DNA from: Escherichia phage vB_EcoM_G4498
Direction: 5' to 3' (one strand)
Length of the DNA: 64,000 nt
Sequence record: NC_054918.1
Notes under the pieces: generated by a model
Seen by the model: the letters and a program-made list of their open reading frames with translations, nothing else
What the model was told of the DNA's origin: nothing
Database searches by the model: none
Made by a program: the position numbers and the translations under genes
In this document: piece after piece, positions 1-64,000 of the stretch
How positions within the stretch are numbered: position 1 is the first letter of the stretch
Layout: every line of letters starts with the position of its first letter

Positions 1-1025
1 TCTTCCAGGAAACTGGTACAGTATATCTGCAAGCTACAGCAGCTAAACAAATTGATTCAGGCGCATCTGACGCAGACAAATTAGATGCTGAAATTAAGAA
101 ACAAATGGAAGCTGGTGTACTGGTAGAAATCGCTGAAGGTATGGCTACTTCTATCGCTGAACTTCAGGAAGGTTTCAACGGTTCTACCGATAACCCATGG
201 AATGAAATGGGCTTCCGTATCGATAAACAAGTTATCGAAGCTAAATCTCGTCAGCTGAAAGCTGCTTACTCTATTGAATTAGCACAAGACCTTCGCGCTG
301 TTCACGGTATGGATGCTGATGCTGAACTGTCTGGTATTCTGGCTACCGAAATTATGCTGGAAATCAACCGCGAAGTTGTTGATTGGATTAACTACTCCGC
401 TCAGGTTGGTAAATCTGGTATGACCCTGACTCCGGGTTCTAAAGCTGGTGTATTTGACTTCCAGGACCCAATCGATATTCGTGGTGCTCGCTGGGCAGGT
501 GAATCCTTTAAAGCTCTGTTGTTCCAGATTGACAAAGAAGCAGTTGAAATTGCTCGTCAGACTGGTCGCGGCGAAGGTAACTTCATTATCGCTTCCCGTA
601 ACGTAGTTAACGTTCTGGCTTCAGTTGATACCGGCATTTCTTATGCTGCACAAGGTCTGGCTACTGGCTTTAACACTGATACTACCAAGTCAGTATTTGC
701 TGGTGTTCTGGGTGGTAAATACCGTGTATATATCGACCAGTATGCTAAACAGGATTATTTCACCGTAGGTTATAAAGGTCCGAACGAAATGGATGCTGGT
801 ATTTACTATGCTCCATATGTAGCTCTGACTCCGCTGCGTGGTTCTGATCCGAAGAACTTCCAACCGGTAATGGGATTCAAAACTCGTTACGGTATCGGTA
901 TCAACCCATTTGCAGAATCCGCTGCTCAGGCTCCGGCTTCTCGCATCCAGAGCGGTATGCCTTCTATTCTGAATAGCCTTGGTAAAAACGCTTACTTCCG
1001 CCGTGTATATGTTAAAGGTATCTAA
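1..1025 (+). CDS. 23: Major capsid protein gp23, C-terminal part (5' end lies outside the window)
   Basis: Open frame from window edge; translation ...FQETGTVYLQATAAKQIDSG...RRVYVKGI matches T4 gp23 C-terminus from memory. Confidence 0.95.
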   Translation, partial: FQETGTVYLQATAAKQIDSGASDADKLDAEIKKQMEAGVLVEIAEGMATSIAELQEGFNGSTDNPWNEMGFRIDKQVIEAKSRQLKAAYSIELAQDLRAVHGMDADAELSGILATEIMLEINREVVDWINYSAQVGKSGMTLTPGSKAGVFDFQDPIDIRGARWAGESFKALLFQIDKEAVEIARQTGRGEGNFIIASRNVVNVLASVDTGISYAAQGLATGFNTDTTKSVFAGVLGGKYRVYIDQYAKQDYFTVGYKGPNEMDAGIYYAPYVALTPLRGSDPKNFQPVMGFKTRYGIGINPFAESAAQAPASRIQSGMPSILNSLGKNAYFRRVYVKGI

Positions 1026-1040
1026 TCTTTGACGATTTAA

Positions 1041-1070
1041 GGGACCTTCGGGTCCCTTTAGTTGTTTTTA
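1041..1070 (+). terminator. Intrinsic terminator after gene 23
   Basis: GGGACCTTCGGGTCCC hairpin (UUCG loop) followed by T-rich tract. Confidence 0.7.
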
Positions 1071-1073
1071 TGG

Positions 1074-1081
1074 TATAAATA
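1074..1081 (+). promoter_or_regulatory. T4-type late promoter for gene 24
   Basis: Exact TATAAATA about 27 nt upstream of gene 24 ATG. Confidence 0.6.
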
Positions 1082-1108
1082 AATCATATAAACTGAAAGG
1101 AAAGCGCA

Positions 1109-2392
1109 ATGGCTAAAATCAACGAACTTCTGCGCGAATCAACCACAACGAATAGCAACTCAATCGGTCGCCCAAATCTCGTTGCTTTGACTCGCGCTAC
1201 CACTAAATTAATATATTCTGACATTGTAGCAACGCAAAGAACTAATCAACCTGTTGCTGCTTTTTATGGTATCAAATACCTTAACCCGGATAACGAATTT
1301 ACATTTAAAACTGGTGCTACTTACGCCGGCGAAGCTGGATATGTAGACCGAGAACAAATCACAGAATTAACAGAAGAGTCTAAATTAACTCTCAATAAGG
1401 GCGATTTATTCAAATATAATAATATCGTTTATAAAGTATTAGAAGATACACCATTTGCTGATATTGAAGAAAGCGATTTAGAATTAGCTCTTCAGATTGC
1501 AATTGTTCTTTTAAAGGTTCGTCTATTTTCTGACGCAGCGTCAACAAGCAAATTTGAAAGCTCTGATAGTGAAATTGCGGATGCTAGATTCCAGATTAAT
1601 AAATGGCAAACCGCAGTTAAATCTCGTAAACTTAAAACTGGTATCACAGTTGAATTAGCACAAGATTTAGAAGCAAATGGATTCGATGCTCCTAATTTCT
1701 TGGAAGATTTGCTTGCAACTGAAATGGCAGATGAAATCAATAAAGATATTCTGCAGTCTTTGATTACAGTGTCAAAACGCTATAAAGTTACAGGAATTAC
1801 TGATACTGGATTCATCGATTTGAGTTATGCATCTGCACCTGAAGCTGGTCGTTCATTATACCGAATGGTATGTGAAATGGTTTCGCATATCCAAAAAGAA
1901 TCAACTTATACAGCAACGTTCTGTGTTGCTTCAGCTCGTGCTGCTGCGATTCTTGCTGCATCAGGTTGGTTAAAACATAAACCAGAAGATGATAAATATC
2001 TTTCACAAAATGCCTATGGGTTCTTAGCTAATGGTTTACCGCTTTATTGCGATACTAACAGCCCATTAGATTATGTAATCGTTGGTGTAGTAGAAAATAT
2101 CGGTGAAAAAGAAATTGTTGGATCAATTTTCTATGCTCCGTATACAGAAGGTCTTGACTTAGATGACCCTGAACATGTAGGTGCATTTAAAGTTGTAGTT
2201 GACCCAGAAAGTTTGCAGCCATCTATCGGTTTATTAGTTAGATATGCTTTATCAGCAAATCCTTACACTGTAGCAAAAGATGAAAAAGAAGCAAGAATAA
2301 TTGATGGTGGAGACATGGATAAAATGGCGGGTCGTTCAGATTTGTCTGTTTTATTAGGTGTTAAGCTACCAAAAATTATCGTTGATGAATAA
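1109..2392 (+). CDS. 24: Capsid vertex protein gp24
   Basis: 427-aa ORF, MAKINELLRESTTT..., gp23 paralog, position after 23. Confidence 0.95.
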   Translation: MAKINELLRESTTTNSNSIGRPNLVALTRATTKLIYSDIVATQRTNQPVAAFYGIKYLNPDNEFTFKTGATYAGEAGYVDREQITELTEESKLTLNKGDLFKYNNIVYKVLEDTPFADIEESDLELALQIAIVLLKVRLFSDAASTSKFESSDSEIADARFQINKWQTAVKSRKLKTGITVELAQDLEANGFDAPNFLEDLLATEMADEINKDILQSLITVSKRYKVTGITDTGFIDLSYASAPEAGRSLYRMVCEMVSHIQKESTYTATFCVASARAAAILAASGWLKHKPEDDKYLSQNAYGFLANGLPLYCDTNSPLDYVIVGVVENIGEKEIVGSIFYAPYTEGLDLDDPEHVGAFKVVVDPESLQPSIGLLVRYALSANPYTVAKDEKEARIIDGGDMDKMAGRSDLSVLLGVKLPKIIVDE

Positions 2393-2398
2393 AACAAA

Positions 2399-2420
2399 GG
2401 GACCTTTCGGTCCCTTTTTA
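2399..2420. terminator. Bidirectional hairpin terminator between gene 24 and rnlB
   Basis: GGGACCTTTCGGTCCC palindromic hairpin flanked by A/T runs on both strands. Confidence 0.7.
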
Positions 2421-2421
2421 T

Positions 2422-3426
2422 TTAACTTACCAATTCAATCCAAGCCGGACGAAGTACATCTTGTACCATTTTAACTAATTCCTTTTTAACCAAAGAAGGA
2501 TTATCTGCTCGAGTTAGAGTAATACCTTCACGAGAAGTTTCTTCCAAAATATCTTGAACAGTTAGTCCCATCACCTTTCCAAAATCCTTCGGACCAATTT
2601 CACCAATTTTAGAAATAACGTTATTTACTCGGTTCAGTGTAACGTAGCAAGCTAAAATTCCCACCAATTTGTTATCAGCTTCTGATAGTTCAACTTTAGC
2701 TTTAATAGGCTTATCAGACTTTTTCTTTTCACTAAATTTGGAATTCTTGCATTTGATGGCTACACGATTTCCATTATGAAGCCAAGAAGGATAACAAGGT
2801 TTCAATACATATCCTTCAGCGGTAAATACTTCGCCTTTGGCTTCAGCTTTCCAAACACATTTGTTAGCGTCAACTAATCCAGCATGGTCTACTGTAAAAT
2901 TATAATCTTGGACGACAGAATCTAAATCATTTGGCAATTTAATAAGTTCTTCAAATTTACCACGACCTAAAAGTGGAGCCATTTTAAATTTAAATGTATT
3001 ACAAAATGATTCCATCATATAATCATCGACATAAGTCACATCACCACTTTCTGTAGTGACAATAATGTCAAATACATAAAAATCTTTATCGCCATAATCG
3101 ACATTCTTCTGAATGCCAGGTCCAGCGAATTCGCCAAAGACTTGATAAGATACAACCGCTGAGGTTTCCATAATATCTTGTACTGCTTTAATAGAATCTT
3201 CGTAATTCTTTAGAATAATTTCATACCCAAAGAAATCTTCAGCAGGAAGAATCGGTCCAGTACGTTTAGCGCAAGTTACTTTATCACGCTCAATAATCAA
3301 TGAGAAATTTGTGCCGTGAATCTTTTCACGAGCTACCCACTCCCCACCAGTCAATCCCAAGCTATAAAGTTTTTCAATAAATTTAGAGTTGTAATGATTT
3401 TCAAGACTGCTATACTTTTTAAACAT
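2422..3426 (-). CDS. rnlB: RNA ligase 2 (Rnl2)
   Basis: 334-aa [27 protein letters not shown]...; matches T4 Rnl2; KxHGxN ligase motif (KIHGTN). Confidence 0.95.
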
Positions 3427-3435
3427 AATTAATCC

Positions 3436-3714
3436 TCAAAATGTAATTTCTAACCAATCACCATCACGCTGATCACTATTGACTTTAAAGCTGAATCCTT
3501 CTTTTCTCAGCCAATCACCAATTTCTTCAGTAATCAATTTATCACGAGCAATACAATAATAACTAAAATGTGTTTTACCTTGTTCAGCTGCTTTATTAGC
3601 AAGTTCCGAAAAATCTTTAATAAAACACTCTAGCTTAAACTGTTTACTTTTAAGTGCTTTTTCGCGCAATTGATTAGCAAAAGATTCATTTTCATAAAGA
3701 TCATACTGTTCCAT
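3436..3714 (-). CDS. Hypothetical protein, positional equivalent of T4 24.2
   Basis: 92-aa ORF in syntenic position. Confidence 0.6.
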   Translation of the reverse strand: MEQYDLYENESFANQLREKALKSKQFKLECFIKDFSELANKAAEQGKTHFSYYCIARDKLITEEIGDWLRKEGFSFKVNSDQRDGDWLEITF

Positions 3715-3916
3715 TTTTCACCTTTTTATTGATATGTCTTTTTCTATAGACGACTTTTTCTCGAGTTTCAAATTTATTTTTAGCAGTCATAGCTCGAGCC
3801 CATAATACAGCCACTTCTTTTGCCTGTAAGTTTAATTCACGAGCAATTTCAATGAATGACTTTCCAGACTCATGAAGAGTAAACACCACAACCTCAGTTC
3901 TCATAATCAATCTCAT
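3701..3916 (-). CDS. Hypothetical small protein with HTH-like segment, positional equivalent of T4 24.3 (start uncertain)
   Basis: 71-aa ORF; no clear SD at first ATG. Confidence 0.5.
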   Translation of the reverse strand: MRLIMRTEVVVFTLHESGKSFIEIARELNLQAKEVAVLWARAMTAKNKFETREKVVYRKRHINKKVKNGTV

Positions 3917-3984
3917 GTTATCGAGTTGGTGCCATTATATACATCATTTTCTGATTGTGTTTTGTGTGCTTTCAAAATGAAGAA

Positions 3985-4000
3985 AGGGGCCGAAGCCCCT
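3985..4000 (-). terminator. Hairpin terminator downstream of hoc
   Basis: AGGGGCCGAAGCCCCT hairpin followed on minus strand by TTCTTCATTTT. Confidence 0.6.
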
Positions 4001-4005
4001 TATGA

Positions 4006-5424
4006 TTATGGATAGGTATAGATGATACCAGTTTCTAAAGCAGTTTTATGAATGATGTATCCATTACGCGATTCTTGAACATCAACTTCTGGATAGTCTT
4101 TCATCATCTTCTGAAGAGTGTAACGATGTAGGTAATATTTACTATCTGGGTCGTCAGTTTTCCAATCTTTACCTTCTTCGGTCATTTTTTGGATTTCATC
4201 CATAACCCACCAACCGCACCAGATATAAGCTGAAGTACGATGTGGAAGAGGATGAACATAAGGTAGTTCACCTTCTGGTTCTGGAGCAACTTTATCAGTT
4301 ACCTGAACTTGACCTTCTGCTGTAATAGTTTTGCTATCGTAATCAGTTGCAGTAACGACAGCAGTAACTTCAATAGTTTGACTTCCAACAGATGAGGTAT
4401 CGACAGTATATACGTTAGTTGACCCTTCTACAGGAGAAGAATCTTTCTTCCATGAGTAAGTAATTTGTGCTTCTTCTGGAGCACCCGTAACATTAGCCGT
4501 AAATGTAGCCGAAGCATCTTGCTGAACATTAATAGAAGGAGGAGTCAATGTAACCTGTGGATTCATTGTCTTCTTATTAACTGTCAATGATACTTCATTA
4601 GAAGTAACTTCCTTTTCATTGTAATTTTCAGCAGTTACTTGGGCTACGCATTTAATTCTTTTTACTCCACTTGTAGTTGGAGTATAGCTAAATGTAGAGT
4701 TAGTTTCTCCACCAACTTGTGAATCATCTACATACCACTGATACGTAGCAGACGCTCCATCAGGTTGAGAAGCTAAGGCAGCAGTAAATTGAACTGGGGT
4801 TCCGATTACTCCCGCTGGAGGACTATCAGGAGTTACTGCCAAAGTAGTTGTCTGCGTCTTTTTATTAACAGTCAGTGACACTTCATTGGAAGTAACTTCC
4901 TTTGTATCATAATCTGTCGCGGTTACTTGAGCTACGCACTTAATTGTTTTAACTCCGCTTGCGTCAGGAGTGTAATTGAATGTAGTGCTAGTTGCTTCGC
5001 CCACAGGAGAACCGTCAACGTACCATTGATACGTAGCGTTTGCACCTGATGGCTGTGAAGCTAAGGCAGCGGTAAATTCAATTGGAGTTCCAATCACTCC
5101 AGCATCAGGGCTACCAGGAGTTACTGCCAAAGTAGTTGTTTGTGTCTTATTTTGAACTGTGATAGTTGTACTAATTTCAGCTGTTTCAGGTTCAGATTCT
5201 GCAACTTGATTGGTTGCAACTACTTTAATAGTCTTTTGACCGGCAGGTCCTTTTAGTACATAACTAAAAGTTGCTGACGTTTCTTCCTGTGGAGCGTCGT
5301 CTACAGTCCAAGCATATGTAATAGTTCCGCCTCCAGTTTCACCACTGGGTGTAGCAGTAAACTGCTTAGTTTCATCAATAACCCCTGTCGGTGTTTTAGG
5401 AGTTATATCAACTGTAAAAGTCAT
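4006..5424 (-). CDS. hoc: Hoc, highly immunogenic outer capsid protein, 472 aa with four Ig-like repeats
   Basis: N- and C-termini match T4 Hoc (MTFTVDITPKTPTG... / ...HKTALETGIIYTYP); one extra 96-aa repeat relative to the 376-aa T4 protein. Confidence 0.9.
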   Translation of the reverse strand: MTFTVDITPKTPTGVIDETKQFTATPSGETGGGTITYAWTVDDAPQEETSATFSYVLKGPAGQKTIKVVATNQVAESEPETAEISTTITVQNKTQTTTLAVTPGSPDAGVIGTPIEFTAALASQPSGANATYQWYVDGSPVGEATSTTFNYTPDASGVKTIKCVAQVTATDYDTKEVTSNEVSLTVNKKTQTTTLAVTPDSPPAGVIGTPVQFTAALASQPDGASATYQWYVDDSQVGGETNSTFSYTPTTSGVKRIKCVAQVTAENYNEKEVTSNEVSLTVNKKTMNPQVTLTPPSINVQQDASATFTANVTGAPEEAQITYSWKKDSSPVEGSTNVYTVDTSSVGSQTIEVTAVVTATDYDSKTITAEGQVQVTDKVAPEPEGELPYVHPLPHRTSAYIWCGWWVMDEIQKMTEEGKDWKTDDPDSKYYLHRYTLQKMMKDYPEVDVQESRNGYIIHKTALETGIIYTYP

Positions 5425-5433
5425 AAGTTATCC

Positions 5434-6114
5434 TTATTTTAATGTTACGAAAGAAGAGTTGCGTGTTTCACGAATTAGAACTGATCCGTCACGGTTAATG
5501 TAATAAATTAAGCTAAATAAAGTTTGGTGTGCTGACGCATGTTCAAAACTAGTTGGGTGAGATTTCCAATCAGGAGTTTCAGCAATCCATTGATAAATCC
5601 ACCAAGGAACAGTACAGAATCCTGGATTTTTTCCAATCAACTGAAGATTCGGGCTAAAGTTTTCCGGAAGAGTAAATACAGACGGCTTTTCAGATTCAAT
5701 AATCTCAGCTACAGCCTGTTCAAATTTTTCTTCAACAAATGGAGTATCTTCAATCAAAACATCGGTATTTTCAGGAATTTTATCTGTTTCTACTACTTCA
5801 ATTTTAATGTCAGATTTAACCGGAGAATCAATCAAAAGTGCTGCTTCTGGATTGACTTCTTCATCGTCATATTTTAACCCCTCTGCAGCATCAGCAGCAT
5901 CAATTAAGTCTTTAATAGATAACCCATCAGTCTCCGGCATAGGTTCACTAGCGAGCTTCTGGAGAGCTTCTTCAATATCATTAACGATATTATCAAAAGA
6001 TTTATTCTTTTTGACCTTTATACCAAACTGTTCAGCATATTCAGCTAATTTAGCTTTAGCTTCTTTATTATCATCAAGAGCCTTCAGCTCTGCAATATAA
6101 TCTTTATCTATCAT
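5434..6114 (-). CDS. inh: Inh, inhibitor of prohead protease
   Basis: 226-aa ORF in the syntenic position between hoc and uvsW. Confidence 0.8.
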   Translation of the reverse strand: MIDKDYIAELKALDDNKEAKAKLAEYAEQFGIKVKKNKSFDNIVNDIEEALQKLASEPMPETDGLSIKDLIDAADAAEGLKYDDEEVNPEAALLIDSPVKSDIKIEVVETDKIPENTDVLIEDTPFVEEKFEQAVAEIIESEKPSVFTLPENFSPNLQLIGKNPGFCTVPWWIYQWIAETPDWKSHPTSFEHASAHQTLFSLIYYINRDGSVLIRETRNSSFVTLK

Positions 6115-6127
6115 AATATTTCCTCAG

Positions 6128-6135
6128 TATAAATA
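6128..6135 (+). promoter_or_regulatory. Late promoter upstream of uvsW
   Basis: TATAAATA 30 nt upstream of uvsW ATG. Confidence 0.5.
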
Positions 6136-6164
6136 TAGATATATTTATTACATGGTATTTAGAC

Positions 6165-7676
6165 ATGACTGACATTAAAGTACATTTTTATGATTTTAGT
6201 CACGTGAGAATTGATTGCGAAGAAAGTACATTTCATGAACTCCGTGATTTCTTTAGCTTTGAAGCTGATGGGTATCGTTTTAATCCGAAGTACAAATATG
6301 GCCACTGGGATGGACGAATTCGTCTTTTAGATTATAATCGCCTTCTTCCATTCGGTTTAGTCGGGCAAATTAAAAAGTTCTGCGATAACTTTGGCTATAA
6401 AGCCTGGATTGACCCACAGATTAACGAAAAAGAAGAATTATCAAGAAAAGATTTTGATGAATGGCTTTCTAAATTAGAAATCTATTCAGGAAATAAAAGA
6501 ATTGAACCGCATTGGTATCAAAAAGATGCAGTGTTCGAAGGATTAGTTAATCGTCGTAGAATTCTTAATCTTCCAACATCCGCTGGTAAATCGTTAATTC
6601 AAGCTTTGCTTGCGCGATATTATTTGGAAAATTATGAAGGTAAAATTCTTATCATTGTTCCAACAACTGCTCTAACAACTCAGATGGCTGATGACTTCGT
6701 TGACTATCGTTTATTCAGTCATGCAATGATAAAGAAAATTGGTGGCGGAGCATCAAAAGATGATAAATATAAAAATGATGCACCAGTCGTTGTTGGTACA
6801 TGGCAAACTGTAGTAAAACAACCGAAAGAATGGTTCTCACAGTTTGGAATGATGATGAATGATGAATGCCATCTTGCTACAGGAAAAAGTATTTCATCTA
6901 TCATATCAGGTTTAAATAACTGCATGTTCAAATTTGGTCTATCTGGTTCATTACGTGATGGCAAAGCCAATATCATGCAGTATGTTGGAATGTTTGGTGA
7001 AATATTTAAGCCAGTAACGACTTCTAAGTTAATGGAAGATGGACAAGTAACTGAGCTAAAAATTAATAGTATTTTTCTTCGCTATCCCGATGAGTTCACT
7101 ACTAAATTAAAGGGAAAAACTTATCAAGAAGAAATAAAAATTATTACGGGGCTTAGTAAAAGAAATAAATGGATCGCTAAATTGGCTATTAAGCTTGCAC
7201 AAAAAGATGAAAACGCTTTTGTCATGTTTAAACATGTATCACATGGTAAAGCTATTTTCGATTTAATTAAAAATGAATACGATAAAGTTTATTACGTATC
7301 AGGGGAAGTTGATACCGAAACCCGCAATATAATGAAAACCTTAGCTGAAAATGGTAAAGGAATAATTATAGTAGCTAGTTATGGTGTATTTTCTACTGGT
7401 ATTTCAGTTAAAAATCTGCATCACGTTGTTTTAGCGCACGGTGTTAAATCAAAAATCATTGTATTACAAACAATCGGTCGTGTATTACGTAAGCATGGTT
7501 CTAAAACAATCGCAACAGTCTGGGACCTCATAGATGACTGTGGTGTCAAGCCAAAATCTGCTAATACTAAAAAGAAATATGTTCACTTGAACTATCTTTT
7601 AAAACACGGCATTGATCGTATTCAGCGCTACGCAGATGAAAAATTTAATTACGTAATGAAAACAGTTAATTTATAA
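6165..7676 (+). CDS. uvsW: UvsW RNA-DNA and DNA-DNA helicase
   Basis: 503-aa ORF; Walker A (LPTSAGKS), DECH box (NDECH); matches T4 UvsW. Confidence 0.95.
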   Translation: MTDIKVHFYDFSHVRIDCEESTFHELRDFFSFEADGYRFNPKYKYGHWDGRIRLLDYNRLLPFGLVGQIKKFCDNFGYKAWIDPQINEKEELSRKDFDEWLSKLEIYSGNKRIEPHWYQKDAVFEGLVNRRRILNLPTSAGKSLIQALLARYYLENYEGKILIIVPTTALTTQMADDFVDYRLFSHAMIKKIGGGASKDDKYKNDAPVVVGTWQTVVKQPKEWFSQFGMMMNDECHLATGKSISSIISGLNNCMFKFGLSGSLRDGKANIMQYVGMFGEIFKPVTTSKLMEDGQVTELKINSIFLRYPDEFTTKLKGKTYQEEIKIITGLSKRNKWIAKLAIKLAQKDENAFVMFKHVSHGKAIFDLIKNEYDKVYYVSGEVDTETRNIMKTLAENGKGIIIVASYGVFSTGISVKNLHHVVLAHGVKSKIIVLQTIGRVLRKHGSKTIATVWDLIDDCGVKPKSANTKKKYVHLNYLLKHGIDRIQRYADEKFNYVMKTVNL

Positions 7677-7701
7677 GGGCTTCGGCCCTTTGGAGAAAAA
7701 G

Positions 7702-7932
7702 ATGTTACTAGAATTTAAACAATTTCTTTATGAAGCTTCTATTGATGAATTTATGGGTAAAATTGCCTCTTGTCAAACATTAGAAGGTTTAGAAGAACTT
7801 GAAGCTTATTATAAGAAAAGAGTTAAAGAAACTGAATTAAAAGATACTGATGACATCTCAGTCAGAGATGCTTTGGCAGGAAAAAGAGCTGAATTAGAAG
7901 ATTCAGACGATGAAGTAGAAGAAAGCTTTTAA
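7702..7932 (+). CDS. uvsW.1: UvsW.1 small acidic protein
   Basis: 76-aa ORF MLLEFKQFLYEAS...; GGAG SD 7 nt upstream; the ORF-track start at 7690 is a TTG. Confidence 0.8.
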   Translation: MLLEFKQFLYEASIDEFMGKIASCQTLEGLEELEAYYKKRVKETELKDTDDISVRDALAGKRAELEDSDDEVEESF

Positions 7933-7987
7933 ATTAAAAAAGGCCCAACCAAAAAGGAAGGGCCAAAACTATAGACTAAAGGTCACA

Positions 7988-8155
7988 CTATAGCAAAAGT
8001 TGGGTTTCATTTAATTGTTCTTCCGAACTTTCTGAAACTGGTAGTTCTTTAATGTAATTATAGCAAGGCCCAGGATGTACAGGACCTTTGTCTGTTTCAA
8101 CAACCAATGCAGAATCGATTGGAGTTTTACAGACAACACAAATCTTATCTGACAT
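7988..8155 (-). CDS. Small Cys-containing protein, positional equivalent of uvsY.-2
   Basis: 55-aa ORF MSDKICVVCKTPIDSALVVETDKGPVHPGPCYNYIKEL... preceded by AGGAG; below the ORF-track size cutoff. Confidence 0.6.
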   Translation of the reverse strand: MSDKICVVCKTPIDSALVVETDKGPVHPGPCYNYIKELPVSESSEEQLNETQLLL

Positions 8156-8183
8156 GATTGTCTCCTCTGAATTATATATCTAT

Positions 8184-8408
8184 TTATACAACTCTCATAT
8201 GCATATCAATGCCCATATCTTTAGAATAAAAATATTCATCAAGATATCCGGCAAATTTTCCTTTAATATAAAGAACATCTTCACCGCACGGGTGGTCGGC
8301 CAGGATACGAATATCCTGACGCTTAAGATTATGCTTTTTCATTAAGAATTGAATTTCCGTTTCAAATTCTTCTTCATAATTAAAAGCATCATCAATGTTA
8401 TATCTCAT
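8184..8408 (-). CDS. Hypothetical protein, positional equivalent of uvsY.-1
   Basis: 74-aa ORF; start overlaps uvsY stop. Confidence 0.65.
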   Translation of the reverse strand: MRYNIDDAFNYEEEFETEIQFLMKKHNLKRQDIRILADHPCGEDVLYIKGKFAGYLDEYFYSKDMGIDMHMRVV

Positions 8409-8821
8409 TATTTTCCAGCCTCAAATGCTCGCATGTCTTGAATATGCTTAATAGCAAATCCACGTGATTTAATAGCATCAAGAGCTCCGCTACAGAAATC
8501 TAATAAAATCCCCCAATACTGTAACGAGGTATCAACCTTTAAAACATCCTTATCAGCTGATAGAACTGTCTTCATTTCTGATTTCTCGTAACGATCCATA
8601 CTAAATTCATCACCATCTCCTCGTCCCGAGTAGTAGTCTAATTTAGCTTTAAGAGCAACTTTTTTCTGTGCTTCAATTCTAAGCATTTCCTTTTTAATAC
8701 TTGAATGCTTATTAAGCCATTTACTATATAACATCACATTATTAGCTGCTTCATACTGTAATTTAGTCGAATCTATAAACACATCTTTCTTCAATTCTTC
8801 TTGAAGATCTTCTAATCTCAT
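8408..8821 (-). CDS. uvsY: UvsY recombination mediator
   Basis: 137-aa ORF MRLEDLQEELKKDVFIDSTKLQYEAANNVMLYSKW...; matches T4 UvsY. Confidence 0.9.
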   Translation of the reverse strand: MRLEDLQEELKKDVFIDSTKLQYEAANNVMLYSKWLNKHSSIKKEMLRIEAQKKVALKAKLDYYSGRGDGDEFSMDRYEKSEMKTVLSADKDVLKVDTSLQYWGILLDFCSGALDAIKSRGFAIKHIQDMRAFEAGK

Positions 8822-8861
8822 ATTGTTCTCTATTCAATTGTTATTGGATGGACTTAGATTC

Positions 8862-8889
8862 ATTATACCACGTTTATACGTGAAGCATT
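8862..8889 (-). promoter_or_regulatory. MotA-dependent middle promoter upstream of uvsY
   Basis: Minus strand reads AATGCTTCA (MotA box), 13 nt, TATAAT. Confidence 0.55.
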
Positions 8890-9286
8890 ATACTCTATTA
8901 CTGGAAGCCAGTTGTAGTTTTATCTGCTCAATATCATCAGGGTTATCGATGACTGAAAAGCGTATTTCTACTATCAAAGTATAATCATCATAAACCGGTA
9001 TTACATTAACTGCTAATTTATCAATACGTGGCTCATAGTTTCTTACTGCGCTTTCGATATTACGCTCAACCGTGTCAGCAGTAAGAGGAGTCATATTCTC
9101 AAAAAGTTGGTCAGATAAATCGCATCCAAATTCAGGGTCAAACGGTCTTGAACCTTTTCTTGTTGTAATAATTCCTAAAAGACTATTTTTAATTGACCTT
9201 AATCCAAGTGATCTTGAAACGTCTTTGTTCCAATCCATTTTCATCTCTGGGTCAATATCAGAATAAAGCTTATTAATATTTGCCAT
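8888..9286 (-). CDS. 25: Baseplate wedge protein gp25
   Basis: 132-aa [38 protein letters not shown]...; matches T4 gp25. Confidence 0.9.
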   Translation of the reverse strand: MANINKLYSDIDPEMKMDWNKDVSRSLGLRSIKNSLLGIITTRKGSRPFDPEFGCDLSDQLFENMTPLTADTVERNIESAVRNYEPRIDKLAVNVIPVYDDYTLIVEIRFSVIDNPDDIEQIKLQLASSNRV

Positions 9287-9912
9287 TACAATAGCTCAAA
9301 GAATTCTTTGAGTCCTCTTATTACATGAGCGTGAGTTTTTCCACACTCTGGACATTTAATTGGAACAGCCAAATAAACAGTAGGCTTTAAAAGCATATCT
9401 TTTATAGCTACAATATCTGACTCTGTGATGATAGAATATAAATCTTCTAGTTCCTTTTCATTTAAGTCTTCAACTGGAATGCTTTCCCCGTTAGCATGAA
9501 TCGTTTCTATACATGATACTATCATGTGGGCTATATTTTTATCATCAAAAATTTTAGGGTATCGGAATTTAATTTTAATGTCACCCAGTGTATACCAAAG
9601 GTCTTCTGGTGCATCTATTTGTGTATGTAATAGATTTATATGGGTTGGTATTTCAGTTCCGCAGGTGCACTTCCAGGAGTTTTCGTGATTAACTTCTCCA
9701 AGAGAATGCGCCCATAAATGAATCAACAATAGTTCTGATTCTTGGCGATTTAAATCTTTTGCATTTGTGCAGTCTTTGATTAGCTTTTTAACAATTACTT
9801 CTACAGAACCATTATTTTTGGCAGTAATAAGTTCTAGATATTCTTTAAGAGTAAATGCGCGACAGTTGATTATTTTAGAACCAACTCTCACATCAAATTT
9901 GTATTCATACAT
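9286..9912 (-). CDS. 26: Baseplate hub protein gp26
   Basis: 208-aa ORF upstream of 25 and divergent from 51; AAGGAG SD. Confidence 0.85.
9287..9320 (-). promoter_or_regulatory. Gene 25 split ribosome-binding site (SD separated from ATG by a hairpin)
   Basis: Minus strand reads AAGAGGA-CTCAAAGAATTCTTTGAG-CTATTGTA-ATG; matches the described T4 gene 25 arrangement. Confidence 0.6.
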
Positions 9913-9933
9913 ATTTAGCTCCTTTATTTATCA

Positions 9934-9945
9934 TATTTATAAATA
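9934..9945. promoter_or_regulatory. Divergent overlapping late promoters for gene 26 (minus) and gene 51 (plus)
   Basis: TTTATAAATA core reads TATAAATA on both strands; each is followed by AAGGAG and an ATG. Confidence 0.6.
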
Positions 9946-9962
9946 GAATAAAAGGAGCATCT

Positions 9963-10712
9963 ATGGCAAACATTATTCGTTGTAAATTACCAGATGGTGT
10001 TCATCGTTTTAAACCATTTACGGTAGAAGATTATCGAGATTTTTTGTTAGTTCGAAACGATATAGAGCATCGGTCACCACAAGAACAAAAAGAAATAATT
10101 ACTGATTTAATTGATGATTATTTTGGAGACTATCCGAAGACTTGGCAACCATTTATATTTTTGCAGGTATTTGTAGGTTCAATAGGTAAAACTAAAGTAC
10201 CAGTCACATTTGTATGTCCAAAATGTAAAAAAGAAAAGACAGTTCCATTTGAAATATATCAAAAAGAATTAAAGGAACCTATTTTTGATGTAGCTAATGT
10301 TAAAATTAAATTAAATTTTCCTTCTGAGTTTTATGAAAATAAAGCAAAGATGATTACTGAAAATATTCATTCTGTTCAAGTAGATGAAATGTGGTATGAT
10401 TGGAAGGAAATTAGTGAATCGAGTCAAATAGAACTTGTTGACGCCATCGAGATAGAAACATTAGAAAAAATTCTCGATGCAATGAATCCTATTAATTTAA
10501 CATTGCACATGTCGTGTTGTGATAAGTACATTAAAAAATACACTGATATAGTAGATGTGTTTAAGCTATTAGTTAATCCAGATGAGATATTTACTTTTTA
10601 TCAAATTAATCACACGCTTGTAAAAAGTAATTATAGCTTAAATTCAATAATGAAAATGATTCCTGCCGAGCGCGGATTCGTATTAAAACTGATTGAGAAG
10701 GATAAACAATAA
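9963..10712 (+). CDS. 51: Baseplate hub assembly catalyst gp51
   Basis: 249-aa ORF in syntenic position; Cys pairs (CPKCKK). Confidence 0.85.
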
Positions 10713-11884
10713 TGAGTATGTTGCAACGCCCCGGATATCCAAATCTCAGCGTTAAATTATTTGAGAGTTATGACGCTTGGAGTAATAATAGATTTGTTGA
10801 ATTAGCTGCTACTATTACCACATTAACTATGCGGGATTCTCTTTATGGTCGAAATGAAGGAATGCTACAATTTTATGATTCTAAAAATATCCATACAAAA
10901 ATGGATGGAAATGAAATAATTCAGATTTCTGTAGCTAATGCAAACGATATTAATAATGTTAAAACAAGAATTTATGGATGTAAGCATTTTTCTGTATCTG
11001 TAGATTCAAAAGGTGATAACATCATTGCTATTGAATTGGGAACTATTCATTCTATAGAAAATCTTAAATTTGGTAGACCATTTTTCCCTGATGCAGGTGA
11101 ATCTATAAAAGAAATGCTTGGTGTCATTTATCAAGACCGCACATTATTAACTCCAGCAATAAATGCTATAAATGCTTATGTTCCTGATATTCCATGGACT
11201 AGCACATTTGAAAACTATTTGTCATATGTAAGAGAAGTTGCTCTAGCGGTAGGAAGCGATAAGTTCGTATTTGTATGGCAAGACATCATGGGAGTTAACA
11301 TGATGGACTATGATATGATGATAAATCAAGAACCATATCCAATGATTGTAGGTGAGCCAACTTTAATAGGTCAATTCGTCCAAGAATTGAAATATCCATT
11401 AGCATATGATTTTGTTTGGTTGACTAAATCAAACCCGCATAAACGTGATCCAATGAAAAATGCTACTATCTATGCTCATTCATTTTTAGATTCTTCATTA
11501 CCAATGATTACTACAGGAAAGGGTGAAAACTCTATTGTAGTGTCAAGGTCAGGTGCTTATTCTGAAATGACTTATAGAAATGGATATGAAGAAGCTATTC
11601 GTCTTCAGACTATGGCGCAATATGACGGCTATGCTAAATGTTCTACTGTCGGTAATTTTAACTTGACTCCTGGCGTTAAAATTATTTTTAATGATAGTAA
11701 AAACCAATTTAAAACAGAATTTTACGTTGATGAAGTTATTCACGAATTATCAAATAATAATTCCGTAACTCATCTATATATGTTCACTAATGCAACGAAA
11801 CTGGAAACAATCGACCCAGTTAAGGTTAAAAATGAATTTAAAACTGATACTACCACTGAAGAAAGTAGTTCTTCCGATAAGTAA
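10712..11884 (+). CDS. 27: Baseplate hub protein gp27
   Basis: 390-aa ORF; matches T4 gp27 in size and position. Confidence 0.9.
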
Positions 11885-12365
11885 TAAAGAAGTTTCTATT
11901 CCTAAGATGGGTCTTAAACATTATAACATTTTAAAAGATGTTAAAGGTCCTGATGAAAATTTAAAGCTTCTTATTGATTCTATTTGTCCAAATTTATCAC
12001 CGGCAGAAGTTGATTTCGTTTCTATTCATTTATTGGAATTTAATGGAAAGATTAAATCTCGTAAAGAAATAGATGGCTATACTTATGACATTAATGATGT
12101 TTATGTATGCCAAAGATTAGAATTTCAATACCAAGGAAATACATTTTATTTTAGACCTCCTGGAAAATTTGAACAATTTTTAACGGTGAGCGATATGTTA
12201 TCTAAATGCTTGCTTAAGGTCAACGATGAAGTTAAAGAAATTAATTTTCTTGAGATGCCAGCATTCGTTTTAAAATGGGCAAATGATATTTTTACAACTT
12301 TAGCAATTCCTGGCCCTAATGGTCCAATAACTGGAATTGGCAATATTATTGGATTATTTGAATGA
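11832..12365 (+). CDS. 28: Baseplate hub distal subunit gp28 (start inside the 3' end of gene 27)
   Basis: 177-aa ORF from ATG at 11832 preceded by AAGG; the ORF-track start at 11790 gives an N-terminal extension. Confidence 0.75.
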
Positions 12366-14134
12366 AAAAGCCACAAGAAATGCAAACGATGCGTAGAAAA
12401 GTTATTTCAGATAATAAACCAACACAGGAAGCGGCTAAATCCGCTTCCAATACTTTATCTGGACTTAATGACATTTCTACAAAATTGGATGATGCTCAAG
12501 CTGCTTCTGAATTAATAGCTCAAACCGTTGAAGAAAAATCGAATGAAATAATTGGAGCAATTGACAATGTAGAAAGCGCAGTGAGTGATACTACTGCTGG
12601 TTCTGAGTTAATTGCTGAAACTGTCGAAATTGGCAATAATATTAATAAAGAAATCGGTGAATCGCTCGGAAGTAAATTAGATAAATTAACGAGTTTACTC
12701 GAGCAAAAAATCCAGACAGCCGGAATTCAACAAACAGGAACTAGTTTAGCTACGGTTGAAAGCGCTATTCCTGTTAAAGTTGTTGAGGACGATACAGCTG
12801 AATCCGTGGGTCCTTTATTACCAGCTCCTGAAGCAGTTAATAATGATCCTGACGCTGATTTTTTCCCTGCCCCTCAACCAGTTGAACCTAAGCGAGAGTC
12901 ACCGGAAGAAAAACAGAAAAAAGAAGCATTTAATTTAAAATTATCTCAAGCTTTAGATAAATTAACAAAGACTGTTGATTTTGGATTTAAAAAATCCATT
13001 TCAATTACTGATAAAATATCAAGCATGCTATTTAAGTATACTGTCAGTGCTGCTATTGAAGCTGCTAAAATGGTTGCATTAATAATGGCTGTTGTTATTG
13101 GAATAGACCTACTGATGGTTCATTTTAAATATTGGTCAGATAAATTTTCAAAAGCCTGGGATTTGTTTAGCACTGATTTTAAAACTTTTTCAAGCGAAAC
13201 CGGAACTTGGGGTCCTTTATTACAGAGCATCTTTGAATCTATTGATGAAATTAAAAAGTTCTGGGAAGCGGGAGATTGGGGCGGTTTGACGGTAGCTATT
13301 GTAGAAGGGCTTGGAAAGGTTCTTTATAATTTAGGAGAACTTATTCAGCTTGGAATGGCTAAATTATCAGCAGCAATTCTTCGAGTTATTCCTGGTATGA
13401 AAGATACTGCTGACGAAGTAGAAGGAAGAGCACTGGAAAATTTCCAAAATTCTACTGGAGCATCTCTCAATAAAGAAGACCAGGAAAAAGTTGCGAATTA
13501 TCAAGATAAACGAATGAATGGAGACCTTGGTCCGATAGCAGAAGGACTAGACAAAATTGCGAACTGGAAAACTCGTGCATCTAACTGGATTCGTGGTGTT
13601 GATAATAAAGAAGCATTGACAACTGATGAAGAACGCGCAGCAGAAGAAGAAAAATTAAAGCAGCTTTCACCAGAAGAAAGAAAAAATGCTTTAATGAAGG
13701 CTAATGAAGCCCGTGCCGCGATGATTCGTTTTGAAAAATATGCTGATTCAGCTGATATGAGTAAAGACTCAACGGTTAAATCAGTTGAAGCTGCCTATGA
13801 AGACCTTAAAAAACGAATGGATGACCCGGATTTAAATAATTCACCGGCAGTTAAAAAAGAACTTGCTGCTAGATTTTCTAAAATTGATGCTACTTATCAA
13901 GAGCTCAAGAAAAATCAGCCTAATGCCAAACCTCAAACTTCTGCTAAATCGCCAGAAGCAAAACAAGTCCAGGTAATAGAAAAGAACAAAGCACAGCAAG
14001 CTCCTATTCAACAAGCATCTCCTTCAATCAATAATACTAATAATGTTATTAAGAAAAATACTGTCGTTCATAATATGACACCCGTAACGAGCACGACTGC
14101 TCCTGGTGTATTTGATGCGACTGGAGTTAATTAA
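12362..14134 (+). CDS. 29: Baseplate hub / tail length determinator gp29
   Basis: 590-aa ORF in syntenic position, ATGA overlap with gene 28. Confidence 0.9.
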   Translation: MKKPQEMQTMRRKVISDNKPTQEAAKSASNTLSGLNDISTKLDDAQAASELIAQTVEEKSNEIIGAIDNVESAVSDTTAGSELIAETVEIGNNINKEIGESLGSKLDKLTSLLEQKIQTAGIQQTGTSLATVESAIPVKVVEDDTAESVGPLLPAPEAVNNDPDADFFPAPQPVEPKRESPEEKQKKEAFNLKLSQALDKLTKTVDFGFKKSISITDKISSMLFKYTVSAAIEAAKMVALIMAVVIGIDLLMVHFKYWSDKFSKAWDLFSTDFKTFSSETGTWGPLLQSIFESIDEIKKFWEAGDWGGLTVAIVEGLGKVLYNLGELIQLGMAKLSAAILRVIPGMKDTADEVEGRALENFQNSTGASLNKEDQEKVANYQDKRMNGDLGPIAEGLDKIANWKTRASNWIRGVDNKEALTTDEERAAEEEKLKQLSPEERKNALMKANEARAAMIRFEKYADSADMSKDSTVKSVEAAYEDLKKRMDDPDLNNSPAVKKELAARFSKIDATYQELKKNQPNAKPQTSAKSPEAKQVQVIEKNKAQQAPIQQASPSINNTNNVIKKNTVVHNMTPVTSTTAPGVFDATGVN

Positions 14135-14142
14135 GGAATAAT

Positions 14143-15237
14143 ATGGCAATTGTTAAAGAAATAACTGCTGATTTAATTAAAAAGTCCGGTGAGAAAATTT
14201 CAGCCGGACAGAGTACTAAATCAGAAGTAGCAACTAAAACATACACTGCCCAGTTTCCAACTGGGCGTGCTAGTGGTAATGACACTACAGGGGACTTCCA
14301 GGTAACAGATCTATATAAGAATGGATTATTATTTACTGCATACAATATGTCATCTAGGGATTCTGGAAGTCTTAGAACGATGAGATCTAACTACTCTTCT
14401 TCATCTTCGAGTATTTTACGTACAGCCAGAAACACTATCAGTAATACAGTATCAAAACTATCAAATGGACTAATATCAGATAATAATTCAGGAACAATAA
14501 GTAAAGTTCCTGTTGCAAATATTCTTTTACCTAGATCTAAATCTGACGTCGATACGTCATCACATAGATTTAATGATGTTCAAGATAGTCTTATTACAAA
14601 AGGTGGAGGTACTGCTACTGGTGTGCTAAGCAATATGGCTTCAACCGCAGTATTTGGAGCGCTGGAAAGTATAACACAAGGTATAATGGCTGATAATAAT
14701 GAACAGATTTATACGACAGCCAGAAGCATGTACGGCGGTGCTGAAAATAGAACTAAAGTGTTCACTTGGGATTTGACTCCGCGCTCAACAGAAGATTTAA
14801 TGGCTATTATTAATATCTATCAGTATTTTAACTATTTTTCTTACGGTGAAACTGGTAAATCTCAATATGCTGCTGAAATAAAAGGATATCTAGATGAGTG
14901 GTACCGTTCTACTTTTATTGAGCCGTTAACTCCAGAAGATGCAGTTAAAAATAAGACGTTATTTGAGAAAATGACATCGAGTTTAACTAACGTTCTTGTA
15001 GTTTCAAACCCGACAATTTGGATGGTGAAAAACTTTGGTGCAACATCTAAGTTTGATGGAAAAACGGAAATATTCGGTCCATGTCAAATCCAGAGTATCA
15101 GATTTGATAAAACACCTAATGGTAACTTTAACGGATTAGCTATTGCTCCAAATCTCCCTAGTACATTTACTCTCGAGATTACTATGAGAGAAATTATCAC
15201 GTTAAACCGTGCTTCTTTATATGCGGGGACTTTTTAA
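14143..15237 (+). CDS. 48: Baseplate tail-tube junction protein gp48
   Basis: 364-aa ORF in syntenic position. Confidence 0.9.
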   Translation: MAIVKEITADLIKKSGEKISAGQSTKSEVATKTYTAQFPTGRASGNDTTGDFQVTDLYKNGLLFTAYNMSSRDSGSLRTMRSNYSSSSSSILRTARNTISNTVSKLSNGLISDNNSGTISKVPVANILLPRSKSDVDTSSHRFNDVQDSLITKGGGTATGVLSNMASTAVFGALESITQGIMADNNEQIYTTARSMYGGAENRTKVFTWDLTPRSTEDLMAIINIYQYFNYFSYGETGKSQYAAEIKGYLDEWYRSTFIEPLTPEDAVKNKTLFEKMTSSLTNVLVVSNPTIWMVKNFGATSKFDGKTEIFGPCQIQSIRFDKTPNGNFNGLAIAPNLPSTFTLEITMREIITLNRASLYAGTF

Positions 15238-16202
15238 TGTATTCTTTAGAGGAATTTAATAATCAAGCAATAAACGCAGATTTCCAACGTAATAATATGT
15301 TCAGCTGTGTTTTTGCTACAACTCCATCAACTAAAAGCTCTTCGTTGATAAGTTCAATTAGCAACTTTTCTTATAATAACTTGGGCCTAAATTCAGATTG
15401 GTTAGGATTAACTCAAGGCGATATTAATCAGGGAATTACTACGCTAATTACAGCTGGCACACAAAAACTGATAAGAAAATCAGGGGTTAGTAAATATCTT
15501 ATTGGTGCCATGAGTCAACGTACAGTTCAAAGTTTATTAGGCTCATTTACAGTTGGTACATATTTAATTGACTTCTTTAACATGGCATATAACTCATCTG
15601 GATTGATGATATACTCTGTAAAAATGCCAGAGAATAGATTATCCTATGAAACTGACTGGAACTATAATTCTCCTAATATTCGTATAACTGGGAGAGAATT
15701 AGACCCTTTGGTTATTTCATTCAGAATGGATTCAGAAGCTTGTAACTATCGTGCAATGCAAGACTGGGTTAACGCTGTTCAAGACCCAGTAACTGGATTG
15801 CGTGCTTTGCCGCAAGATGTCGAGGCTGATATTCAGGTTAATCTTCATTCTCGCAATGGATTACCACATACTGCGGTGATGTTCACTGGATGCATTCCAG
15901 TGTCCGTAAGCGCTCCTGAGTTATCATATGATGGAGATAACCAAATAACTACATTTGATGTTACTTTTGCGTATAGAGTCATGCAGGCTGGAGCAGTTGA
16001 TAGACAAGCTGCGCTTGAATGGCTTGAATCTGCTGCTATAAATGGTATTCAAAGCGTTCTCGGAAATAGTGGAGGTGTCACTGGACTATCTAATTCGCTT
16101 TCACGACTTAGTAGATTAGGGGGAACTGCAGGAAGCATTTCAAATATTAACACTATGACAGGAATTGTCAATTCGCAAAGTAAAATATTAGGAGCAATAT
16201 AA
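15237..16202 (+). CDS. 54: Baseplate tail-tube initiator gp54
   Basis: 321-aa ORF; overlapping start with gene 48 stop. Confidence 0.9.
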   Translation: MYSLEEFNNQAINADFQRNNMFSCVFATTPSTKSSSLISSISNFSYNNLGLNSDWLGLTQGDINQGITTLITAGTQKLIRKSGVSKYLIGAMSQRTVQSLLGSFTVGTYLIDFFNMAYNSSGLMIYSVKMPENRLSYETDWNYNSPNIRITGRELDPLVISFRMDSEACNYRAMQDWVNAVQDPVTGLRALPQDVEADIQVNLHSRNGLPHTAVMFTGCIPVSVSAPELSYDGDNQITTFDVTFAYRVMQAGAVDRQAALEWLESAAINGIQSVLGNSGGVTGLSNSLSRLSRLGGTAGSISNINTMTGIVNSQSKILGAI

Positions 16203-16206
16203 CAAT

Positions 16207-16236
16207 GGGGACCTTTCGGTCCCCATATTTTTATTT
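16207..16236. terminator. Bidirectional hairpin terminator between gene 54 and the alt.-3-like ORF
   Basis: GGGGACCTTTCGGTCCCC followed by T-run. Confidence 0.7.
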
Positions 16237-16521
16237 ACGGAATGAAATGAAAGCAGCAACTGAAGCAACTAAACTGTCTTCAATATAAACTTCAATTTTT
16301 ACCGGAGCTTCTGACTCAAATTTACCTGTTACTACACCCTGAAAAATACTTTCAGTCTGTTCTGGCTTTGAAAAATTTTCAGAAGGAAAAATTCCGAACT
16401 TTTTATCTGTTCCAAAAATTTTGATAAATTCATCGTAAACTGCTTCATTAAAAGCATTATCAGCAGGAATAACGCCTTCAACTACAAGTTCTTGACCTAA
16501 AAAGCGCAAAGAAGATTTCAT
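16231..16521 (-). CDS. Hypothetical protein, positional equivalent of alt.-3
   Basis: 96-aa ORF with GAGGAA SD; early promoter immediately upstream. Confidence 0.6.
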   Translation of the reverse strand: MKSSLRFLGQELVVEGVIPADNAFNEAVYDEFIKIFGTDKKFGIFPSENFSKPEQTESIFQGVVTGKFESEAPVKIEVYIEDSLVASVAAFISFRK

Positions 16522-16552
16522 TTTGTGTTCCTCATGTTATGTCAGTAAGACT

Positions 16553-16582
16553 ACTATAACACAACACGAGGGACTTGTAAAC
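16553..16582 (-). promoter_or_regulatory. T4-type early promoter
   Basis: Minus strand GTTTAC, 18 nt, TATAGT; near-identical copy at 32477..32506. Confidence 0.6.
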
Positions 16583-18639
16583 TACATCTTGAACTTTTTA
16601 GACATTCCGTTGATGTTAACCAAAGAAGCTAAGATTTGAGAAACTTCGTTTTCCTCTTCTTTTGATTCTTCTACAAGGAATTGATTAAATCCAGCCATTG
16701 GACGAACTTCACCAGTTTCCATTAGATGGTCGCCATCATATACTGATTCTTCTAATTGTTCAGAAGGAGGAACGATTGTACCTTCGATTAGATACTTGTT
16801 ATAAGCAGTTTCTTTCATAAAGTAAGTACTTACTTTATTAATCTTCAGTAAAATTCCACGTGGTAGAATAACTTCAGCTTCTGACGGAAATCCTGATAAA
16901 TGACCCGGAACGATAACTTTGATTCGCTCAGCTCCTTTAATTACCATACCCACGCTAGTTTCAGCATCTTCATTAGCATATGTAGAATGACTACCCATAT
17001 GCATCAAATCTTCTGCATCAACGGAACCTTCTCCTTCACCAGAAAATACTGCGCCGGAATCATCTAGAGCCATATAGTTTTTACCATGCTCACCGAAGAT
17101 ATTTGGTTTAAGCGATGTGGATACGAAGTTCTTGAAATAGAACATTTTATTTTCAATGTTATGACGCAAAGTTTTAAAGGTAACTTCTTGTCCACGGTAA
17201 AGTGTAGTTCCTGGAGGAAGAACTGAACCTTTAGCGAATGCAGAATCAAGCGTCTCAATATGTTTAATAGCTCGTTCCATATATTCTTCACGGGTAGAAT
17301 CTGGTTTACCCAAAAGGAACGAGTTCATTTCAACATATGAATCTGCACAATAATCTTCAATTACATCAGATTCAGCTTGAGTTAATCCTTTTGGAGTTAC
17401 TTCAGTGCTTGCGTATTCATATGCCTGAGCAGCAGATTCATTAATCAATTTATAAATGCCATTCATGACAAATTGAATAATAGCTGTCTTTTCATCTGGC
17501 GTAGCTTTAGAACCTTTAACCAAATCATTGATAATTTTCTTAATAACATCAAAGCTATTAGAAATATTAATATCAGCAAGATCGCTTAAAATTTTATCAG
17601 TCTTATAATCAAAGAATTCTTTATTCTTTAAATATTCTTGAGAACCTTGATATGTTATATCGCTCTGTAACTTGATAGATGGATCACGTAAACGTGCATG
17701 GGCTAATGCAATATGATTTCGGAAGCTTTCGAGTTCATAATCACTAGATTTAAAACGAGAAGCGCTTCTCATACCGCCTATAGCTCCTTTGCTGAAGTTT
17801 GAACCAATTTGAATAACGCCAGAGTTCATTGGTCCTTCTGCTTTATACACCGGAACTTTAGATTCAAACTCTTGATATTTCTTAGCAGCGAAGCTATCAC
17901 CCTGAAGTGAAGCATCAACAGTAGAATATTGAGCTTGTGCTGCTAATCGACGACTAATTTTAGTTTTCTGAATAACAGCTTGGTCCGTGCGCTTATCATT
18001 TTCTAAAGCAATAGAAGCAGCAACAGCAACAGCTTTAGGAACAGCATTACCTGTTTTAACATCTACATAAACATCACCAACCTTTGATTCAACTTTTGTG
18101 AATAACTCAGTTGAAATAGGAGGTACACCTGGAATGTCTTCTAAATTGGCATTTTTACGATAAACCATAATATATGCGTACTTTTTATCATAATCCCAGA
18201 TTTCCTTTAAAAGAACATATCGACCTGCTCCTTTAGTACGTACTAAACGGTCAGCAATAACTTGCATTTGACGAGCAGCGCCATTTGTTTTACTCTTTAG
18301 TACGCGGAATAAGCATGCATCAATTTTATACTGTTTCATTGTTTGAAGAGCAGTATCAAAAACAGCGTTAATGACGCCAATTGGATTTCCACCCAAGTTT
18401 CTAAGTTTAACCAGTGATAATTTCTCGTTGACACCTATCATTACGATATGCATCATTTTATCGCCCGGCTTAACGTTTTTATTTGTATCACCTCCAGAGG
18501 TGTATGTACAAAATCTAAATCCAGGAAGCACGCTTTCTTCGCCGGCTTGAATAGCAAAAATTTGAGGTATTTTATGCTTAGGATTTAAGTTAACAACCGG
18601 CGCCGAAGCGCCGTCAAATAATTCTGTAATAAGTTCCAT
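16582..18639 (-). CDS. Alt-like ADP-ribosyltransferase paralog (685 aa)
   Basis: N-terminus MELITELFD... closely similar to Alt; retains R (TLYRGQ), STS (FVSTSL) and ExE (EAEVILPRG) motifs; AGGA SD inside the alt 3' end. Confidence 0.85.
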   Translation of the reverse strand: MELITELFDGASAPVVNLNPKHKIPQIFAIQAGEESVLPGFRFCTYTSGGDTNKNVKPGDKMMHIVMIGVNEKLSLVKLRNLGGNPIGVINAVFDTALQTMKQYKIDACLFRVLKSKTNGAARQMQVIADRLVRTKGAGRYVLLKEIWDYDKKYAYIMVYRKNANLEDIPGVPPISTELFTKVESKVGDVYVDVKTGNAVPKAVAVAASIALENDKRTDQAVIQKTKISRRLAAQAQYSTVDASLQGDSFAAKKYQEFESKVPVYKAEGPMNSGVIQIGSNFSKGAIGGMRSASRFKSSDYELESFRNHIALAHARLRDPSIKLQSDITYQGSQEYLKNKEFFDYKTDKILSDLADINISNSFDVIKKIINDLVKGSKATPDEKTAIIQFVMNGIYKLINESAAQAYEYASTEVTPKGLTQAESDVIEDYCADSYVEMNSFLLGKPDSTREEYMERAIKHIETLDSAFAKGSVLPPGTTLYRGQEVTFKTLRHNIENKMFYFKNFVSTSLKPNIFGEHGKNYMALDDSGAVFSGEGEGSVDAEDLMHMGSHSTYANEDAETSVGMVIKGAERIKVIVPGHLSGFPSEAEVILPRGILLKINKVSTYFMKETAYNKYLIEGTIVPPSEQLEESVYDGDHLMETGEVRPMAGFNQFLVEESKEEENEVSQILASLVNINGMSKKFKM

Positions 18640-18642
18640 GAT

Positions 18643-20691
18643 TTATCCTTGAACGAACTTGTAAGGCATGTTTGTAATATCTATGCAAGACGCAATAATT
18701 CCAAGAGATGATTCTACTTTCTGTTTAACATTTGATGAAACAAATGATGCAAAGTCAACTCTATCTTCTATATCACCTGTCATTGTAACTACTTCGCCGG
18801 TTTCCATTAAACGGTCACCGTCATAAATTACTGATTCGGTGAGTTCTTCGGTGGTCATAACTTCAGCTTGAATAAGCTTGTTGTTAGTTTTGACTGTTCC
18901 ATCATTGTAAGATGCATCAGTTATTTTATTAACTTTGACCATTAATCCACGTGGCAAAATGACTTCCATTTCATTTGAAGGCGCTAAACTTCCACCGGGT
19001 AAAACAACATTGACTTTATCAGCCCCAGTAATAACCCATCCAATTCCGACTAAATTATCGCTAGAATTAACAAGCCCTTCATCATTTTTATCGATAGAAA
19101 TGTTTAGACGCTTTTCATCTGGTAAAACACCAACAGCTGAATCAGTCATCCAAGTACCAAAAATGTTTGGATATAATGATGTTGATACAAAATTTCTAAA
19201 ATAAAAAACTCGATTTTTTACCATTGCTTCGTATATTGAAGGTAACATTCGTTGTGAACGATACAAAGTAATACCTTTTGGTAATCGTTCACCATTTTTA
19301 AAGGCTGAATCTAAATTATCAATAGCTTTTTCTATGTCAGATGCTGTCAAAATACTTGTACGCTCATCTGGATTATATAATCCCAAAAGAGCATTATTTA
19401 TGTCTACATATCCTGAACCTACGTATTCACGAATTCCGCGTTTTTGTGCTGGTGTGTATTTAGATGAATCTTTATTTTCGACTATAGGATGTAATGACCA
19501 TCCAGCTGTAAGAGCATATCCACGTAATTCTCTTCGAATAATCTTTGTTTTTATTGCATTCCAAGAATTTTGTACTAACTCATTTGCAGCATCTTGGTTT
19601 AAATGCGAATGTTTGTTAATATTTCTTTCAAACCAAGCACCTTTATATTTTTCTAAAGTATCATCGACGATAGAAGCAATAGTTTCTAAAGTTTTTATTG
19701 AAGTAATAGATTCTTTTCGTAATTTTTCTAAAGCTTTATTTTTTATTTCTGCATTAATAATGGATTCTTTATCTTCAGGAATTATAGAAGCTTCTCTGAA
19801 TGCCATCCCAGCTGTAACACTGCTAAGAGCATTCTCTAGTGCAAATCCTGAAGTAGAAATTACCGTTAATTCATTAGAATCAGAAATTAAAGGCGCATCA
19901 GCGGGTTTATTTAATTCTGCTGCTGAAGCCTCAAATTTTTGAAACATCGGTGTTTCAAATCTAGAAGATTCCAATGACTGACTTTGTGCAATTGCTCTAC
20001 GGGAAATTTTAACTTTAACGATTACAGCTTGGTCAGAACGTTTATCATTTTCTTGTGCAATAGATGCTGCAATTGCCTCATTTTTGGTTACTTGAGCTCC
20101 GGTATCTTTATTGATATAAACATCACCGACCTTCGATTCAACTTTAGTAAAGAGCTCGGTACTAATTTCCGGAACTCCTGGAATGTCTTCTAGTGATACA
20201 TTTTTGCGATGTATAAGAATATATGCATACTTTTTATCATAATCCCAGAGTTCCTTAAGAAGGACGTATCTGCCACCTGAACGACTACGGATAAGTCTAT
20301 CAGCAATAACTTGAATTTGTCGAGCTTGACCAGCGGTTTTAGACTTAAGAATACGAAGCATACAAGCATCAATTTTATACTGACGCATTGTTTGCATTGC
20401 AACAGTAAAAACTGAATTGATATAATTAATTGGGCTTGGACCAAGACCTTTTAATTTAGCAATTGAACCTTTAGCGGTTAATGTAAAAGGAACAATATGC
20501 ATCATTTTATCGCCCATTTTTAAATCGCGATTAGTATCACCTCCAGATGTATAGGTACATAAACGAAAGCCTGGTTGTTCAATTGCATCATCAACATGAA
20601 CTGAAAAAATTTGCGGTATTTTCTTCTTTGGATTTAAGTTTGTAATCGGAAGAGTAGTATCTTCGTCAAATAATTCTGTAATAAGTTCCAT
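18643..20691 (-). CDS. alt: Alt, packaged ADP-ribosyltransferase
   Basis: 682-aa ORF from second ATG; MELITELFDEDTTLPITNLNPKKKIPQIF... matches T4 Alt; R / STS / ExE motifs. Confidence 0.95.
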   Translation of the reverse strand: MELITELFDEDTTLPITNLNPKKKIPQIFSVHVDDAIEQPGFRLCTYTSGGDTNRDLKMGDKMMHIVPFTLTAKGSIAKLKGLGPSPINYINSVFTVAMQTMRQYKIDACMLRILKSKTAGQARQIQVIADRLIRSRSGGRYVLLKELWDYDKKYAYILIHRKNVSLEDIPGVPEISTELFTKVESKVGDVYINKDTGAQVTKNEAIAASIAQENDKRSDQAVIVKVKISRRAIAQSQSLESSRFETPMFQKFEASAAELNKPADAPLISDSNELTVISTSGFALENALSSVTAGMAFREASIIPEDKESIINAEIKNKALEKLRKESITSIKTLETIASIVDDTLEKYKGAWFERNINKHSHLNQDAANELVQNSWNAIKTKIIRRELRGYALTAGWSLHPIVENKDSSKYTPAQKRGIREYVGSGYVDINNALLGLYNPDERTSILTASDIEKAIDNLDSAFKNGERLPKGITLYRSQRMLPSIYEAMVKNRVFYFRNFVSTSLYPNIFGTWMTDSAVGVLPDEKRLNISIDKNDEGLVNSSDNLVGIGWVITGADKVNVVLPGGSLAPSNEMEVILPRGLMVKVNKITDASYNDGTVKTNNKLIQAEVMTTEELTESVIYDGDRLMETGEVVTMTGDIEDRVDFASFVSSNVKQKVESSLGIIASCIDITNMPYKFVQG

Positions 20692-20714
20692 CATAGCCTC
20701 TCTAGTGTTTATTC

Positions 20715-20722
20715 TATTTATA
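20715..20722 (-). promoter_or_regulatory. Late promoter for alt
   Basis: TATAAATA on minus strand about 25 nt upstream of the alt ATG. Confidence 0.6.
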
Positions 20723-20728
20723 AAATTA

Positions 20729-20747
20729 AAGGCCCGAAGGCCTTTAG
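20729..20747 (-). terminator. Hairpin terminator downstream of gene 30 / small ORF
   Basis: AAAGGCCTTCGGGCCTTT followed by TTTAATTTT on minus strand. Confidence 0.65.
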
Positions 20748-20932
20748 TAATCTAGTGGTAAGAGAGTACGATATATTTCAAACTTTGGTCCTTTTTCATA
20801 GGCATCAAATGTTTCTGTAAATTTATTATAAGCGTATGCATCTACAAATTCGAGAATGACTTGTGATACAGAAGTAGAAACATCTCCACCTTCTTTTTGA
20901 GCAATGACAATTGTTTCTAAGTAAGCTTTCAT
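20744..20932 (-). CDS. Hypothetical 62-aa protein coupled to gene 30
   Basis: ORF start overlaps gene 30 stop (ATGA); its stop lies inside the terminator hairpin. Confidence 0.45.
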   Translation of the reverse strand: MKAYLETIVIAQKEGGDVSTSVSQVILEFVDAYAYNKFTETFDAYEKGPKFEIYRTLLPLDY

Positions 20933-22392
20933 AAACCAGTTACCTCATGAAAATCACCAAATACATCCTCGAATGTATTAGCTTTAGTTTTATCTTCACG
21001 TAAACGAATCGCAATCGGAAGAAATAATTTAACGTAATCAGTGCGGCCATCAGATTTTAACCAACCGTTGCATTCGCACTCTAGAATTTTTCCAATATAA
21101 TAATTTTGGTTTTCCATAATGCGAGTACGGTCAAGTTCATGCGATTTTACACCGGCTTTATCTTTTAAGCCTGAACCAGCATTTACCTTAATTTTTCCAC
21201 ACTCTGATTCAAGAATAAATCCACCCGCTTTAGTAGGGTCTTTACGGTGAGGATAAATTCCTACAATTTTTAAATCAACATCAATTACTTCTTTAAATTT
21301 ATAGAGATTTTTTGAACGAGCATTTTCCCACAATCCATCGGTATTTTTGAGAATAATACCTTCAAGACCTTGGTCAATATACTTTTTATAAATTACCTTA
21401 GCTTCATCTAGGTTATTTACTACCTGGTTTTCAATTAAAATTACTTTATCATAACCTGATGTCATTTGTTCTAGTTTAGAAAAACGTACATCATATTTCA
21501 AACGAAATGCAGGAAGACCGTATATTTCTACCAACGGGACATAATCCCAGACCTGAAACTTCATGCATTGAGCTTCTTTTTCAGAAATGGTTCCCTTTAA
21601 AGATTTATTGGCGATGCCATTAGATGCAGTACGTGATTCAGCTACTTCGGCGAATTCTTTAGCTTTACTAATTTCAGGATAAGCATCAAAAAGAAAATCT
21701 AGGCCTTCTGGCTCCTTTTCAACTTGCTCATGGTATACCAATTCGCCATCAATTAACACACCTTCTGGATGAATCTGGCGAGCTTCTGCAGTCATTTTGA
21801 TTAACTCTTCCTTAAGAAGATCTAATCCTAGATATTCATTACCAGCTCGTGATAAAAGACGAACATCATCTAATTCATCACCTCTGACTTCAGCAAAACA
21901 CCGAGCTCCATCAGCTTTTAACTGGGCAAAGGCTGGAAATTTGATATTCTTATTAATGCCTTTTTCATCATAAGAACTTGCAAGCATTTGAGGTTGTTCA
22001 GGAATTAAACCTGGCCAAACTTTGTTTGCAATAGATACTGAAGCACCGCATTCAAGGTCTCGCATCATCACCCGACGCAAAACTTCAACATCATCTTTTT
22101 TACCGTCAGTAATATATCCAGTTAATTCCTCAATTGCCGCATTTCCAGTCAATTTCCGAGTAGCTAACGTGAATTCAATGAAGTCAAGCATATCGGTAAG
22201 AGTCAACATTCCAAAACTCTGGGTAGCAATACCTGGTTTAGGCCATTTCTTGATATAATACTGTAACCCACGAGAATAAGTCAGACGATATACTCGTTTA
22301 AGCAATTCATTATCTTTATTCTTTTCAAGAATTGCTTGCTTCTGCTTAGTTGAACCAATAGATGCTATTTCGTTCAGAATTTTAAGAATCAT
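20929..22392 (-). CDS. 30: ATP-dependent DNA ligase gp30
   Basis: 487-aa ORF MILKILNEIASIGSTKQKQAILEKNKDNELL...; matches T4 DNA ligase; adenylation lysine motif (KADGAR). Confidence 0.97.
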   Translation of the reverse strand: MILKILNEIASIGSTKQKQAILEKNKDNELLKRVYRLTYSRGLQYYIKKWPKPGIATQSFGMLTLTDMLDFIEFTLATRKLTGNAAIEELTGYITDGKKDDVEVLRRVMMRDLECGASVSIANKVWPGLIPEQPQMLASSYDEKGINKNIKFPAFAQLKADGARCFAEVRGDELDDVRLLSRAGNEYLGLDLLKEELIKMTAEARQIHPEGVLIDGELVYHEQVEKEPEGLDFLFDAYPEISKAKEFAEVAESRTASNGIANKSLKGTISEKEAQCMKFQVWDYVPLVEIYGLPAFRLKYDVRFSKLEQMTSGYDKVILIENQVVNNLDEAKVIYKKYIDQGLEGIILKNTDGLWENARSKNLYKFKEVIDVDLKIVGIYPHRKDPTKAGGFILESECGKIKVNAGSGLKDKAGVKSHELDRTRIMENQNYYIGKILECECNGWLKSDGRTDYVKLFLPIAIRLREDKTKANTFEDVFGDFHEVTGL

Positions 22393-22658
22393 TGTTCATC
22401 CTTTAGAGTTTGGTTTACAGCTCTATTATAAATCAATTCATCATTAAGCTCAGTCAAAGACCTGTGGTACGTGGTTCTAACTTTATTTCCTTGCATCCAG
22501 TGCTTGACGTAAATGAAACCTTGCTCTACACATTTTTTAAAAATTCGTTCGTCTTTTTGAGCTCGGAATTCTGGATTGCATCTAAAAAATTGATTTACGT
22601 GACCGTAATCACGTGTAGTATTACCTTCATTTTCATAAATAGTATGAACAACAAACAT
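22389..22658 (-). CDS. Hypothetical protein, positional equivalent of 30.1
   Basis: 89-aa ORF, overlapping stop/start with neighbours. Confidence 0.55.
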   Translation of the reverse strand: MFVVHTIYENEGNTTRDYGHVNQFFRCNPEFRAQKDERIFKKCVEQGFIYVKHWMQGNKVRTTYHRSLTELNDELIYNRAVNQTLKDEQ

Positions 22659-23497
22659 TAGAATGCTCCTTGGAAAATATTATCACCACTAGTAGGTCTA
22701 TTATACAAATACTCTATGCCACCAGGTTTAATATAGTTCCATGTCTGAAACGGATGTGTCTGATATGGATGATATAGATGATTATAAGGATTAAATCCAG
22801 GAGTTCTCCAGGTAGTGTTCCAAGGAAAAGAATCGTTTTTGATCATCTTCTCAATTACATCTTTTATAGCTTTTTCACTATCAAAACTTTCTTTATTTTC
22901 CTTTGGTGAAAAAAGCTTATTTTCTACATCATTCCATGTATAAACTCGCTGTGCAGTTTTTGGAATATTGTCACGCTCTCCTCGAGCCATCCAATAAACA
23001 GGAACATTTAATATTTCACTCGCGTGATCGCAGTGGTGAGCGAGATCGTCAATATAACAAATTACGTTATATTTCTCTTTTGCCTTTTTGAACAACTCTT
23101 CTTTTGAAGAATCATGACCACACATCAATACTTCTGAGAAGGCACCAGGAAAAAGAGCATTCAAATTAAATTGACGATTCAGCAGAGCGTCAATAGAATC
23201 ACCCAATGCTGTAACAGCTACAAAATTATAATCTTCTTTTAATTTGTTAATTACACACAGGGCATCTTTATATGGAGACAAGTAACGAATAAAATCTGAA
23301 CGATTGTATTTTTCAATTAACTTGACGCCAAGTTCTTCATCACAATTAAAGAGTTTACCAGGAGAAATAAATTTCTCATCTTGGATCATTTTTAAAATAT
23401 GTTCTAACGGAAGATTATATTTCTGAGCAAAATAAGGAAGGCCTGATTGCCAGCTTAAACATACTCCATCAATATCAGTTAAAATAGTAGGCTTCAT
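22658..23497 (-). CDS. HAD-superfamily hydrolase-like protein, positional equivalent of 30.2
   Basis: 279-aa ORF; N-terminal ILTDIDGV (DxDG phosphatase motif). Confidence 0.65.
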   Translation of the reverse strand: MKPTILTDIDGVCLSWQSGLPYFAQKYNLPLEHILKMIQDEKFISPGKLFNCDEELGVKLIEKYNRSDFIRYLSPYKDALCVINKLKEDYNFVAVTALGDSIDALLNRQFNLNALFPGAFSEVLMCGHDSSKEELFKKAKEKYNVICYIDDLAHHCDHASEILNVPVYWMARGERDNIPKTAQRVYTWNDVENKLFSPKENKESFDSEKAIKDVIEKMIKNDSFPWNTTWRTPGFNPYNHLYHPYQTHPFQTWNYIKPGGIEYLYNRPTSGDNIFQGAF

Positions 23498-23958
23498 AGA
23501 GAGTCTCTTAATAGGTTTAACACATCAATAAATTCAGCTTCGGTTAATATTGTATCATCTTTTGTTAGACCACTAGCCATGCTGTGCTTCAAAACTTTTC
23601 CTTTCGAGGCGTGTAATGCATCACGAAAGCCCTTGTTTTGGATCGCTGCTTCAAAATATGCATTTGTGTATAATTCTTTCCATGCTGGGGAGTATCTTGA
23701 AAACGGAACTCCAAGCCAGAAGAGGGTCCCACGGTCCTGAGCTCTAGCATAAGACCTTCCAGCTTGTTGGGCGGCAAGCCCGGATAACCCAAATATACGA
23801 CGTTGTTGTTCAGCATTTTTCACCTTGCATCCTTGGAGGAATCCTTCAAGACCTCCGAATTGAATACCATCCATGACGAAAGGCCATTGGGCGAAATTAC
23901 TTAATGCACACGATGGCCATCTAAAATTGCTTCTAATCTCTAACTCAGACATTTTCAA
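23494..23958 (-). CDS. NADAR/YbiA-like protein, positional equivalent of 30.3
   Basis: 154-aa ORF with ...LSNFAQWPFVMDG... and E-x-F-L-Q-G-x-K resembling the YbiA/NADAR signature (by eye). Confidence 0.55.
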   Translation of the reverse strand: MKMSELEIRSNFRWPSCALSNFAQWPFVMDGIQFGGLEGFLQGCKVKNAEQQRRIFGLSGLAAQQAGRSYARAQDRGTLFWLGVPFSRYSPAWKELYTNAYFEAAIQNKGFRDALHASKGKVLKHSMASGLTKDDTILTEAEFIDVLNLLRDSL

Positions 23959-24151
23959 TACTTATAATTTCAACATCAGCCCAATGACCATAGCAAGGAA
24001 GACGAAATTCAACTGGCCAGTTAGGGTCCTTTTCTAATATAATAGACTTAACTTGTGGTTCTTCATGTTCATCAGTATATGGATTTTTATCTGTTACTTT
24101 ATATGTGACCTTAATGTACTGAATTCCAAAAATCTTATTAATTATATTCAT
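23945..24151 (-). CDS. Hypothetical protein (30.x series)
   Basis: 68-aa ORF, overlapping neighbours. Confidence 0.5.
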   Translation of the reverse strand: MNIINKIFGIQYIKVTYKVTDKNPYTDEHEEPQVKSIILEKDPNWPVEFRLPCYGHWADVEIISIENV

Positions 24152-24345
24152 ACTAATTCCTTTAATCCGTAGATAGGAGATAATTCATCGCCCATACGAA
24201 GGTCTTCATTTCCATCTACCCAAGAAACAATATAAGCCTCTTTTATTTGAATACCACTCCATTTAAACGGAGGTAGAACTTTAGAAATTAATCCAGGTAT
24301 ACCAACTCCCTTTAATTCAACAGTTTGACCTAAAAAGAATTTCAT
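24148..24345 (-). CDS. Hypothetical protein (30.x series)
   Basis: 65-aa ORF, ATGA-type coupling. Confidence 0.5.
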   Translation of the reverse strand: MKFFLGQTVELKGVGIPGLISKVLPPFKWSGIQIKEAYIVSWVDGNEDLRMGDELSPIYGLKELV

Positions 24346-24632
24346 TAAAACCTCATCTGAAAACCGTGCGATTTAACATTACCGCCATTAATATCAGAAC
24401 TATTAATTTCACGTGCAATTGAGGGATCAATGTCAATTTCGCGATTGAGTTTAGTGATAGCTAAAGTATCGCGCCCATTTACAGTACGGAACTCTAAAGG
24501 GCAGACTACATTAACGTAGTTTTTAATCGATTCACTGGTAGGTTGCAAATGTGCAGGAAGGTCTTTAGGCGCCTTTGAGAAAACTACTTCGCAGAAGTTT
24601 TTACGGGTATCAAAATAAGTAGTCATAAACAT
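24345..24632 (-). CDS. Hypothetical protein (30.x series), start reassigned to ATG at 24632
   Basis: GAGGAA SD 8 nt upstream of ATG; the ORF-track start is a TTG inside the upstream hairpin. Confidence 0.5.
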   Translation of the reverse strand: MFMTTYFDTRKNFCEVVFSKAPKDLPAHLQPTSESIKNYVNVVCPLEFRTVNGRDTLAITKLNREIDIDPSIAREINSSDINGGNVKSHGFQMRF

Positions 24633-24645
24633 AACATTTTCCTCA

Positions 24646-24662
24646 GTAAGGGGCCAAAGCCC
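24646..24662 (-). terminator. Tetraloop hairpin immediately upstream of an SD (hairpin-RBS cassette)
   Basis: GGGGCTTTGGCCCC followed by TTACTGAGGAAAATGTTATG. Confidence 0.45.
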
Positions 24663-24672
24663 CTCATTTATT

Positions 24673-25038
24673 TTAAATATCAAATTCGTTAAGAACTACA
24701 TCAAAGATTGCTTCAAGATGCTCAGGTTTAGCTCTGTTACTCAGAATATGACGAATCCAAGTTTTAACCAAAAGCTTGCGATTAACGCCATTCCAGCAAG
24801 GATGAGTCCCTAAATCGCGTTCACGGAAATCATCATCCAGAGCGATTTTAAAGTTGGAACCTTCCATCGTGATTGAAACCGTGATACCGTTTTCAAATCG
24901 CATATAAACGTAATTAGGAGTCATATACTGCTCAATTTCGCATACTGATCCATTTTGATGTTTCCAAAGGCAAATAGTATCAATAGAACCTGCACTACCA
25001 TTAGAAACATATTTACGTTCAAAGTTGATGTAGTTCAT
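24673..25038 (-). CDS. Hypothetical protein (30.x series)
   Basis: 121-aa ORF from ATG at 25038 with GGAG SD. Confidence 0.55.
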   Translation of the reverse strand: MNYINFERKYVSNGSAGSIDTICLWKHQNGSVCEIEQYMTPNYVYMRFENGITVSITMEGSNFKIALDDDFRERDLGTHPCWNGVNRKLLVKTWIRHILSNRAKPEHLEAIFDVVLNEFDI

Positions 25039-25105
25039 TTTATTCTCCAAGATGTTTAATTGCGGTACAGGTATATAATATCATATCCTGTACCAAAGTA
25101 AACAA

Positions 25106-25438
25106 TTATTTTACTACTTTCCAATGCTGCATGTCAAGTTTACCAACTTTTTTCATCTTCTCAATTAAGCGTTCGGCACGTTGGCGAGCTGTAACATAAT
25201 ACCATTCACCTAATTCATTTTGTTCAATTTTTCCAACGATTACTGTATTCAATTCATAAATCCAACCAGTAAAGAAATTATGAACTTGAATTGTAAAGGT
25301 GAAATCTGTTCCCATACCTTCTGTTGTTTCTACTTCAATAATATCACCTTCAACTGCCGTTAAGAACCACATAGTTTCATCATATTTACCATTGAAGCAT
25401 TTAGTTTTAACTGCAGCGTTCAGATTAATCGTTTTCAT
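25106..25438 (-). CDS. Hypothetical protein (30.x series)
   Basis: 110-aa ORF; AAGGAG SD; early promoter upstream. Confidence 0.55.
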   Translation of the reverse strand: MKTINLNAAVKTKCFNGKYDETMWFLTAVEGDIIEVETTEGMGTDFTFTIQVHNFFTGWIYELNTVIVGKIEQNELGEWYYVTARQRAERLIEKMKKVGKLDMQHWKVVK

Positions 25439-25465
25439 TTTATTCTCCTTTGTTTGTGTAAGATA

Positions 25466-25495
25466 ATACTATCACAAAGGAACCATACTGTAAAC
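25466..25495 (-). promoter_or_regulatory. T4-type early promoter
   Basis: Minus strand GTTTAC, 18 nt, TAGTAT. Confidence 0.55.
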
Positions 25496-25520
25496 AACTT
25501 TATGCAATCTTTGGAAAATA

Positions 25521-25545
25521 AAAAGGACTCCCGAAGGAGTCCTCA
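25521..25545 (-). terminator. Strong intrinsic terminator
   Basis: GGACTCCTTCGGGAGTCC followed by TTTTTATTTT on minus strand. Confidence 0.7.
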
Positions 25546-25547
25546 AC

Positions 25548-25724
25548 TTATGCTTTCTGCTTACCAAAACGAGAAGCATCATCTCGAAGAACCGCACGTG
25601 CTCGGCGCATGATCTTCTCAACAGTTTGATTGATACGAGAGTTCGACCCACGCTTGTAGCCAGCGCGTTTAGAATCACCAACTTTCTTTTCAACTGCTTT
25701 CTTTGCTTTAGCTTGTTTTGCCAT
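25548..25724 (-). CDS. Small Lys/Arg-rich protein (58 aa)
   Basis: ATG at 25724 (MAKQAKAKKAVEKKVGDSKRAGYKRG...) with AAGAGAA SD; the ORF-track start further upstream is non-ATG. Confidence 0.5.
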   Translation of the reverse strand: MAKQAKAKKAVEKKVGDSKRAGYKRGSNSRINQTVEKIMRRARAVLRDDASRFGKQKA

Positions 25725-26122
25725 TATAAATTCTCTTTTAAATGAAAATGCAGGACTTATTGGCATTGCCTGCGCAAGCCCTCAAGGGGAACATAGGTTT
25801 TTTGATATTTAACGACCAGGATAACCATAAACCCGTCATCATACCTTATAGCTCTTATCTGTTGCACACCGTTAGCTTAAAGGTTCCGGGTTCGATTTCT
25901 CGAGGATAAGATATATACTGATGGATATATAGGCCTTGAGGCGTACTCCCGATTGGCCATCACCTCGGGGTAGCATGCACTTGCCGCTATAAGAATAACA
26001 TTCAAGAGGTACACCGTAAAACTGCCGGGGTCTTAAAACTATAATGATTCGCAAATCATTAATCAGACAGTTCGACGGCTCCTCGTTTTAACTTCACACT
26101 AAGGCAGTGAATCTCCAATAAA

Positions 26123-26371
26123 TTACTTCAGTGTTACCACAAAGTGACGAACTGCTTTTCGTGCAGCAGAAGCCAGAGGCTTAGCATATTTAAGTTCATC
26201 TTTTTCCTGAAGCTCAGCAGCTAATGCAGTTTGAGCAGGATTCAGATGTTTGAAATAACGCAGGATTTCAAGAGCTTCGGCTTCAACATCAATAGATGCG
26301 CCATAGTTTTCGTGACCATTATTCCATGCGTTTCGTTGCAGTTCAAGAGCGTGTTGTAATTGTTTAATCAT
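26123..26371 (-). CDS. rIII: rIII lysis-inhibition accessory protein
   Basis: 82-aa ORF MIKQLQHALELQRNAWNNGHENYG... adjacent to gene 31. Confidence 0.85.
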   Translation of the reverse strand: MIKQLQHALELQRNAWNNGHENYGASIDVEAEALEILRYFKHLNPAQTALAAELQEKDELKYAKPLASAARKAVRHFVVTLK

Positions 26372-26518
26372 TTAAAAATTCTCGTTAGAGATTAAAACTC
26401 GGTAGTCACGTTCTTCTGAATTTCATCTTCTTTCGACAGATCTCTCAGTTGTAGACTACCACATAGAATTGTTCGGTTAACTTATTATTCCGACACCAAA
26501 TTCATATTATTATTTATA

Positions 26519-26854
26519 TCACTTATAAAGACACGGAATAGCTTTATAGTGACAGGTAACGAATTTTTGTTTAATTTCTTTTGGCTGCTTAAGACCCAGA
26601 GCTACAAAAGGGTGTGGAACGTTTCGAATTTGACCAACTGGAAGAGAAGTCAAATCACCAACTTCACAGAAACCTTCAGGAACATCAGGACCGACAGAGT
26701 GAACTACACACAGTTCAGGAACTTCACCTTGAACACGTTTACCGATAATAAGTCCTGATTCTGTAACTTCTTCATCACCGGCTTGTGCAGGTTCAGAAAC
26801 TAAAATAACATATTCACCGACAGCACGAATTGGTAGCTGTTGTACTTCAGACAT
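26519..26854 (-). CDS. 31: gp31 co-chaperonin (GroES functional analogue)
   Basis: 111-aa [33 protein letters not shown]...; matches T4 gp31. Confidence 0.9.
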
Positions 26855-26910
26855 CGTTTTTCCTTTTTGTTAACAGATGAATTAATAATAACAAATAATT
26901 CTTAAAGCAT

Positions 26911-27219
26911 TTATTTACCAATAAATTGGAGCAAATGCTCAACTTTCATACCATTAACGGAAATCAATTTGTCAATAGAAAAACCTCGCCATGCACCAAG
27001 TTCAACATCAAATACTGGAATCATATCAGTAGATTCTTTCCGAGTAGATTCAGTCAATTTACCAGTTTGCATGGTTGGCATAAAGTCAGCATCGCGAGTA
27101 CCTTTCATAACACGAATAGTACCATCAGACTTTTCAAAAACTACGTTTGAAACACCCATGGACAATTTAGTTTTCAAAATTTCACGAATTGCTACTTTTT
27201 GTTCAGTCGTCAGTTTCAT
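26911..27219 (-). CDS. Hypothetical protein, positional equivalent of 31.1
   Basis: 102-aa ORF. Confidence 0.6.
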   Translation of the reverse strand: MKLTTEQKVAIREILKTKLSMGVSNVVFEKSDGTIRVMKGTRDADFMPTMQTGKLTESTRKESTDMIPVFDVELGAWRGFSIDKLISVNGMKVEHLLQFIGK

Positions 27220-27456
27220 TTATTTACCTATTACAGTTTTAATATGAGTTGTTCCACGTTCTTTAAGAGTGGAAAGTAATTTTTGGCATTTTTCTAAATC
27301 AGATTTCCAACTATGTGGTCTATCAATACAAACCCAGTTTGACTTATAATACTGCTTCCATTTAGAGAAAAAATACTTCTTATACTCTACAGCAAATGAA
27401 ATGTTCTCGTTGGAATAAGAACTAATTGCTGTGAGCTGTACCAAACGAAATTTCAT
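27220..27456 (-). CDS. Hypothetical protein, positional equivalent of 31.2
   Basis: 78-aa ORF; start overlaps cd region. Confidence 0.6.
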   Translation of the reverse strand: MKFRLVQLTAISSYSNENISFAVEYKKYFFSKWKQYYKSNWVCIDRPHSWKSDLEKCQKLLSTLKERGTTHIKTVIGK

Positions 27457-28037
27457 TATTCACCACAGAATTCGTTGATATTTTCCCAGTTTAACTTATT
27501 TAAGTTTTTCTTAGGAACATTAAACACTTCAATACCTGCATTTCGCAGAATATCATCCCAGCCAGGTTTATTTTTATCGTATGTTTCACAATAAACCAGC
27601 TTTTTAATTCCAGATTGAGCTATTGCTTTTGCACAATCTGGGCAAGGAGAAAGTGTTACATACATAGTAGCACCTTCAATTGAAGAACCGTTTCGTGCAG
27701 CAAACAAAATCGCATTTAGTTCAGCATGAATTTCATTTTTAGACGACCATTCAGAGTGCGCGCTACGATGTTCTTTCGCCAATACAAAACGATCAGTTGA
27801 ACCAAACGATACACATTCAGGCTTATGACCTTGAATGATAGTATGTTTAGGCTTATTCAGCAACCAACCTTGCTCAGCAGCATAATCACAGCAGTTCACA
27901 CCACCTGCAGGTGAACCATTATATCCAGTAGAAATAATACGTCCATTCTTTTCAATTACTGCTCCTACTTTCCAGGAGCAACATTTTGATTCTTGTGATA
28001 CTAAATATGCAATTTGAAGTACTGTACTCGCTTTCAT
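27456..28037 (-). CDS. cd: dCMP deaminase
   Basis: 193-aa ORF; zinc motifs HAELNAI and PCPDC; matches T4 Cd. Confidence 0.95.
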   Translation of the reverse strand: MKASTVLQIAYLVSQESKCCSWKVGAVIEKNGRIISTGYNGSPAGGVNCCDYAAEQGWLLNKPKHTIIQGHKPECVSFGSTDRFVLAKEHRSAHSEWSSKNEIHAELNAILFAARNGSSIEGATMYVTLSPCPDCAKAIAQSGIKKLVYCETYDKNKPGWDDILRNAGIEVFNVPKKNLNKLNWENINEFCGE

Positions 28038-28372
28038 TTCATAATCACCAGATAAGCAGATTTAGCAGTTTCAACACGATAAATTTCGTGACGAAGTTTA
28101 GTTATACTTTTAATAACAGAACTAATTATATTCTGCCCATCTTTAAAGCGGTTTTTCTTATCAATAAAAATTGCACCAGCCATCTTTTTGTGAAGCTCAA
28201 CTGGATACTTCGTCACAATAATAGCATCATACACAGAAGGATGAATACTATTCACTAGAGTATCGTTCATTAAAGTTATTCTAATGAACTGTGCTGTTTC
28301 AGAGTCAAGCGCTCTATGATCGCCAGTATCATTTTCAAGACAATTATCAATTATATCAGTTAAATTCATCAT
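28034..28372 (-). CDS. Hypothetical protein, positional equivalent of cd.1
   Basis: 112-aa ORF, ATGA coupling. Confidence 0.6.
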   Translation of the reverse strand: MMNLTDIIDNCLENDTGDHRALDSETAQFIRITLMNDTLVNSIHPSVYDAIIVTKYPVELHKKMAGAIFIDKKNRFKDGQNIISSVIKSITKLRHEIYRVETAKSAYLVIMK

Positions 28373-28605
28373 AGTACGCCATACACCCTTTGTGCTTCAA
28401 CTAATCCATCAAAATCCAATTTGAGATGTGTTATTTGGTCACCATCACCTGGATTCACAATTACTAATACCGAACGAGGAGTTTCGGTAATAACACGAAC
28501 CGACGTTTCAGGAAATCGTTCAGAAACCTTATTTACCAATTCTTGAGCAAATAGTTTAACTTTTTCTTGGAATTCTTTAACAGTAATTGGTTTTTCGCTT
28601 AGCAT
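28369..28605 (-). CDS. Hypothetical protein, positional equivalent of cd.2
   Basis: 78-aa ORF. Confidence 0.6.
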   Translation of the reverse strand: MLSEKPITVKEFQEKVKLFAQELVNKVSERFPETSVRVITETPRSVLVIVNPGDGDQITHLKLDFDGLVEAQRVYGVL

Positions 28606-29126
28606 GTTGATCCTAGCTCCTTACTTTCAACATTTTTAACTAATTTGACAGAAACTAATTCAGCATCTTGGGTAATCATTACCGGACCTTCTTCATGCTC
28701 TTCAAGATATTCTAGAGCTTTCTTTTTAGCTTCTTCCTTCGTATCAGTTTGAGCATAGATATAGAACATACAACCAGTAATACCTACTACTTTCCACTTA
28801 ATTTCTTTATCAGTTTTAATTTCAAATTTACTTACAGAATCATCTTTTTGAACTTCTTCGAAAAAAGAATATTCTAACATATAAGCAATTGAAAATAACG
28901 GGCTAACTTTATAGGATTCACCCATTACATCAACAGCTTTATACCAACAATCATCAATTTCACGTTTAATGCTAATAACATTTTTCGCAGGATCTATTTT
29001 TACTTTAAATGAATTTTCCCCAATAAACTGGGCAATTCGTTTATTGGCCCCGCAAGTTTCATTAAAAATATCTTTATATCCAGCTTTAAAGCGATAAACC
29101 TTATCTTCTTCAAACCATTCGCTCAT
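28599..29126 (-). CDS. Hypothetical protein, positional equivalent of cd.3
   Basis: 175-aa ORF with GAGGAA SD. Confidence 0.6.
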   Translation of the reverse strand: MSEWFEEDKVYRFKAGYKDIFNETCGANKRIAQFIGENSFKVKIDPAKNVISIKREIDDCWYKAVDVMGESYKVSPLFSIAYMLEYSFFEEVQKDDSVSKFEIKTDKEIKWKVVGITGCMFYIYAQTDTKEEAKKKALEYLEEHEEGPVMITQDAELVSVKLVKNVESKELGSTC

Positions 29127-29156
29127 TTCAATTTCCTCATTTGTTTTGGTAGAGCT

Positions 29157-29186
29157 ATAATATCACAACTCTACCGTAAAGTAAAC
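29157..29186 (-). promoter_or_regulatory. T4-type early promoter upstream of the cd.3-like ORF
   Basis: Minus strand GTTTAC, 18 nt, TATTAT. Confidence 0.5.
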
Positions 29187-29188
29187 TA

Positions 29189-29464
29189 TTAAATTGCTTT
29201 GAATTCTGATGTCTGTGATTCAAAGCGAATGTCGCCTTTGATAACTAGCTCAGCATCAAGACCAAATACAACAATGATATGCGCGGAACCTGGATACAAC
29301 GTAATGGCAATAGAATCCACCTGGTCTGGAAGCAAAGCGTTCAATACATGAGTCACTTGAGCGTGGATTCGAAGTTCAGCTGCATTATCAAGCTTTTCAA
29401 ACATGTTATTAGCGATAATTTGGCTAAACACTACTTCTACGATTTTAGAGTAAGTCGGAAACAT
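29189..29464 (-). CDS. Hypothetical protein, positional equivalent of cd.4 (start reassigned)
   Basis: ATG at 29464 (MFPTYSKIVEV...) with GAGGT SD; avoids a 28-nt overlap with the upstream ORF. Confidence 0.5.
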   Translation of the reverse strand: MFPTYSKIVEVVFSQIIANNMFEKLDNAAELRIHAQVTHVLNALLPDQVDSIAITLYPGSAHIIVVFGLDAELVIKGDIRFESQTSEFKAI

Positions 29465-29466
29465 AT

Positions 29467-29667
29467 TTACCTCACATAATTTTCTTCGAGCCAATCAATA
29501 ACATCCAAAGCGTTATCAAAAGTTGCGCCATCTACTTTGTCTTCTGTTTCATAATCAAGAACATCTAGGCCTACTCTTCCGTCAACAATAGGCCATAGAC
29601 AAAATAGATATTTCTTTTCTTTTTCAATTTTATCACAAAGACGATAAATCTTTTCTAGGTTATTCAT
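29467..29667 (-). CDS. Hypothetical protein, positional equivalent of cd.5
   Basis: 66-aa ORF. Confidence 0.55.
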   Translation of the reverse strand: MNNLEKIYRLCDKIEKEKKYLFCLWPIVDGRVGLDVLDYETEDKVDGATFDNALDVIDWLEENYVR

Positions 29668-29855
29668 ACGTTTTCCATGGTAAAGGCAGTTTAGTTTTCT
29701 TTACTACTAGTTCAACATCAGGATTCTTTTCTCTTAATTTAAGGCATTCCTCCCATGCTCTATTTTCACTAGTAAATACACAAAATTGCCCATTACTAGT
29801 ACCAACTAAACCGCTATTTACAATAACAAAGCCCAAGTTTCATGGTGCCAAGCCA

Positions 29856-31074
<1,219 letters not shown>

Positions 31075-31078
<4 letters not shown>

Positions 31079-31305
31079 TTATTTTTCTCAACTAATGATT
31101 GAATATAATCATGCAAGTCTTTAGATGCTTTACCCCACTTATTTTGATATTCATTTTTGAGATTAGCACGTGATTGAGCTAATAAAACATCATTAGTTGG
31201 AGGTAAAGATTCTAACCGCTGAATCTGGCGTCCATAAATCATTGCAGCCATCTCGGATTCATAAATCAATCCTTTGAGATGTTCAAATTGATGCCATGAA
31301 ATCAT
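31075..31305 (-). CDS. Hypothetical protein (pseT.x series)
   Basis: 76-aa ORF. Confidence 0.55.
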
Positions 31306-31601
31306 TTACATTTATCCTCTTTTAACTCTTGACGATAATAACATATCATAGTTTTTTGGTCATGTACATATCGTTTTACATCATTAAGCCAAATACGAAA
31401 TTCCTGGGAATCTTCAAATGGCATACCGACCCAAGCTTTACCATCAATAACTTTAACTTGCCAAGATAGTTTAGCTTCATCATATGACTTTATCTGTACA
31501 GGCCAATTAGGATGAACTGTTTCTTTCTTTACTTCTAGAGGCTTTGTCGAACAACCAGCTAGAAGACCGATAGATAATATTACTGCTGATAGTCTAATCA
31601 T
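31302..31601 (-). CDS. Putative lipoprotein (pseT.x series)
   Basis: 99-aa ORF; N-terminus MIRLSAVILSIGLLAGCSTK has signal peptide plus lipobox-like LAGC. Confidence 0.55.
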   Translation of the reverse strand: MIRLSAVILSIGLLAGCSTKPLEVKKETVHPNWPVQIKSYDEAKLSWQVKVIDGKAWVGMPFEDSQEFRIWLNDVKRYVHDQKTMICYYRQELKEDKCK

Positions 31602-31951
31602 TTAGAAAGGTCCTGGATGTCTTCTGCGAACTTGTTGAAGGAGTTGTTGATTTGTTTTTCAACCAATCCTGGCTTACGAGCCACCACATCCGCCTTCTTT
31701 GCATCTTTGCGCAGTTTTTCATTTTCACGCTCAATAGCAGCAATCGCCTCACGATTTTTATTATTCATCGCATCAATATAATTATACTGAATTCGCAAAT
31801 TATTTAATGCTAAGGCGTTTTCATTGGCTGTTTTTGTAATTTCAGTAACTGATGTTTCTAATCTTTCTACCTTATTTTTTAAAATAATAGATGTTCCGCC
31901 AAATGCTATTACAAGTAATAGCAATCCAGCTGTAAAATTACTTAATTGCAT
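31598..31951 (-). CDS. Hypothetical membrane-anchored protein
   Basis: 117-aa ORF; N-terminal hydrophobic helix. Confidence 0.5.
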   Translation of the reverse strand: MQLSNFTAGLLLLVIAFGGTSIILKNKVERLETSVTEITKTANENALALNNLRIQYNYIDAMNNKNREAIAAIERENEKLRKDAKKADVVARKPGLVEKQINNSFNKFAEDIQDLSK

Positions 31952-32448
31952 AAAGTTTTAATAACCTCTATAATATCGTCTTGAGAAAGACCGTTAATTA
32001 AAATATGATGTTCAGCCGGAGATTTAGAAATTTTAAAGCATGCCTCAACATCTTCTGCCATATCCGATGCGCTACGGTTTGGATTACTAATTCCAAGACG
32101 ATGTTTTCCCGTTAAAGGATTAACGATGATATAGCATTTACAGTTGTTAATATGAACATTAGGTTGAGTCTGATTAATGAACACATCGCAATCATATTTC
32201 GCAAGCTGATTTTCTAAAAAGACTTTCATCTCTTCAACCGCATCAGGAAGCATATCACGGGCTTGCTCAAGACGACGATTTCGATATTCTTTAATGGTCG
32301 TTTTCCGCTTGACTTGCTTAGCTAAATCTTTCTTAAGATCGGTGATATATCCAACTCGACGGTTTCCTTTAAATACAGAAATCCCATCTGTAGTATCACC
32401 GTATGCTTCAACGACCATTTCAGTAGTAATGAGCTGCAAATCCATCAT
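31942..32448 (-). CDS. alc: Alc, inhibitor of host transcription on cytosine-containing DNA
   Basis: 168-aa ORF in the syntenic position between pseT block and rnlA; size matches T4 Alc. Confidence 0.7.
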   Translation of the reverse strand: MMDLQLITTEMVVEAYGDTTDGISVFKGNRRVGYITDLKKDLAKQVKRKTTIKEYRNRRLEQARDMLPDAVEEMKVFLENQLAKYDCDVFINQTQPNVHINNCKCYIIVNPLTGKHRLGISNPNRSASDMAEDVEACFKISKSPAEHHILINGLSQDDIIEVIKTLCN

Positions 32449-32476
32449 AAAGTCCTCATGTTATGTCAGTAAGACT

Positions 32477-32506
32477 ACTGTAACACAACACGAGGGACTT
32501 GTAAAC
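32477..32506 (-). promoter_or_regulatory. T4-type early promoter upstream of alc
   Basis: Minus strand GTTTAC, 18 nt, TACAGT; about 50 nt near-identical to the 16553..16582 promoter. Confidence 0.55.
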
Positions 32507-32509
32507 AGC

Positions 32510-34097
<1,588 letters not shown>

Positions 34098-34100
34098 AAT

Positions 34101-34120
34101 AAAATGGGCCTTGCGGCCCA
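34101..34120 (-). promoter_or_regulatory. Hairpin between nrdB stop / SD-like GGAG and the denA ATG
   Basis: Minus strand TAA-GGAG-TGGGCCGCAAGGCCCA-TTTTATT-ATG. Confidence 0.5.
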
Positions 34121-34124
34121 CTCC

Positions 34125-35303
34125 TTAAAAGTATTTTTTAAAACTCATCATAACTTTATCATCAACATCATTATCAATCTGTGCAACAAGATAAGATGAC
34201 AGTTCTACTTCTTGTGGCGCTGATTGAACATTATCAGAATTAAGATATTCACGAATCCAAGGATATGGATGTTTAACCGGAGCATCGGTAATTGGGCATG
34301 GAAGACCGCACTGTTTCATACGAGATACAGTTAAGTAATCAATAAAGCTCCACATGCTATTTGTATTTAATCCAGGAACATCGCCATCTTTAAATAAATG
34401 AACTGCCCAATCTTTTTCTTGGCGGTTAACTTCCATGAAAATATCAACTGCTTCTTGTTCACACTCTTGAGCAATTTTAACCCATTGATCGCCATCAGTA
34501 CCAGATTGAAGTTGACGAATAATATATTGTGTACCTTTAAGATGAAGCTGCTCATCACGTGCAATGAACTTCATAATCTTGGCATTACCTTCCATGATTT
34601 CCATGTTTTTATGGAAGTTAAAGGTACACGCAAAGGATACATAAAAACGAATAGCTTCTAATGCATTAATAACGTGCAAACAGAGGTAAAGAGATTTCAT
34701 TAGCTCACGCTTCCAATATGTCTCATGCTCAATAGCATCTTCAATAACGTCTTCGTCTGCATTAATTTCTTTTTGGTATTCGATATCAGCTTTAGCGTTT
34801 TCCCAATAACGAGTTTTAATCAGAACATCATCATAATAACGTCCAATGGATTCAGCACGTTTCATAATAGCTTCATCTAATACAATTTCATCAAATACCT
34901 TCGATGGATCAGTATAAAGATTTCGCATGATATGAGTATATGAACGACTGTGAATAGTTTCACTAAAAGTCCATGTAGCAACCCATGTATCAAGGCTTGG
35001 GTCTGAAATTAATGACATAAGTACAGCAGATGGCGCGCGACCCTGAATGCTATCTAAAAGTGATTGATACTTCAAGTTGTTAGTAAAAATATTTTGCTGA
35101 TACTGAGGAAGCTTATTAAACTGTGCAGCATCCATCATCAAGTTTACTTCTTCAGGACGCCAGAAAAATGATAATTGCTTTTCGGTTAAATCTTCAAAAA
35201 CTTTATGACGTTGAATATCATAACGCGCAATACCAAGACCTGAACCAAAAAACATAGGTTCTTTTAAAACATCAACTGGATTTGTATTAAAAACTGTGCT
35301 CAT
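34125..35303 (-). CDS. nrdB: Ribonucleotide reductase small subunit NrdB, uninterrupted
   Basis: 392-aa continuous ORF; di-iron ligand motifs. Confidence 0.95.
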   Translation of the reverse strand: MSTVFNTNPVDVLKEPMFFGSGLGIARYDIQRHKVFEDLTEKQLSFFWRPEEVNLMMDAAQFNKLPQYQQNIFTNNLKYQSLLDSIQGRAPSAVLMSLISDPSLDTWVATWTFSETIHSRSYTHIMRNLYTDPSKVFDEIVLDEAIMKRAESIGRYYDDVLIKTRYWENAKADIEYQKEINADEDVIEDAIEHETYWKRELMKSLYLCLHVINALEAIRFYVSFACTFNFHKNMEIMEGNAKIMKFIARDEQLHLKGTQYIIRQLQSGTDGDQWVKIAQECEQEAVDIFMEVNRQEKDWAVHLFKDGDVPGLNTNSMWSFIDYLTVSRMKQCGLPCPITDAPVKHPYPWIREYLNSDNVQSAPQEVELSSYLVAQIDNDVDDKVMMSFKKYF

Positions 35304-35354
35304 AAATTTTCCGCTTAGTTAATAGTTGGTGACTCGTCCGTGAGTCAAATTATA

Positions 35355-37619
35355 TCATAATTTACAGGATGAACAATCTTCAGCTTTTGGAGTTTCTATT
35401 TCATAATCATCAGTACCAGAACCATCGCGGGTATTATGATAATAGAAATTTTTTCCGCCAAAATACCAAAAATACAAAAGGTCATCAATCATTATTGACA
35501 TTGGAACCTTGCCTTTAGGGAAGATTTGGGGGTCATAGTATGTATTCGCCGAAGCTGATTGACAAACCCATTTCAGCATAATAGCTACTTGCGTAAGATA
35601 AGGTTTATTACCTTTCTTAGCTAATTTCCATGTATAATCATATAGGTCTATGTTATGTTCAATATTGGGCACGACTTGATTAAAGGAACCCTCTTTTGAT
35701 TCTTTAACAGAGACTGGTCCACGTGGAGGCTCGATACCGTTTGTACTGTTAGAAACTTGGGAAGATGACTCACATGGCATAAGTGCTGATAGTGTGCTAT
35801 TACGGATGCCAAAGAGCTTAAGGTCTTCCCGCAGCGACGACCAGTCACAAACGTATTTTGGAGCTGCGATTTGGTCAATCTTTTTATTGTACCAGTCGAT
35901 AGGTAATTCGCCTCGAGACCAACGAGTGTCTGAATAATATTCGCAAGGTCCTTTTTCTTTGGCGAGCTTAATGGATGCTTTAATGAGTCCATACTGTAAT
36001 CTCTCAAATAGTTCATGTGTTAAATCGTTAGCATCTTCATAAGAAGCAAAGTTACTTGCCAGCCAAGCTGCATAGTTGGTAACACCTACACCGAGGTTAC
36101 GACGCTTTTTAGCTTTTTCTGCTTCAGGAACTGGATATCCTTGGTAATCCAAAAGATTATCAAGAGCACGAACTTGAACTTCTGCCAATTCATTAATTTT
36201 ATCTTGGTCTTGCCAGTCAAAATTATCTAGTACGAATGCAGAGAGAGTACACAATCCAATTTCAGCATCAGGACTATTCACATCATTTGTTGGAATAGCA
36301 ATTTCACAGCACAAGTTACTCTGACGAATAGGTGCCTTTTCACGAATAAACGGAGTATAGTTATTCGTATTATCAATGAACTGTACATAAATTCTTGCTG
36401 TTCCTGAACGTTCAGTCATGAGCAATTCAAATAGTTCACGGGCTTTAATACGCTTTTTACGAATATTAGGGTCTTTTTCTGCTGCTTCGTATAATTCACG
36501 GAAACGGTCTTGGTCTTTAAAATAAGAATAATAAAGCTCTCCACCCATTTCATGCGGACTGAACAAAGTAATGTAATCGTTCTTTCCGAATCGTTCCATC
36601 ATCAAATCATTCAGTTGAACACCATAATCCATATGACGAATGCGGTTTTCTTCTACGCCTTTGTTATTTTTCAAAACGAGAAGATTTTCAACTTCCAAAT
36701 GCCAAATAGGATAATAAGCAGTAGCAGCGCCGCCACGAATTCCACCCTGTGAACATGATTTAACTGCAGTCTGAAAATGTTTCCAAAAAGGAATAACACC
36801 AGTATGGCGTACTTCACCCATGCCAATCTTAGAACCTTCGGCACGAATCATACCAACGTTAATACCAATTCCAGCGCGTTTAGAGATATATTCAACAATC
36901 GAAGCGGAAGCCTTATTGATAGACTTCAGCGAATCACCTGCCTCAATAACAACACATGAACTAAACTGTCGAGTCGGAGTACGACAACCAGCCATAATAG
37001 GAGTTGGTAATGAAATCTGTCGAGTAGATACTGCTTCATAAAAACGAATAACATGTTTTAATCTATCAACAGGTTCATCTTGATGCAATGCCATTCCAAT
37101 AGTCATAAATGCAAACTGCGGAGTTTCATAAATTTGACCAGTGGTTTTATCTTTAACGAGATATTTTTCTTTTAATTGCATCGCCCCGGAATAAGTAAAT
37201 TCCATATCCCGTTCGTGCTTAATTTTTGATTCTAAAAATGTAATTTCTTCTGCTGAATATTTTGACAACAATTCAGGGTCATATTTACCTTCATTTACAC
37301 AGTAAGAAATATGGTCAATAAATGAACGCGGTTCATACTGCCCATAAACATGCTTACGAAGAGCGAACATTAGACAACGTGCAGCTACATATTGATAATC
37401 AGGCTCTTCAACCGAAATAGAATTCGCAGCGGCCTTAATGACAATAGTCTGAATATCATCAGTTGTCATTCCATCACGGAGATAAGATTTAATATTTTCA
37501 TATAATTCATAAGGATCTACTGATGTTCCCTCAGCTGCCCAAGATAAAACTTTAATAATTTTTTGTGGGTCAAAGCTCTGAGAAACACCACTACTTTTGA
37601 TAACATTAATTAATTGCAT
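35355..37619 (-). CDS. nrdA: Ribonucleotide reductase large subunit NrdA
   Basis: 754-aa ORF; C-terminal Cys pair (CSSCKL). Confidence 0.95.
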   Translation of the reverse strand: MQLINVIKSSGVSQSFDPQKIIKVLSWAAEGTSVDPYELYENIKSYLRDGMTTDDIQTIVIKAAANSISVEEPDYQYVAARCLMFALRKHVYGQYEPRSFIDHISYCVNEGKYDPELLSKYSAEEITFLESKIKHERDMEFTYSGAMQLKEKYLVKDKTTGQIYETPQFAFMTIGMALHQDEPVDRLKHVIRFYEAVSTRQISLPTPIMAGCRTPTRQFSSCVVIEAGDSLKSINKASASIVEYISKRAGIGINVGMIRAEGSKIGMGEVRHTGVIPFWKHFQTAVKSCSQGGIRGGAATAYYPIWHLEVENLLVLKNNKGVEENRIRHMDYGVQLNDLMMERFGKNDYITLFSPHEMGGELYYSYFKDQDRFRELYEAAEKDPNIRKKRIKARELFELLMTERSGTARIYVQFIDNTNNYTPFIREKAPIRQSNLCCEIAIPTNDVNSPDAEIGLCTLSAFVLDNFDWQDQDKINELAEVQVRALDNLLDYQGYPVPEAEKAKKRRNLGVGVTNYAAWLASNFASYEDANDLTHELFERLQYGLIKASIKLAKEKGPCEYYSDTRWSRGELPIDWYNKKIDQIAAPKYVCDWSSLREDLKLFGIRNSTLSALMPCESSSQVSNSTNGIEPPRGPVSVKESKEGSFNQVVPNIEHNIDLYDYTWKLAKKGNKPYLTQVAIMLKWVCQSASANTYYDPQIFPKGKVPMSIMIDDLLYFWYFGGKNFYYHNTRDGSGTDDYEIETPKAEDCSSCKL

Positions 37620-37936
37620 AAGTCCTCAACTTGAAAATCGTCTTTAAACAATCGGTTAACTATATGAGCTATTATATCACCATGACACGGCTTTGGTTTA
37701 CATGTGCATCCTAGCCTCATTCCACGTAAAGGCTCTAAATGTGCTTTAGTTATTTCTCCGGATTTAATTCGACGTATAAAATCTTTTTTGAATAATTCAA
37801 TGGCAGCCTCCCGGCTGCCAGCATCTTTACCGACGTAATTTCCCCAAAATGTACCACGGTGAATATTAACATCAAAGTCGGATTTGTATTTATTCACTAC
37901 CCGACATAGACGGCCCGCGCGGTGATAATTCGGCAT
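37610..37936 (-). CDS. Hypothetical Cys/His-motif protein, positional equivalent of nrdA.1
   Basis: 108-aa ORF with [11 protein letters not shown] motif. Confidence 0.55.
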
Positions 37937-38153
37937 ATTGTTTTTCCGTTAAAACAGTAATATCGTAGTAACAGTCAGAAGAAGTTTTAACTGTGGAAAT
38001 TTTATTATCAAAATACTCACGAGTCATTTTATGAGTATAATATTTTTTGCCATAAATGATAATAGGCTGATTTGGTCCTGGAACTTCTAGCTCACTTGGA
38101 TTAGGAAGTGTAAAAAGAACTACACCAGAAGTATCTTTAAATCGTAAAATCAT
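37890..38153 (-). CDS. Hypothetical protein, positional equivalent of nrdA.2
   Basis: 87-aa ORF; 3' end overlaps the downstream ORF by 47 nt. Confidence 0.5.
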
Positions 38154-39010
38154 ATTGCCATTTTCCCTTTAATTGCTGGATGCGATTCATAATTTTCAAG
38201 GATAAAATCTTTCGGTTTCATGTATTCAGTTAACCAGTAAAGCTGTGTTTCGGTGTCACAATTTCCAAACTCTATAGGCCAATCAATTTTAAGTTCACAT
38301 AGTTCTTTAGGCTCACGACGTAAAATTTCTTTACATTGCTCAGTATGATTCATATAGATGTGAGTATTACCACCAGAAAATATCAAATCTCCTGGGATAA
38401 GATTACACATCTTAGCCACAATATGCGTCAAGGCAGCGTACGAGGCAATGTTGAATGGCAATCCCAAGAAAACATCTACACTTCTTTGGTACCATTGTAA
38501 ATCAAGATAACCATTACGCACATTAAACTGATAGAACATATGACAGGGCGGTAATGCCATTTGATTGATTTCAGCTGGATTCCATGCTGAAACGATTTGA
38601 CGTCGATCAGTTGGTAATTTTTTAATACGATCAATAGTTTCAACTAATTGATCCACACCGCCGAAATCACGCCATTGTTTACCGTATATAGGACCAAGTT
38701 CACCACTATGATATCCTAGGTCTTTAGCCTGGTTTTCATAGTTATCGTCCCAAATAGTTTTACCTTGAATAAGACTACCATGTGTGCGAAGACGTAAATC
38801 ATTAACATTGGTAGAACCGGAAATAAACCATAGAAGCTCAGCAATGCATGCATTCCACGCAAGCTTCTTAGTTGTTACCGCAGGAAAACCTTTAGTTAAA
38901 TCCCAACGTAATTTAGTACCGAACAAAGCAATTGTTCCTGTGCCTGTTCGGTCATCGGTTTCATAGCCATTTTCAAAAATGTCTTTAATTAAATCTTGGT
39001 ATTGTTTCAT
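38150..39010 (-). CDS. td: Thymidylate synthase, uninterrupted
   Basis: 286-aa continuous ORF; catalytic Cys motif (ALPPCH). Confidence 0.95.
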
Positions 39011-39055
39011 TTAGTACCTTATATAAATTATAATACATTTTATGAAGCTAAATAA

Positions 39056-39403
39056 TCAATACGGTTTAGCATCAAATTTTCTCTCAATTTCAGGCGTGAA
39101 ATATAATTCTTTACCGCGTTTGGAAAAGCGACCAATAATATGATAATTATTCTCATCAAACGTGATATTACCAATATCCATAGCTTTCAACCAAATATCG
39201 ATATTTCTATCCAGCTTTATGTCAAAATTCCAATACGGAGAACTATTACCGAAAATACTGCAAGCGGATTCAGTGAAACAACTGCTATAAATCTTGTCTT
39301 TAGGAACTACTAATTGATAGACACCTTTAATAAACTGAGGACCCTGCCACTTTGGCTGTTTCGTGTCTTTTTCTAATAGAATAGGGTAATAATTAAAATT
39401 CAT
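39056..39403 (-). CDS. Hypothetical 115-aa protein between frd and td
   Basis: ORF MNFNYYPILLEKDTKQPKW...; not recognised; sits where I recall frd and td being directly adjacent in T4. Confidence 0.55.
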   Translation of the reverse strand: MNFNYYPILLEKDTKQPKWQGPQFIKGVYQLVVPKDKIYSSCFTESACSIFGNSSPYWNFDIKLDRNIDIWLKAMDIGNITFDENNYHIIGRFSKRGKELYFTPEIERKFDAKPY

Positions 39404-39422
39404 ATTTCCGCCACGCGTTATT

Positions 39423-40249
<827 letters not shown>

Positions 40250-40260
40250 ATTGCCTCCTA

Positions 40261-40593
40261 TTAAAAAGGATCAGTAACATATCCGCTAGCTTTAATCATT
40301 TTAATTAACGTTAACATTCCTTTGTTAACTGCTCGTGAGATTTCATCAAAAACTTCATCACTAAAAAGTTCTAACACGCCCTTCTGAACTTTTAATTTAC
40401 AGCCAACAATTTCGTCATCTCCTATAGTAAATTCGCTTCCGCCAATTCCGCCGAAAAACTTAATTACGCCAGTTAACTGTCTTCCACGAGAATATGGGTC
40501 GTGTGATAAAGTAATATGAGTCACCCCAGGTACAGTTTTAAATTGGCAGCGGATGTTTACTTGAGCAATTCCAGTTACATGAATGTCAGACAT
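40261..40593 (-). CDS. Hypothetical protein (frd.x series)
   Basis: 110-aa ORF. Confidence 0.55.
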   Translation of the reverse strand: MSDIHVTGIAQVNIRCQFKTVPGVTHITLSHDPYSRGRQLTGVIKFFGGIGGSEFTIGDDEIVGCKLKVQKGVLELFSDEVFDEISRAVNKGMLTLIKMIKASGYVTDPF

Positions 40594-40603
40594 ATTATTT
40601 TCC

Positions 40604-40846
40604 TCAAACAGACTTTTTCACAATTTTCCAATCAGCTTTAAACTGATCAACATCAGAATGATAAATCCAGAATCCTGCGCTTTCTCCGTCTTCATAAAGA
40701 GGACATCCATCACATTCATCTTCCCATCCCATGTCACGTAAAAGATGTTCAGCTTTTTCAACAAGTTCAGAATCTTTACCGATGATATTAAAATACCATT
40801 TACCTCTAACTTCTGAATCTTTGATGCTCTGGCGTTGTAATCTCAT
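40604..40846 (-). CDS. Hypothetical protein (frd.x series)
   Basis: 80-aa ORF with AAGGAG SD. Confidence 0.55.
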   Translation of the reverse strand: MRLQRQSIKDSEVRGKWYFNIIGKDSELVEKAEHLLRDMGWEDECDGCPLYEDGESAGFWIYHSDVDQFKADWKIVKKSV

Positions 40847-40955
40847 TTTATTCTCCTTAGCAAGCTTTAATCAAAAGATATAAACAGACCAACATAACTG
40901 CTGCCATAATATAAGGTGCGAACATTTTCTTTTCTCCATTAGTTTTGATAGGGTA

Positions 40956-40985
40956 ATAGTATCACACTACTACCCTGTTGTAAAC
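40956..40985 (-). promoter_or_regulatory. T4-type early promoter
   Basis: Minus strand GTTTAC, 18 nt, TACTAT, then conserved ACCCTATC box. Confidence 0.55.
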
Positions 40986-41350
40986 TACTTTTTGAAAGTT
41001 TTTCGCAAAAGTTCAATGATTTCATCTACATTATTTTCGTCAACAATGCAGTGAATTTTTGTTACGCCAGAAACTATGTCTTCGGCTCCATCTTCTTCAG
41101 AAGTCGGTTCTTTATACTCACGAAAACAATGAAATTCGTCTTCACAAACGTTAAAGTAAAAATGCTTTCCATTTGCGCATTCAATGTGTTTTATTACTCT
41201 AAATCCATCAACAAAGAAAGCTTCTTTAACTTCAAACCATCCACCATTTTCTTGAATAATTTTAACTATCGATGAATTAGAACGTGGGCGATAATTAATA
41301 AATGTATCAATAAGTCTTGGAACAAGCTCATACTTTTTGCCAATATACAT
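40985..41350 (-). CDS. Hypothetical 121-aa protein
   Basis: ORF; not recognised. Confidence 0.5.
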   Translation of the reverse strand: MYIGKKYELVPRLIDTFINYRPRSNSSIVKIIQENGGWFEVKEAFFVDGFRVIKHIECANGKHFYFNVCEDEFHCFREYKEPTSEEDGAEDIVSGVTKIHCIVDENNVDEIIELLRKTFKK

Positions 41351-41395
41351 TACGTTTTCCTCATTTTAACGGGGCTTGTAATAGCCCCTTGATAA

Positions 41396-41626
41396 TTATT
41401 GTTCAATCAATCCCATGTAAAATTCTGCGTCTTCAGAATCCATACCATCACAATATTCATTAGCCATAAAGCGGGTGAGGTCTTCAAGAGGACCTTCAAT
41501 GACAATAGAAAAATTGCAATAATTGGGATCATCGTGAATACTTGTGATACTAAGTTCAGGATAACGATTACGAATAATTTCTTCAATATATTCAAAATCA
41601 ACGATGTCAATATCAACTTTAGCCAT
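41396..41626 (-). CDS. Hypothetical acidic 76-aa protein
   Basis: ATG at 41626 ([13 protein letters not shown]...) with AAAGAGGAAA SD. Confidence 0.5.
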
Positions 41627-41669
41627 ATTATTTTCCTCTTTAATTATCAGCAGTATTGCCGATAGTTGT

Positions 41670-41699
41670 ATAGTACCATGGAAGGACAAGGATGTAAAC
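41670..41699 (-). promoter_or_regulatory. T4-type early promoter
   Basis: Minus strand GTTTAC, 18 nt, TACTAT, ACAACTATC box. Confidence 0.55.
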
Positions 41700-41730
41700 A
41701 GTTTTGTGAAAAAATTTTTGAAATAAAAAA

Positions 41731-41749
41731 GGGGACCTCTAGGGTCCCC
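41731..41749 (-). terminator. Intrinsic terminator downstream of gene 32
   Basis: GGGGACCCTAGAGGTCCCC followed by TTTTTTATTT on minus strand. Confidence 0.7.
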
Positions 41750-41771
41750 AATTAATTAGTAATATAATCTG

Positions 41772-42680
41772 TTAAAGGTCATTCAAAAGGTCATCTAGAT
41801 CCGTGTCATCAGCACTAGATGAACTGCCAGAGCTTGAGCTCATAAAATCATCTTCAGTTTTTGTTTTGAAGTCATCAACATTGAATGCATCCAAATCATC
41901 AGCAACTTTATCAGCTTTCTTAGCGGCAGTTGCAGCGGCACCACCCATTGCAGCAGTTCCCATAACTTGACTGAACTTAGTGCTCAGTTCTTCAAATGAT
42001 TTGAATTTATCTTTAGAAGTCATTTCAGAAAGGTCAACCATTTGTTCGAACAGTTCTTTCTGGAAAGATTCATCGTCAATGTTTGGAATCGCAGATTGAT
42101 TCAGGAATTTAGATTCGTCGTAGTTACTAAAACCAGAAACTTGTTTAACTTTCAGTACAAAGTTAGCACCTTCCCACGGACAAGTTACATCAACCGGAGT
42201 TTCACCCATTTCAACATCAACCGCAATCATCGCGTTGATTTTATCCCAGATTTTCTTACCGAAACGATATTTAAATACTTTACCTTCGTTTTCTGGAGCA
42301 GCTGGGTCTTTTACAACAAGAATGTTAGCCCAGTAAGAAGTTTTACGTTTAACAAGACTGTACTCTTTATTGTCAGTGTTGTACAAATCATTTTTACTGA
42401 TGTACTGACATACTGGACAAGAATCGTAATCACCGTAGGTAGATGAGCATGTTTCGATATACCATTTACCATTTTTCTTGAAACCGTGATTTACAAGAAG
42501 TGCGAATGGTGCTTGTTCATCATTTTTAGACGGAAGAAAACGAATTACTGCTTGGCCGTTACCCGCATTGTCGAGTTTCAGTTTCCACTCGCCTTTATCT
42601 TCAGAAGAAAAACCACCTTTATTTCCAGCCAGTTTAGCCATTTGCGCAGCGAGTTCAGCAGTAGATTTACGTTTAAACAT
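41772..42680 (-). CDS. 32: gp32 single-stranded DNA-binding protein
   Basis: 302-aa [27 protein letters not shown]...; matches T4 gp32; acidic C-terminal tail. Confidence 0.95.
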
Positions 42681-42750
42681 TTTTATTTCCTTTTTAATTT
42701 AATTAACAGTTGGTGCTATGACGATGTATGACCTCATAGCTGGTCAGTGA
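42681..42750 (-). promoter_or_regulatory. Gene 32 autoregulatory translational operator (pseudoknot plus A/U-rich leader)
   Basis: Minus strand GCTGACCAGCTATGAGGTCATACATCGTCATAGCAC followed by TTAATTAAATTAAAAAGGAAATAAAA-ATG, matching the T4 operator as I recall it. Confidence 0.7.
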
Positions 42751-42764
42751 GATAATTATAATCT

Positions 42765-42772
42765 TATTTATA
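42765..42772 (-). promoter_or_regulatory. Late promoter upstream of gene 32
   Basis: TATAAATA on minus strand. Confidence 0.5.
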
Positions 42773-42780
42773 ATAAGCAA

Positions 42781-43434
42781 TTAATACTTGCAAGATTTCA
42801 CAGTTTCAATGAAAACATTTTTAGCTTTCTGTGAATCAATATTTAAAATTTTTCTATAAGCCTTTAACTTTATAGAATAATTATTCCAGACTAAATTATC
42901 AGTCTGTTCATCATGTTTATCAATTATATTTAAAAACGAATCAAGCAAGATAAACGTTTCAAACGAAATTATATTCGATTGAAGTAGTTTAAAAATATAA
43001 CTTGATTGAACTTTTGGATTATACTCAAAGATTTCTTTAAAAGCAGAAACTTCAACTTTTTTACTAAAATAGTAAATATTGCGAATATCTTCTTCAAACT
43101 TAAATTTAATTTGCTTTAAGCGTCCGATATATTCACGATAAAACACAAGTGCATCAGCGTCAGAGATGTCACCAATCCAAGCATCTTGGTTAGCAACCAA
43201 ATTACTTATAAAAATTAAAGCAAGTTCCTTTAATTTATATTTTTCTGATAACTTCTGGAAAAAATACTTATCCCTTCGCTTTTGATAAGCGGCATCAGAC
43301 ACCCGCATGCACCAATTATACTTAATTACATCATACTTTCCATTCATATGCTGTTTTATCATTAAGTATAATTTATAAACTGATTTACCATCAATGTATC
43401 TTTCACCACCAGCAGGCATGCGGAGTTTAATCAT
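42781..43434 (-). CDS. 59: gp59 helicase loader
   Basis: 217-aa ORF MIKLRMPAGGERYIDGKSVYKLYLMIKQH...; matches T4 gp59. Confidence 0.9.
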   Translation of the reverse strand: MIKLRMPAGGERYIDGKSVYKLYLMIKQHMNGKYDVIKYNWCMRVSDAAYQKRRDKYFFQKLSEKYKLKELALIFISNLVANQDAWIGDISDADALVFYREYIGRLKQIKFKFEEDIRNIYYFSKKVEVSAFKEIFEYNPKVQSSYIFKLLQSNIISFETFILLDSFLNIIDKHDEQTDNLVWNNYSIKLKAYRKILNIDSQKAKNVFIETVKSCKY

Positions 43435-43769
43435 AGTAGAAAATCTAATGTATTAGTTTTTTCACAACGAACAACAGAAGGACGTAAAAGATTTTCGTCA
43501 ATGGCTTCTGACTGAATTTTTTCAATTATACCCGAAGGAATAAATTTAGCAAATTGAGTTTCAGGAATAGAGTTTTCTTCCAAGAATGCTGTCGTAGCTT
43601 CAAGATAACTCATTCCAAACTCTTCTACCATTTTTTCAATGATAAATCCATTTTCTTGACGATCGAGAAGCTTTGCTATTTCATCCTTTTCTTTCTTGAT
43701 TGAAAGTTCTTTTTCTGAAAGACCGGTCTCATCGACCGGACGAATATCATTTAGAGAAAACTGTGTCAT
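43431..43769 (-). CDS. 33: gp33 late transcription co-activator
   Basis: 112-aa ORF from ATG at 43769 (MTQFSLNDIRPVD...). Confidence 0.85.
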   Translation of the reverse strand: MTQFSLNDIRPVDETGLSEKELSIKKEKDEIAKLLDRQENGFIIEKMVEEFGMSYLEATTAFLEENSIPETQFAKFIPSGIIEKIQSEAIDENLLRPSVVRCEKTNTLDFLL

Positions 43770-44016
43770 AAAGTTCAACTACCTCTTCAGTTTCAGCTTC
43801 AAACACATCACGATTATCTTTATGATACAAAGCTAATAGACGATTAAACATCTTACCATCAACGCCAAGTTCATCTTTAGCACGAATTCGAATATCTTTA
43901 ATCAGTTCATTATAACCGGAAATTTTCAGTTTATGATCAGATGCTTCTTTAATAAATTTAGCCAAGTCTTCGCCATGGATAGCTTCATCAAATTCAACCA
44001 TTTCTTTTTTAGCCAT
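43747..44016 (-). CDS. dsbA: DsbA double-stranded DNA-binding protein
   Basis: 89-aa ORF in the syntenic position between rnh and 33. Confidence 0.8.
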   Translation of the reverse strand: MAKKEMVEFDEAIHGEDLAKFIKEASDHKLKISGYNELIKDIRIRAKDELGVDGKMFNRLLALYHKDNRDVFEAETEEVVELYDTVFSK

Positions 44017-44024
44017 TATTCACC

Positions 44025-44942
44025 TCAAAATTCATTAATGCTATTAGTTAATTTAGAAAGACCCGCTTTTACAAAATATGAATAAATTTTGCCACGCGGT
44101 GGTAATTTATATGAATTATAGTAATTCACAATGTTTGAAGCAATATTATCAGGAATATAATCAAAATCAATTAGAACTAAATTTTCTTTATAACGATTAT
44201 ATTCAGATTCTGTGAGAAGCACCTTAGCTTGCTCACGGTCATTAGCAATAGCTTCAACGATTGAAGTTTTCATTGAAGGAGTTCGTTCACCTTCAACTCT
44301 GGTAAACCAAAAGTCAGATCGTACTTTAACTGAAGCAACGTTATCCTTTTTGTCGCCTTTAAGGATTTTAGTCATACAGTCAATTTCAGCAGAACCGCTT
44401 TTAATTTTAACCCATTTCTTATGCATCGGTGACCATTGCTTAACATTTGGATATTTGTGAAGCTGTGTAAAGTCACCATCCGATGAAATGATTAAAATCT
44501 TATGTCCTTCTAAAGAGAACTTTTTAACAAGAACAGCAATGTGGTCATCTGCTTCATACTTATCAATATCCATAACAATGTATGGCATATAAGCTTTCAA
44601 TTCATCTATAACTTTATGGCTGGATTCAAAATAACCTTCCCAGTCCCAAGTAGATTCTTCTCGTGCTTTTCCACGGTTTTTCTTGTAATAGTAAGCGAAA
44701 TCACGACGCCAGTATCCAGATTTCGCGTTATCAATACATAGTACAATTTTAGTGTATCCAAGCGTTTTTGCTTTTTTGACATTAAACTTAATTGAGTTCA
44801 ATATCAAATGACGAACCATCGATAAATTAATTTTTTCTTTATCTGGGAAGTTTACCAGAGCAGTTGAAAGAGCAATTTGACTAAAGTCAATAAAGCAAAT
44901 TCCTTCTTTGTAATCTTCATCCAGCATCATTTCTAAATCCAT
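44025..44942 (-). CDS. rnh: RNase H (5'-3' exonuclease, FEN family)
   Basis: 305-aa ORF from ATG at 44942 (MDLEMMLDEDYKEG...) with GAGG SD; matches T4 RNase H. Confidence 0.95.
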   Translation of the reverse strand: MDLEMMLDEDYKEGICFIDFSQIALSTALVNFPDKEKINLSMVRHLILNSIKFNVKKAKTLGYTKIVLCIDNAKSGYWRRDFAYYYKKNRGKAREESTWDWEGYFESSHKVIDELKAYMPYIVMDIDKYEADDHIAVLVKKFSLEGHKILIISSDGDFTQLHKYPNVKQWSPMHKKWVKIKSGSAEIDCMTKILKGDKKDNVASVKVRSDFWFTRVEGERTPSMKTSIVEAIANDREQAKVLLTESEYNRYKENLVLIDFDYIPDNIASNIVNYYNSYKLPPRGKIYSYFVKAGLSKLTNSINEF

Positions 44943-45004
44943 ATGAACCTCGTTCAATTAGTGAGATTTCTATTATATACTATCTAAATCTTAAAGTAAA
45001 CAGG

Positions 45005-45012
45005 TATAAATA
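45005..45012 (+). promoter_or_regulatory. Late promoter for gene 34
   Basis: TATAAATA 35 nt upstream of gene 34 ATG, then GGAG SD. Confidence 0.6.
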
Positions 45013-45046
45013 CTTATTATTGAAAACACAATAGGAGCCCGGGAGA

Positions 45047-48000
45047 ATGGCCGAGATTAAAAGAAAGTTCAGAGCAGAAGATGGTCTGGACGCAGGTGGC
45101 GATAAAATAATCAACGTAGCTTTAGCTGACCGTACCGTAGGAACTGACGGTGTTAACGTTGATTACTTAATTCAAGAAAACACAGTTCAGCAATATGATC
45201 CAACTCGTGGATATTTAAAAGATTTTGTAATCATTTATAATAATCGTTTTTGGGCAGCAACGGATAATATTCCAAAACCTGCTGGAAATTTTAATAGAAT
45301 TCGTTGGAAAGCATTACGTACTGATGCCGTATATACAACCGTATCATCTGGACCATATCAATTAAAATCCGGAGAAGCAATTTCAGTAGATACATCAGTT
45401 GGCAATGACATTGAGTTTACTTTACCACCTTCTCCGCTTGATGGAGAAACCGTAATAATTCAAGATATCGGTGGAAAACCTGGCATAAATCAGGTTAAAA
45501 TAAATTCTTCAAATCAGAGTATTGTCAATTTTAGAGGTGAACAGGTACGTTCAGTTTTAATGACTCATCCAAAGTCACAGATGATATTCATTTTTAATAA
45601 TCGTTTGTGGCAAATGTATGTTGCTGATTATAGCAGAGAAGCTGCGATTGTTACTCCATCGACTGCGTATCAAGCACAATCTAATGATTTTATCGTACGT
45701 AGATTTACTTCTGCTGCACCAATTAATGTTAAACTTCCGAGATTTGCTAATCATGGCGATATTATTAATTTCGTTGATTTAGATAAACTGAATCCACTTT
45801 ATCATACAATTGTTACTACATACGATGAAACGACTTCAGTACAAGAAGTTGGAACTCATTCCATTGAAGGCCGTACATCGATTGACGGTTTCTTGATGTT
45901 TGACGATAATGAGAAATTGTGGAGATTGTTTGACGGGGATAGTAAAGCACGTTTACGCATTATAACAACTAATTCAAATATTCGTCCAAATGAAGAAGTC
46001 ATGGTATTTGGCGCGAATAATGGAACAACCCAAACAATTGAACTTCAGCTTCCGACTGATATTTCTGTTGGTGATACTGTTAAAATTTCCATGAATTACA
46101 TGAGAAAAGGACAAACAGTTAAAATCAAAGCTGCTGGTGAAGATAAAATTGCTTCTTCAGTTCAATTGCTGCAATTCCCAAAACGTTCAGAATATCCGCC
46201 TGAAGCTGAATGGGTAACAGTTCAAGAATTAGTTTTTAACGGTGAAACTAATTATGTTCCAGTTTTACAACTTGCTTATATAGAAGATTCTGATGGAAAA
46301 TACTGGGTTGTACAGCAAAACGTTCCAACTGTAGAAAGAGTAGACTCTTTAAATGCTTCTACTAGAGCAAGATTAGGCGTAATTGCTTTAGCTACACAAG
46401 CTCAAGCAAATGCTGATTTAGAAAATTCTCCGCAAAAAGAATTGGCAATTACTCCAGAAACGTTAGCTAATCGTACTGCTACTGAAACTCGCAGAGGTAT
46501 TGCAAGAATAGCAACTACTGCTCAAGTAAATCAGAACACCACATTCTCTTTTGCAGATGACCTTATCATCACTCCTAAAAAGCTGAATGAAAGAACTGCT
46601 ACAGAAACTCGTAGAGGTGTCGCTGAAATTGCTACGCAGCAGGAAACTAATACAGGTACTGATGATACTACAATCATCACTCCTAAAAAGCTTCAAGCTC
46701 GTCAAGGTTCTGAATCATTATCTGGTATTGTAACTTTTGTATCTACCGCAGGAGCTACTCCAGCTTCTAGTCGTGAATTAAATGGTACGAATGTTTATAA
46801 TAAAAACACTAATAATTTAGTTGTTTCACCTAAAGCTTTGGATCAGTATAAAGCTACTCCAACGCAACAAGGCGCAGTAATTTTAGCAGTTGAAAGTGAA
46901 GTAATTGCTGGACAAAGCCAAGAAGGATGGGCAAATGCGGTTGTAACACCAGAAACGTTACATAAAAAGACATCAACTGATGGAAGAATTGGTTTAATTG
47001 AAATTGCTACGCAAAGCGAAGTTAATACAGGAACTGATTATACTCGCGCAGTCACTCCTAAAACTTTAAATGACCGTAGAGCAACTGAAAGTTTAAGTGG
47101 TATAGCTGAAATTGCTACGCAAGTTGAATTCGACGCAGGCGTCGACGATACTCGTATCTCTACACCATTAAAAATTAAAACCAGATTTAATAGTACTGAT
47201 CGTACTTCTGTTGTTGCTCTATCTGGATTAGTTGAATCAGGAACTCTCTGGGGCCATTATACCCTTAATATTCTTGAAGCAAATGAGACACAGCGTGGTA
47301 CACTTCGTGTAGCTACACAAGTTGAAGCTGCTGCAGGAACATTAGATAATGTTTTAATAACTCCTAAAAAGCTTTTAGGTACTAAATCTACCGAATCGCA
47401 AGAAGGTGTTATTAAAGTTGCAACTCAGTCTGAAACTGTGACTGGAACGTCAGCAAATACTGCTGTATCTCCAAAAAATTTAAAATGGATTGTGCAGAGT
47501 GAACCAACTTGGGCAGCAACTACTCTGATAAGAGGGTTTGTTAAAACTTCTTCTGGTTCATTAACGTTTGTTGGTAATGATACGGTAGGTTCAACACAGC
47601 CATTAGAATCATATGAGAAAAATGGTTATGCAGTATCACCATATGAATTAAATCGCGTATTAGCAAATTATTTGCCATTAAAAGCAAAAGCTGTAGATAG
47701 TAATTTATTAGATGGTCTAGATTCGCTCCAGTTCATTCGTAGGGACATTGCACAAACAGTTAATGGTTCACTAACCTTAACCCAACAAACGAATCTGGGT
47801 GCCCCTCTTGTATCATCTAGTACTGCTACATTCGGTGGATCAGTTTCAGCAAATAGTACATTAACTATTTCTAATACTGGAACGGCAACTCGTCTGATTT
47901 TTGAGAAAGGACCTCAAACTGGAACAAACCCGGCTCAAACGATGACAGTCAGAGTGTGGGGAAATCAATTTAGCGGGGAATCAGACACAACACGTTCTAC

Positions 48001-48916
48001 CGTATTTGAAGTTAGTGATGAAACGTCTAGTCATTTTTATTCTCAGCGTAATAAAGCTGGAAATATAACATTTAATATCAACGGTACAGTAACACCGATA
48101 AATGTTAATGCTTCAGGAACATTGAATGCAAATGGTGTAGCAACATTTGGTAATTCAGTCACTGCAACTGGTGAAATTATTTCTCGAAGCGCAAATGCTT
48201 TCCGTGCTATTAACGGAAATTATGGTTTCATTGTTCGCAATGATGGATCAGTAACGAATTTTATGCTTACTGCATCGGGTGATCAGACTGGTGGATTTAA
48301 TGGATTACGTCCTTTAGCTATTAATAATGCATCTGGCCAAGTAACGATTGGTGAAAGCTTAATCATTGCCAAAGGTGCTACTATAAATTCAGGCGGTTTG
48401 ACTGTTAACTCGAGAATTCGTTCTCAGGGCACTAAAACATCTGATTTATACACCCGCGCTCCAACATCTGATACTGTAGGATTCTGGTCAATTGATATTA
48501 ACGATTCAGCCACTTATAACCAGTTCCCGGGTTATTTTAAAATGGTTGAAAAAACTAATGAAGTGACTGGGCTTCCATACTTAGAACGTGGCGAAGAAGT
48601 TAAATCTCCTGGTACATTGACTCAGTTTGGTAACACACTTGATTCGCTTTACCAAGATTGGATTACTTATCCAACGACCCCAGAAGCACGTACCACTCGC
48701 TGGACGCGTACATGGCAGAAAACTAAAAATTCTTGGTCAAGTTTTGTTCAGGTATTTGATGGAGGTAACCCTCCTCAACCTTCGGATATAGGAGCAATCC
48801 CATCTGATAATGGAATAATAGGTAATCTTACTATTCGTGATTTCTTACGAATTGGTAATGTTCGCATTATTCCTGACCCAGTGAATAAAACTGTTAAATT
48901 TGAATGGGTTGAATAA
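45047..48916 (+). CDS. 34: Long tail fibre proximal subunit gp34
   Basis: 1289-aa ORF; repeated TPKxL-type fibre repeats. Confidence 0.95.
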   Translation: MAEIKRKFRAEDGLDAGGDKIINVALADRTVGTDGVNVDYLIQENTVQQYDPTRGYLKDFVIIYNNRFWAATDNIPKPAGNFNRIRWKALRTDAVYTTVSSGPYQLKSGEAISVDTSVGNDIEFTLPPSPLDGETVIIQDIGGKPGINQVKINSSNQSIVNFRGEQVRSVLMTHPKSQMIFIFNNRLWQMYVADYSREAAIVTPSTAYQAQSNDFIVRRFTSAAPINVKLPRFANHGDIINFVDLDKLNPLYHTIVTTYDETTSVQEVGTHSIEGRTSIDGFLMFDDNEKLWRLFDGDSKARLRIITTNSNIRPNEEVMVFGANNGTTQTIELQLPTDISVGDTVKISMNYMRKGQTVKIKAAGEDKIASSVQLLQFPKRSEYPPEAEWVTVQELVFNGETNYVPVLQLAYIEDSDGKYWVVQQNVPTVERVDSLNASTRARLGVIALATQAQANADLENSPQKELAITPETLANRTATETRRGIARIATTAQVNQNTTFSFADDLIITPKKLNERTATETRRGVAEIATQQETNTGTDDTTIITPKKLQARQGSESLSGIVTFVSTAGATPASSRELNGTNVYNKNTNNLVVSPKALDQYKATPTQQGAVILAVESEVIAGQSQEGWANAVVTPETLHKKTSTDGRIGLIEIATQSEVNTGTDYTRAVTPKTLNDRRATESLSGIAEIATQVEFDAGVDDTRISTPLKIKTRFNSTDRTSVVALSGLVESGTLWGHYTLNILEANETQRGTLRVATQVEAAAGTLDNVLITPKKLLGTKSTESQEGVIKVATQSETVTGTSANTAVSPKNLKWIVQSEPTWAATTLIRGFVKTSSGSLTFVGNDTVGSTQPLESYEKNGYAVSPYELNRVLANYLPLKAKAVDSNLLDGLDSLQFIRRDIAQTVNGSLTLTQQTNLGAPLVSSSTATFGGSVSANSTLTISNTGTATRLIFEKGPQTGTNPAQTMTVRVWGNQFSGESDTTRSTVFEVSDETSSHFYSQRNKAGNITFNINGTVTPINVNASGTLNANGVATFGNSVTATGEIISRSANAFRAINGNYGFIVRNDGSVTNFMLTASGDQTGGFNGLRPLAINNASGQVTIGESLIIAKGATINSGGLTVNSRIRSQGTKTSDLYTRAPTSDTVGFWSIDINDSATYNQFPGYFKMVEKTNEVTGLPYLERGEEVKSPGTLTQFGNTLDSLYQDWITYPTTPEARTTRWTRTWQKTKNSWSSFVQVFDGGNPPQPSDIGAIPSDNGIIGNLTIRDFLRIGNVRIIPDPVNKTVKFEWVE

Positions 48917-48924
48917 GAGGTATT

Positions 48925-50040
48925 ATGGAAAAATTTATGGCAGAGTTTGGACAAGGATACGTCCAAACGCCATTTTTATCGGAAAGTAATTCAGTAAGAT
49001 ACAAAATAAGCATAGCGGGTTCTTGCCCGCTTTCTACTGCGGGGCCATATGTTAAATTTCAGGATAATCCCGTTGGAAATCAAACATTTAGTGCAGGTCT
49101 TCATTTAAGAGTTTTTGACCCTTCTACGGGAGCATTAGTTGATAGCAAGTCATATGCTTTTTCTGCTTCAAACAATACAACATCTGCCGCTTTTGTCAGT
49201 TTCATGAATTCTTTGTCAAACAATAGACTTGTTGCTATATTAACTAGCGGAAAGGTTAATTTTCCTCCTGAAGTGGTATCTTGGTTAAGGGGAGCAGGAA
49301 CTTCAGTTTTTCCATCAGATTCAGTATTGTCAAGATTTGACGTATCATATGCTGCTTTTTATACTTCTTCTAAAAGAGCTATTGCATTAGAGCATGTTAA
49401 ACTAAGTAATAGAAAAAGCACAGATGATTATCAAACTATTTTAGATGTTGTATTTGATAGTTTAGAAGACGTCGGAGCGACAGGATTTCCAAAAAGAACT
49501 TATGAAAGTGTAGAGCAATTCATGTCAGCAGTTGGTGGAACTAATAACGAAATTGCGCGATTGCCAACTTCAGCTGCTATAAGTAAACTTTCTGACTATA
49601 ATTTAATTCCTGGTGATGTTCTTTATCTTAAAGCACAGTTATATGCTGATGCTGATTTACTTGATCTTGGAACTACAAACATATCCATTCGTTTTTATGA
49701 TGCATCAAATGGATATATTTCCTCGACCCAATCTGAGTTTACTGGGCAAGCTGGGTCTTGGGAATTAAAAGAAGACTATGTAGTTGTTCCAGAAAACGCC
49801 GTAGGATTTACGATATATGCACAAAGAACTGCTCAAGCAGGTCAAGGCGGCATGAGAAATTTAAGTTTTTCTGAAGTATCAAGAAATGGCGGCATTTCAA
49901 AACCTGCCGAATTTGGCGTCAACGGTATTCGCGTTAATTATGTCTGTGAATCGGCTTCACCTCCAGATATAATGGTACTTCCTACACAAGCCTCTTCTAA
50001 AACTGGCAAAGTGTTTGGACAGGAATTTAGAGAAGTTTAA
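48925..50040 (+). CDS. 35: Long tail fibre hinge protein gp35
   Basis: 371-aa ORF MEKFMAEFGQGYVQTPFLSESNSVRYK... Confidence 0.9.
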   Translation: MEKFMAEFGQGYVQTPFLSESNSVRYKISIAGSCPLSTAGPYVKFQDNPVGNQTFSAGLHLRVFDPSTGALVDSKSYAFSASNNTTSAAFVSFMNSLSNNRLVAILTSGKVNFPPEVVSWLRGAGTSVFPSDSVLSRFDVSYAAFYTSSKRAIALEHVKLSNRKSTDDYQTILDVVFDSLEDVGATGFPKRTYESVEQFMSAVGGTNNEIARLPTSAAISKLSDYNLIPGDVLYLKAQLYADADLLDLGTTNISIRFYDASNGYISSTQSEFTGQAGSWELKEDYVVVPENAVGFTIYAQRTAQAGQGGMRNLSFSEVSRNGGISKPAEFGVNGIRVNYVCESASPPDIMVLPTQASSKTGKVFGQEFREV

Positions 50041-50044
50041 ACTG

Positions 50045-50070
50045 AGGGAGCCTTCGGGTTCCCTTTTTCT
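50045..50070 (+). terminator. Intrinsic terminator after gene 35
   Basis: GAGGGAGCCTTCGGGTTCCCTTTTTCTTT. Confidence 0.65.
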
Positions 50071-50071
50071 T

Positions 50072-50079
50072 TATAAATA
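50072..50079 (+). promoter_or_regulatory. Late promoter for gene 36
   Basis: TATAAATA 24 nt upstream of gene 36 ATG. Confidence 0.6.
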
Positions 50080-50102
50080 ATATTAAAATAAAGGGGCATA
50101 TA

Positions 50103-50753
50103 ATGGCTGATTTAAAAGTAGGTTCAACTGTGGGTGGATCTGTCATTTGGCATCAAGGAAATTTTCCATTGAATTCAGCCGGTGACGATGTACTCTACAA
50201 ATCATTTAAAATATATTCAGAATATAATAAACCACAGGCAGCTGATAACGATTTCGTTTCTAAAGCTAATGGTGGTACTTACGCCGGTCCAATTACTATT
50301 AATTACGGGGTAAATAGTTATCTTCAATTAAGTAATAATGAAACCCCTATCCGAATTCGTTCTGGTGGCGGCACTGGTAATACTCTTGTAGTTGGCGGCT
50401 CTTCCGGTGGTATTAGTTTTAGACCTGCAGGTAGTGAAATCACTACTGGACAAATTACTATTACGCCAGAAGGTTTGACAACATTTACCAGGGCTGTAAC
50501 GGCTCCATCGGTAACTGTTACATCTACTCCTTCCGCAGCATCTGATGTTACTCGCAAAGATTATGTTGATGGAGCAATAAATACTGTTACAGCAAATGCA
50601 AACTCTAGGGTATTACGCTCTGGAGACACTATGACAGGAAATTTAACTGCGCCAAACCTTTTTTCACAGAATCCTGCATCTCAACCTTCACACGTTCCAC
50701 GATTTGACCAAATCGTAATTAAGGATTCTGTTCAAGATTTCGGCTATTATTAA
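50103..50753 (+). CDS. 36: Long tail fibre distal connector gp36
   Basis: 216-aa ORF in syntenic position. Confidence 0.9.
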
Positions 50754-50761
50754 GAGGACTT

Positions 50762-53707
50762 ATGGCTACTTTAAAACAAATACAATTTAAAAGAAGTAAA
50801 ACTGCAGGTCAACGTCCTGCTGCTTCAGTATTAGCCGAAGGTGAATTGGCTATAAACTTAAAAGATAAAACAATTTTCACAAAAGATGACTCAGGTAGTG
50901 TTATAGAATTAGGTTTAAAATATGGAGGAACAATTGATGGTTCTTTAACTGTTAATGGAAACATAATTGGAAATTTAACAGGTAACGCTGCAACTGCAAC
51001 GAAATTAAAAACAGCACGAAAAATTAATGGTATATCCTTTGATGGGTCAAAAGATATCACGCTAACTCCATCTGACATAAATGTCAATAGCACAACGTTT
51101 ATAAAAAATAACGGCGAATTACCTGTTGATGCTAATTTAGATGAGTATGGGCCTGTTGAAGAATATCTTGGAGTTTGGTCGAAAGCAACTTCAACCAACG
51201 CTCAACCAGCAAATAAATTTCCAGAAGAAAATGCTGTAGGTGTTCTAGAAGTATTTGTGGCCGGTCAATTTGCTGGTACTCAGAGATATACAACTAGATA
51301 CGGAAATGTTTATATTCGTTCCTTGACTGCTACATGGAACGGAGTAAACGGTCCGTGGAGTGCGTGGCGAAATATTCAATCTGGTACTCGTCCACTGTCA
51401 ACAACGATTGATCTTAATGATCTAGGAGGCGCTGAACACCTTGGTTTGTGGCGAAATAGTTCAAATTCCATTGCTACCTTTGACAGAAATTTCCCAGAAG
51501 AAGGATCGTCCGCTCAAGGACTTTTAGAAGTATATGAAGGTGGAAACTATTCTCGCACACAGAGATATACGACCAGATTTGGTGTTGTTTATACTCGTTG
51601 TCTTGCTGCTGCGTGGGATGCTTCTGCGCCTAAATGGGGACCTTGGCAACAAGTCGGTAATGTCACACCGGCGACTTTCTATGACGGAGATCTGAATGAT
51701 TTTAAAACTCCTGGGTTATATAATATTTTAGGCACTGATGCCGTTATTAACTGTCCTACCGGTGAAGGTTTACCAGCCGTTATTGTTGGTTTGCTGGAAG
51801 TTAAACAGCGTGCTTCTGGCGGTGCTATTTTCCAAAAATTTACTACTGCCGGAACGGGTGCAACTACTCGCGATCGTATTTTTGAGCGTGCATATACTGG
51901 TGGTGTGTGGGGTGCATGGAACGAAGTATATACATCTTATTCCCTGCCAATTACTTTGGGTATGGGTGGTATTAAAACTCAATTAGCGGAGTTAGATTGG
52001 CAAACCTTTGATTTTGTCCCTGGTAGTATGTTTAGTGTTCCTTTGAACAAAATAAAGAATATGCCAGCAAATATGGATTGGGGCACGATTGATGGAAACC
52101 TGGTTATGTTTTCCGTTGGTCCTAGCGAACACACTAGCACAGGACGTACTGTTCAGATTTGGCGCGGCACCGTATCCCAGACAAACTACCGTTATTTCGT
52201 TGTTCGTATCGCTGGTAATCCAGGAAGTAGGACTAATACTTGTCGCCGTGTTGTTCTTGAAGACGGATCACATACTTGGACTGCTCAACAAAACTTTAGG
52301 GGATTGCTGAATATCACTGCTGCTGTTAATCTTGGTGCTAATCAGAAAATTTCACTTGCTCCAGGAGCATATATTCAAGCCCCTGCTAGCGGTTCTGGTT
52401 CTAATACTTACGCAAATCAGAATACTACCATTGCGCCATTATATCAGGCTATTGACGATTCAAATAAAAACCAGTTTGCGCCAATTGTTAAACAGAAAAA
52501 TACTGTAAGTAATATCACCTTTGCCACTGGTATGGCTATAGGTACATCCGAATATAAGATCATTGCTCAGGGTGATTTATCCGCTGATGGAACAGCAGAT
52601 GGGTTAAAACAGTGGACTTTCATGCCGTCAGGTTATTTTAAATCTCCAGGGCGTGTATATGTCGGTGATGCGTTCCTTAATACAGATGGTAATATTGCCG
52701 GTTCAATCTGGAAGAAATATAACAATGCGACAAATTTAGATGCTGCCTTGAATACTCGCGTAGGTAAAGGCGGTGATACGATGACAGGTCGGTTAACAAT
52801 CAATGCACCTAATGATTCTATTGTATTATCAACGACTGCTAGTAATTCTTTGCATATTCGTGGTGACATAGACGGGACTGGTAACTGGTATATTGGTAAG
52901 GGTGGTGCTGATAATTCGCTAGCATTTTATAGCTATGCTTCTCAGGCGGCAGTACATATCACAAACAATGGTGAGATTGCGTTAAACCCGCAAAATACCG
53001 CAATGGTTAACGTTAACCGTGACCGTGTACACATTAACGGTTCTGGATGGATTGCTAGACAACCGGGTGATTGGGGCAACCAATGGCGAGTAGAAGCTCC
53101 ATTATTCGTTGATCATGGTTATGTTTCACAGGATTGTTATTATCCTATTCTTAAAGCAAGAAGCGTTATAACCAATCAAGGATATAGCACCGCTGTTGAC
53201 TTTGGTATGCGTCGTATTCCATCACAGTGGGGGCAAGCAATCATTCGTGTCGGATCCACGGAGGCTTCTCCTGATGCTGGACACCCACAAGCTGTGTTTG
53301 AATTCCATCATGATGGATTCTTTTATACACCAGGAAATGGTAGCTTTAGCGATGTGTATATTCGTTCTGACTCCCGTCTCAAGATTAATAAAGAAGAATT
53401 AGAATATGGAGCGGTCGAAAAAGTTTGCCGACTGAAAGTTTATATTTACGATAAAGTTAAGTCTATTAAAGACCGTAGTGTTATTAAACGTGAAGTTGGT
53501 ATTATTGCTCAGGACCTTGAAAAGGAATTACCGGAAGCTGTATCTAAAGTTGAAGTTGATGGATCTGATGTTCTGACAATTTCTAACTCTGCTGTGAATG
53601 CTCTTTTAATTAAGGCTATTCAGGAAATGAGTGAAGAAATTAAAGAATTGAAAACGCCTCTCTTTACTAAAATTGCTCGCAAAATTAGTAAATATTTTAA
53701 ATTCTAA
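50762..53707 (+). CDS. 37: Long tail fibre distal subunit gp37, T2-type with C-terminal intramolecular chaperone domain
   Basis: 981-aa ORF; N-terminus [22 protein letters not shown]...; C-terminal SDSRLK fits the S-D-x-x-x-K autoproteolysis signature. Confidence 0.9.
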
Positions 53708-53713
53708 CAACAA

Positions 53714-53728
53714 GGGGGAAATGCCCCC
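53714..53728 (+). terminator. Hairpin after gene 37 (weak terminator candidate)
   Basis: GGGGGAAATGCCCCC followed by TTTGG. Confidence 0.4.
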
Positions 53729-53743
53729 TTTGGAGTATAAATT

Positions 53744-54526
53744 ATGGCAGTAGTTGGTGTTCCTGGTTGGATTGGAAGTTCAGCCGCAAATGAAACAGGA
53801 CAACGCTGGATGAGTCAAGCGGCTGGTCAATTAAGATTGGGTGTTCCTTGCTGGATGAGTCAATTTGCAGGTCGCTCACGAGAAATTATTCACACGCTTG
53901 GAGCAGACCATAACTTCAATGGTCAATGGTTCCGAGATAGATGTTTTGAGGCAGGTAGTGCACCTATAGTGTTTAATATTACAGGTGATTTAGTATCATA
54001 TTCTAAAGATGTTCCTTTATTCTTCATGTACGGAGATACACCAAATGAATATGTTCAGTTAAATATACATGGCGTAACGATGTATGGTCGTGGAGGTAAT
54101 GGTGGTAGCAATAGTCCTGGCTCAGCTGGGGGTCATTGTATTCAAAACGATATTGGTGGGAGACTAAGAATTAATAATGGCGGAGCTATTGCAGGTGGCG
54201 GCGGAGGCGGTGGCGGCGGATATTATTCTCCTTTTTCACAAATGAGATTGACCTTTGGCGGCGGTGGCGGTCGTCCTTTTGGTGCGCCAGGCGGATCTAT
54301 TGATATGCAATCAGGCGCGACTGGTGGTACTATTTCTGCACCTGGCTCAGGATCCGTGAATGGTATCTATAATGGCGGAAACGGTGGTGAAGTAGGTTCC
54401 GCGGGAGGTAGATGCAATATTCGCGGTCAAGGATCTGAATATGATGGCGGTGCTGCTGGTTATGCTGTCATAGGGTCCGCTCCAACATGGCAAAATGTTG
54501 GAGCAATATATGGTCCAAGAGTATAA
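53744..54526 (+). CDS. 38: gp38 receptor-recognising adhesin (T2 type, glycine-rich)
   Basis: 260-aa ORF with poly-Gly tracts (GGGGGGGGG, GGGGG) separating short variable segments. Confidence 0.85.
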
Positions 54527-54556
54527 TGTGAATAAATACCCTTAAAAGGAGGGTCT

Positions 54557-55213
54557 ATGGCAGCACCTAGAATATCATTTTCGCCCTCTGATATTCTATT
54601 TGGTGTTCTAGATCGCTTGTTCAAAGATAATGCTACCGGGAAAGTTCTTGCTTCCCGGGTAGCTGTCGTAATTCTTTTGTTTATAATGGCGATTGTTTGG
54701 TATAGGGGAGATAGTTTCTTTGAGTACTATAAGCAATCAAAGTATGAAACATACAGCGAAATTATTGAAAAGGAAAGAAATGCACGCTTTGAATCTGTCG
54801 CCCTGGAACAACTCCAGATAGTTCATATATCATCTGAGGCAGACTTTAGTGCGGTATATTCTTTCCGCCCTAAAAACTTAAACTATTTTGTTGATATTAT
54901 AGCATACGAAGGAAAATTACCTTCAACAATAAGCGAAAAATCACTTGGAGGATATCCTGTTGATAAAACTATGGATGAATATGCAGTTCATTTAAATGGA
55001 CGTCATTATTATTCCGACTCAAAATTTGCTTTTTTACCAACTAAAAAGCCTACTCCCGAAATAAATTACATGTACAGTTGTCCATATTTCAATTTGGATA
55101 ATATCTATGCTGGAACAATAACCATGTACTGGTATAGAAATGATCATATAAGTAATGACCGCCTTGAATCAATATGTTCTCAGGCGGCCAGAATATTAGG
55201 AAGGGCTAAATAA
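54557..55213 (+). CDS. t: Holin T
   Basis: 218-aa ORF; single N-terminal TM segment (VAVVILLFIMAIVWY); position after 38. Confidence 0.9.
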   Translation: MAAPRISFSPSDILFGVLDRLFKDNATGKVLASRVAVVILLFIMAIVWYRGDSFFEYYKQSKYETYSEIIEKERNARFESVALEQLQIVHISSEADFSAVYSFRPKNLNYFVDIIAYEGKLPSTISEKSLGGYPVDKTMDEYAVHLNGRHYYSDSKFAFLPTKKPTPEINYMYSCPYFNLDNIYAGTITMYWYRNDHISNDRLESICSQAARILGRAK

Positions 55214-55486
55214 TTATTTGTTTGTATACATCTCTAGATATCGATATACACCCTCAAAACCCTCGTTGAATTCGTCGATGAGGGTTTTCTTATCTTCTTG
55301 GGTTAATTCAGAAACAATTTTACGGAATGAATTCTGATTTAACTTTCTACCTTCATGCGTTACTCCAATCTCATTCAGAAATGCAATAAAATTAGCACGA
55401 TTCTCAACAATATCTTCTCTGGAAAATTTAATCAAAATAGACGCAACAGTAATAATTTCACGAACTGTATCAATGTTTTTATTCAT
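55214..55486 (-). CDS. asiA: AsiA anti-sigma-70 factor
   Basis: 90-aa ORF MNKNIDTVREIITVASILIKFSREDIVENRANFIAFLNEIGV...; matches T4 AsiA. Confidence 0.9.
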   Translation of the reverse strand: MNKNIDTVREIITVASILIKFSREDIVENRANFIAFLNEIGVTHEGRKLNQNSFRKIVSELTQEDKKTLIDEFNEGFEGVYRYLEMYTNK

Positions 55487-55498
55487 TAACTATACCAC

Positions 55499-55651
55499 TC
55501 AATTAGTTGACTTTATTATAATATCATCAGACGCTTGATTTGTAAACTGGTCTGTGTTATTTTCTTCAAAAATTTTTTCTACGAATTCCTTGAACGACTC
55601 GCGTTCCTGAGCTACATTATGCTCGATTACTTTTTCAAGATTATGACTCAT
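55499..55651 (-). CDS. Candidate 50-aa ORF between arn and asiA
   Basis: ATG overlaps arn stop (ATGA); weak SD; contains the asiA early promoter. Confidence 0.35.
   Translation of the reverse strand: MSHNLEKVIEHNVAQERESFKEFVEKIFEENNTDQFTNQASDDIIIKSTN
55518..55547 (-). promoter_or_regulatory. T4-type early promoter for asiA
   Basis: Minus strand GTTTAC, 18 nt, TATTAT. Confidence 0.5.
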
Positions 55652-55926
55652 TCGAAATAATCTTCAATTTCATAATCATGGACATAAATCATTATAGTTT
55701 TTAATACATCATCAATACTTTTTCCTGGAGCTGGAATTACGTAAAAATATCCTGCTTTTGAGAGGTCTTTATAAGTTCCAACCAAGAAATCATTATTCTC
55801 GAGATGTAATTCTTCAACTAATTCATTAACAATTGAATGGTATAAATTTGGTAGAAACTTATATAGCTTTTCTAGAATATCAATTTTGATTGTATATTGA
55901 ACCACAGATTGAGAATCAATAATCAT
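55648..55926 (-). CDS. arn: Arn anti-restriction nuclease (McrBC inhibitor)
   Basis: 92-aa acidic ORF in the syntenic position next to asiA. Confidence 0.75.
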   Translation of the reverse strand: MIIDSQSVVQYTIKIDILEKLYKFLPNLYHSIVNELVEELHLENNDFLVGTYKDLSKAGYFYVIPAPGKSIDDVLKTIMIYVHDYEIEDYFE

Positions 55927-56009
55927 AGACCTTCCCCTTATGTTTCTGTTTGCGATTAGATTCTTTAAACGCTTTCTTCTTATCCTTATGAACAGAAGCT
56001 TTATTAAAA

Positions 56010-56228
56010 TTATGTTTTGCGACTAAATTGTTCATAGTGCTGAATTACCTCTCTCAAACATTTGCATGTGAATGAAAACTTTTTAGCTACACCACATTCA
56101 AATATATGTTCTCTTAAATCACGTGTGTCAGTATATCCCATCTCAACAATAAAATGTCGTATTAGATTTTTATCTTTATCATTGAGAGAATTAAAATAAT
56201 CGGATTTTGAATTAATTTCCCTGGCCAA
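56010..56228 (-). CDS. Hypothetical protein (arn.x series)
   Basis: 72-aa ORF. Confidence 0.5.
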   Translation of the reverse strand: MAREINSKSDYFNSLNDKDKNLIRHFIVEMGYTDTRDLREHIFECGVAKKFSFTCKCLREVIQHYEQFSRKT

Positions 56229-56508
56229 ATTGAATCACCTTCAGTTGACGTTTTAGTTCTTTTATCATTTCTTCATTCATCGCAATATAAAGATCGCGTA
56301 AAGCGGGTTTTAACATTCCATTTACTGGAGAACTAAATGGACATACATAATCTTTTCCTACGAGCTTTTTAGTGAATTCCATATTACAGAACTGAAATGC
56401 CGGTTCATTAGCATAAATTCCCCAATTGGTTGACATCATTTTATTGGCATATTCCAATGCTTGGATTTGATTAGTAATTCCATCAATTTGAAACTTTTTA
56501 ATATTCAT
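56212..56508 (-). CDS. Hypothetical protein (arn.x series)
   Basis: 98-aa ORF. Confidence 0.5.
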   Translation of the reverse strand: MNIKKFQIDGITNQIQALEYANKMMSTNWGIYANEPAFQFCNMEFTKKLVGKDYVCPFSSPVNGMLKPALRDLYIAMNEEMIKELKRQLKVIQFGQGN

Positions 56509-56975
56509 TAGTAAAGGTCCTCGGAGTAAAGTTCTTTTTCACTACCACCACGTTCAATACGCACTTGTCCAGCGTAAGTTGCAATAATCATTGCTTCTTC
56601 ACGTGTCCAGTAATTGCTATACTGGTCAATAAATCCTTGGTCTTCACCACAAACATGGTCTGATACAAGTTTATCACTTACCTGGTCAAGAACTTCAGCC
56701 ATATCTTTAGAATAATGACGAGCACCAGGAATAACCAGAGTCCCACCATCTTTTAACTTAAAGCGGTTGGCTGCACACACAATTCGACGTTGATATTTTT
56801 CATTATTGTTCCAATGAGCTACTTGCCAACAGATTTCAGGAACCTCTTCTAAAACATCCTCTTCCGTATATTCGGTGTAGTCGCCATAGGCCTGTAATTT
56901 AGCTGCTAGACTTTCTGGAGTTTCACGTAATAAAGCCAGGTCTAATAATTCAAGACGCTCTTTGAAGGTTTTCAT
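56508..56975 (-). CDS. Hypothetical 155-aa protein
   Basis: ORF with ATGA coupling on both sides. Confidence 0.55.
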
Positions 56976-57127
56976 TTGGTTTCCTCAACACTTTTAATTT
57001 TTATAGCTTGTTTAGAACTTTCAAAGCATTGACAATATACTCTTACCGCATCAAACTGGTTGGCCGCTTTAAGATGGACTACACCTTCGTCGTTATAAAA
57101 TTCTACGACAATTTTAAATGTTTTCAT
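56972..57127 (-). CDS. Small 51-aa ORF
   Basis: [51 protein letters not shown]; ATGA overlaps at both ends; below ORF-track cutoff. Confidence 0.45.
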
Positions 57128-57453
57128 TTAAACCATCCTTTAATACGTTGCCATAAAGTTTTCTGTTGAGCTTTGTTAACACCAATTGAACGAATAACTG
57201 GTTGAGATTCCTGAAATTCTTTATAATCAGCAAGGTAAATTTCGTAAGCTGCATCCGTAAATGAACTTATCGCTGCCATAAAATTATTGCGAATACCTAC
57301 TGAAGCATCTTTACTTTCACGAATAATCATGTATTTACCAGTCTTAATCTTTACGATAGTTCCAAGATAAGCTCCATGGTACCAGATGTCCCAACCCTCT
57401 TGAGTAGGTTCTACACAACGACGAAGTTCATTGACAATTTCTAACTTGTTCAT
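57124..57453 (-). CDS. Hypothetical 109-aa protein
   Basis: ORF downstream of motA. Confidence 0.55.
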   Translation of the reverse strand: MNKLEIVNELRRCVEPTQEGWDIWYHGAYLGTIVKIKTGKYMIIRESKDASVGIRNNFMAAISSFTDAAYEIYLADYKEFQESQPVIRSIGVNKAQQKTLWQRIKGWFK

Positions 57454-57463
57454 TATTTATTCC

Positions 57464-58099
57464 TCACAGTTCAGATGCTACAGTGATTACAACTTCAATG
57501 TTTTCTGCCGAGCGTTTAATGTCAAGATACACATTACCGTTTTTAGCGATTTTACATGACATTCCGATATCAGTAAATTTCTGAATATGATGTTCCATCA
57601 TTTTGTATCCAAAAATTCGCATATTTCCATTATTGTTAATTTCAAAATTACGAATTCCGTGAGTGCGTTTTTCTAAAATGGCAAGATAATTACTACGATA
57701 AGTTTCAACCTTTTTAAGAACAAATCCATTTTCATCTAAAAGTTTTAACATGAGGTCTTTATCTTCTTCCATATCAGAAGTAATCTCACGAGCTTTACGA
57801 GTTGCTCGTTTTTTCAGTAGTTCAGGAGCATTTTCCTGTGCATATAAAGTTGCCGCATTTGAAATAATATCCTGAGCTTCACCAGTAATGATTAATCCAT
57901 CACCAGATTTCTCCACCAGGCCTTTTTTAATCAATACCCCAATATTACTATTAACTACTGCGTTACCTAAATCTGGATGCACCTCACGAACTTCTGCGGC
58001 TGTAATGAAATCTTTCTTAGCAATGGTAATTAAAATCGCAGCAGTTTTTTCATTCAGAACATCGTTAGAAGCTTTGATGATGTAAGTTACTTTAGACAT
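57464..58099 (-). CDS. motA: MotA middle-transcription activator
   Basis: 211-aa ORF MSKVTYIIKASNDVLNEKTAAILITIAKKDFITAAEVREV...; matches T4 MotA. Confidence 0.9.
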   Translation of the reverse strand: MSKVTYIIKASNDVLNEKTAAILITIAKKDFITAAEVREVHPDLGNAVVNSNIGVLIKKGLVEKSGDGLIITGEAQDIISNAATLYAQENAPELLKKRATRKAREITSDMEEDKDLMLKLLDENGFVLKKVETYRSNYLAILEKRTHGIRNFEINNNGNMRIFGYKMMEHHIQKFTDIGMSCKIAKNGNVYLDIKRSAENIEVVITVASEL

Positions 58100-58136
58100 T
58101 TTAATCTCCGTTTCAGTTCATTTATTTGATAGGTCT

Positions 58137-58165
58137 ATAGTATCATGTTTAAAGCAGAAGTAAAC
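58137..58165 (-). promoter_or_regulatory. T4-type early promoter for motA
   Basis: Minus strand GTTTAC, 17 nt, TACTAT, conserved leader CTATCAAATAAATGAACTGAAAC. Confidence 0.55.
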
Positions 58166-58204
58166 ACTTTTTTGCACTCTTTTTCAAGAGCTCTAATAAA
58201 GTAC

Positions 58205-58432
58205 TTACTTAATGTTCAGATTACGAACTTCGATTTCGTCTTCATGGGCAAAATCAAACTGTTTGAATTCTGTGTCACCTTTAAATTTAAAAATCATTGT
58301 GAAGAAAGTCAGAACACCAGGTTTTTCTTCACGAACTCCACAGATATCATATTCAATACCATCTACAACCAGTTTGTTAGCAGTCAGAGCATTTTTAGCT
58401 TTAACGATTTCGTTTTCGATTTTAAATTTCAT
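58205..58432 (-). CDS. Hypothetical protein, positional equivalent of motA.1
   Basis: 75-aa ORF with its own copy of the motA promoter/leader. Confidence 0.55.
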   Translation of the reverse strand: MKFKIENEIVKAKNALTANKLVVDGIEYDICGVREEKPGVLTFFTMIFKFKGDTEFKQFDFAHEDEIEVRNLNIK

Positions 58433-58481
58433 TTTTTGTATCTCCGGGTTGTTTGTTTCAGTTCATTTATTTGATAGTTGT

Positions 58482-58511
58482 ATAGTACCACAGTATGCTT
58501 TGGTTGTAAAC
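58482..58511 (-). promoter_or_regulatory. T4-type early promoter (duplicate of the motA promoter/leader)
   Basis: Minus strand GTTTAC, 18 nt, TACTAT plus the same leader. Confidence 0.55.
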
Positions 58512-58542
58512 CGTTTTGTGAAAAAATTTTTGAAATAAAAAA

Positions 58543-58562
58543 GGGAGAGCCTCGGCTCTCCC
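58543..58562 (-). terminator. Intrinsic terminator
   Basis: GGGAGAGCCGAGGCTCTCCC followed by TTTTTTATTT on minus strand. Confidence 0.7.
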
Positions 58563-58567
58563 TAAAA

Positions 58568-58717
58568 TTACTGCATGACTGTGATAACTGTCATGATAAC
58601 ACGTTGAATTCCGAACGCAAGAAGACCTCCTGCTACGGCAGGAACAACACCTAAACCCGCCAGTAAAATGCCACCAGATACTAATGCAGCGCTTGTGATA
58701 CCAATGAATGGACTCAT
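58568..58717 (-). CDS. Small hydrophobic 49-aa protein downstream of gene 52
   Basis: MSPFIGITSAALVSGGILLAGLGVVPAVAGGLLAFGIQRVIMTVITVMQ; ATG overlaps gene 52 stop; below ORF-track cutoff. Confidence 0.45.
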   Translation of the reverse strand: MSPFIGITSAALVSGGILLAGLGVVPAVAGGLLAFGIQRVIMTVITVMQ

Positions 58718-60042
58718 TTGATTTCCTCTAAATCTTTGGTGTATTCTGTAACTACATCAGTAGTTTTCCAATATTCGTTTTCTTCTTTTTTGGCTTTAGC
58801 TTCTTCAGCAAGTTTCTTTGCTTCGTCGGAAGTCATATGAAAAATGTTCATTCCAACTAGTTTATCAACATAAGAAGAATACATATCAATTTTAGAAAGT
58901 TCTTCGGTCAGTTCTTTGCGAGTTTTACCTTGTACAACAATTTCACCTGAAATTACTTTCTTAATGAAATGTGCCTTGGCAAAAGCTAAACGAAATGCTG
59001 ATTCAGTTTCTTTGATTTTGTTATCAATTCGTTTTTGGACATAAGTTTTACGAACTTCAACGAAGTCTTTGATTAAATCAACTACATTATCGTAAACTTG
59101 CAGCTTTCCTTTCTCATTAATGACGGTAATATTCTGGGAACGACGCTCAATCAACCCGAAGTCTTTCATAATTTTTGCATGGCGTTCTTCTTCATTATCG
59201 CTCAAAGAGTATTCTTTTCGGAATTTAACTTTGAATCCAAAACCATGCTCACCACAAGCATCATCCCATGTAATGAAGCCTTTATCTTCAAGCGGGTCTA
59301 AGATTTTACTCACATAAGTTTCACGATCATACTTATATGGAATCTCAGTGATATGCATTTGAGTTCGTGAAGTAAACTTATATGTTCCACGAATTTCATA
59401 TTGCCCATCAATTTCAACGACTTCACCACGAAATTCTGGGAATTCTACCTTCGGTTTAGTTACTTTCTTTCCTTGAAGAGCTTGCAGTACAGCTTTCTTG
59501 ACAGAAGAAACACTATGAGGAAGAATGTAAGTTGCATAACCAGTTGCAATACCGGAAACGCCATTAAGAAGAACAGTAGGAATAATAGGCAAATAGAAAG
59601 CAGGCGGAATGTGTTCTTTATCTTGATGTACTGGAGCATATTCAGTATCTTTATATACGTTATAGAAATTTTTACTTACACGAGCAAAAATATAACGACT
59701 TGCTGCTGCCTTTTGGACAGTACGAGAACCAAAGTTTCCTTGACCGTCTAACAGAGGAAAGTTATTATTCCAAGTGTTAGCCATCAAAGCACCTGCGTCT
59801 TGCGCAGAGTTTTCACCATGATGATATCCAAGGTCCGCTACACCGCCTGCGATAGAAGCGAGTTTGTGAAACTTATCTTTATTTCCTCGTGCCAAATCAA
59901 GAGCTCGAGCAATAACAAATCGTTGAACTGGCTTAAATCCGTCAATCATATTTGGAATGGCACGATTTTCAACCGTGTACATAGCATAAGCCAATGCTTC
60001 ATTATCAATGATACTTTTTAAATCACGATTATTCAGTTGCAT
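58714..60042 (-). CDS. 52: DNA topoisomerase II medium subunit gp52 (GyrA-like)
   Basis: 442-aa ORF; matches T4 gp52. Confidence 0.95.
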   Translation of the reverse strand: MQLNNRDLKSIIDNEALAYAMYTVENRAIPNMIDGFKPVQRFVIARALDLARGNKDKFHKLASIAGGVADLGYHHGENSAQDAGALMANTWNNNFPLLDGQGNFGSRTVQKAAASRYIFARVSKNFYNVYKDTEYAPVHQDKEHIPPAFYLPIIPTVLLNGVSGIATGYATYILPHSVSSVKKAVLQALQGKKVTKPKVEFPEFRGEVVEIDGQYEIRGTYKFTSRTQMHITEIPYKYDRETYVSKILDPLEDKGFITWDDACGEHGFGFKVKFRKEYSLSDNEEERHAKIMKDFGLIERRSQNITVINEKGKLQVYDNVVDLIKDFVEVRKTYVQKRIDNKIKETESAFRLAFAKAHFIKKVISGEIVVQGKTRKELTEELSKIDMYSSYVDKLVGMNIFHMTSDEAKKLAEEAKAKKEENEYWKTTDVVTEYTKDLEEIK

Positions 60043-60046
60043 AAAT

Positions 60047-60187
60047 TTACCATACTAGTGAATGTAGTGCCATAATAACATCAGAAATGAAAAGCACGAC
60101 TTGAATTAATCCGAACATTATTCCGTAATATAATGCTATCAATAAAATAGCAAGGGCTAATGAATAGCCCAAGATTTTCTTAATCAT
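60047..60187 (-). CDS. Small hydrophobic 46-aa protein, positional equivalent of 52.1
   Basis: MIKKILGYSLALAILLIALYYGIMFGLIQVVLFISDVIMALHSLVW. Confidence 0.4.
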   Translation of the reverse strand: MIKKILGYSLALAILLIALYYGIMFGLIQVVLFISDVIMALHSLVW

Positions 60188-60338
60188 TAGTAGATAACAA
60201 CACAAATGTTAAATATGCACACATACCCTGAGCTAAAGCTTGCGAAAACACACTGCTGGCATCAATACAGATAGTTAAAACACATGCTACTATCCAACAA
60301 ATAAATGAAATAACTCCTAATAATTTTGCGATATTCAT
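60180..60338 (-). CDS. Small membrane 52-aa protein, positional candidate for ac
   Basis: MNIAKLLGVISFICWIVACVLTICIDASSVFSQALAQGMCAYLTFVLLSTND; GAGGAAAA SD; located between stp and gene 52. Confidence 0.45.
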   Translation of the reverse strand: MNIAKLLGVISFICWIVACVLTICIDASSVFSQALAQGMCAYLTFVLLSTND

Positions 60339-60345
60339 ATTTTCC

Positions 60346-60426
60346 TCACTGGCGTCCGAAGACGCCTTTAGTTTTAAGATTATTACGATAGAACTGCATC
60401 ACGTGTTCGTTGTGGAAATTACTCAT
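60346..60426 (-). CDS. stp: Stp peptide (26 aa)
   Basis: [26 protein letters not shown]; position between ndd and the ac-like ORF. Confidence 0.75.
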
Positions 60427-60884
60427 TAATATGCCTGCAAAACGAATTTAAAATTATCAGCCAACATACGGTTCATTTCTTCAAGTGTTTGATACTCAGA
60501 ATGATGATTACGAGTAAACGCTAAAGCTAACTGTCCTTTTCCAAATCCCGTCGTCAGAGGTTTCATCTTAGAAGCAGGCAGATAAAATACTGCGTATGGA
60601 ACATTGTTATTTGCAATAGTACGTGCAAGCTGAGACCGACGTTGACGAATATGACTTAGAACTGCACTGAATCCTTGCTTAGAACGCTGATTACCTACAT
60701 AAAATCGTGCAGACACGCATGGATTACTAAATGGACGACCATCTAATTTACTCACTAAAAAGTAAAATCCAGGTTTAGATAAAAAGTCTTTATGCGGAGT
60801 TCCCAAAAACCATTCACCGTTCTTGATTGTACCAATAACGGTAGCGCCCGCATTATTCAGATCAGTAGCAGTCATGTATTTCAT
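60426..60884 (-). CDS. ndd: Ndd nucleoid disruption protein
   Basis: 152-aa ORF from ATG at 60884 ([16 protein letters not shown]...) with GAGGAA SD. Confidence 0.8.
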
Positions 60885-60944
60885 ATTAATTTCCTCTAAA
60901 TTATTTTCTACTCCAAGGCCGCATGAATACACGCGGCCATTAAA

Positions 60945-61160
60945 TTAATCGTCGCAGTCGACGCTCAATTCCCAAAACTCTTCTACGGTATAAGTTTCAG
61001 TATCATTTTCAATACAGAAACGTTCATTACTGTTATTTGCTAAAGTAGCATTAACTGTCGGTTTCTCGCTAGTGCTCTTAAGAGGTGAAATACGAATTAA
61101 CTGATCACCATTATCTAAACAAAAAATTTCACCAACTTTTACATCTTTAAAACTTTTCAT
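60945..61160 (-). CDS. Hypothetical 71-aa protein (ndd.x series)
   Basis: ORF with AGGTGA SD. Confidence 0.5.
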   Translation of the reverse strand: MKSFKDVKVGEIFCLDNGDQLIRISPLKSTSEKPTVNATLANNSNERFCIENDTETYTVEEFWELSVDCDD

Positions 61161-61275
61161 AATTCACCTCAAGGAGTATAAAATCCAAACGCAGTTGTTG
61201 ACCATCCCATCCAATATGGAAAATTTGCACCAATGTAAAACATAAGAATATAAAACCAACCGCTCAGCAAATTCA

Positions 61276-61473
61276 TCATTTTACACCATTCCAAATTGTT
61301 TCAACCACGGATTTTAAACCATTTTGATGAATATCAATTCCGACTACTGTCATCAAATAGATTCCAACTACAACTGAACCTAAGGCAAAAATCAGCATGA
61401 AAATGAATAAAGCCGGAAAAATATTATCGAAAAACCATTCAATAAATGTAAAAGCACTGCGTTTACGCTTCAT
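61276..61473 (-). CDS. Small membrane protein (65 aa)
   Basis: ATG at 61473 (MKRKRSAFTFIEWFFDNIFPALFIFMLIFALG...) with GAGGAA SD. Confidence 0.45.
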   Translation of the reverse strand: MKRKRSAFTFIEWFFDNIFPALFIFMLIFALGSVVVGIYLMTVVGIDIHQNGLKSVVETIWNGVK

Positions 61474-61480
61474 ATTTTCC

Positions 61481-61594
61481 TCACATAAATCCAAAGTAAG
61501 CGTTTAATACATCAATCATTAAAACGATTGGGAATATACTCAAAACTACTAGTATTATAACTACATTCCATATAGCTTTAACAATCTTTTTCAT
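61481..61594 (-). CDS. Small membrane protein (37 aa)
   Basis: MKKIVKAIWNVVIILVVLSIFPIVLMIDVLNAYFGFM; GGAGG SD; early promoter directly upstream. Confidence 0.4.
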   Translation of the reverse strand: MKKIVKAIWNVVIILVVLSIFPIVLMIDVLNAYFGFM

Positions 61595-61622
61595 TTTCTG
61601 TTCCTCCGTAGTTGATAGGGTA

Positions 61623-61652
61623 ATAGTACCACGGAAGAACAGTCTTGTAAAC
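61623..61652 (-). promoter_or_regulatory. T4-type early promoter
   Basis: Minus strand GTTTAC, 18 nt, TACTAT, ACCCTATC box. Confidence 0.55.
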
Positions 61653-61839
61653 AACTTTTTTTTAAAAATATTCGTAATAAATGTGAATACCAACTACTAC
61701 CGCTGAAACCTGTGCAACCCACCACGCACAAGCAATAAGTACAGAATTCAAAATTTTCATAATAACCTCATTACAAAAGTAAATGTTAAACAAATTAATG
61801 GAATACTAATTAACCAAACAAAACACCACCATAATGAAC

Positions 61840-62103
61840 TCATAGTTCAATCTCAGCGATTTTCATTTCATTATTGTTAATAGCATTTTTAAGACTATCT
61901 GAAAGAATTACATTCCAGTGGTCATTCATATGACCATTAACTAAGCGTGTAATTTCTTCGGGAGTTGAAAAATAAGGCGTATCAGACTCCCAATGCGATA
62001 ATCCTAAGCGAGTATAAATCATGCCTTCATCATCGCTAGAATATTCAACTGACACAAACTCATCAGTTATTTTATGTTTAGCGTAATAAAATTTAAATTT
62101 CAT
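61840..62103 (-). CDS. Hypothetical 87-aa protein
   Basis: ATG at 62103 (MKFKFYYAKHK...) with GGAGAG SD, downstream of the early promoter; the longer ORF-track start would lie upstream of the promoter. Confidence 0.5.
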   Translation of the reverse strand: MKFKFYYAKHKITDEFVSVEYSSDDEGMIYTRLGLSHWESDTPYFSTPEEITRLVNGHMNDHWNVILSDSLKNAINNNEMKIAEIEL

Positions 62104-62137
62104 TTTACTCTCCAAATCCTTATCAGTTGATAGTTGT

Positions 62138-62167
62138 ATAGTACCACGGTCCTTGTGGTATGTAAAC
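62138..62167 (-). promoter_or_regulatory. T4-type early promoter
   Basis: Minus strand GTTTAC, 18 nt, TACTAT, ACAACTATC box. Confidence 0.55.
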
Positions 62168-62183
62168 CATTTTGTGAAATTTT

Positions 62184-62741
62184 TTAAATGGAAAGATACC
62201 ATCCGCTGTAGTTGCTTTTTCTTACAACCTTACGAAGGTCTTCTCTATCACCGATGAACTTCGGAGTGTATTGGATGACACCTGGATGAATTTCTTTAGT
62301 GTTGAATATAATTATACAGTCAGCGACTTGATGATTTAGAATGGGCCCTAGATTTATTCCAGAACCATATGGATACTCTCCGCTGCATCCTGTTGTCACC
62401 GAAATCCAACGTGAGTCAGTTTGATGTGTCTTAACTTCTACACGAAGCCCGCAGTATCTTGGATGCGCCAATACATCCCATGCATATGTGTACGGATCAT
62501 CGACATCTTCTTGACCTTTGTTAACATACCCGCTCAGCCAATCTGCCACAAAAAACTCTGCGTACACAGCGATACGACATCTTTCAATAACTTCTATTTT
62601 ATCCTGGTTCGGATTTTGTTTTAAAGAGTATCTTGCAGTATCAGCAATTTTGGCCTTCATTTCACTAGTCAAGTCATTGTTTGATAGGGTAAATGACGGA
62701 ATCTGAAATAGTCTCTGCAAACCCGGATTCGTTTTCTGCAT
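62184..62741 (-). CDS. denB: Endonuclease IV
   Basis: 185-aa ORF in the syntenic position between ndd and rIIB; size matches T4 DenB. Confidence 0.7.
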   Translation of the reverse strand: MQKTNPGLQRLFQIPSFTLSNNDLTSEMKAKIADTARYSLKQNPNQDKIEVIERCRIAVYAEFFVADWLSGYVNKGQEDVDDPYTYAWDVLAHPRYCGLRVEVKTHQTDSRWISVTTGCSGEYPYGSGINLGPILNHQVADCIIIFNTKEIHPGVIQYTPKFIGDREDLRKVVRKSNYSGWYLSI

Positions 62742-62808
62742 TTAAACTTTCCTTTTATGTCTGAATCACTGGTATTCATATAATAAATCATAATTTCTCT
62801 TAAAACAA

Positions 62809-62824
62809 AAGGGCCGAAGCCCTT
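62809..62824. terminator. Hairpin terminator
   Basis: AAGGGCCGAAGCCCTT flanked by T/A runs. Confidence 0.6.
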
Positions 62825-62827
62825 ATT

Positions 62828-63022
62828 TTATTTGAATTGTGCAATTCTTTTCTCTAGACATTCAGCATAAGATTTCATTGAGATAAACTGCGAAAGTAAC
62901 AGTTCTTGCTCAACTGCATTAACTGTTAGAAACTTTGCGCTTTCTAAAAATTTGCTCAGTGCATTAATTTTGAGCATTAATTGATCGTATTCTTCTTTTA
63001 CTCGTGCTTGATAACCTAACAT
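62828..63022 (-). CDS. Hypothetical 64-aa protein between rIIB and denB
   Basis: ORF with GAGGAAAAT SD immediately after a hairpin. Confidence 0.5.
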   Translation of the reverse strand: MLGYQARVKEEYDQLMLKINALSKFLESAKFLTVNAVEQELLLSQFISMKSYAECLEKRIAQFK

Positions 63023-63037
63023 AATTTTCCTCAGTTA

Positions 63038-63053
63038 AGGGCCGAAGCCCTTA
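63038..63053 (-). terminator. Hairpin overlapping the rIIB stop, followed by an SD (hairpin-RBS cassette)
   Basis: AAGGGCTTCGGCCCTT followed by AACTGAGGAAAATTATG. Confidence 0.45.
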
Positions 63054-63989
63054 TTTAAATTGTTCAGTAACGTCTTCAACTACTTCGTATTGGCAGGTAC
63101 GCATTTTAGCATCGTTGTAATCAATCGGAATTGATACTACATCACGCGGATGTACTTTAACTTTTACAACTCGGCTAGTTGAACTGCCAAAGTGACGAAT
63201 ATAAGATTTAGAACACACATGCAGACCGCGAGAACAAGTTTGTGTATCATCGTCATTCACACGAGTACGTGGCATTTTAACTACTTTACCAGGGCTGTTA
63301 TCAAAAGTATTTGAATGACAGTCAAAGTAATTGCTGCGAACTACTTTCCAAGCATAGAAGTAACCGTCTTCTGTAATTTCAATATCGTTTGCTACCAAGA
63401 AATCAAAGAGTCGAGATACCGCTTTTTGGCTTGGGTTTTCCAACAGATTTTCCAAGAACGGAAAATAGAATTCAAAGTTTTCGCCTTTTTCCATCGAGTC
63501 AAGAATACGATCAACCAAACCAGATCGCAATTCAATATTTTGATAGAACAAGCTTCCACCTTCAATTCGAACATCGCCGGAAATATATTTTTCAACAGCG
63601 CGACGAACATTAATTTTTTGTGCCGCTTCTTCCAACTTATCCGCTACAAGCAGATTAAGAATTTCCTGGAAGTTTGAATGAGTATTAGGAGTTGCGTTAT
63701 AAGTTACACCGTCAACAGTAATTGAAATGAATTTTTTAGATGCATTCCAAATAATGTCAGATTTAGCAACTGGAGCAATAACTGCATCGCTATTAACTTT
63801 AACTGTAATGTCACCGCTAATAGTAACTTTAGAGCGTTCTGCTTCTTCAGCATTTTTCAAAACACGACGGATTGTGTCAACCGATACACCTTGCCAATCA
63901 GCCAATTCCTGCTGGGTGTAATTACCACTTGAATACAGTTTAACAATTTCAGCTTGTTCGTTTTTGGTCAGGCATTTAATATTGTACAT
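63051..63989 (-). CDS. rIIB: rIIB
   Basis: 312-aa ORF MYNIKCLTKNEQAEIVKLYSSGNYTQQELADWQGVS...; matches T4 rIIB. Confidence 0.95.
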   Translation of the reverse strand: MYNIKCLTKNEQAEIVKLYSSGNYTQQELADWQGVSVDTIRRVLKNAEEAERSKVTISGDITVKVNSDAVIAPVAKSDIIWNASKKFISITVDGVTYNATPNTHSNFQEILNLLVADKLEEAAQKINVRRAVEKYISGDVRIEGGSLFYQNIELRSGLVDRILDSMEKGENFEFYFPFLENLLENPSQKAVSRLFDFLVANDIEITEDGYFYAWKVVRSNYFDCHSNTFDNSPGKVVKMPRTRVNDDDTQTCSRGLHVCSKSYIRHFGSSTSRVVKVKVHPRDVVSIPIDYNDAKMRTCQYEVVEDVTEQFK

Positions 63990-64000
63990 AATTTTCCTTA

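Follow-up and report, generated by a model that had tools for sequence, protein, structure and literature searches.

Whether the small open reading frame (ORF) that separates the genes of dihydrofolate reductase (DHFR, frd) and thymidylate synthase (td) in the phage DNA analyzed here was inserted between them, or was lost from phage T4, in which the two genes overlap, is the question raised by this locus. The window, i.e., the whole 64,000-nucleotide stretch under study, is a Tequatrovirus segment, 100% identical to Shigella phage JK23 and Escherichia phage OMNI12 over the 701 bp compared. The first-pass annotation had reported about 410 bp with a 115-aa ORF between frd and td, and this layout is confirmed: the gap is exactly 39011..39422 (412 bp) and is filled by the ORF, hereafter td.1, and two spacers. 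td.1 lies on the strand of the operon (minus), with frd upstream and td downstream:

39423..40004, minus strand: frd, dihydrofolate reductase (ORF list; annotated as dihydrofolate reductase in the 100%-identical phage JK23 and others)
39404..39422, minus strand: frd/td.1 spacer of 19 nt, AATAACGCGTGGCGGAAAT, with a GG-rich Shine–Dalgarno-like stretch 5' of the td.1 ATG (sequence inspection)
39056..39403, minus strand: td.1 coding sequence, 115 aa plus stop, ATG start, beginning MNFNYYPILLEKDTKQPKW (ORF list; PHROG 1928)
39011..39055, minus strand: td.1/td spacer of 45 nt, containing AAGG, the ribosome-binding site of td, 6 nt upstream of its ATG (sequence inspection)
38150..39010, minus strand: td, thymidylate synthase, 286 aa, uninterrupted and intronless (ORF list; annotated as thymidylate synthase in matching phage records)

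Promoter and terminator signals in the two spacers occur at the counts expected from shuffled sequence, and the sole promoter-like match of the td.1/td spacer (TTGATT-18-TATTAT) lies within chance expectation. A search of the interval for structural RNA in Rfam returned one sub-threshold match only (Yar_1, 21.8 bits vs. a gathering score of 50), no opposite-strand element was found there, with plus-strand ORFs of at most 57 aa, and td.1 has no foreign base composition, its composition being that of its surroundings.

Some observations concern the neighboring genes. The td gene (38150..39010, minus strand) is free of the group I intron with I-TevI found in T4, T6, KarlGJung, and PYps5T (a two-exon td is seen in KarlGJung and T6), and td.1 and this intron are uncorrelated: T6 and KarlGJung carry both, the window td.1 without the intron, and T4 the intron without td.1. 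Further along the minus strand, nrdA (35355..37619) and an uninterrupted 392-aa ORF of the size of nrdB (34125..35303) lie 51 bp apart, the identities of the nrdA and nrdB genes within 34125..37619 being assigned by size and order alone. Given the narrowness of this gap and the uninterrupted nrdB-sized ORF, the window appears to lack the mobE gene and the nrdB intron of T4, and none of the three mobile elements found in the nucleotide-metabolism cluster of T4 appears to be present in this phage. Also on the minus strand, an 87-aa nrdA.2-like ORF (37890..38153) overlaps a 108-aa nrdA.1-like ORF (37610..37936) by 47 nt in a different frame (37890..37936), and the T6 record has the identical overlap.

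As to the nature of td.1 itself, its 115-aa product matches PHROG 1928 (E = 1e-35, residues 4–111 on profile positions 2–125 of 126), and a tblastn search of the phage collection recovered homologs in 579 phage records; 361 records, those of T2, T6, RB3, RB18, RB32, RB51, and RB68 among them, contain td.1 at an identity of at least 90%. The T6 copy (AY262134.2, protein ABI48938.1) is 99% identical to the window protein, of equal length, and likewise located between frd and td. When td.1 is compared with the Mosigvirus copies of Shf125875 and PHB12, dN is 0.036 and dS 0.70–0.74, hence a dN/dS of 0.05, and against the T6 copy dN/dS is 0.035. Because of the PHROG 1928 match, the homologs in 579 records, and the dN/dS of 0.05, td.1 is, by these comparative measures, a real protein-coding gene and not a chance ORF. 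As judged from its substitutions, it is moreover under strong purifying selection and conserved more tightly than Frd: protein identity between Tequatrovirus and Mosigvirus is 93% for Td.1, 86% for Frd, and 87% for Td, and identity to two metagenomic relatives is 63–66% for Td.1 versus 48% for Frd. Between the same two genera, dS is 0.70 for td.1, which lies between the values of frd (0.42) and td (1.09).

The gene is also already known, as an uncharacterized family catalogued in hundreds of records: the T6 record AY262134.2 labels it "td.1, hypothetical protein," and its label in RB51 is RB32ORF229c. No literature discussing td.1, RB32ORF229c, or phrog_1928 was found, the T6 accession being mentioned, with nothing further on td.1, in Wilson and Edgell 2009 (PMC2790892). 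That the model phage T4 deleted td.1 would explain why it has never been studied. GenBank labels for the gene are inconsistent (MZ501089.1, as bas37_0070; MZ501113.1; OR125554.1; OK274152.1) and read "putative homing endonuclease" in BASEL phages, "putative glucose-1-phosphate adenylyltransferase" in BW-1, and "dihydrofolate reductase" in APTC-EC-2A; the searches made here gave no support for any of the three, and we reject the first in view of the missing domain, the missing similarity to I-TevI, and the conserved synteny detailed below.

At least nine further lineages of the Tevenvirinae have, directly downstream of frd, a td.1 homolog of 26–47% identity; these lineages are represented by Enterobacter phage MY742 (unclassified), Edwardsiella PEi26 (Kanagawavirus), Klebsiella Mineola (Jiaodavirus), Erwinia Cronus (Roskildevirus), Klebsiella F48 (Marfavirus), Salmonella STML-198 (Gelderlandvirus), Citrobacter Moon (Moonvirus), Serratia CHI14 (Winklervirus), and Escherichia EcS1 (Kagamiyamavirus), and td.1 homologs likewise follow frd in Providencia, Morganella, and Proteus phages. 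Across genera, the identity of Td.1 to the window protein (27–47%) runs parallel to that of Frd (45–54%). In other genera, the td.1 homolog often overlaps the frd stop by 1–23 nt, where the window has its 19-nt spacer instead, and this overlap of the td.1 start with the frd stop suggests that td.1 may be translationally coupled to frd in those genera.

Most of these genomes carry, between frd and td, a second PHROG 1928 gene of about 115–145 aa, mostly located directly after the td.1 homolog, and this second gene is a paralog of td.1 (same PHROG; hhalign probability 99.5%, E = 9e-23). The proteins it encodes (e.g., PEi26 ORF-252, Moon gp253, and CHI14 ARW57658) have W19, HG-x-Y, GRF-x-K-x-G, and their overall length in common with Td.1 but, unlike Td.1, harbor an insertion of about 20 residues after the Trp, with the consensus ALV..G..PTI..YKRNP. 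Neither the window nor any other Tequatrovirus record examined has the paralog. In Erwinia phage Cronus (locus L008, 1559..2297), the pair stands in reverse order, the 144-aa paralog with a Trp-rich insertion directly following frd and the td.1-like copy adjoining td. When 1.84 billion representative proteins were searched exhaustively with HMMER, 52 matches to the family were obtained, all of 95–148 aa except for a fragment of 39 aa and four giant repeat proteins, and two profile searches of a 5.8-billion protein set found no further match with a Pfam domain; every family member with a traceable origin (through BFVD names, phage tblastn, source names, or large contigs) comes from a T4-like phage.

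With regard to T4, the first-pass annotation had stated correctly that the frd stop overlaps the td start: in the T4 sequence (...GTATATAAATGAAACAAT), the TGA of frd and the ATG of td overlap as ATGA. An alignment of the window, T4, and PYps5T shows T4 to be without 416 bp, and in the window td.1 is flanked by a pair of direct repeats:

39418..39429: left copy, 12 nt, spanning the frd Lys-stop, with the core TAAATGAAA at 39421..39429 on the coding strand (repeat search)
39002..39013: right copy, 12 nt, spanning the td start codon, with the core TAAATGAAA at 39005..39013 (repeat search)

The two copies have a 9-bp exact core and 11/12 identity over the 12 nt, at a spacing of 416. When one copy of TAAATGAAA and the intervening DNA (416 bp) are removed in silico, the outcome matches the T4 junction exactly over a 60-mer, and across the 285-bp fragment it differs from T4 at nine scattered positions. 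Just 32 records contain a 40-mer diagnostic of the direct junction, and they are mostly T4 laboratory strains, the others being near-identical isolates (RB55, RB59, vB_EcoM_112, HY03, SG1, G28, F1, FN, JEP6, FL12, FL18, and G2133). On these comparative grounds, T4 is the deletion state, and the presence of td.1 is the common, ancestral one.

The earlier description of td.1 as an accessory insertion therefore has to be divided. Accessory it is, as T4 and RB69 live without it, but 361 records with td.1 against 32 of the T4 type speak against an insertion, a reading further contradicted by the synteny after frd in at least nine lineages, by a divergence that tracks that of Frd, and by the exact, repeat-bounded 416-bp deletion of T4. 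Since td.1 is the majority state, syntenic, and missing from T4 through a repeat-bounded deletion, the term insertion is wrong and the polarity reversed, T4 being the deleted phage. As to whether T4 and its close relatives all carry a homolog, T4 does not, whereas T2, T6, and most RB phages do.

The direct junction is also met outside Tequatrovirus: RB69, a Mosigvirus, has an overlapping ATGA frd/td junction as in T4 (TATAAATGAAACAATACC; locus L018, 5384..5387), although other Mosigvirus genomes (Shf125875 and PHB12; loci L016 and L017) retain td.1 between TAAATGAAA repeats. Loss must on this basis have recurred or spread, and the RB69 junction would be either a recurrent repeat-mediated deletion or an allele transferred by recombination.

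In Tequatrovirus, the frd/td junction exists as three alleles, namely td.1, a 68-aa ORF, or nothing. The 68-aa ORF (PHROG 9550) is found at the junction in about 135 T-even records, including PYps5T, pSs-1, and JS98, and joins its neighbors via ATGA and TAATG overlaps. Examples of this ORF are the following:

1611..1817 of locus L004, minus strand: 68-aa ORF of Yersinia phage PYps5T
4670..4879 of locus L014: 68/69-aa ORF of a metagenomic T4-like contig
2673..2879 of locus L005: 68/69-aa ORF of Enterobacter phage MY742

In the metagenomic contig and in MY742, frd, td.1, the paralog, the 68/69-aa ORF, and td follow each other consecutively; in F48, the 68-aa ORF is shortened to 42 aa. Homologs of PHROG 9550 with 43% identity also occur in Phapecoctavirus-type phages (phAPEC8 and ESCO13), hence a small gene common to unrelated myovirus groups. 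As relatives hold all five genes together, which points to differential loss, the three alleles are best read as differing losses from an older array of this composition. However, the td.1 and 68-aa alleles are both present within one species, Tequatrovirus pyps2t, so allele exchange via the conserved flanks must contribute too.

Overall, we hold with high confidence that td.1 is a genuine gene and a long-standing resident of the frd–td junction that was not inserted there. Subsets of an older array of frd, td.1, paralog, 68-aa ORF, and td would have been lost differently to give the three Tequatrovirus alleles, possibly with some reshuffling by recombination through the flanking genes; in T4, a 416-bp deletion between the two TAAATGAAA repeats would have generated the overlapping frd/td junction. 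The explanation taken as a whole, according to which td.1 is an old resident of this junction in the Tevenvirinae and has a binding role, is one we consider probable.

This binding role is suggested by the features of the protein. W19, G27-x-Y29, and G91-(R)-F93-x-K95-x-G97 are invariant or nearly so in alignments of 18, 31, and 59 sequences and are all present in the window protein, the family thus having conserved aromatic and basic residues. The first-pass annotation recognized no motif in the 115-aa ORF, and sequence profiles of Pfam, NCBIfam, PADLOC, and the PDB indeed gave no match. AlphaFold2 models reached a pLDDT of 78 with 31 sequences, and a pLDDT of 91.9 and a pTM of 0.84 with 59; in both models, strands span residues 6–12, 27–34, 48–50, and 62–64, followed by a helix (68–76) and by strands at 80–82, 86–96, and 99–104. 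The model is that of a small beta-rich domain with a weak predicted resemblance to the OB-fold, the fold matches coming from a search with a model other than that of pLDDT 91.9. From this we infer that Td.1 would be a soluble, non-enzymatic, single-domain beta-rich protein of seven strands and one helix with a weak OB-like topology. A kinship with transthyretin-like or CarboxypepD_reg domains was considered and rejected: the Td.1 profile hits giant CarboxypepD_reg repeat proteins at E-values of 1e-6 to 1e-4 and TTR/HIUase at 0.06–0.24, but hhalign against 77 repeats gave a probability of 2.3% over 19 columns, limited to the G-x-Y-x-V strand, so the CarboxypepD_reg E-values reflect a common strand motif whose scores are summed over repeats.

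Td.1 would be made together with DHFR and thymidylate synthase from one early/middle polycistronic message and could use the invariant residues W19, G27-x-Y29, and G91-R-F-x-K-x-G97 to bind a nucleic-acid or protein partner. We propose tentatively, as a possibility short of probable, that it is a binding module without enzymatic activity, expressed together with the two enzymes and probably coupled to them in translation. A more specific proposal, that Td.1 and its paralog form a family particular to T4-like phages that either links DHFR and thymidylate synthase, physically or translationally, or targets a host factor, is rather doubtful. Whatever its role, td.1 is dispensable under laboratory conditions, as T4 and RB69 are without it.

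T-even accessory genes are generally small, early, dispensable, and patchily retained, and td.1, a small and dispensable early-region gene with patchy retention and a tandem duplication in many genera, would suit a host-directed accessory factor involved in counter-defense or host takeover, kept where the matching host system is met and otherwise lost; such a factor is nevertheless unlikely here, as a dN/dS of 0.05 is at odds with an arms race, in which proteins typically diversify, and neither PADLOC or another family hint nor any literature found points to one. Quite unlikely is that Td.1 is a partner in the thymidylate cycle, i.e., a small subunit or regulator that would bind DHFR and/or thymidylate synthase, or their mRNA, and thereby tune dTMP synthesis. 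Such a partner would account for the fixed place of the gene between frd and td and for the stop/start overlaps seen in most genera; a sequence constraint stronger than that of Frd is in keeping with it, and a weak OB-like predicted topology would fit the binding of RNA, single-stranded DNA, or protein. However, the pathway operates without Td.1 in T4, in RB69, and in every phage bearing the 68-aa allele, and no homolog of it was found outside T4-like phages. Besides, in early regions of the T4 type, the adjacency of two genes only weakly predicts that they share a function.

Regarding the origin of the gene, the T4-type junction could conversely be ancestral for Tequatrovirus, with the lineage of the window having reacquired td.1 by lateral transfer, through homologous recombination with a different genus of T-even phages. 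Such phages exchange DNA freely by recombination across conserved flanks, alternative alleles coexist within a single species, and the 93% identity of Td.1 between Mosigvirus and Tequatrovirus exceeds that of Frd and Td. We consider such a regain very unlikely, as the low dN/dS accounts for the high protein identity, the dS of td.1, intermediate between those of frd and td, indicates that any transfer was not recent, the T4 junction is the rarest state, borne mostly by T4 laboratory strains and near-identical isolates, and the 416-bp deletion explains T4 exactly.

Hardly credible, finally, is a mobile insertion, i.e., a homing endonuclease gene of the free-standing kind, intact or as a remnant, having invaded the frd/td junction: the label of BASEL phages KarlGJung and WilhelmHis implies it, and presence/absence polymorphism in close relatives between two conserved genes, the mobile intron borne by td in some phages, and short flanking direct repeats would agree with it, but no GIY-YIG, HNH, LAGLIDADG, PD-(D/E)XK, or other Pfam domain was detected at E ≤ 10 in the window protein, and none is common to 18 family members, BLASTP against I-TevI gave E = 2.7, at 115 aa the protein has roughly half the length of Seg and Mob proteins, the matches of the predicted fold include no nuclease, the repeat search found no terminal inverted repeats, and the distribution is not sporadic, the position after frd being kept in at least nine other lineages, with identity tracking Frd, dS comparable to that of the neighbors, host-like composition, and a Tequatrovirus polymorphism explained by deletion.

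As a genome feature, td.1 is ordinary, and its value is in the first place corrective: when T4 serves as the reference, genes missing from T4 look like insertions, and here the reference is a deletion mutant. The frd–td junction is moreover a site with three alleles, which would go back to an older array of several genes, and the repeat-bounded 416-bp deletion accounts for the T4 allele to the base. Besides, as a gene under strong constraint whose product is modeled with confidence but matches no known fold, td.1 makes a reasonable small target for functional work.

How td.1 compares with known systems may be considered at three levels. As a locus, the window has its counterpart in T6, from which it shows no material difference except for the intron, carried by the td of T6 and missing from that of the window. 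As a fold, the predicted topology of Td.1 weakly resembles OB-fold domains (those of Teb1, RPA, SSB, HIN, and S1). As a variable gene, td.1 is like the Seg and Mob genes of T4 and I-TevI in its variable presence between conserved nucleotide-metabolism genes but, unlike these, it encodes a half-sized protein that bears no nuclease motif and no similarity to I-TevI, and its place is syntenic across genera.

Follow-up and report, generated by a model that had tools for sequence, protein, structure and literature searches.

Genes 37 and 38 of Escherichia phage vB_EcoM_G4498 as a predicted T6-subtype receptor-recognition module with a self-processing gp37 and a Tsx-type gp38 cap

Overall organization of the module

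The analysed DNA is a stretch of 64,000 nucleotides from sequence record NC_054918.1, hereafter the window. We consider it very likely that genes 37 and 38 in this window make up a T6-subtype module for receptor recognition at the distal end of a Tequatrovirus long tail fibre, composed of a self-processing gp37 and a Tsx-binding gp38 cap. The gene structure, the family membership of the products, the conservation of catalytic and docking residues and the identity of the receptor region to experimentally tested adhesins are direct observations. The analysis gave no result at odds with this reading. The two genes are as follows.

50762..53707, + strand: gene 37, long tail fibre distal subunit precursor (ORF, 981 aa, 106.6 kDa)
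53744..54526, + strand: gene 38, tail-fibre tip adhesin, T6 subtype (ORF, 783 bp, 260 aa, 26.3 kDa)

A likely course of events can be given for the module. gp37 would be made as a 981-residue precursor, the last 113 residues of which would serve as an intramolecular chaperone (IMC) that drives the beta-helical fibre to trimerise and fold. After trimer formation, Ser869 and Lys874 would cut the chain between Arg868 and Ser869, the 12.9 kDa chaperone would depart, and the exposed trimer tip (ending in DVYIR) would be capped by one copy of gp38, with W9, W22 and W37 filling three symmetry-related pockets. The remainder of gp38 would adopt a beta-helix with a polyglycine-II (PGII) sandwich, in which glycine-rich motifs would provide the scaffold; the short variable stretches that separate these motifs would form five distal loops in contact with the host receptor. 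The 3:1 stoichiometry of gp37 to gp38 and the binding of Tsx in this phage are what we infer from the homologues.

Such a receptor-binding tip is of the ordinary, well-studied kind already known from T6-like E. coli phages, and no new question is opened by it since an identical gp38 is present in several deposited phage genomes. The gain is in annotation: gene 37 can be described as coding for a self-processing precursor with a predicted cut at R868|S869 and gene 38 as coding for a Tsx-type adhesin, and positions can be assigned to its five receptor loops. Both the primary receptor of this phage and the route by which hosts would most obviously become resistant, loss of tsx, are thereby predicted. 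The 783-bp gene 38 is also an exchangeable unit for retargeting, for which precedent exists in CM8, T2/IP008 and PP01-type work.

Identity and mosaic structure of gp37

gp37 matches PHROG 1699 ('long tail fiber protein distal subunit', E 9.7e-202). At the nucleotide level gene 37 is 99.6% identical to phage HEMP5, and the matching records in RB14, CM8 and others carry the gp37 annotation. Comparison with T6 gp37 reveals a mosaic, with identities of 70-100% over residues 1-500, 8-72% over residues 501-800 and 98-100% over residues 801-981; the T6 shaft carries another mosaic block at residues 501-800. The gp37 shaft is strongly diverged from T6 over these residues and may have a part in host range. 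Significant internal repeats in gp37 were not found by self-BLAST; despite this, similar-looking motifs can be seen by eye around residues 150-190, 245-285 and 340-385. Minus-strand ORFs lying within genes 37 and 38 (63-129 aa) are without support and were treated as spurious.

C-terminal chaperone domain and predicted cleavage of gp37

The features at the end of gp37 are listed below.

53351..53365, + strand: DVYIR (aa 864-868), predicted to be the final strand of processed gp37 and to contribute to the surface on which gp38 docks
53366..53704, + strand: C-terminal intramolecular chaperone / autocleavage domain (aa 869-981, 113 aa; Pfam PF13884, Peptidase_S74)
53366-53368, + strand: predicted catalytic Ser869
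53381-53383, + strand: predicted catalytic Lys874, with the conserved Arg872 in between

The original prediction described a gp37 of 981 residues ending in about 113 residues that begin with SDSRLK, and its coordinates proved right: the motif starts at residue 869 (nt 53366) of the ORF at 50762..53707. It also took SDSRLK for the Ser-Lys signature of chaperone domains. S-D-x-x-x-K occurs only once in the whole of gp37, and residues 869-927 match positions 1-57 of the 58-position Peptidase_S74 profile with an E-value of 6e-10 and 39.7 bits. SDSRLK is no chance motif because this match exceeds the curated cutoff of 22 bits. The window, T6, T2 and S16 sequences, when aligned, all have the four fixed residues of S-D-x-R-x-K.

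A phmmer search of the PDB with the 123-residue C-terminus of gp37 alone gave a convincing match to S16 (6f45_A) only. A profile of four C-termini (window, T6, T2 and S16) matched the ICA domain of MyRF (7dc3, 7.5e-8), a tail fibre (8jov, 1.7e-7) and the GA-1 IMC (3gud, 0.04), while K1F endosialidase chains were not retrieved from the PDB even with this profile. S869 and K874 align with the S587(A) and K592 columns of MyRF, and S869 also with the residue at which the released GA-1 domain begins; in 3gud this chain starts at SDERHK. Cleavage of MyRF is abolished by S587A or K592A, and this dyad has been equated with S911/K916 of the endosialidase endoNF (PMC8326128). Both the family match and the alignment with a proven dyad thus bear out the chaperone-domain reading of SDSRLK. 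The domains of K1F endosialidase, the GA-1 neck appendage (3GUD) and the MyRF ICA (7DC3) are Peptidase_S74 kin of the window domain and share with it a Ser and a Lys five apart at the start, a conserved Arg and a C-terminal helical segment. However, in the window the domain is placed on a fibre that would later be capped by a separate adhesin, whereas in these relatives it belongs to a tailspike enzyme or to a transcription factor of eukaryotes.

The cut in gp37 is predicted after R868, between nt 53365 and 53366. DVYIR/SDSRLK aligns here with DLNVS^SDRRIKK of the Salmonella phage S16 and with DVYIR^SDGRLKI of an fPS phage. The S16 site is experimentally defined and its IMC comprises the last 113 residues (PMC7917993), so that the layout of a 113-residue C-terminal chaperone cut before S-D-x-R-x-K is like that in the window. 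The S16 chaperone domain is 29% identical to that of the window, and the sequence before its cleavage site is unrelated except for the last strand. The calculated masses of the predicted products are 93.8 kDa and 12.9 kDa. Peptidase_S74 is present at the C-terminus of T2 gp37 (E 3.3e-15) and at the same place in T6 gp37. According to a later paper citing Drexler 1986, T2 and T6 gp37 undergo proteolytic processing before gp38 caps them (PMC3157838), the cleavage of T2 gp37 having been demonstrated biochemically in the work so cited. Judging from these homologues, gp37 of the present phage is probably cleaved as well, and it very probably removes its own C-terminal folding helper.

Domains and receptor loops of gp38

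gp38 could be divided into an N-terminal attachment domain and a receptor-binding domain with five loops.

53744..53869, + strand: N-terminal attachment domain, aa 1-42 (Pfam Gp38_N)
53768-70, 53807-09 and 53852-54, + strand: conserved W9, W22 and W37
53882..54523, + strand: predicted beta-helix and polyglycine-II sandwich receptor-binding domain, aa 47-260 (by alignment to 9v85 and 6f45_D)
54104-54118, + strand: predicted distal receptor loop A, aa 121-125
54224-54253, + strand: predicted distal receptor loop B, aa 161-170
54296-54313, + strand: predicted distal receptor loop C, aa 185-190
54356-54370, + strand: predicted distal receptor loop D, aa 205-209
54416-54439, + strand: predicted distal receptor loop E, aa 225-232

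Residues 1-42 match PF21721 (Gp38_N; E 6.2e-20, 71.4 bits) and residues 47-260 match PF05268 (GP38; E 1.4e-71, 241.3 bits), the curated cutoff being 25 bits for either family. gp38 also matches PHROG 2056 ('tail fiber protein; host specificity', E 2.7e-112) and two solved adhesin structures, PP01 9v85 (E 7.8e-79) and S16 6f45_D (E 1.2e-49). These families and structures agree with the T2/T6-type adhesin architecture that had been proposed. The proposed length of 260 aa, with poly-glycine tracts between short segments, is equally correct: a run of nine glycines (residues 151-159), a run of five (172-176) and many GG pairs are split by short non-glycine segments, and the glycine content is 24% overall and 37% over residues 115-240. 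In the alignment with PP01, S16, T2 and T6 the glycine blocks are conserved and the loops are divergent. Positions 53750-54750 show a raised GC content (0.43-0.48) and a GC skew of +0.28, which fit the many GGN glycine codons of gene 38.

W9, W22 and W37 are invariant across the window, T6, T2 and S16. In S16 the three conserved Trp residues of gp38 enter hydrophobic pockets of the gp37 trimer, and the protein contains a PGII sandwich (PMC6851490). S16 gp38, which is about 50% identical to that of the window, thus resembles it in the three docking Trp of the N-domain and in the beta-helix and PGII sandwich predicted for the window protein, and docking of the window residues into the gp37 trimer is predicted. 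Loops A-E were transferred by alignment from the definitions for PP01 (PMC12892980). The receptor-binding domain of PP01 gp38 (PDB 9V85) has a beta-helix (aa about 47-118) and a C-terminal strand almost identical in sequence to the corresponding parts of the window gp38, with the same glycine-rich scaffold, but none of the five receptor loops has the same sequence. The differences are consistent with the difference in receptor, OmpC for PP01 and, as predicted, Tsx for the window gp38; the receptor of S16 is likewise OmpC. A single-sequence AlphaFold2 model of gp38 (mean pLDDT 31, pTM 0.20) is too poor for fold comparison, and we infer the fold from sequence homology to the crystal structures alone.

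Comparison with phage T4

The order 37-38-t is as in T4, where the position in the genome and the flanking genes (34, 35, 36, t and asiA) are the same as in the window and gp37 is 88% identical over its first 50 residues. It could therefore be asked whether gp38 is a mere assembly chaperone that is not part of the virion, with the receptor-binding tip formed by the C-terminus of gp37 itself, as in T4; yet the '38' position alone is uninformative. T4 gp37 has its own receptor-binding tip, with Collar and Phage_fiber domains but without Peptidase_S74, and residues 751-981 of the window gp37, where the S74 domain and its Ser and Lys are kept, share only 6-18% identity with T4 in a heavily gapped alignment. 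T4 gp38 (183 aa) is an unrelated chaperone which fits no adhesin Pfam family, and the best BLASTP match between it and the window gp38 extends over 12 residues with an E-value of 1.7. The window gp38, on the other hand, matches adhesin families and crystal structures with E-values from 1e-49 to 1e-79 and can be aligned from end to end with the adhesins of T2, T6 and S16. We accord the T4-type arrangement next to no probability and regard it as effectively refuted, in line with the original prediction, which had set the module apart from T4.

Assignment to the T6 subtype

The original prediction had called the module T2-type. This holds for the architecture common to T2 and T6, but not for the subtype: both the gp37 and the gp38 half belong, by their sequences, to the T6 lock-and-key subtype, a concept in which the gp37 C-terminus and the gp38 N-terminus are paired (Trojet et al. 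2011). The N-domain of gp38 is 96% identical to T6 versus 63% to T2, and residues 801-981 of gp37 are 98-100% identical to T6 versus about 26-50% to T2. T2 (receptors FadL/OmpF) has the same module design but represents a different subtype, with 53% identity over the whole of gp38 and a gp37 of 1341 aa, the C-terminal 130 residues of which are about 44-50% identical to the window.

The gene order of T6 is the same as in the window, and its Tsx-binding gp37/gp38 pair has kin alleles in KEP10, HEMP5, REP2/3, CM8, RB14, IP008, KarlGJung (Bas37) and Paracelsus (Bas36). gp38 of the window is 100% identical at the amino acid level to those of KEP10, HEMP5, REP2/3 and Ptacy1496, 99.6% to CM8, 99.2% to RB14, Bas37 and fPS-65, and 94% to T6; for RB14, Bas36 and Bas37 together the range is 98.8-99.2%. 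The sole difference from Shigella phage CM8 is W37L in the N-terminal part, residues 47-260 being identical. RB14 has two substitutions, Bas36 and Bas37 have two or three, and fPS-65 differs only by G194A and D234N. T6 gp38 shows 16 differences from the window and 97% identity over the GRM/HVS region.

Receptor of the gp38 allele

The primary receptor of this allele on E. coli K-12 is, in all likelihood, the nucleoside channel Tsx, which can be named because the experiments were made on phages with gp38 98.8-99.6% identical to that of the window. CM8 depends on Tsx and HepI as determined by RB-TnSeq, and exchange of its gp38 makes it depend on OmpA instead of Tsx (bioRxiv 10.64898/2026.04.02.716166). 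Since the CM8 adhesin is identical but for W37L, this exchange lends indirect support to gp38 as the determinant of receptor specificity at the fibre tip. RB14 uses Tsx (PMC3157838), as do the BASEL phages Bas36 and Bas37.

The same architecture could nevertheless be directed to another porin (OmpA, OmpF, FadL, OmpC or OmpW) as the primary receptor, given that substitutions in the loops can switch receptors: Q206L alone changes RB68 gp38 from OmpF to OmpW (bioRxiv 10.64898/2026.04.02.716166), and a few changes in PST gp38 add OmpA (PMC3157838). Three of the differences between the window and T6 (S165P, D187N and N206I) fall inside the predicted loops B, C and D, respectively. However, comparison of the variable segments with adhesins of known receptor shows that residues 47-260 are identical to those of CM8, which is experimentally Tsx-dependent. 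RB14, Bas36 and Bas37, only 2-3 residues away, are also Tsx-dependent, and the window gp38 keeps the T6-like Q166-M167 and not the PST-like R-I. A porin other than Tsx is therefore highly improbable as the primary receptor.

In addition to Tsx, the adhesin may have a second mode of binding, to LPS inner-core heptose or another beta-barrel, for hosts devoid of Tsx such as Yersinia. This would supplement binding to Tsx and not replace it. Phage fPS-65, with its 99.2% identical gp38, infects both Y. pseudotuberculosis and Y. pestis; the only resistant mutants recovered, in Y. pseudotuberculosis, were of the LPS-core (hldD/hldE) type, and the receptor is heat-stable (PMC7917993). Y. pseudotuberculosis has been reported to be without a Tsx homologue (PMC3157838), and since fPS-65 infects such Tsx-less Yersinia, Tsx would not be the sole surface structure usable by this type of adhesin. 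Many Yersinia phages are also among the closest records to the window genes. However, the LPS-core (HepI) dependence of CM8-like phages has been attributed to gp12, the short tail fibre, and not to gp38 (bioRxiv 10.64898/2026.04.02.716166), and LPS defects indirectly disturb the outer-membrane protein content (PMC3157838). Gene 12 is located outside the window. On balance, such an additional mode seems rather unlikely, and we give only a modest chance to the T6-type gp38 allele being bifunctional, with Tsx as its partner on E. coli and some other, heat-stable structure, either the LPS inner-core heptose region or another beta-barrel, on Tsx-less hosts. If true, bifunctionality would explain the occurrence of 99-100% identical gp38 in phages isolated on E. 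coli, Shigella and Yersinia pseudotuberculosis/pestis. As it has already been raised (Trojet 2011; the fPS-65 paper), it would be an incremental mechanistic clarification.

Intercistronic region and gene context

The order 34-35-36-37-38-t-asiA is common to the window, T4, T6, T2 and S16. A scan for sigma-70 promoters returned 9 sites against 17.4 in shuffles, which is uninformative for a late T4-type operon, and neither tRNA genes nor Rfam families were found anywhere in the 64-kb window. The segment TATAAATT, directly 5' of the gp38 ATG, has what we take to be a resemblance to the T4 late-promoter box; it was rejected as a promoter of gene 38, its end lying only 2 nt before the start codon. 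Two features lie between the genes.

53711..53732, + strand: intercistronic RNA hairpin, lying between the stop of gene 37 and the ribosome-binding site of gene 38 (MFE -14.7 kcal/mol)
53732-53735, + strand: gene 38 ribosome-binding site GGAG, with the ATG at 53744

The hairpin has a z-score of -3.3, and none of 200 shuffles folded equally well. A hairpin is present at the equivalent place in T6, T2, T4 and S16, with stems that differ in sequence.

Long tail fibre genes

The gp37/gp38 feature of vB_EcoM_G4498 is real, not a product of chance, and follows genes 34 to 36 of a T4-like long-tail-fibre operon. ORFs were listed for the range 48000-57000 of the window; those examined do not include gene 12. 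Across the whole 64-kb window (1-64000), no tRNA genes were found and no Rfam family scored above its gathering score.

Genes of the long tail fibre region
45047-48916, + strand: gene 34 (1289 aa), T4-like long-tail-fibre operon
48925-50040, + strand: gene 35, same operon
50103-50753, + strand: gene 36, same operon
50762-53707, + strand: gene 37 (981 aa), ORF call
53744-54526, + strand: gene 38 (260 aa), ORF call
54557-55213, + strand: holin t (Pfam Phage_holin_T, E 1.8e-117)
55214-55486, minus strand: 90-aa ORF at the T4 asiA position, ORF call

Residues 58-112 of gp35 (48925-50040) match the Pfam ILEI ('interleukin-like EMT inducer') domain at 33.2 bits against a gathering score of 27. T4 gp35 passes this score as well (35.9 bits) and S16 gp35 matches weakly, so the match belongs to gp35 in general and is not peculiar to vB_EcoM_G4498.

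C-terminal chaperone domain of gp37

As originally predicted, the 981-residue gp37 ends with 113 residues beginning at SDSRLK (residue 869, nt 53366), the sole S-D-x-x-x-K in the protein. Residues 869-927 match positions 1-57 of 58 of the Pfam Peptidase_S74 profile ('chaperone of endosialidase'; E 6e-10, above the curated cutoff), and since the match begins at profile position 1, Ser869 is the first residue of the domain. A search of solved structures matched the gp37 C-terminus to Salmonella phage S16 gp37 (6f45_A), and PHROGs assignments for both gp37 and gp38 agree with Pfam.

Reference genomes of T4, T6, T2 and S16 were taken from an annotated phage collection. In a four-way alignment of the gp37 C-termini (window, T6, T2 and S16), the motif S-D-x-R-x-K keeps its S, D, R and K in all four. 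Searched as a profile, these C-termini matched 7dc3, the autocleavage domain of MyRF (E 7.5e-8), and 8jov, a tail fibre of another phage (E 1.7e-7); they also matched 3gud (E 0.04), the GA-1 chaperone domain in its released form, whose chain starts SDERHK. S869 shares its alignment column with MyRF Ser587, mutated to Ala in the crystal construct, and K874 with K592. MyRF cleavage is lost in S587A or K592A, and both residues have been equated with endosialidase S911/K916 (PMC8326128). The Peptidase_S74 match and the correspondence with the MyRF dyad bear out the reading of the Ser...Lys signature as an intramolecular chaperone domain.

The last 113 residues of S16 gp37 are likewise the chaperone, cut at DLNVS^SDRRIKK, and in the fPS phages the cut is predicted after DVYIR (PMC7917993); the fPS phages and the window share the context DVYIR/SD.RLK. 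Processing of gp37 followed by gp38 capping is established for T2/T6, according to the account of Drexler 1986 in PMC3157838. In contrast, T4 gp37 has Collar and fibre-repeat domains and lacks the Peptidase_S74 domain carried at the C-terminus by gp37 of the window, T6 and T2.

The gp38 adhesin

gp38 (260 aa) has the predicted architecture of glycine tracts between short segments. Glycine accounts for 24% of its residues and 37% across residues 115-240, with runs of nine (151-159) and five (172-176); GG pairs are also frequent, with short glycine-free stretches between them. GC content is raised and GC skew strongly positive over 53750-54750, the pattern that a run of GGN codons would give. 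Residues 1-42 match Pfam Gp38_N (E 6.2e-20) and residues 47-260 match GP38 (E 1.4e-71). Among solved structures, gp38 matched the receptor-binding domain of PP01 gp38 (9v85, E 7.8e-79; PMC12892980) and S16 gp38 (6f45_D, E 1.2e-49).

Comparison with the reference phages placed gp38 with the T2/T6-type adhesins and not with the T4 chaperone: it aligns with T6, T2 (53% identical) and S16 (about 50%), whereas no similarity to T4 gp38 was seen (best BLASTP E 1.7). With the Ser-Lys S74 domain in gp37 as well, neither of the two outcomes named as refuting the original interpretation was observed, and it is upheld. The label 'T2-type' holds for the module architecture; as a subtype, 'T6-type' is more exact, since both halves of the lock and key are of the T6 subtype. 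Identity to T6 is 96% in the gp38 N-domain (94% over all of gp38, 97% across the glycine-rich/variable region) and 98-100% in gp37 residues 801-981.

In the S16 structure, three gp38 tryptophans dock in three symmetry-related pockets (PMC6851490), and W9, W22 and W37 are their conserved counterparts by alignment. By homology, the gp37 precursor (predicted 106.6 kDa) would trimerise, aided by the domain at its own C-terminus, after which Ser869/Lys874 would cut between R868 and S869 to give a predicted mature chain of 93.8 kDa and a released fragment of 12.9 kDa. A single gp38 would then cap the trimer through these tryptophans, the rest of gp38 presumably forming a beta-helix and a polyglycine-II sandwich. 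We infer cleavage, stoichiometry and Tsx binding in vB_EcoM_G4498 from very close homologues.

Carrying over the five PP01 receptor loops (PMC12892980) by alignment predicts gp38 loops at residues 121-125, 161-170, 185-190, 205-209 and 225-232. The scaffold is near-identical to that of PP01 while all five loops differ, a pattern of sequence that would be expected with different receptors.

In the T6 record (AP018814; L003 13711-13722), the annotated gp38 start lies four codons ahead of the conserved MAVVG start, at a non-ATG codon read as Leu. The corresponding stretch in the window is two bases longer and out of frame, and the ATG (53744 in the window) is therefore likely the true start in both phages.

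Receptor

The receptor, left open in the original prediction, is answerable as Tsx by analogy with published experiments on near-identical adhesins. KEP10, HEMP5, REP2/3 and Ptacy1496 have deposited proteins with the same sequence as the window gp38 (100% identity). In gp38 of Shigella phage CM8 a single residue departs from it, W37L, which lies in the attachment domain. CM8 is Tsx/HepI-dependent in RB-TnSeq screens, and replacing its gp38 from HVS2 onwards with that of EV240 switched it completely to OmpA (bioRxiv 10.64898/2026.04.02.716166). RB14 gp38 (A15V, A199S) comes from a phage whose receptor is Tsx (PMC3157838), and Tsx is the listed primary receptor of the BASEL phages Paracelsus/Bas36 and KarlGJung/Bas37 (PMC8594841 supplement), with two or three gp38 substitutions. 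T6, with its 97% identical glycine-rich/variable region, is the classical Tsx phage.

gp38 of Yersinia phage fPS-65 is also the same save G194A and D234N. With fPS-65 on Y. pseudotuberculosis, the only mutants obtained were in the LPS core, and the receptor was heat-stable (PMC7917993); phages with T6-like adhesins, including RB14, plate weakly on Yersinia, stated to be without a Tsx homologue (Trojet et al., PMC3157838). Two explanations offer themselves: a second mode of binding by the adhesin, or an LPS dependence that lies with the short tail fibre gp12, to which the RB-TnSeq study assigned HepI dependence (bioRxiv 10.64898/2026.04.02.716166). This question has already been raised in the literature.

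Residue 37, Leu in CM8 gp38 (L006), is the conserved docking Trp in the window (53852-53854), T6, T2 and S16. CM8 is viable and Tsx-dependent despite Leu37; either the third docking Trp is dispensable or the CM8 record contains a sequencing error.

Relatives and mosaicism

Shigella phage JK23 shares 99.0% identity with window bases 30001-55000, and Escherichia phage HEMP5 shares 99.6% with the segment of genes 37-38. At the DNA level, 632 phage records match this segment; at the protein level, 836 match gp38. The accurately described module is a textbook one that public genomes already contain unchanged, and so already known.

Compared with T6, gp37 is a mosaic of the kind usual among such fibres. 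Its N-terminal half and last 180 residues are conserved, whereas residues 501-800 (52262-53161) form a different block (8-72% identity; flanks 86-100%). Identity also drops, though less, to 70-78% over residues 201-300. GC content is raised to 0.43-0.45 over 51250-52250, within gene 37.

Intergenic hairpins

A stable RNA hairpin (53711-53732; -14.7 kcal/mol, z -3.3) separates the stop codon of gene 37 from the ribosome-binding site of gene 38 and looks like the classic T4 intercistronic stable hairpin. Hairpins occur at the same place in T6 (L003 13694-13711) and in the T2, T4 and S16 records (L004 11055-11072; L002 9626-9645; L005 26795-26813), with stems differing in sequence and mostly UUCG or UACG tetraloops; the window loop is AAAUG, with no tetraloop. 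Directly before the gp38 ATG, TATAAATT (53734-53741) has one mismatch to the T4 late-promoter box, TATAAATA. It is too near the ATG to serve as a gene 38 promoter and T6 has AAAATT instead; the likeness is probably incidental. Another strong hairpin occupies the gene 35/gene 36 gap (50044-50065; -15.1 kcal/mol, z -3.25); it has a C(UUCG)G tetraloop, a T-run comes after it, and a consensus scan also called it terminator-like.
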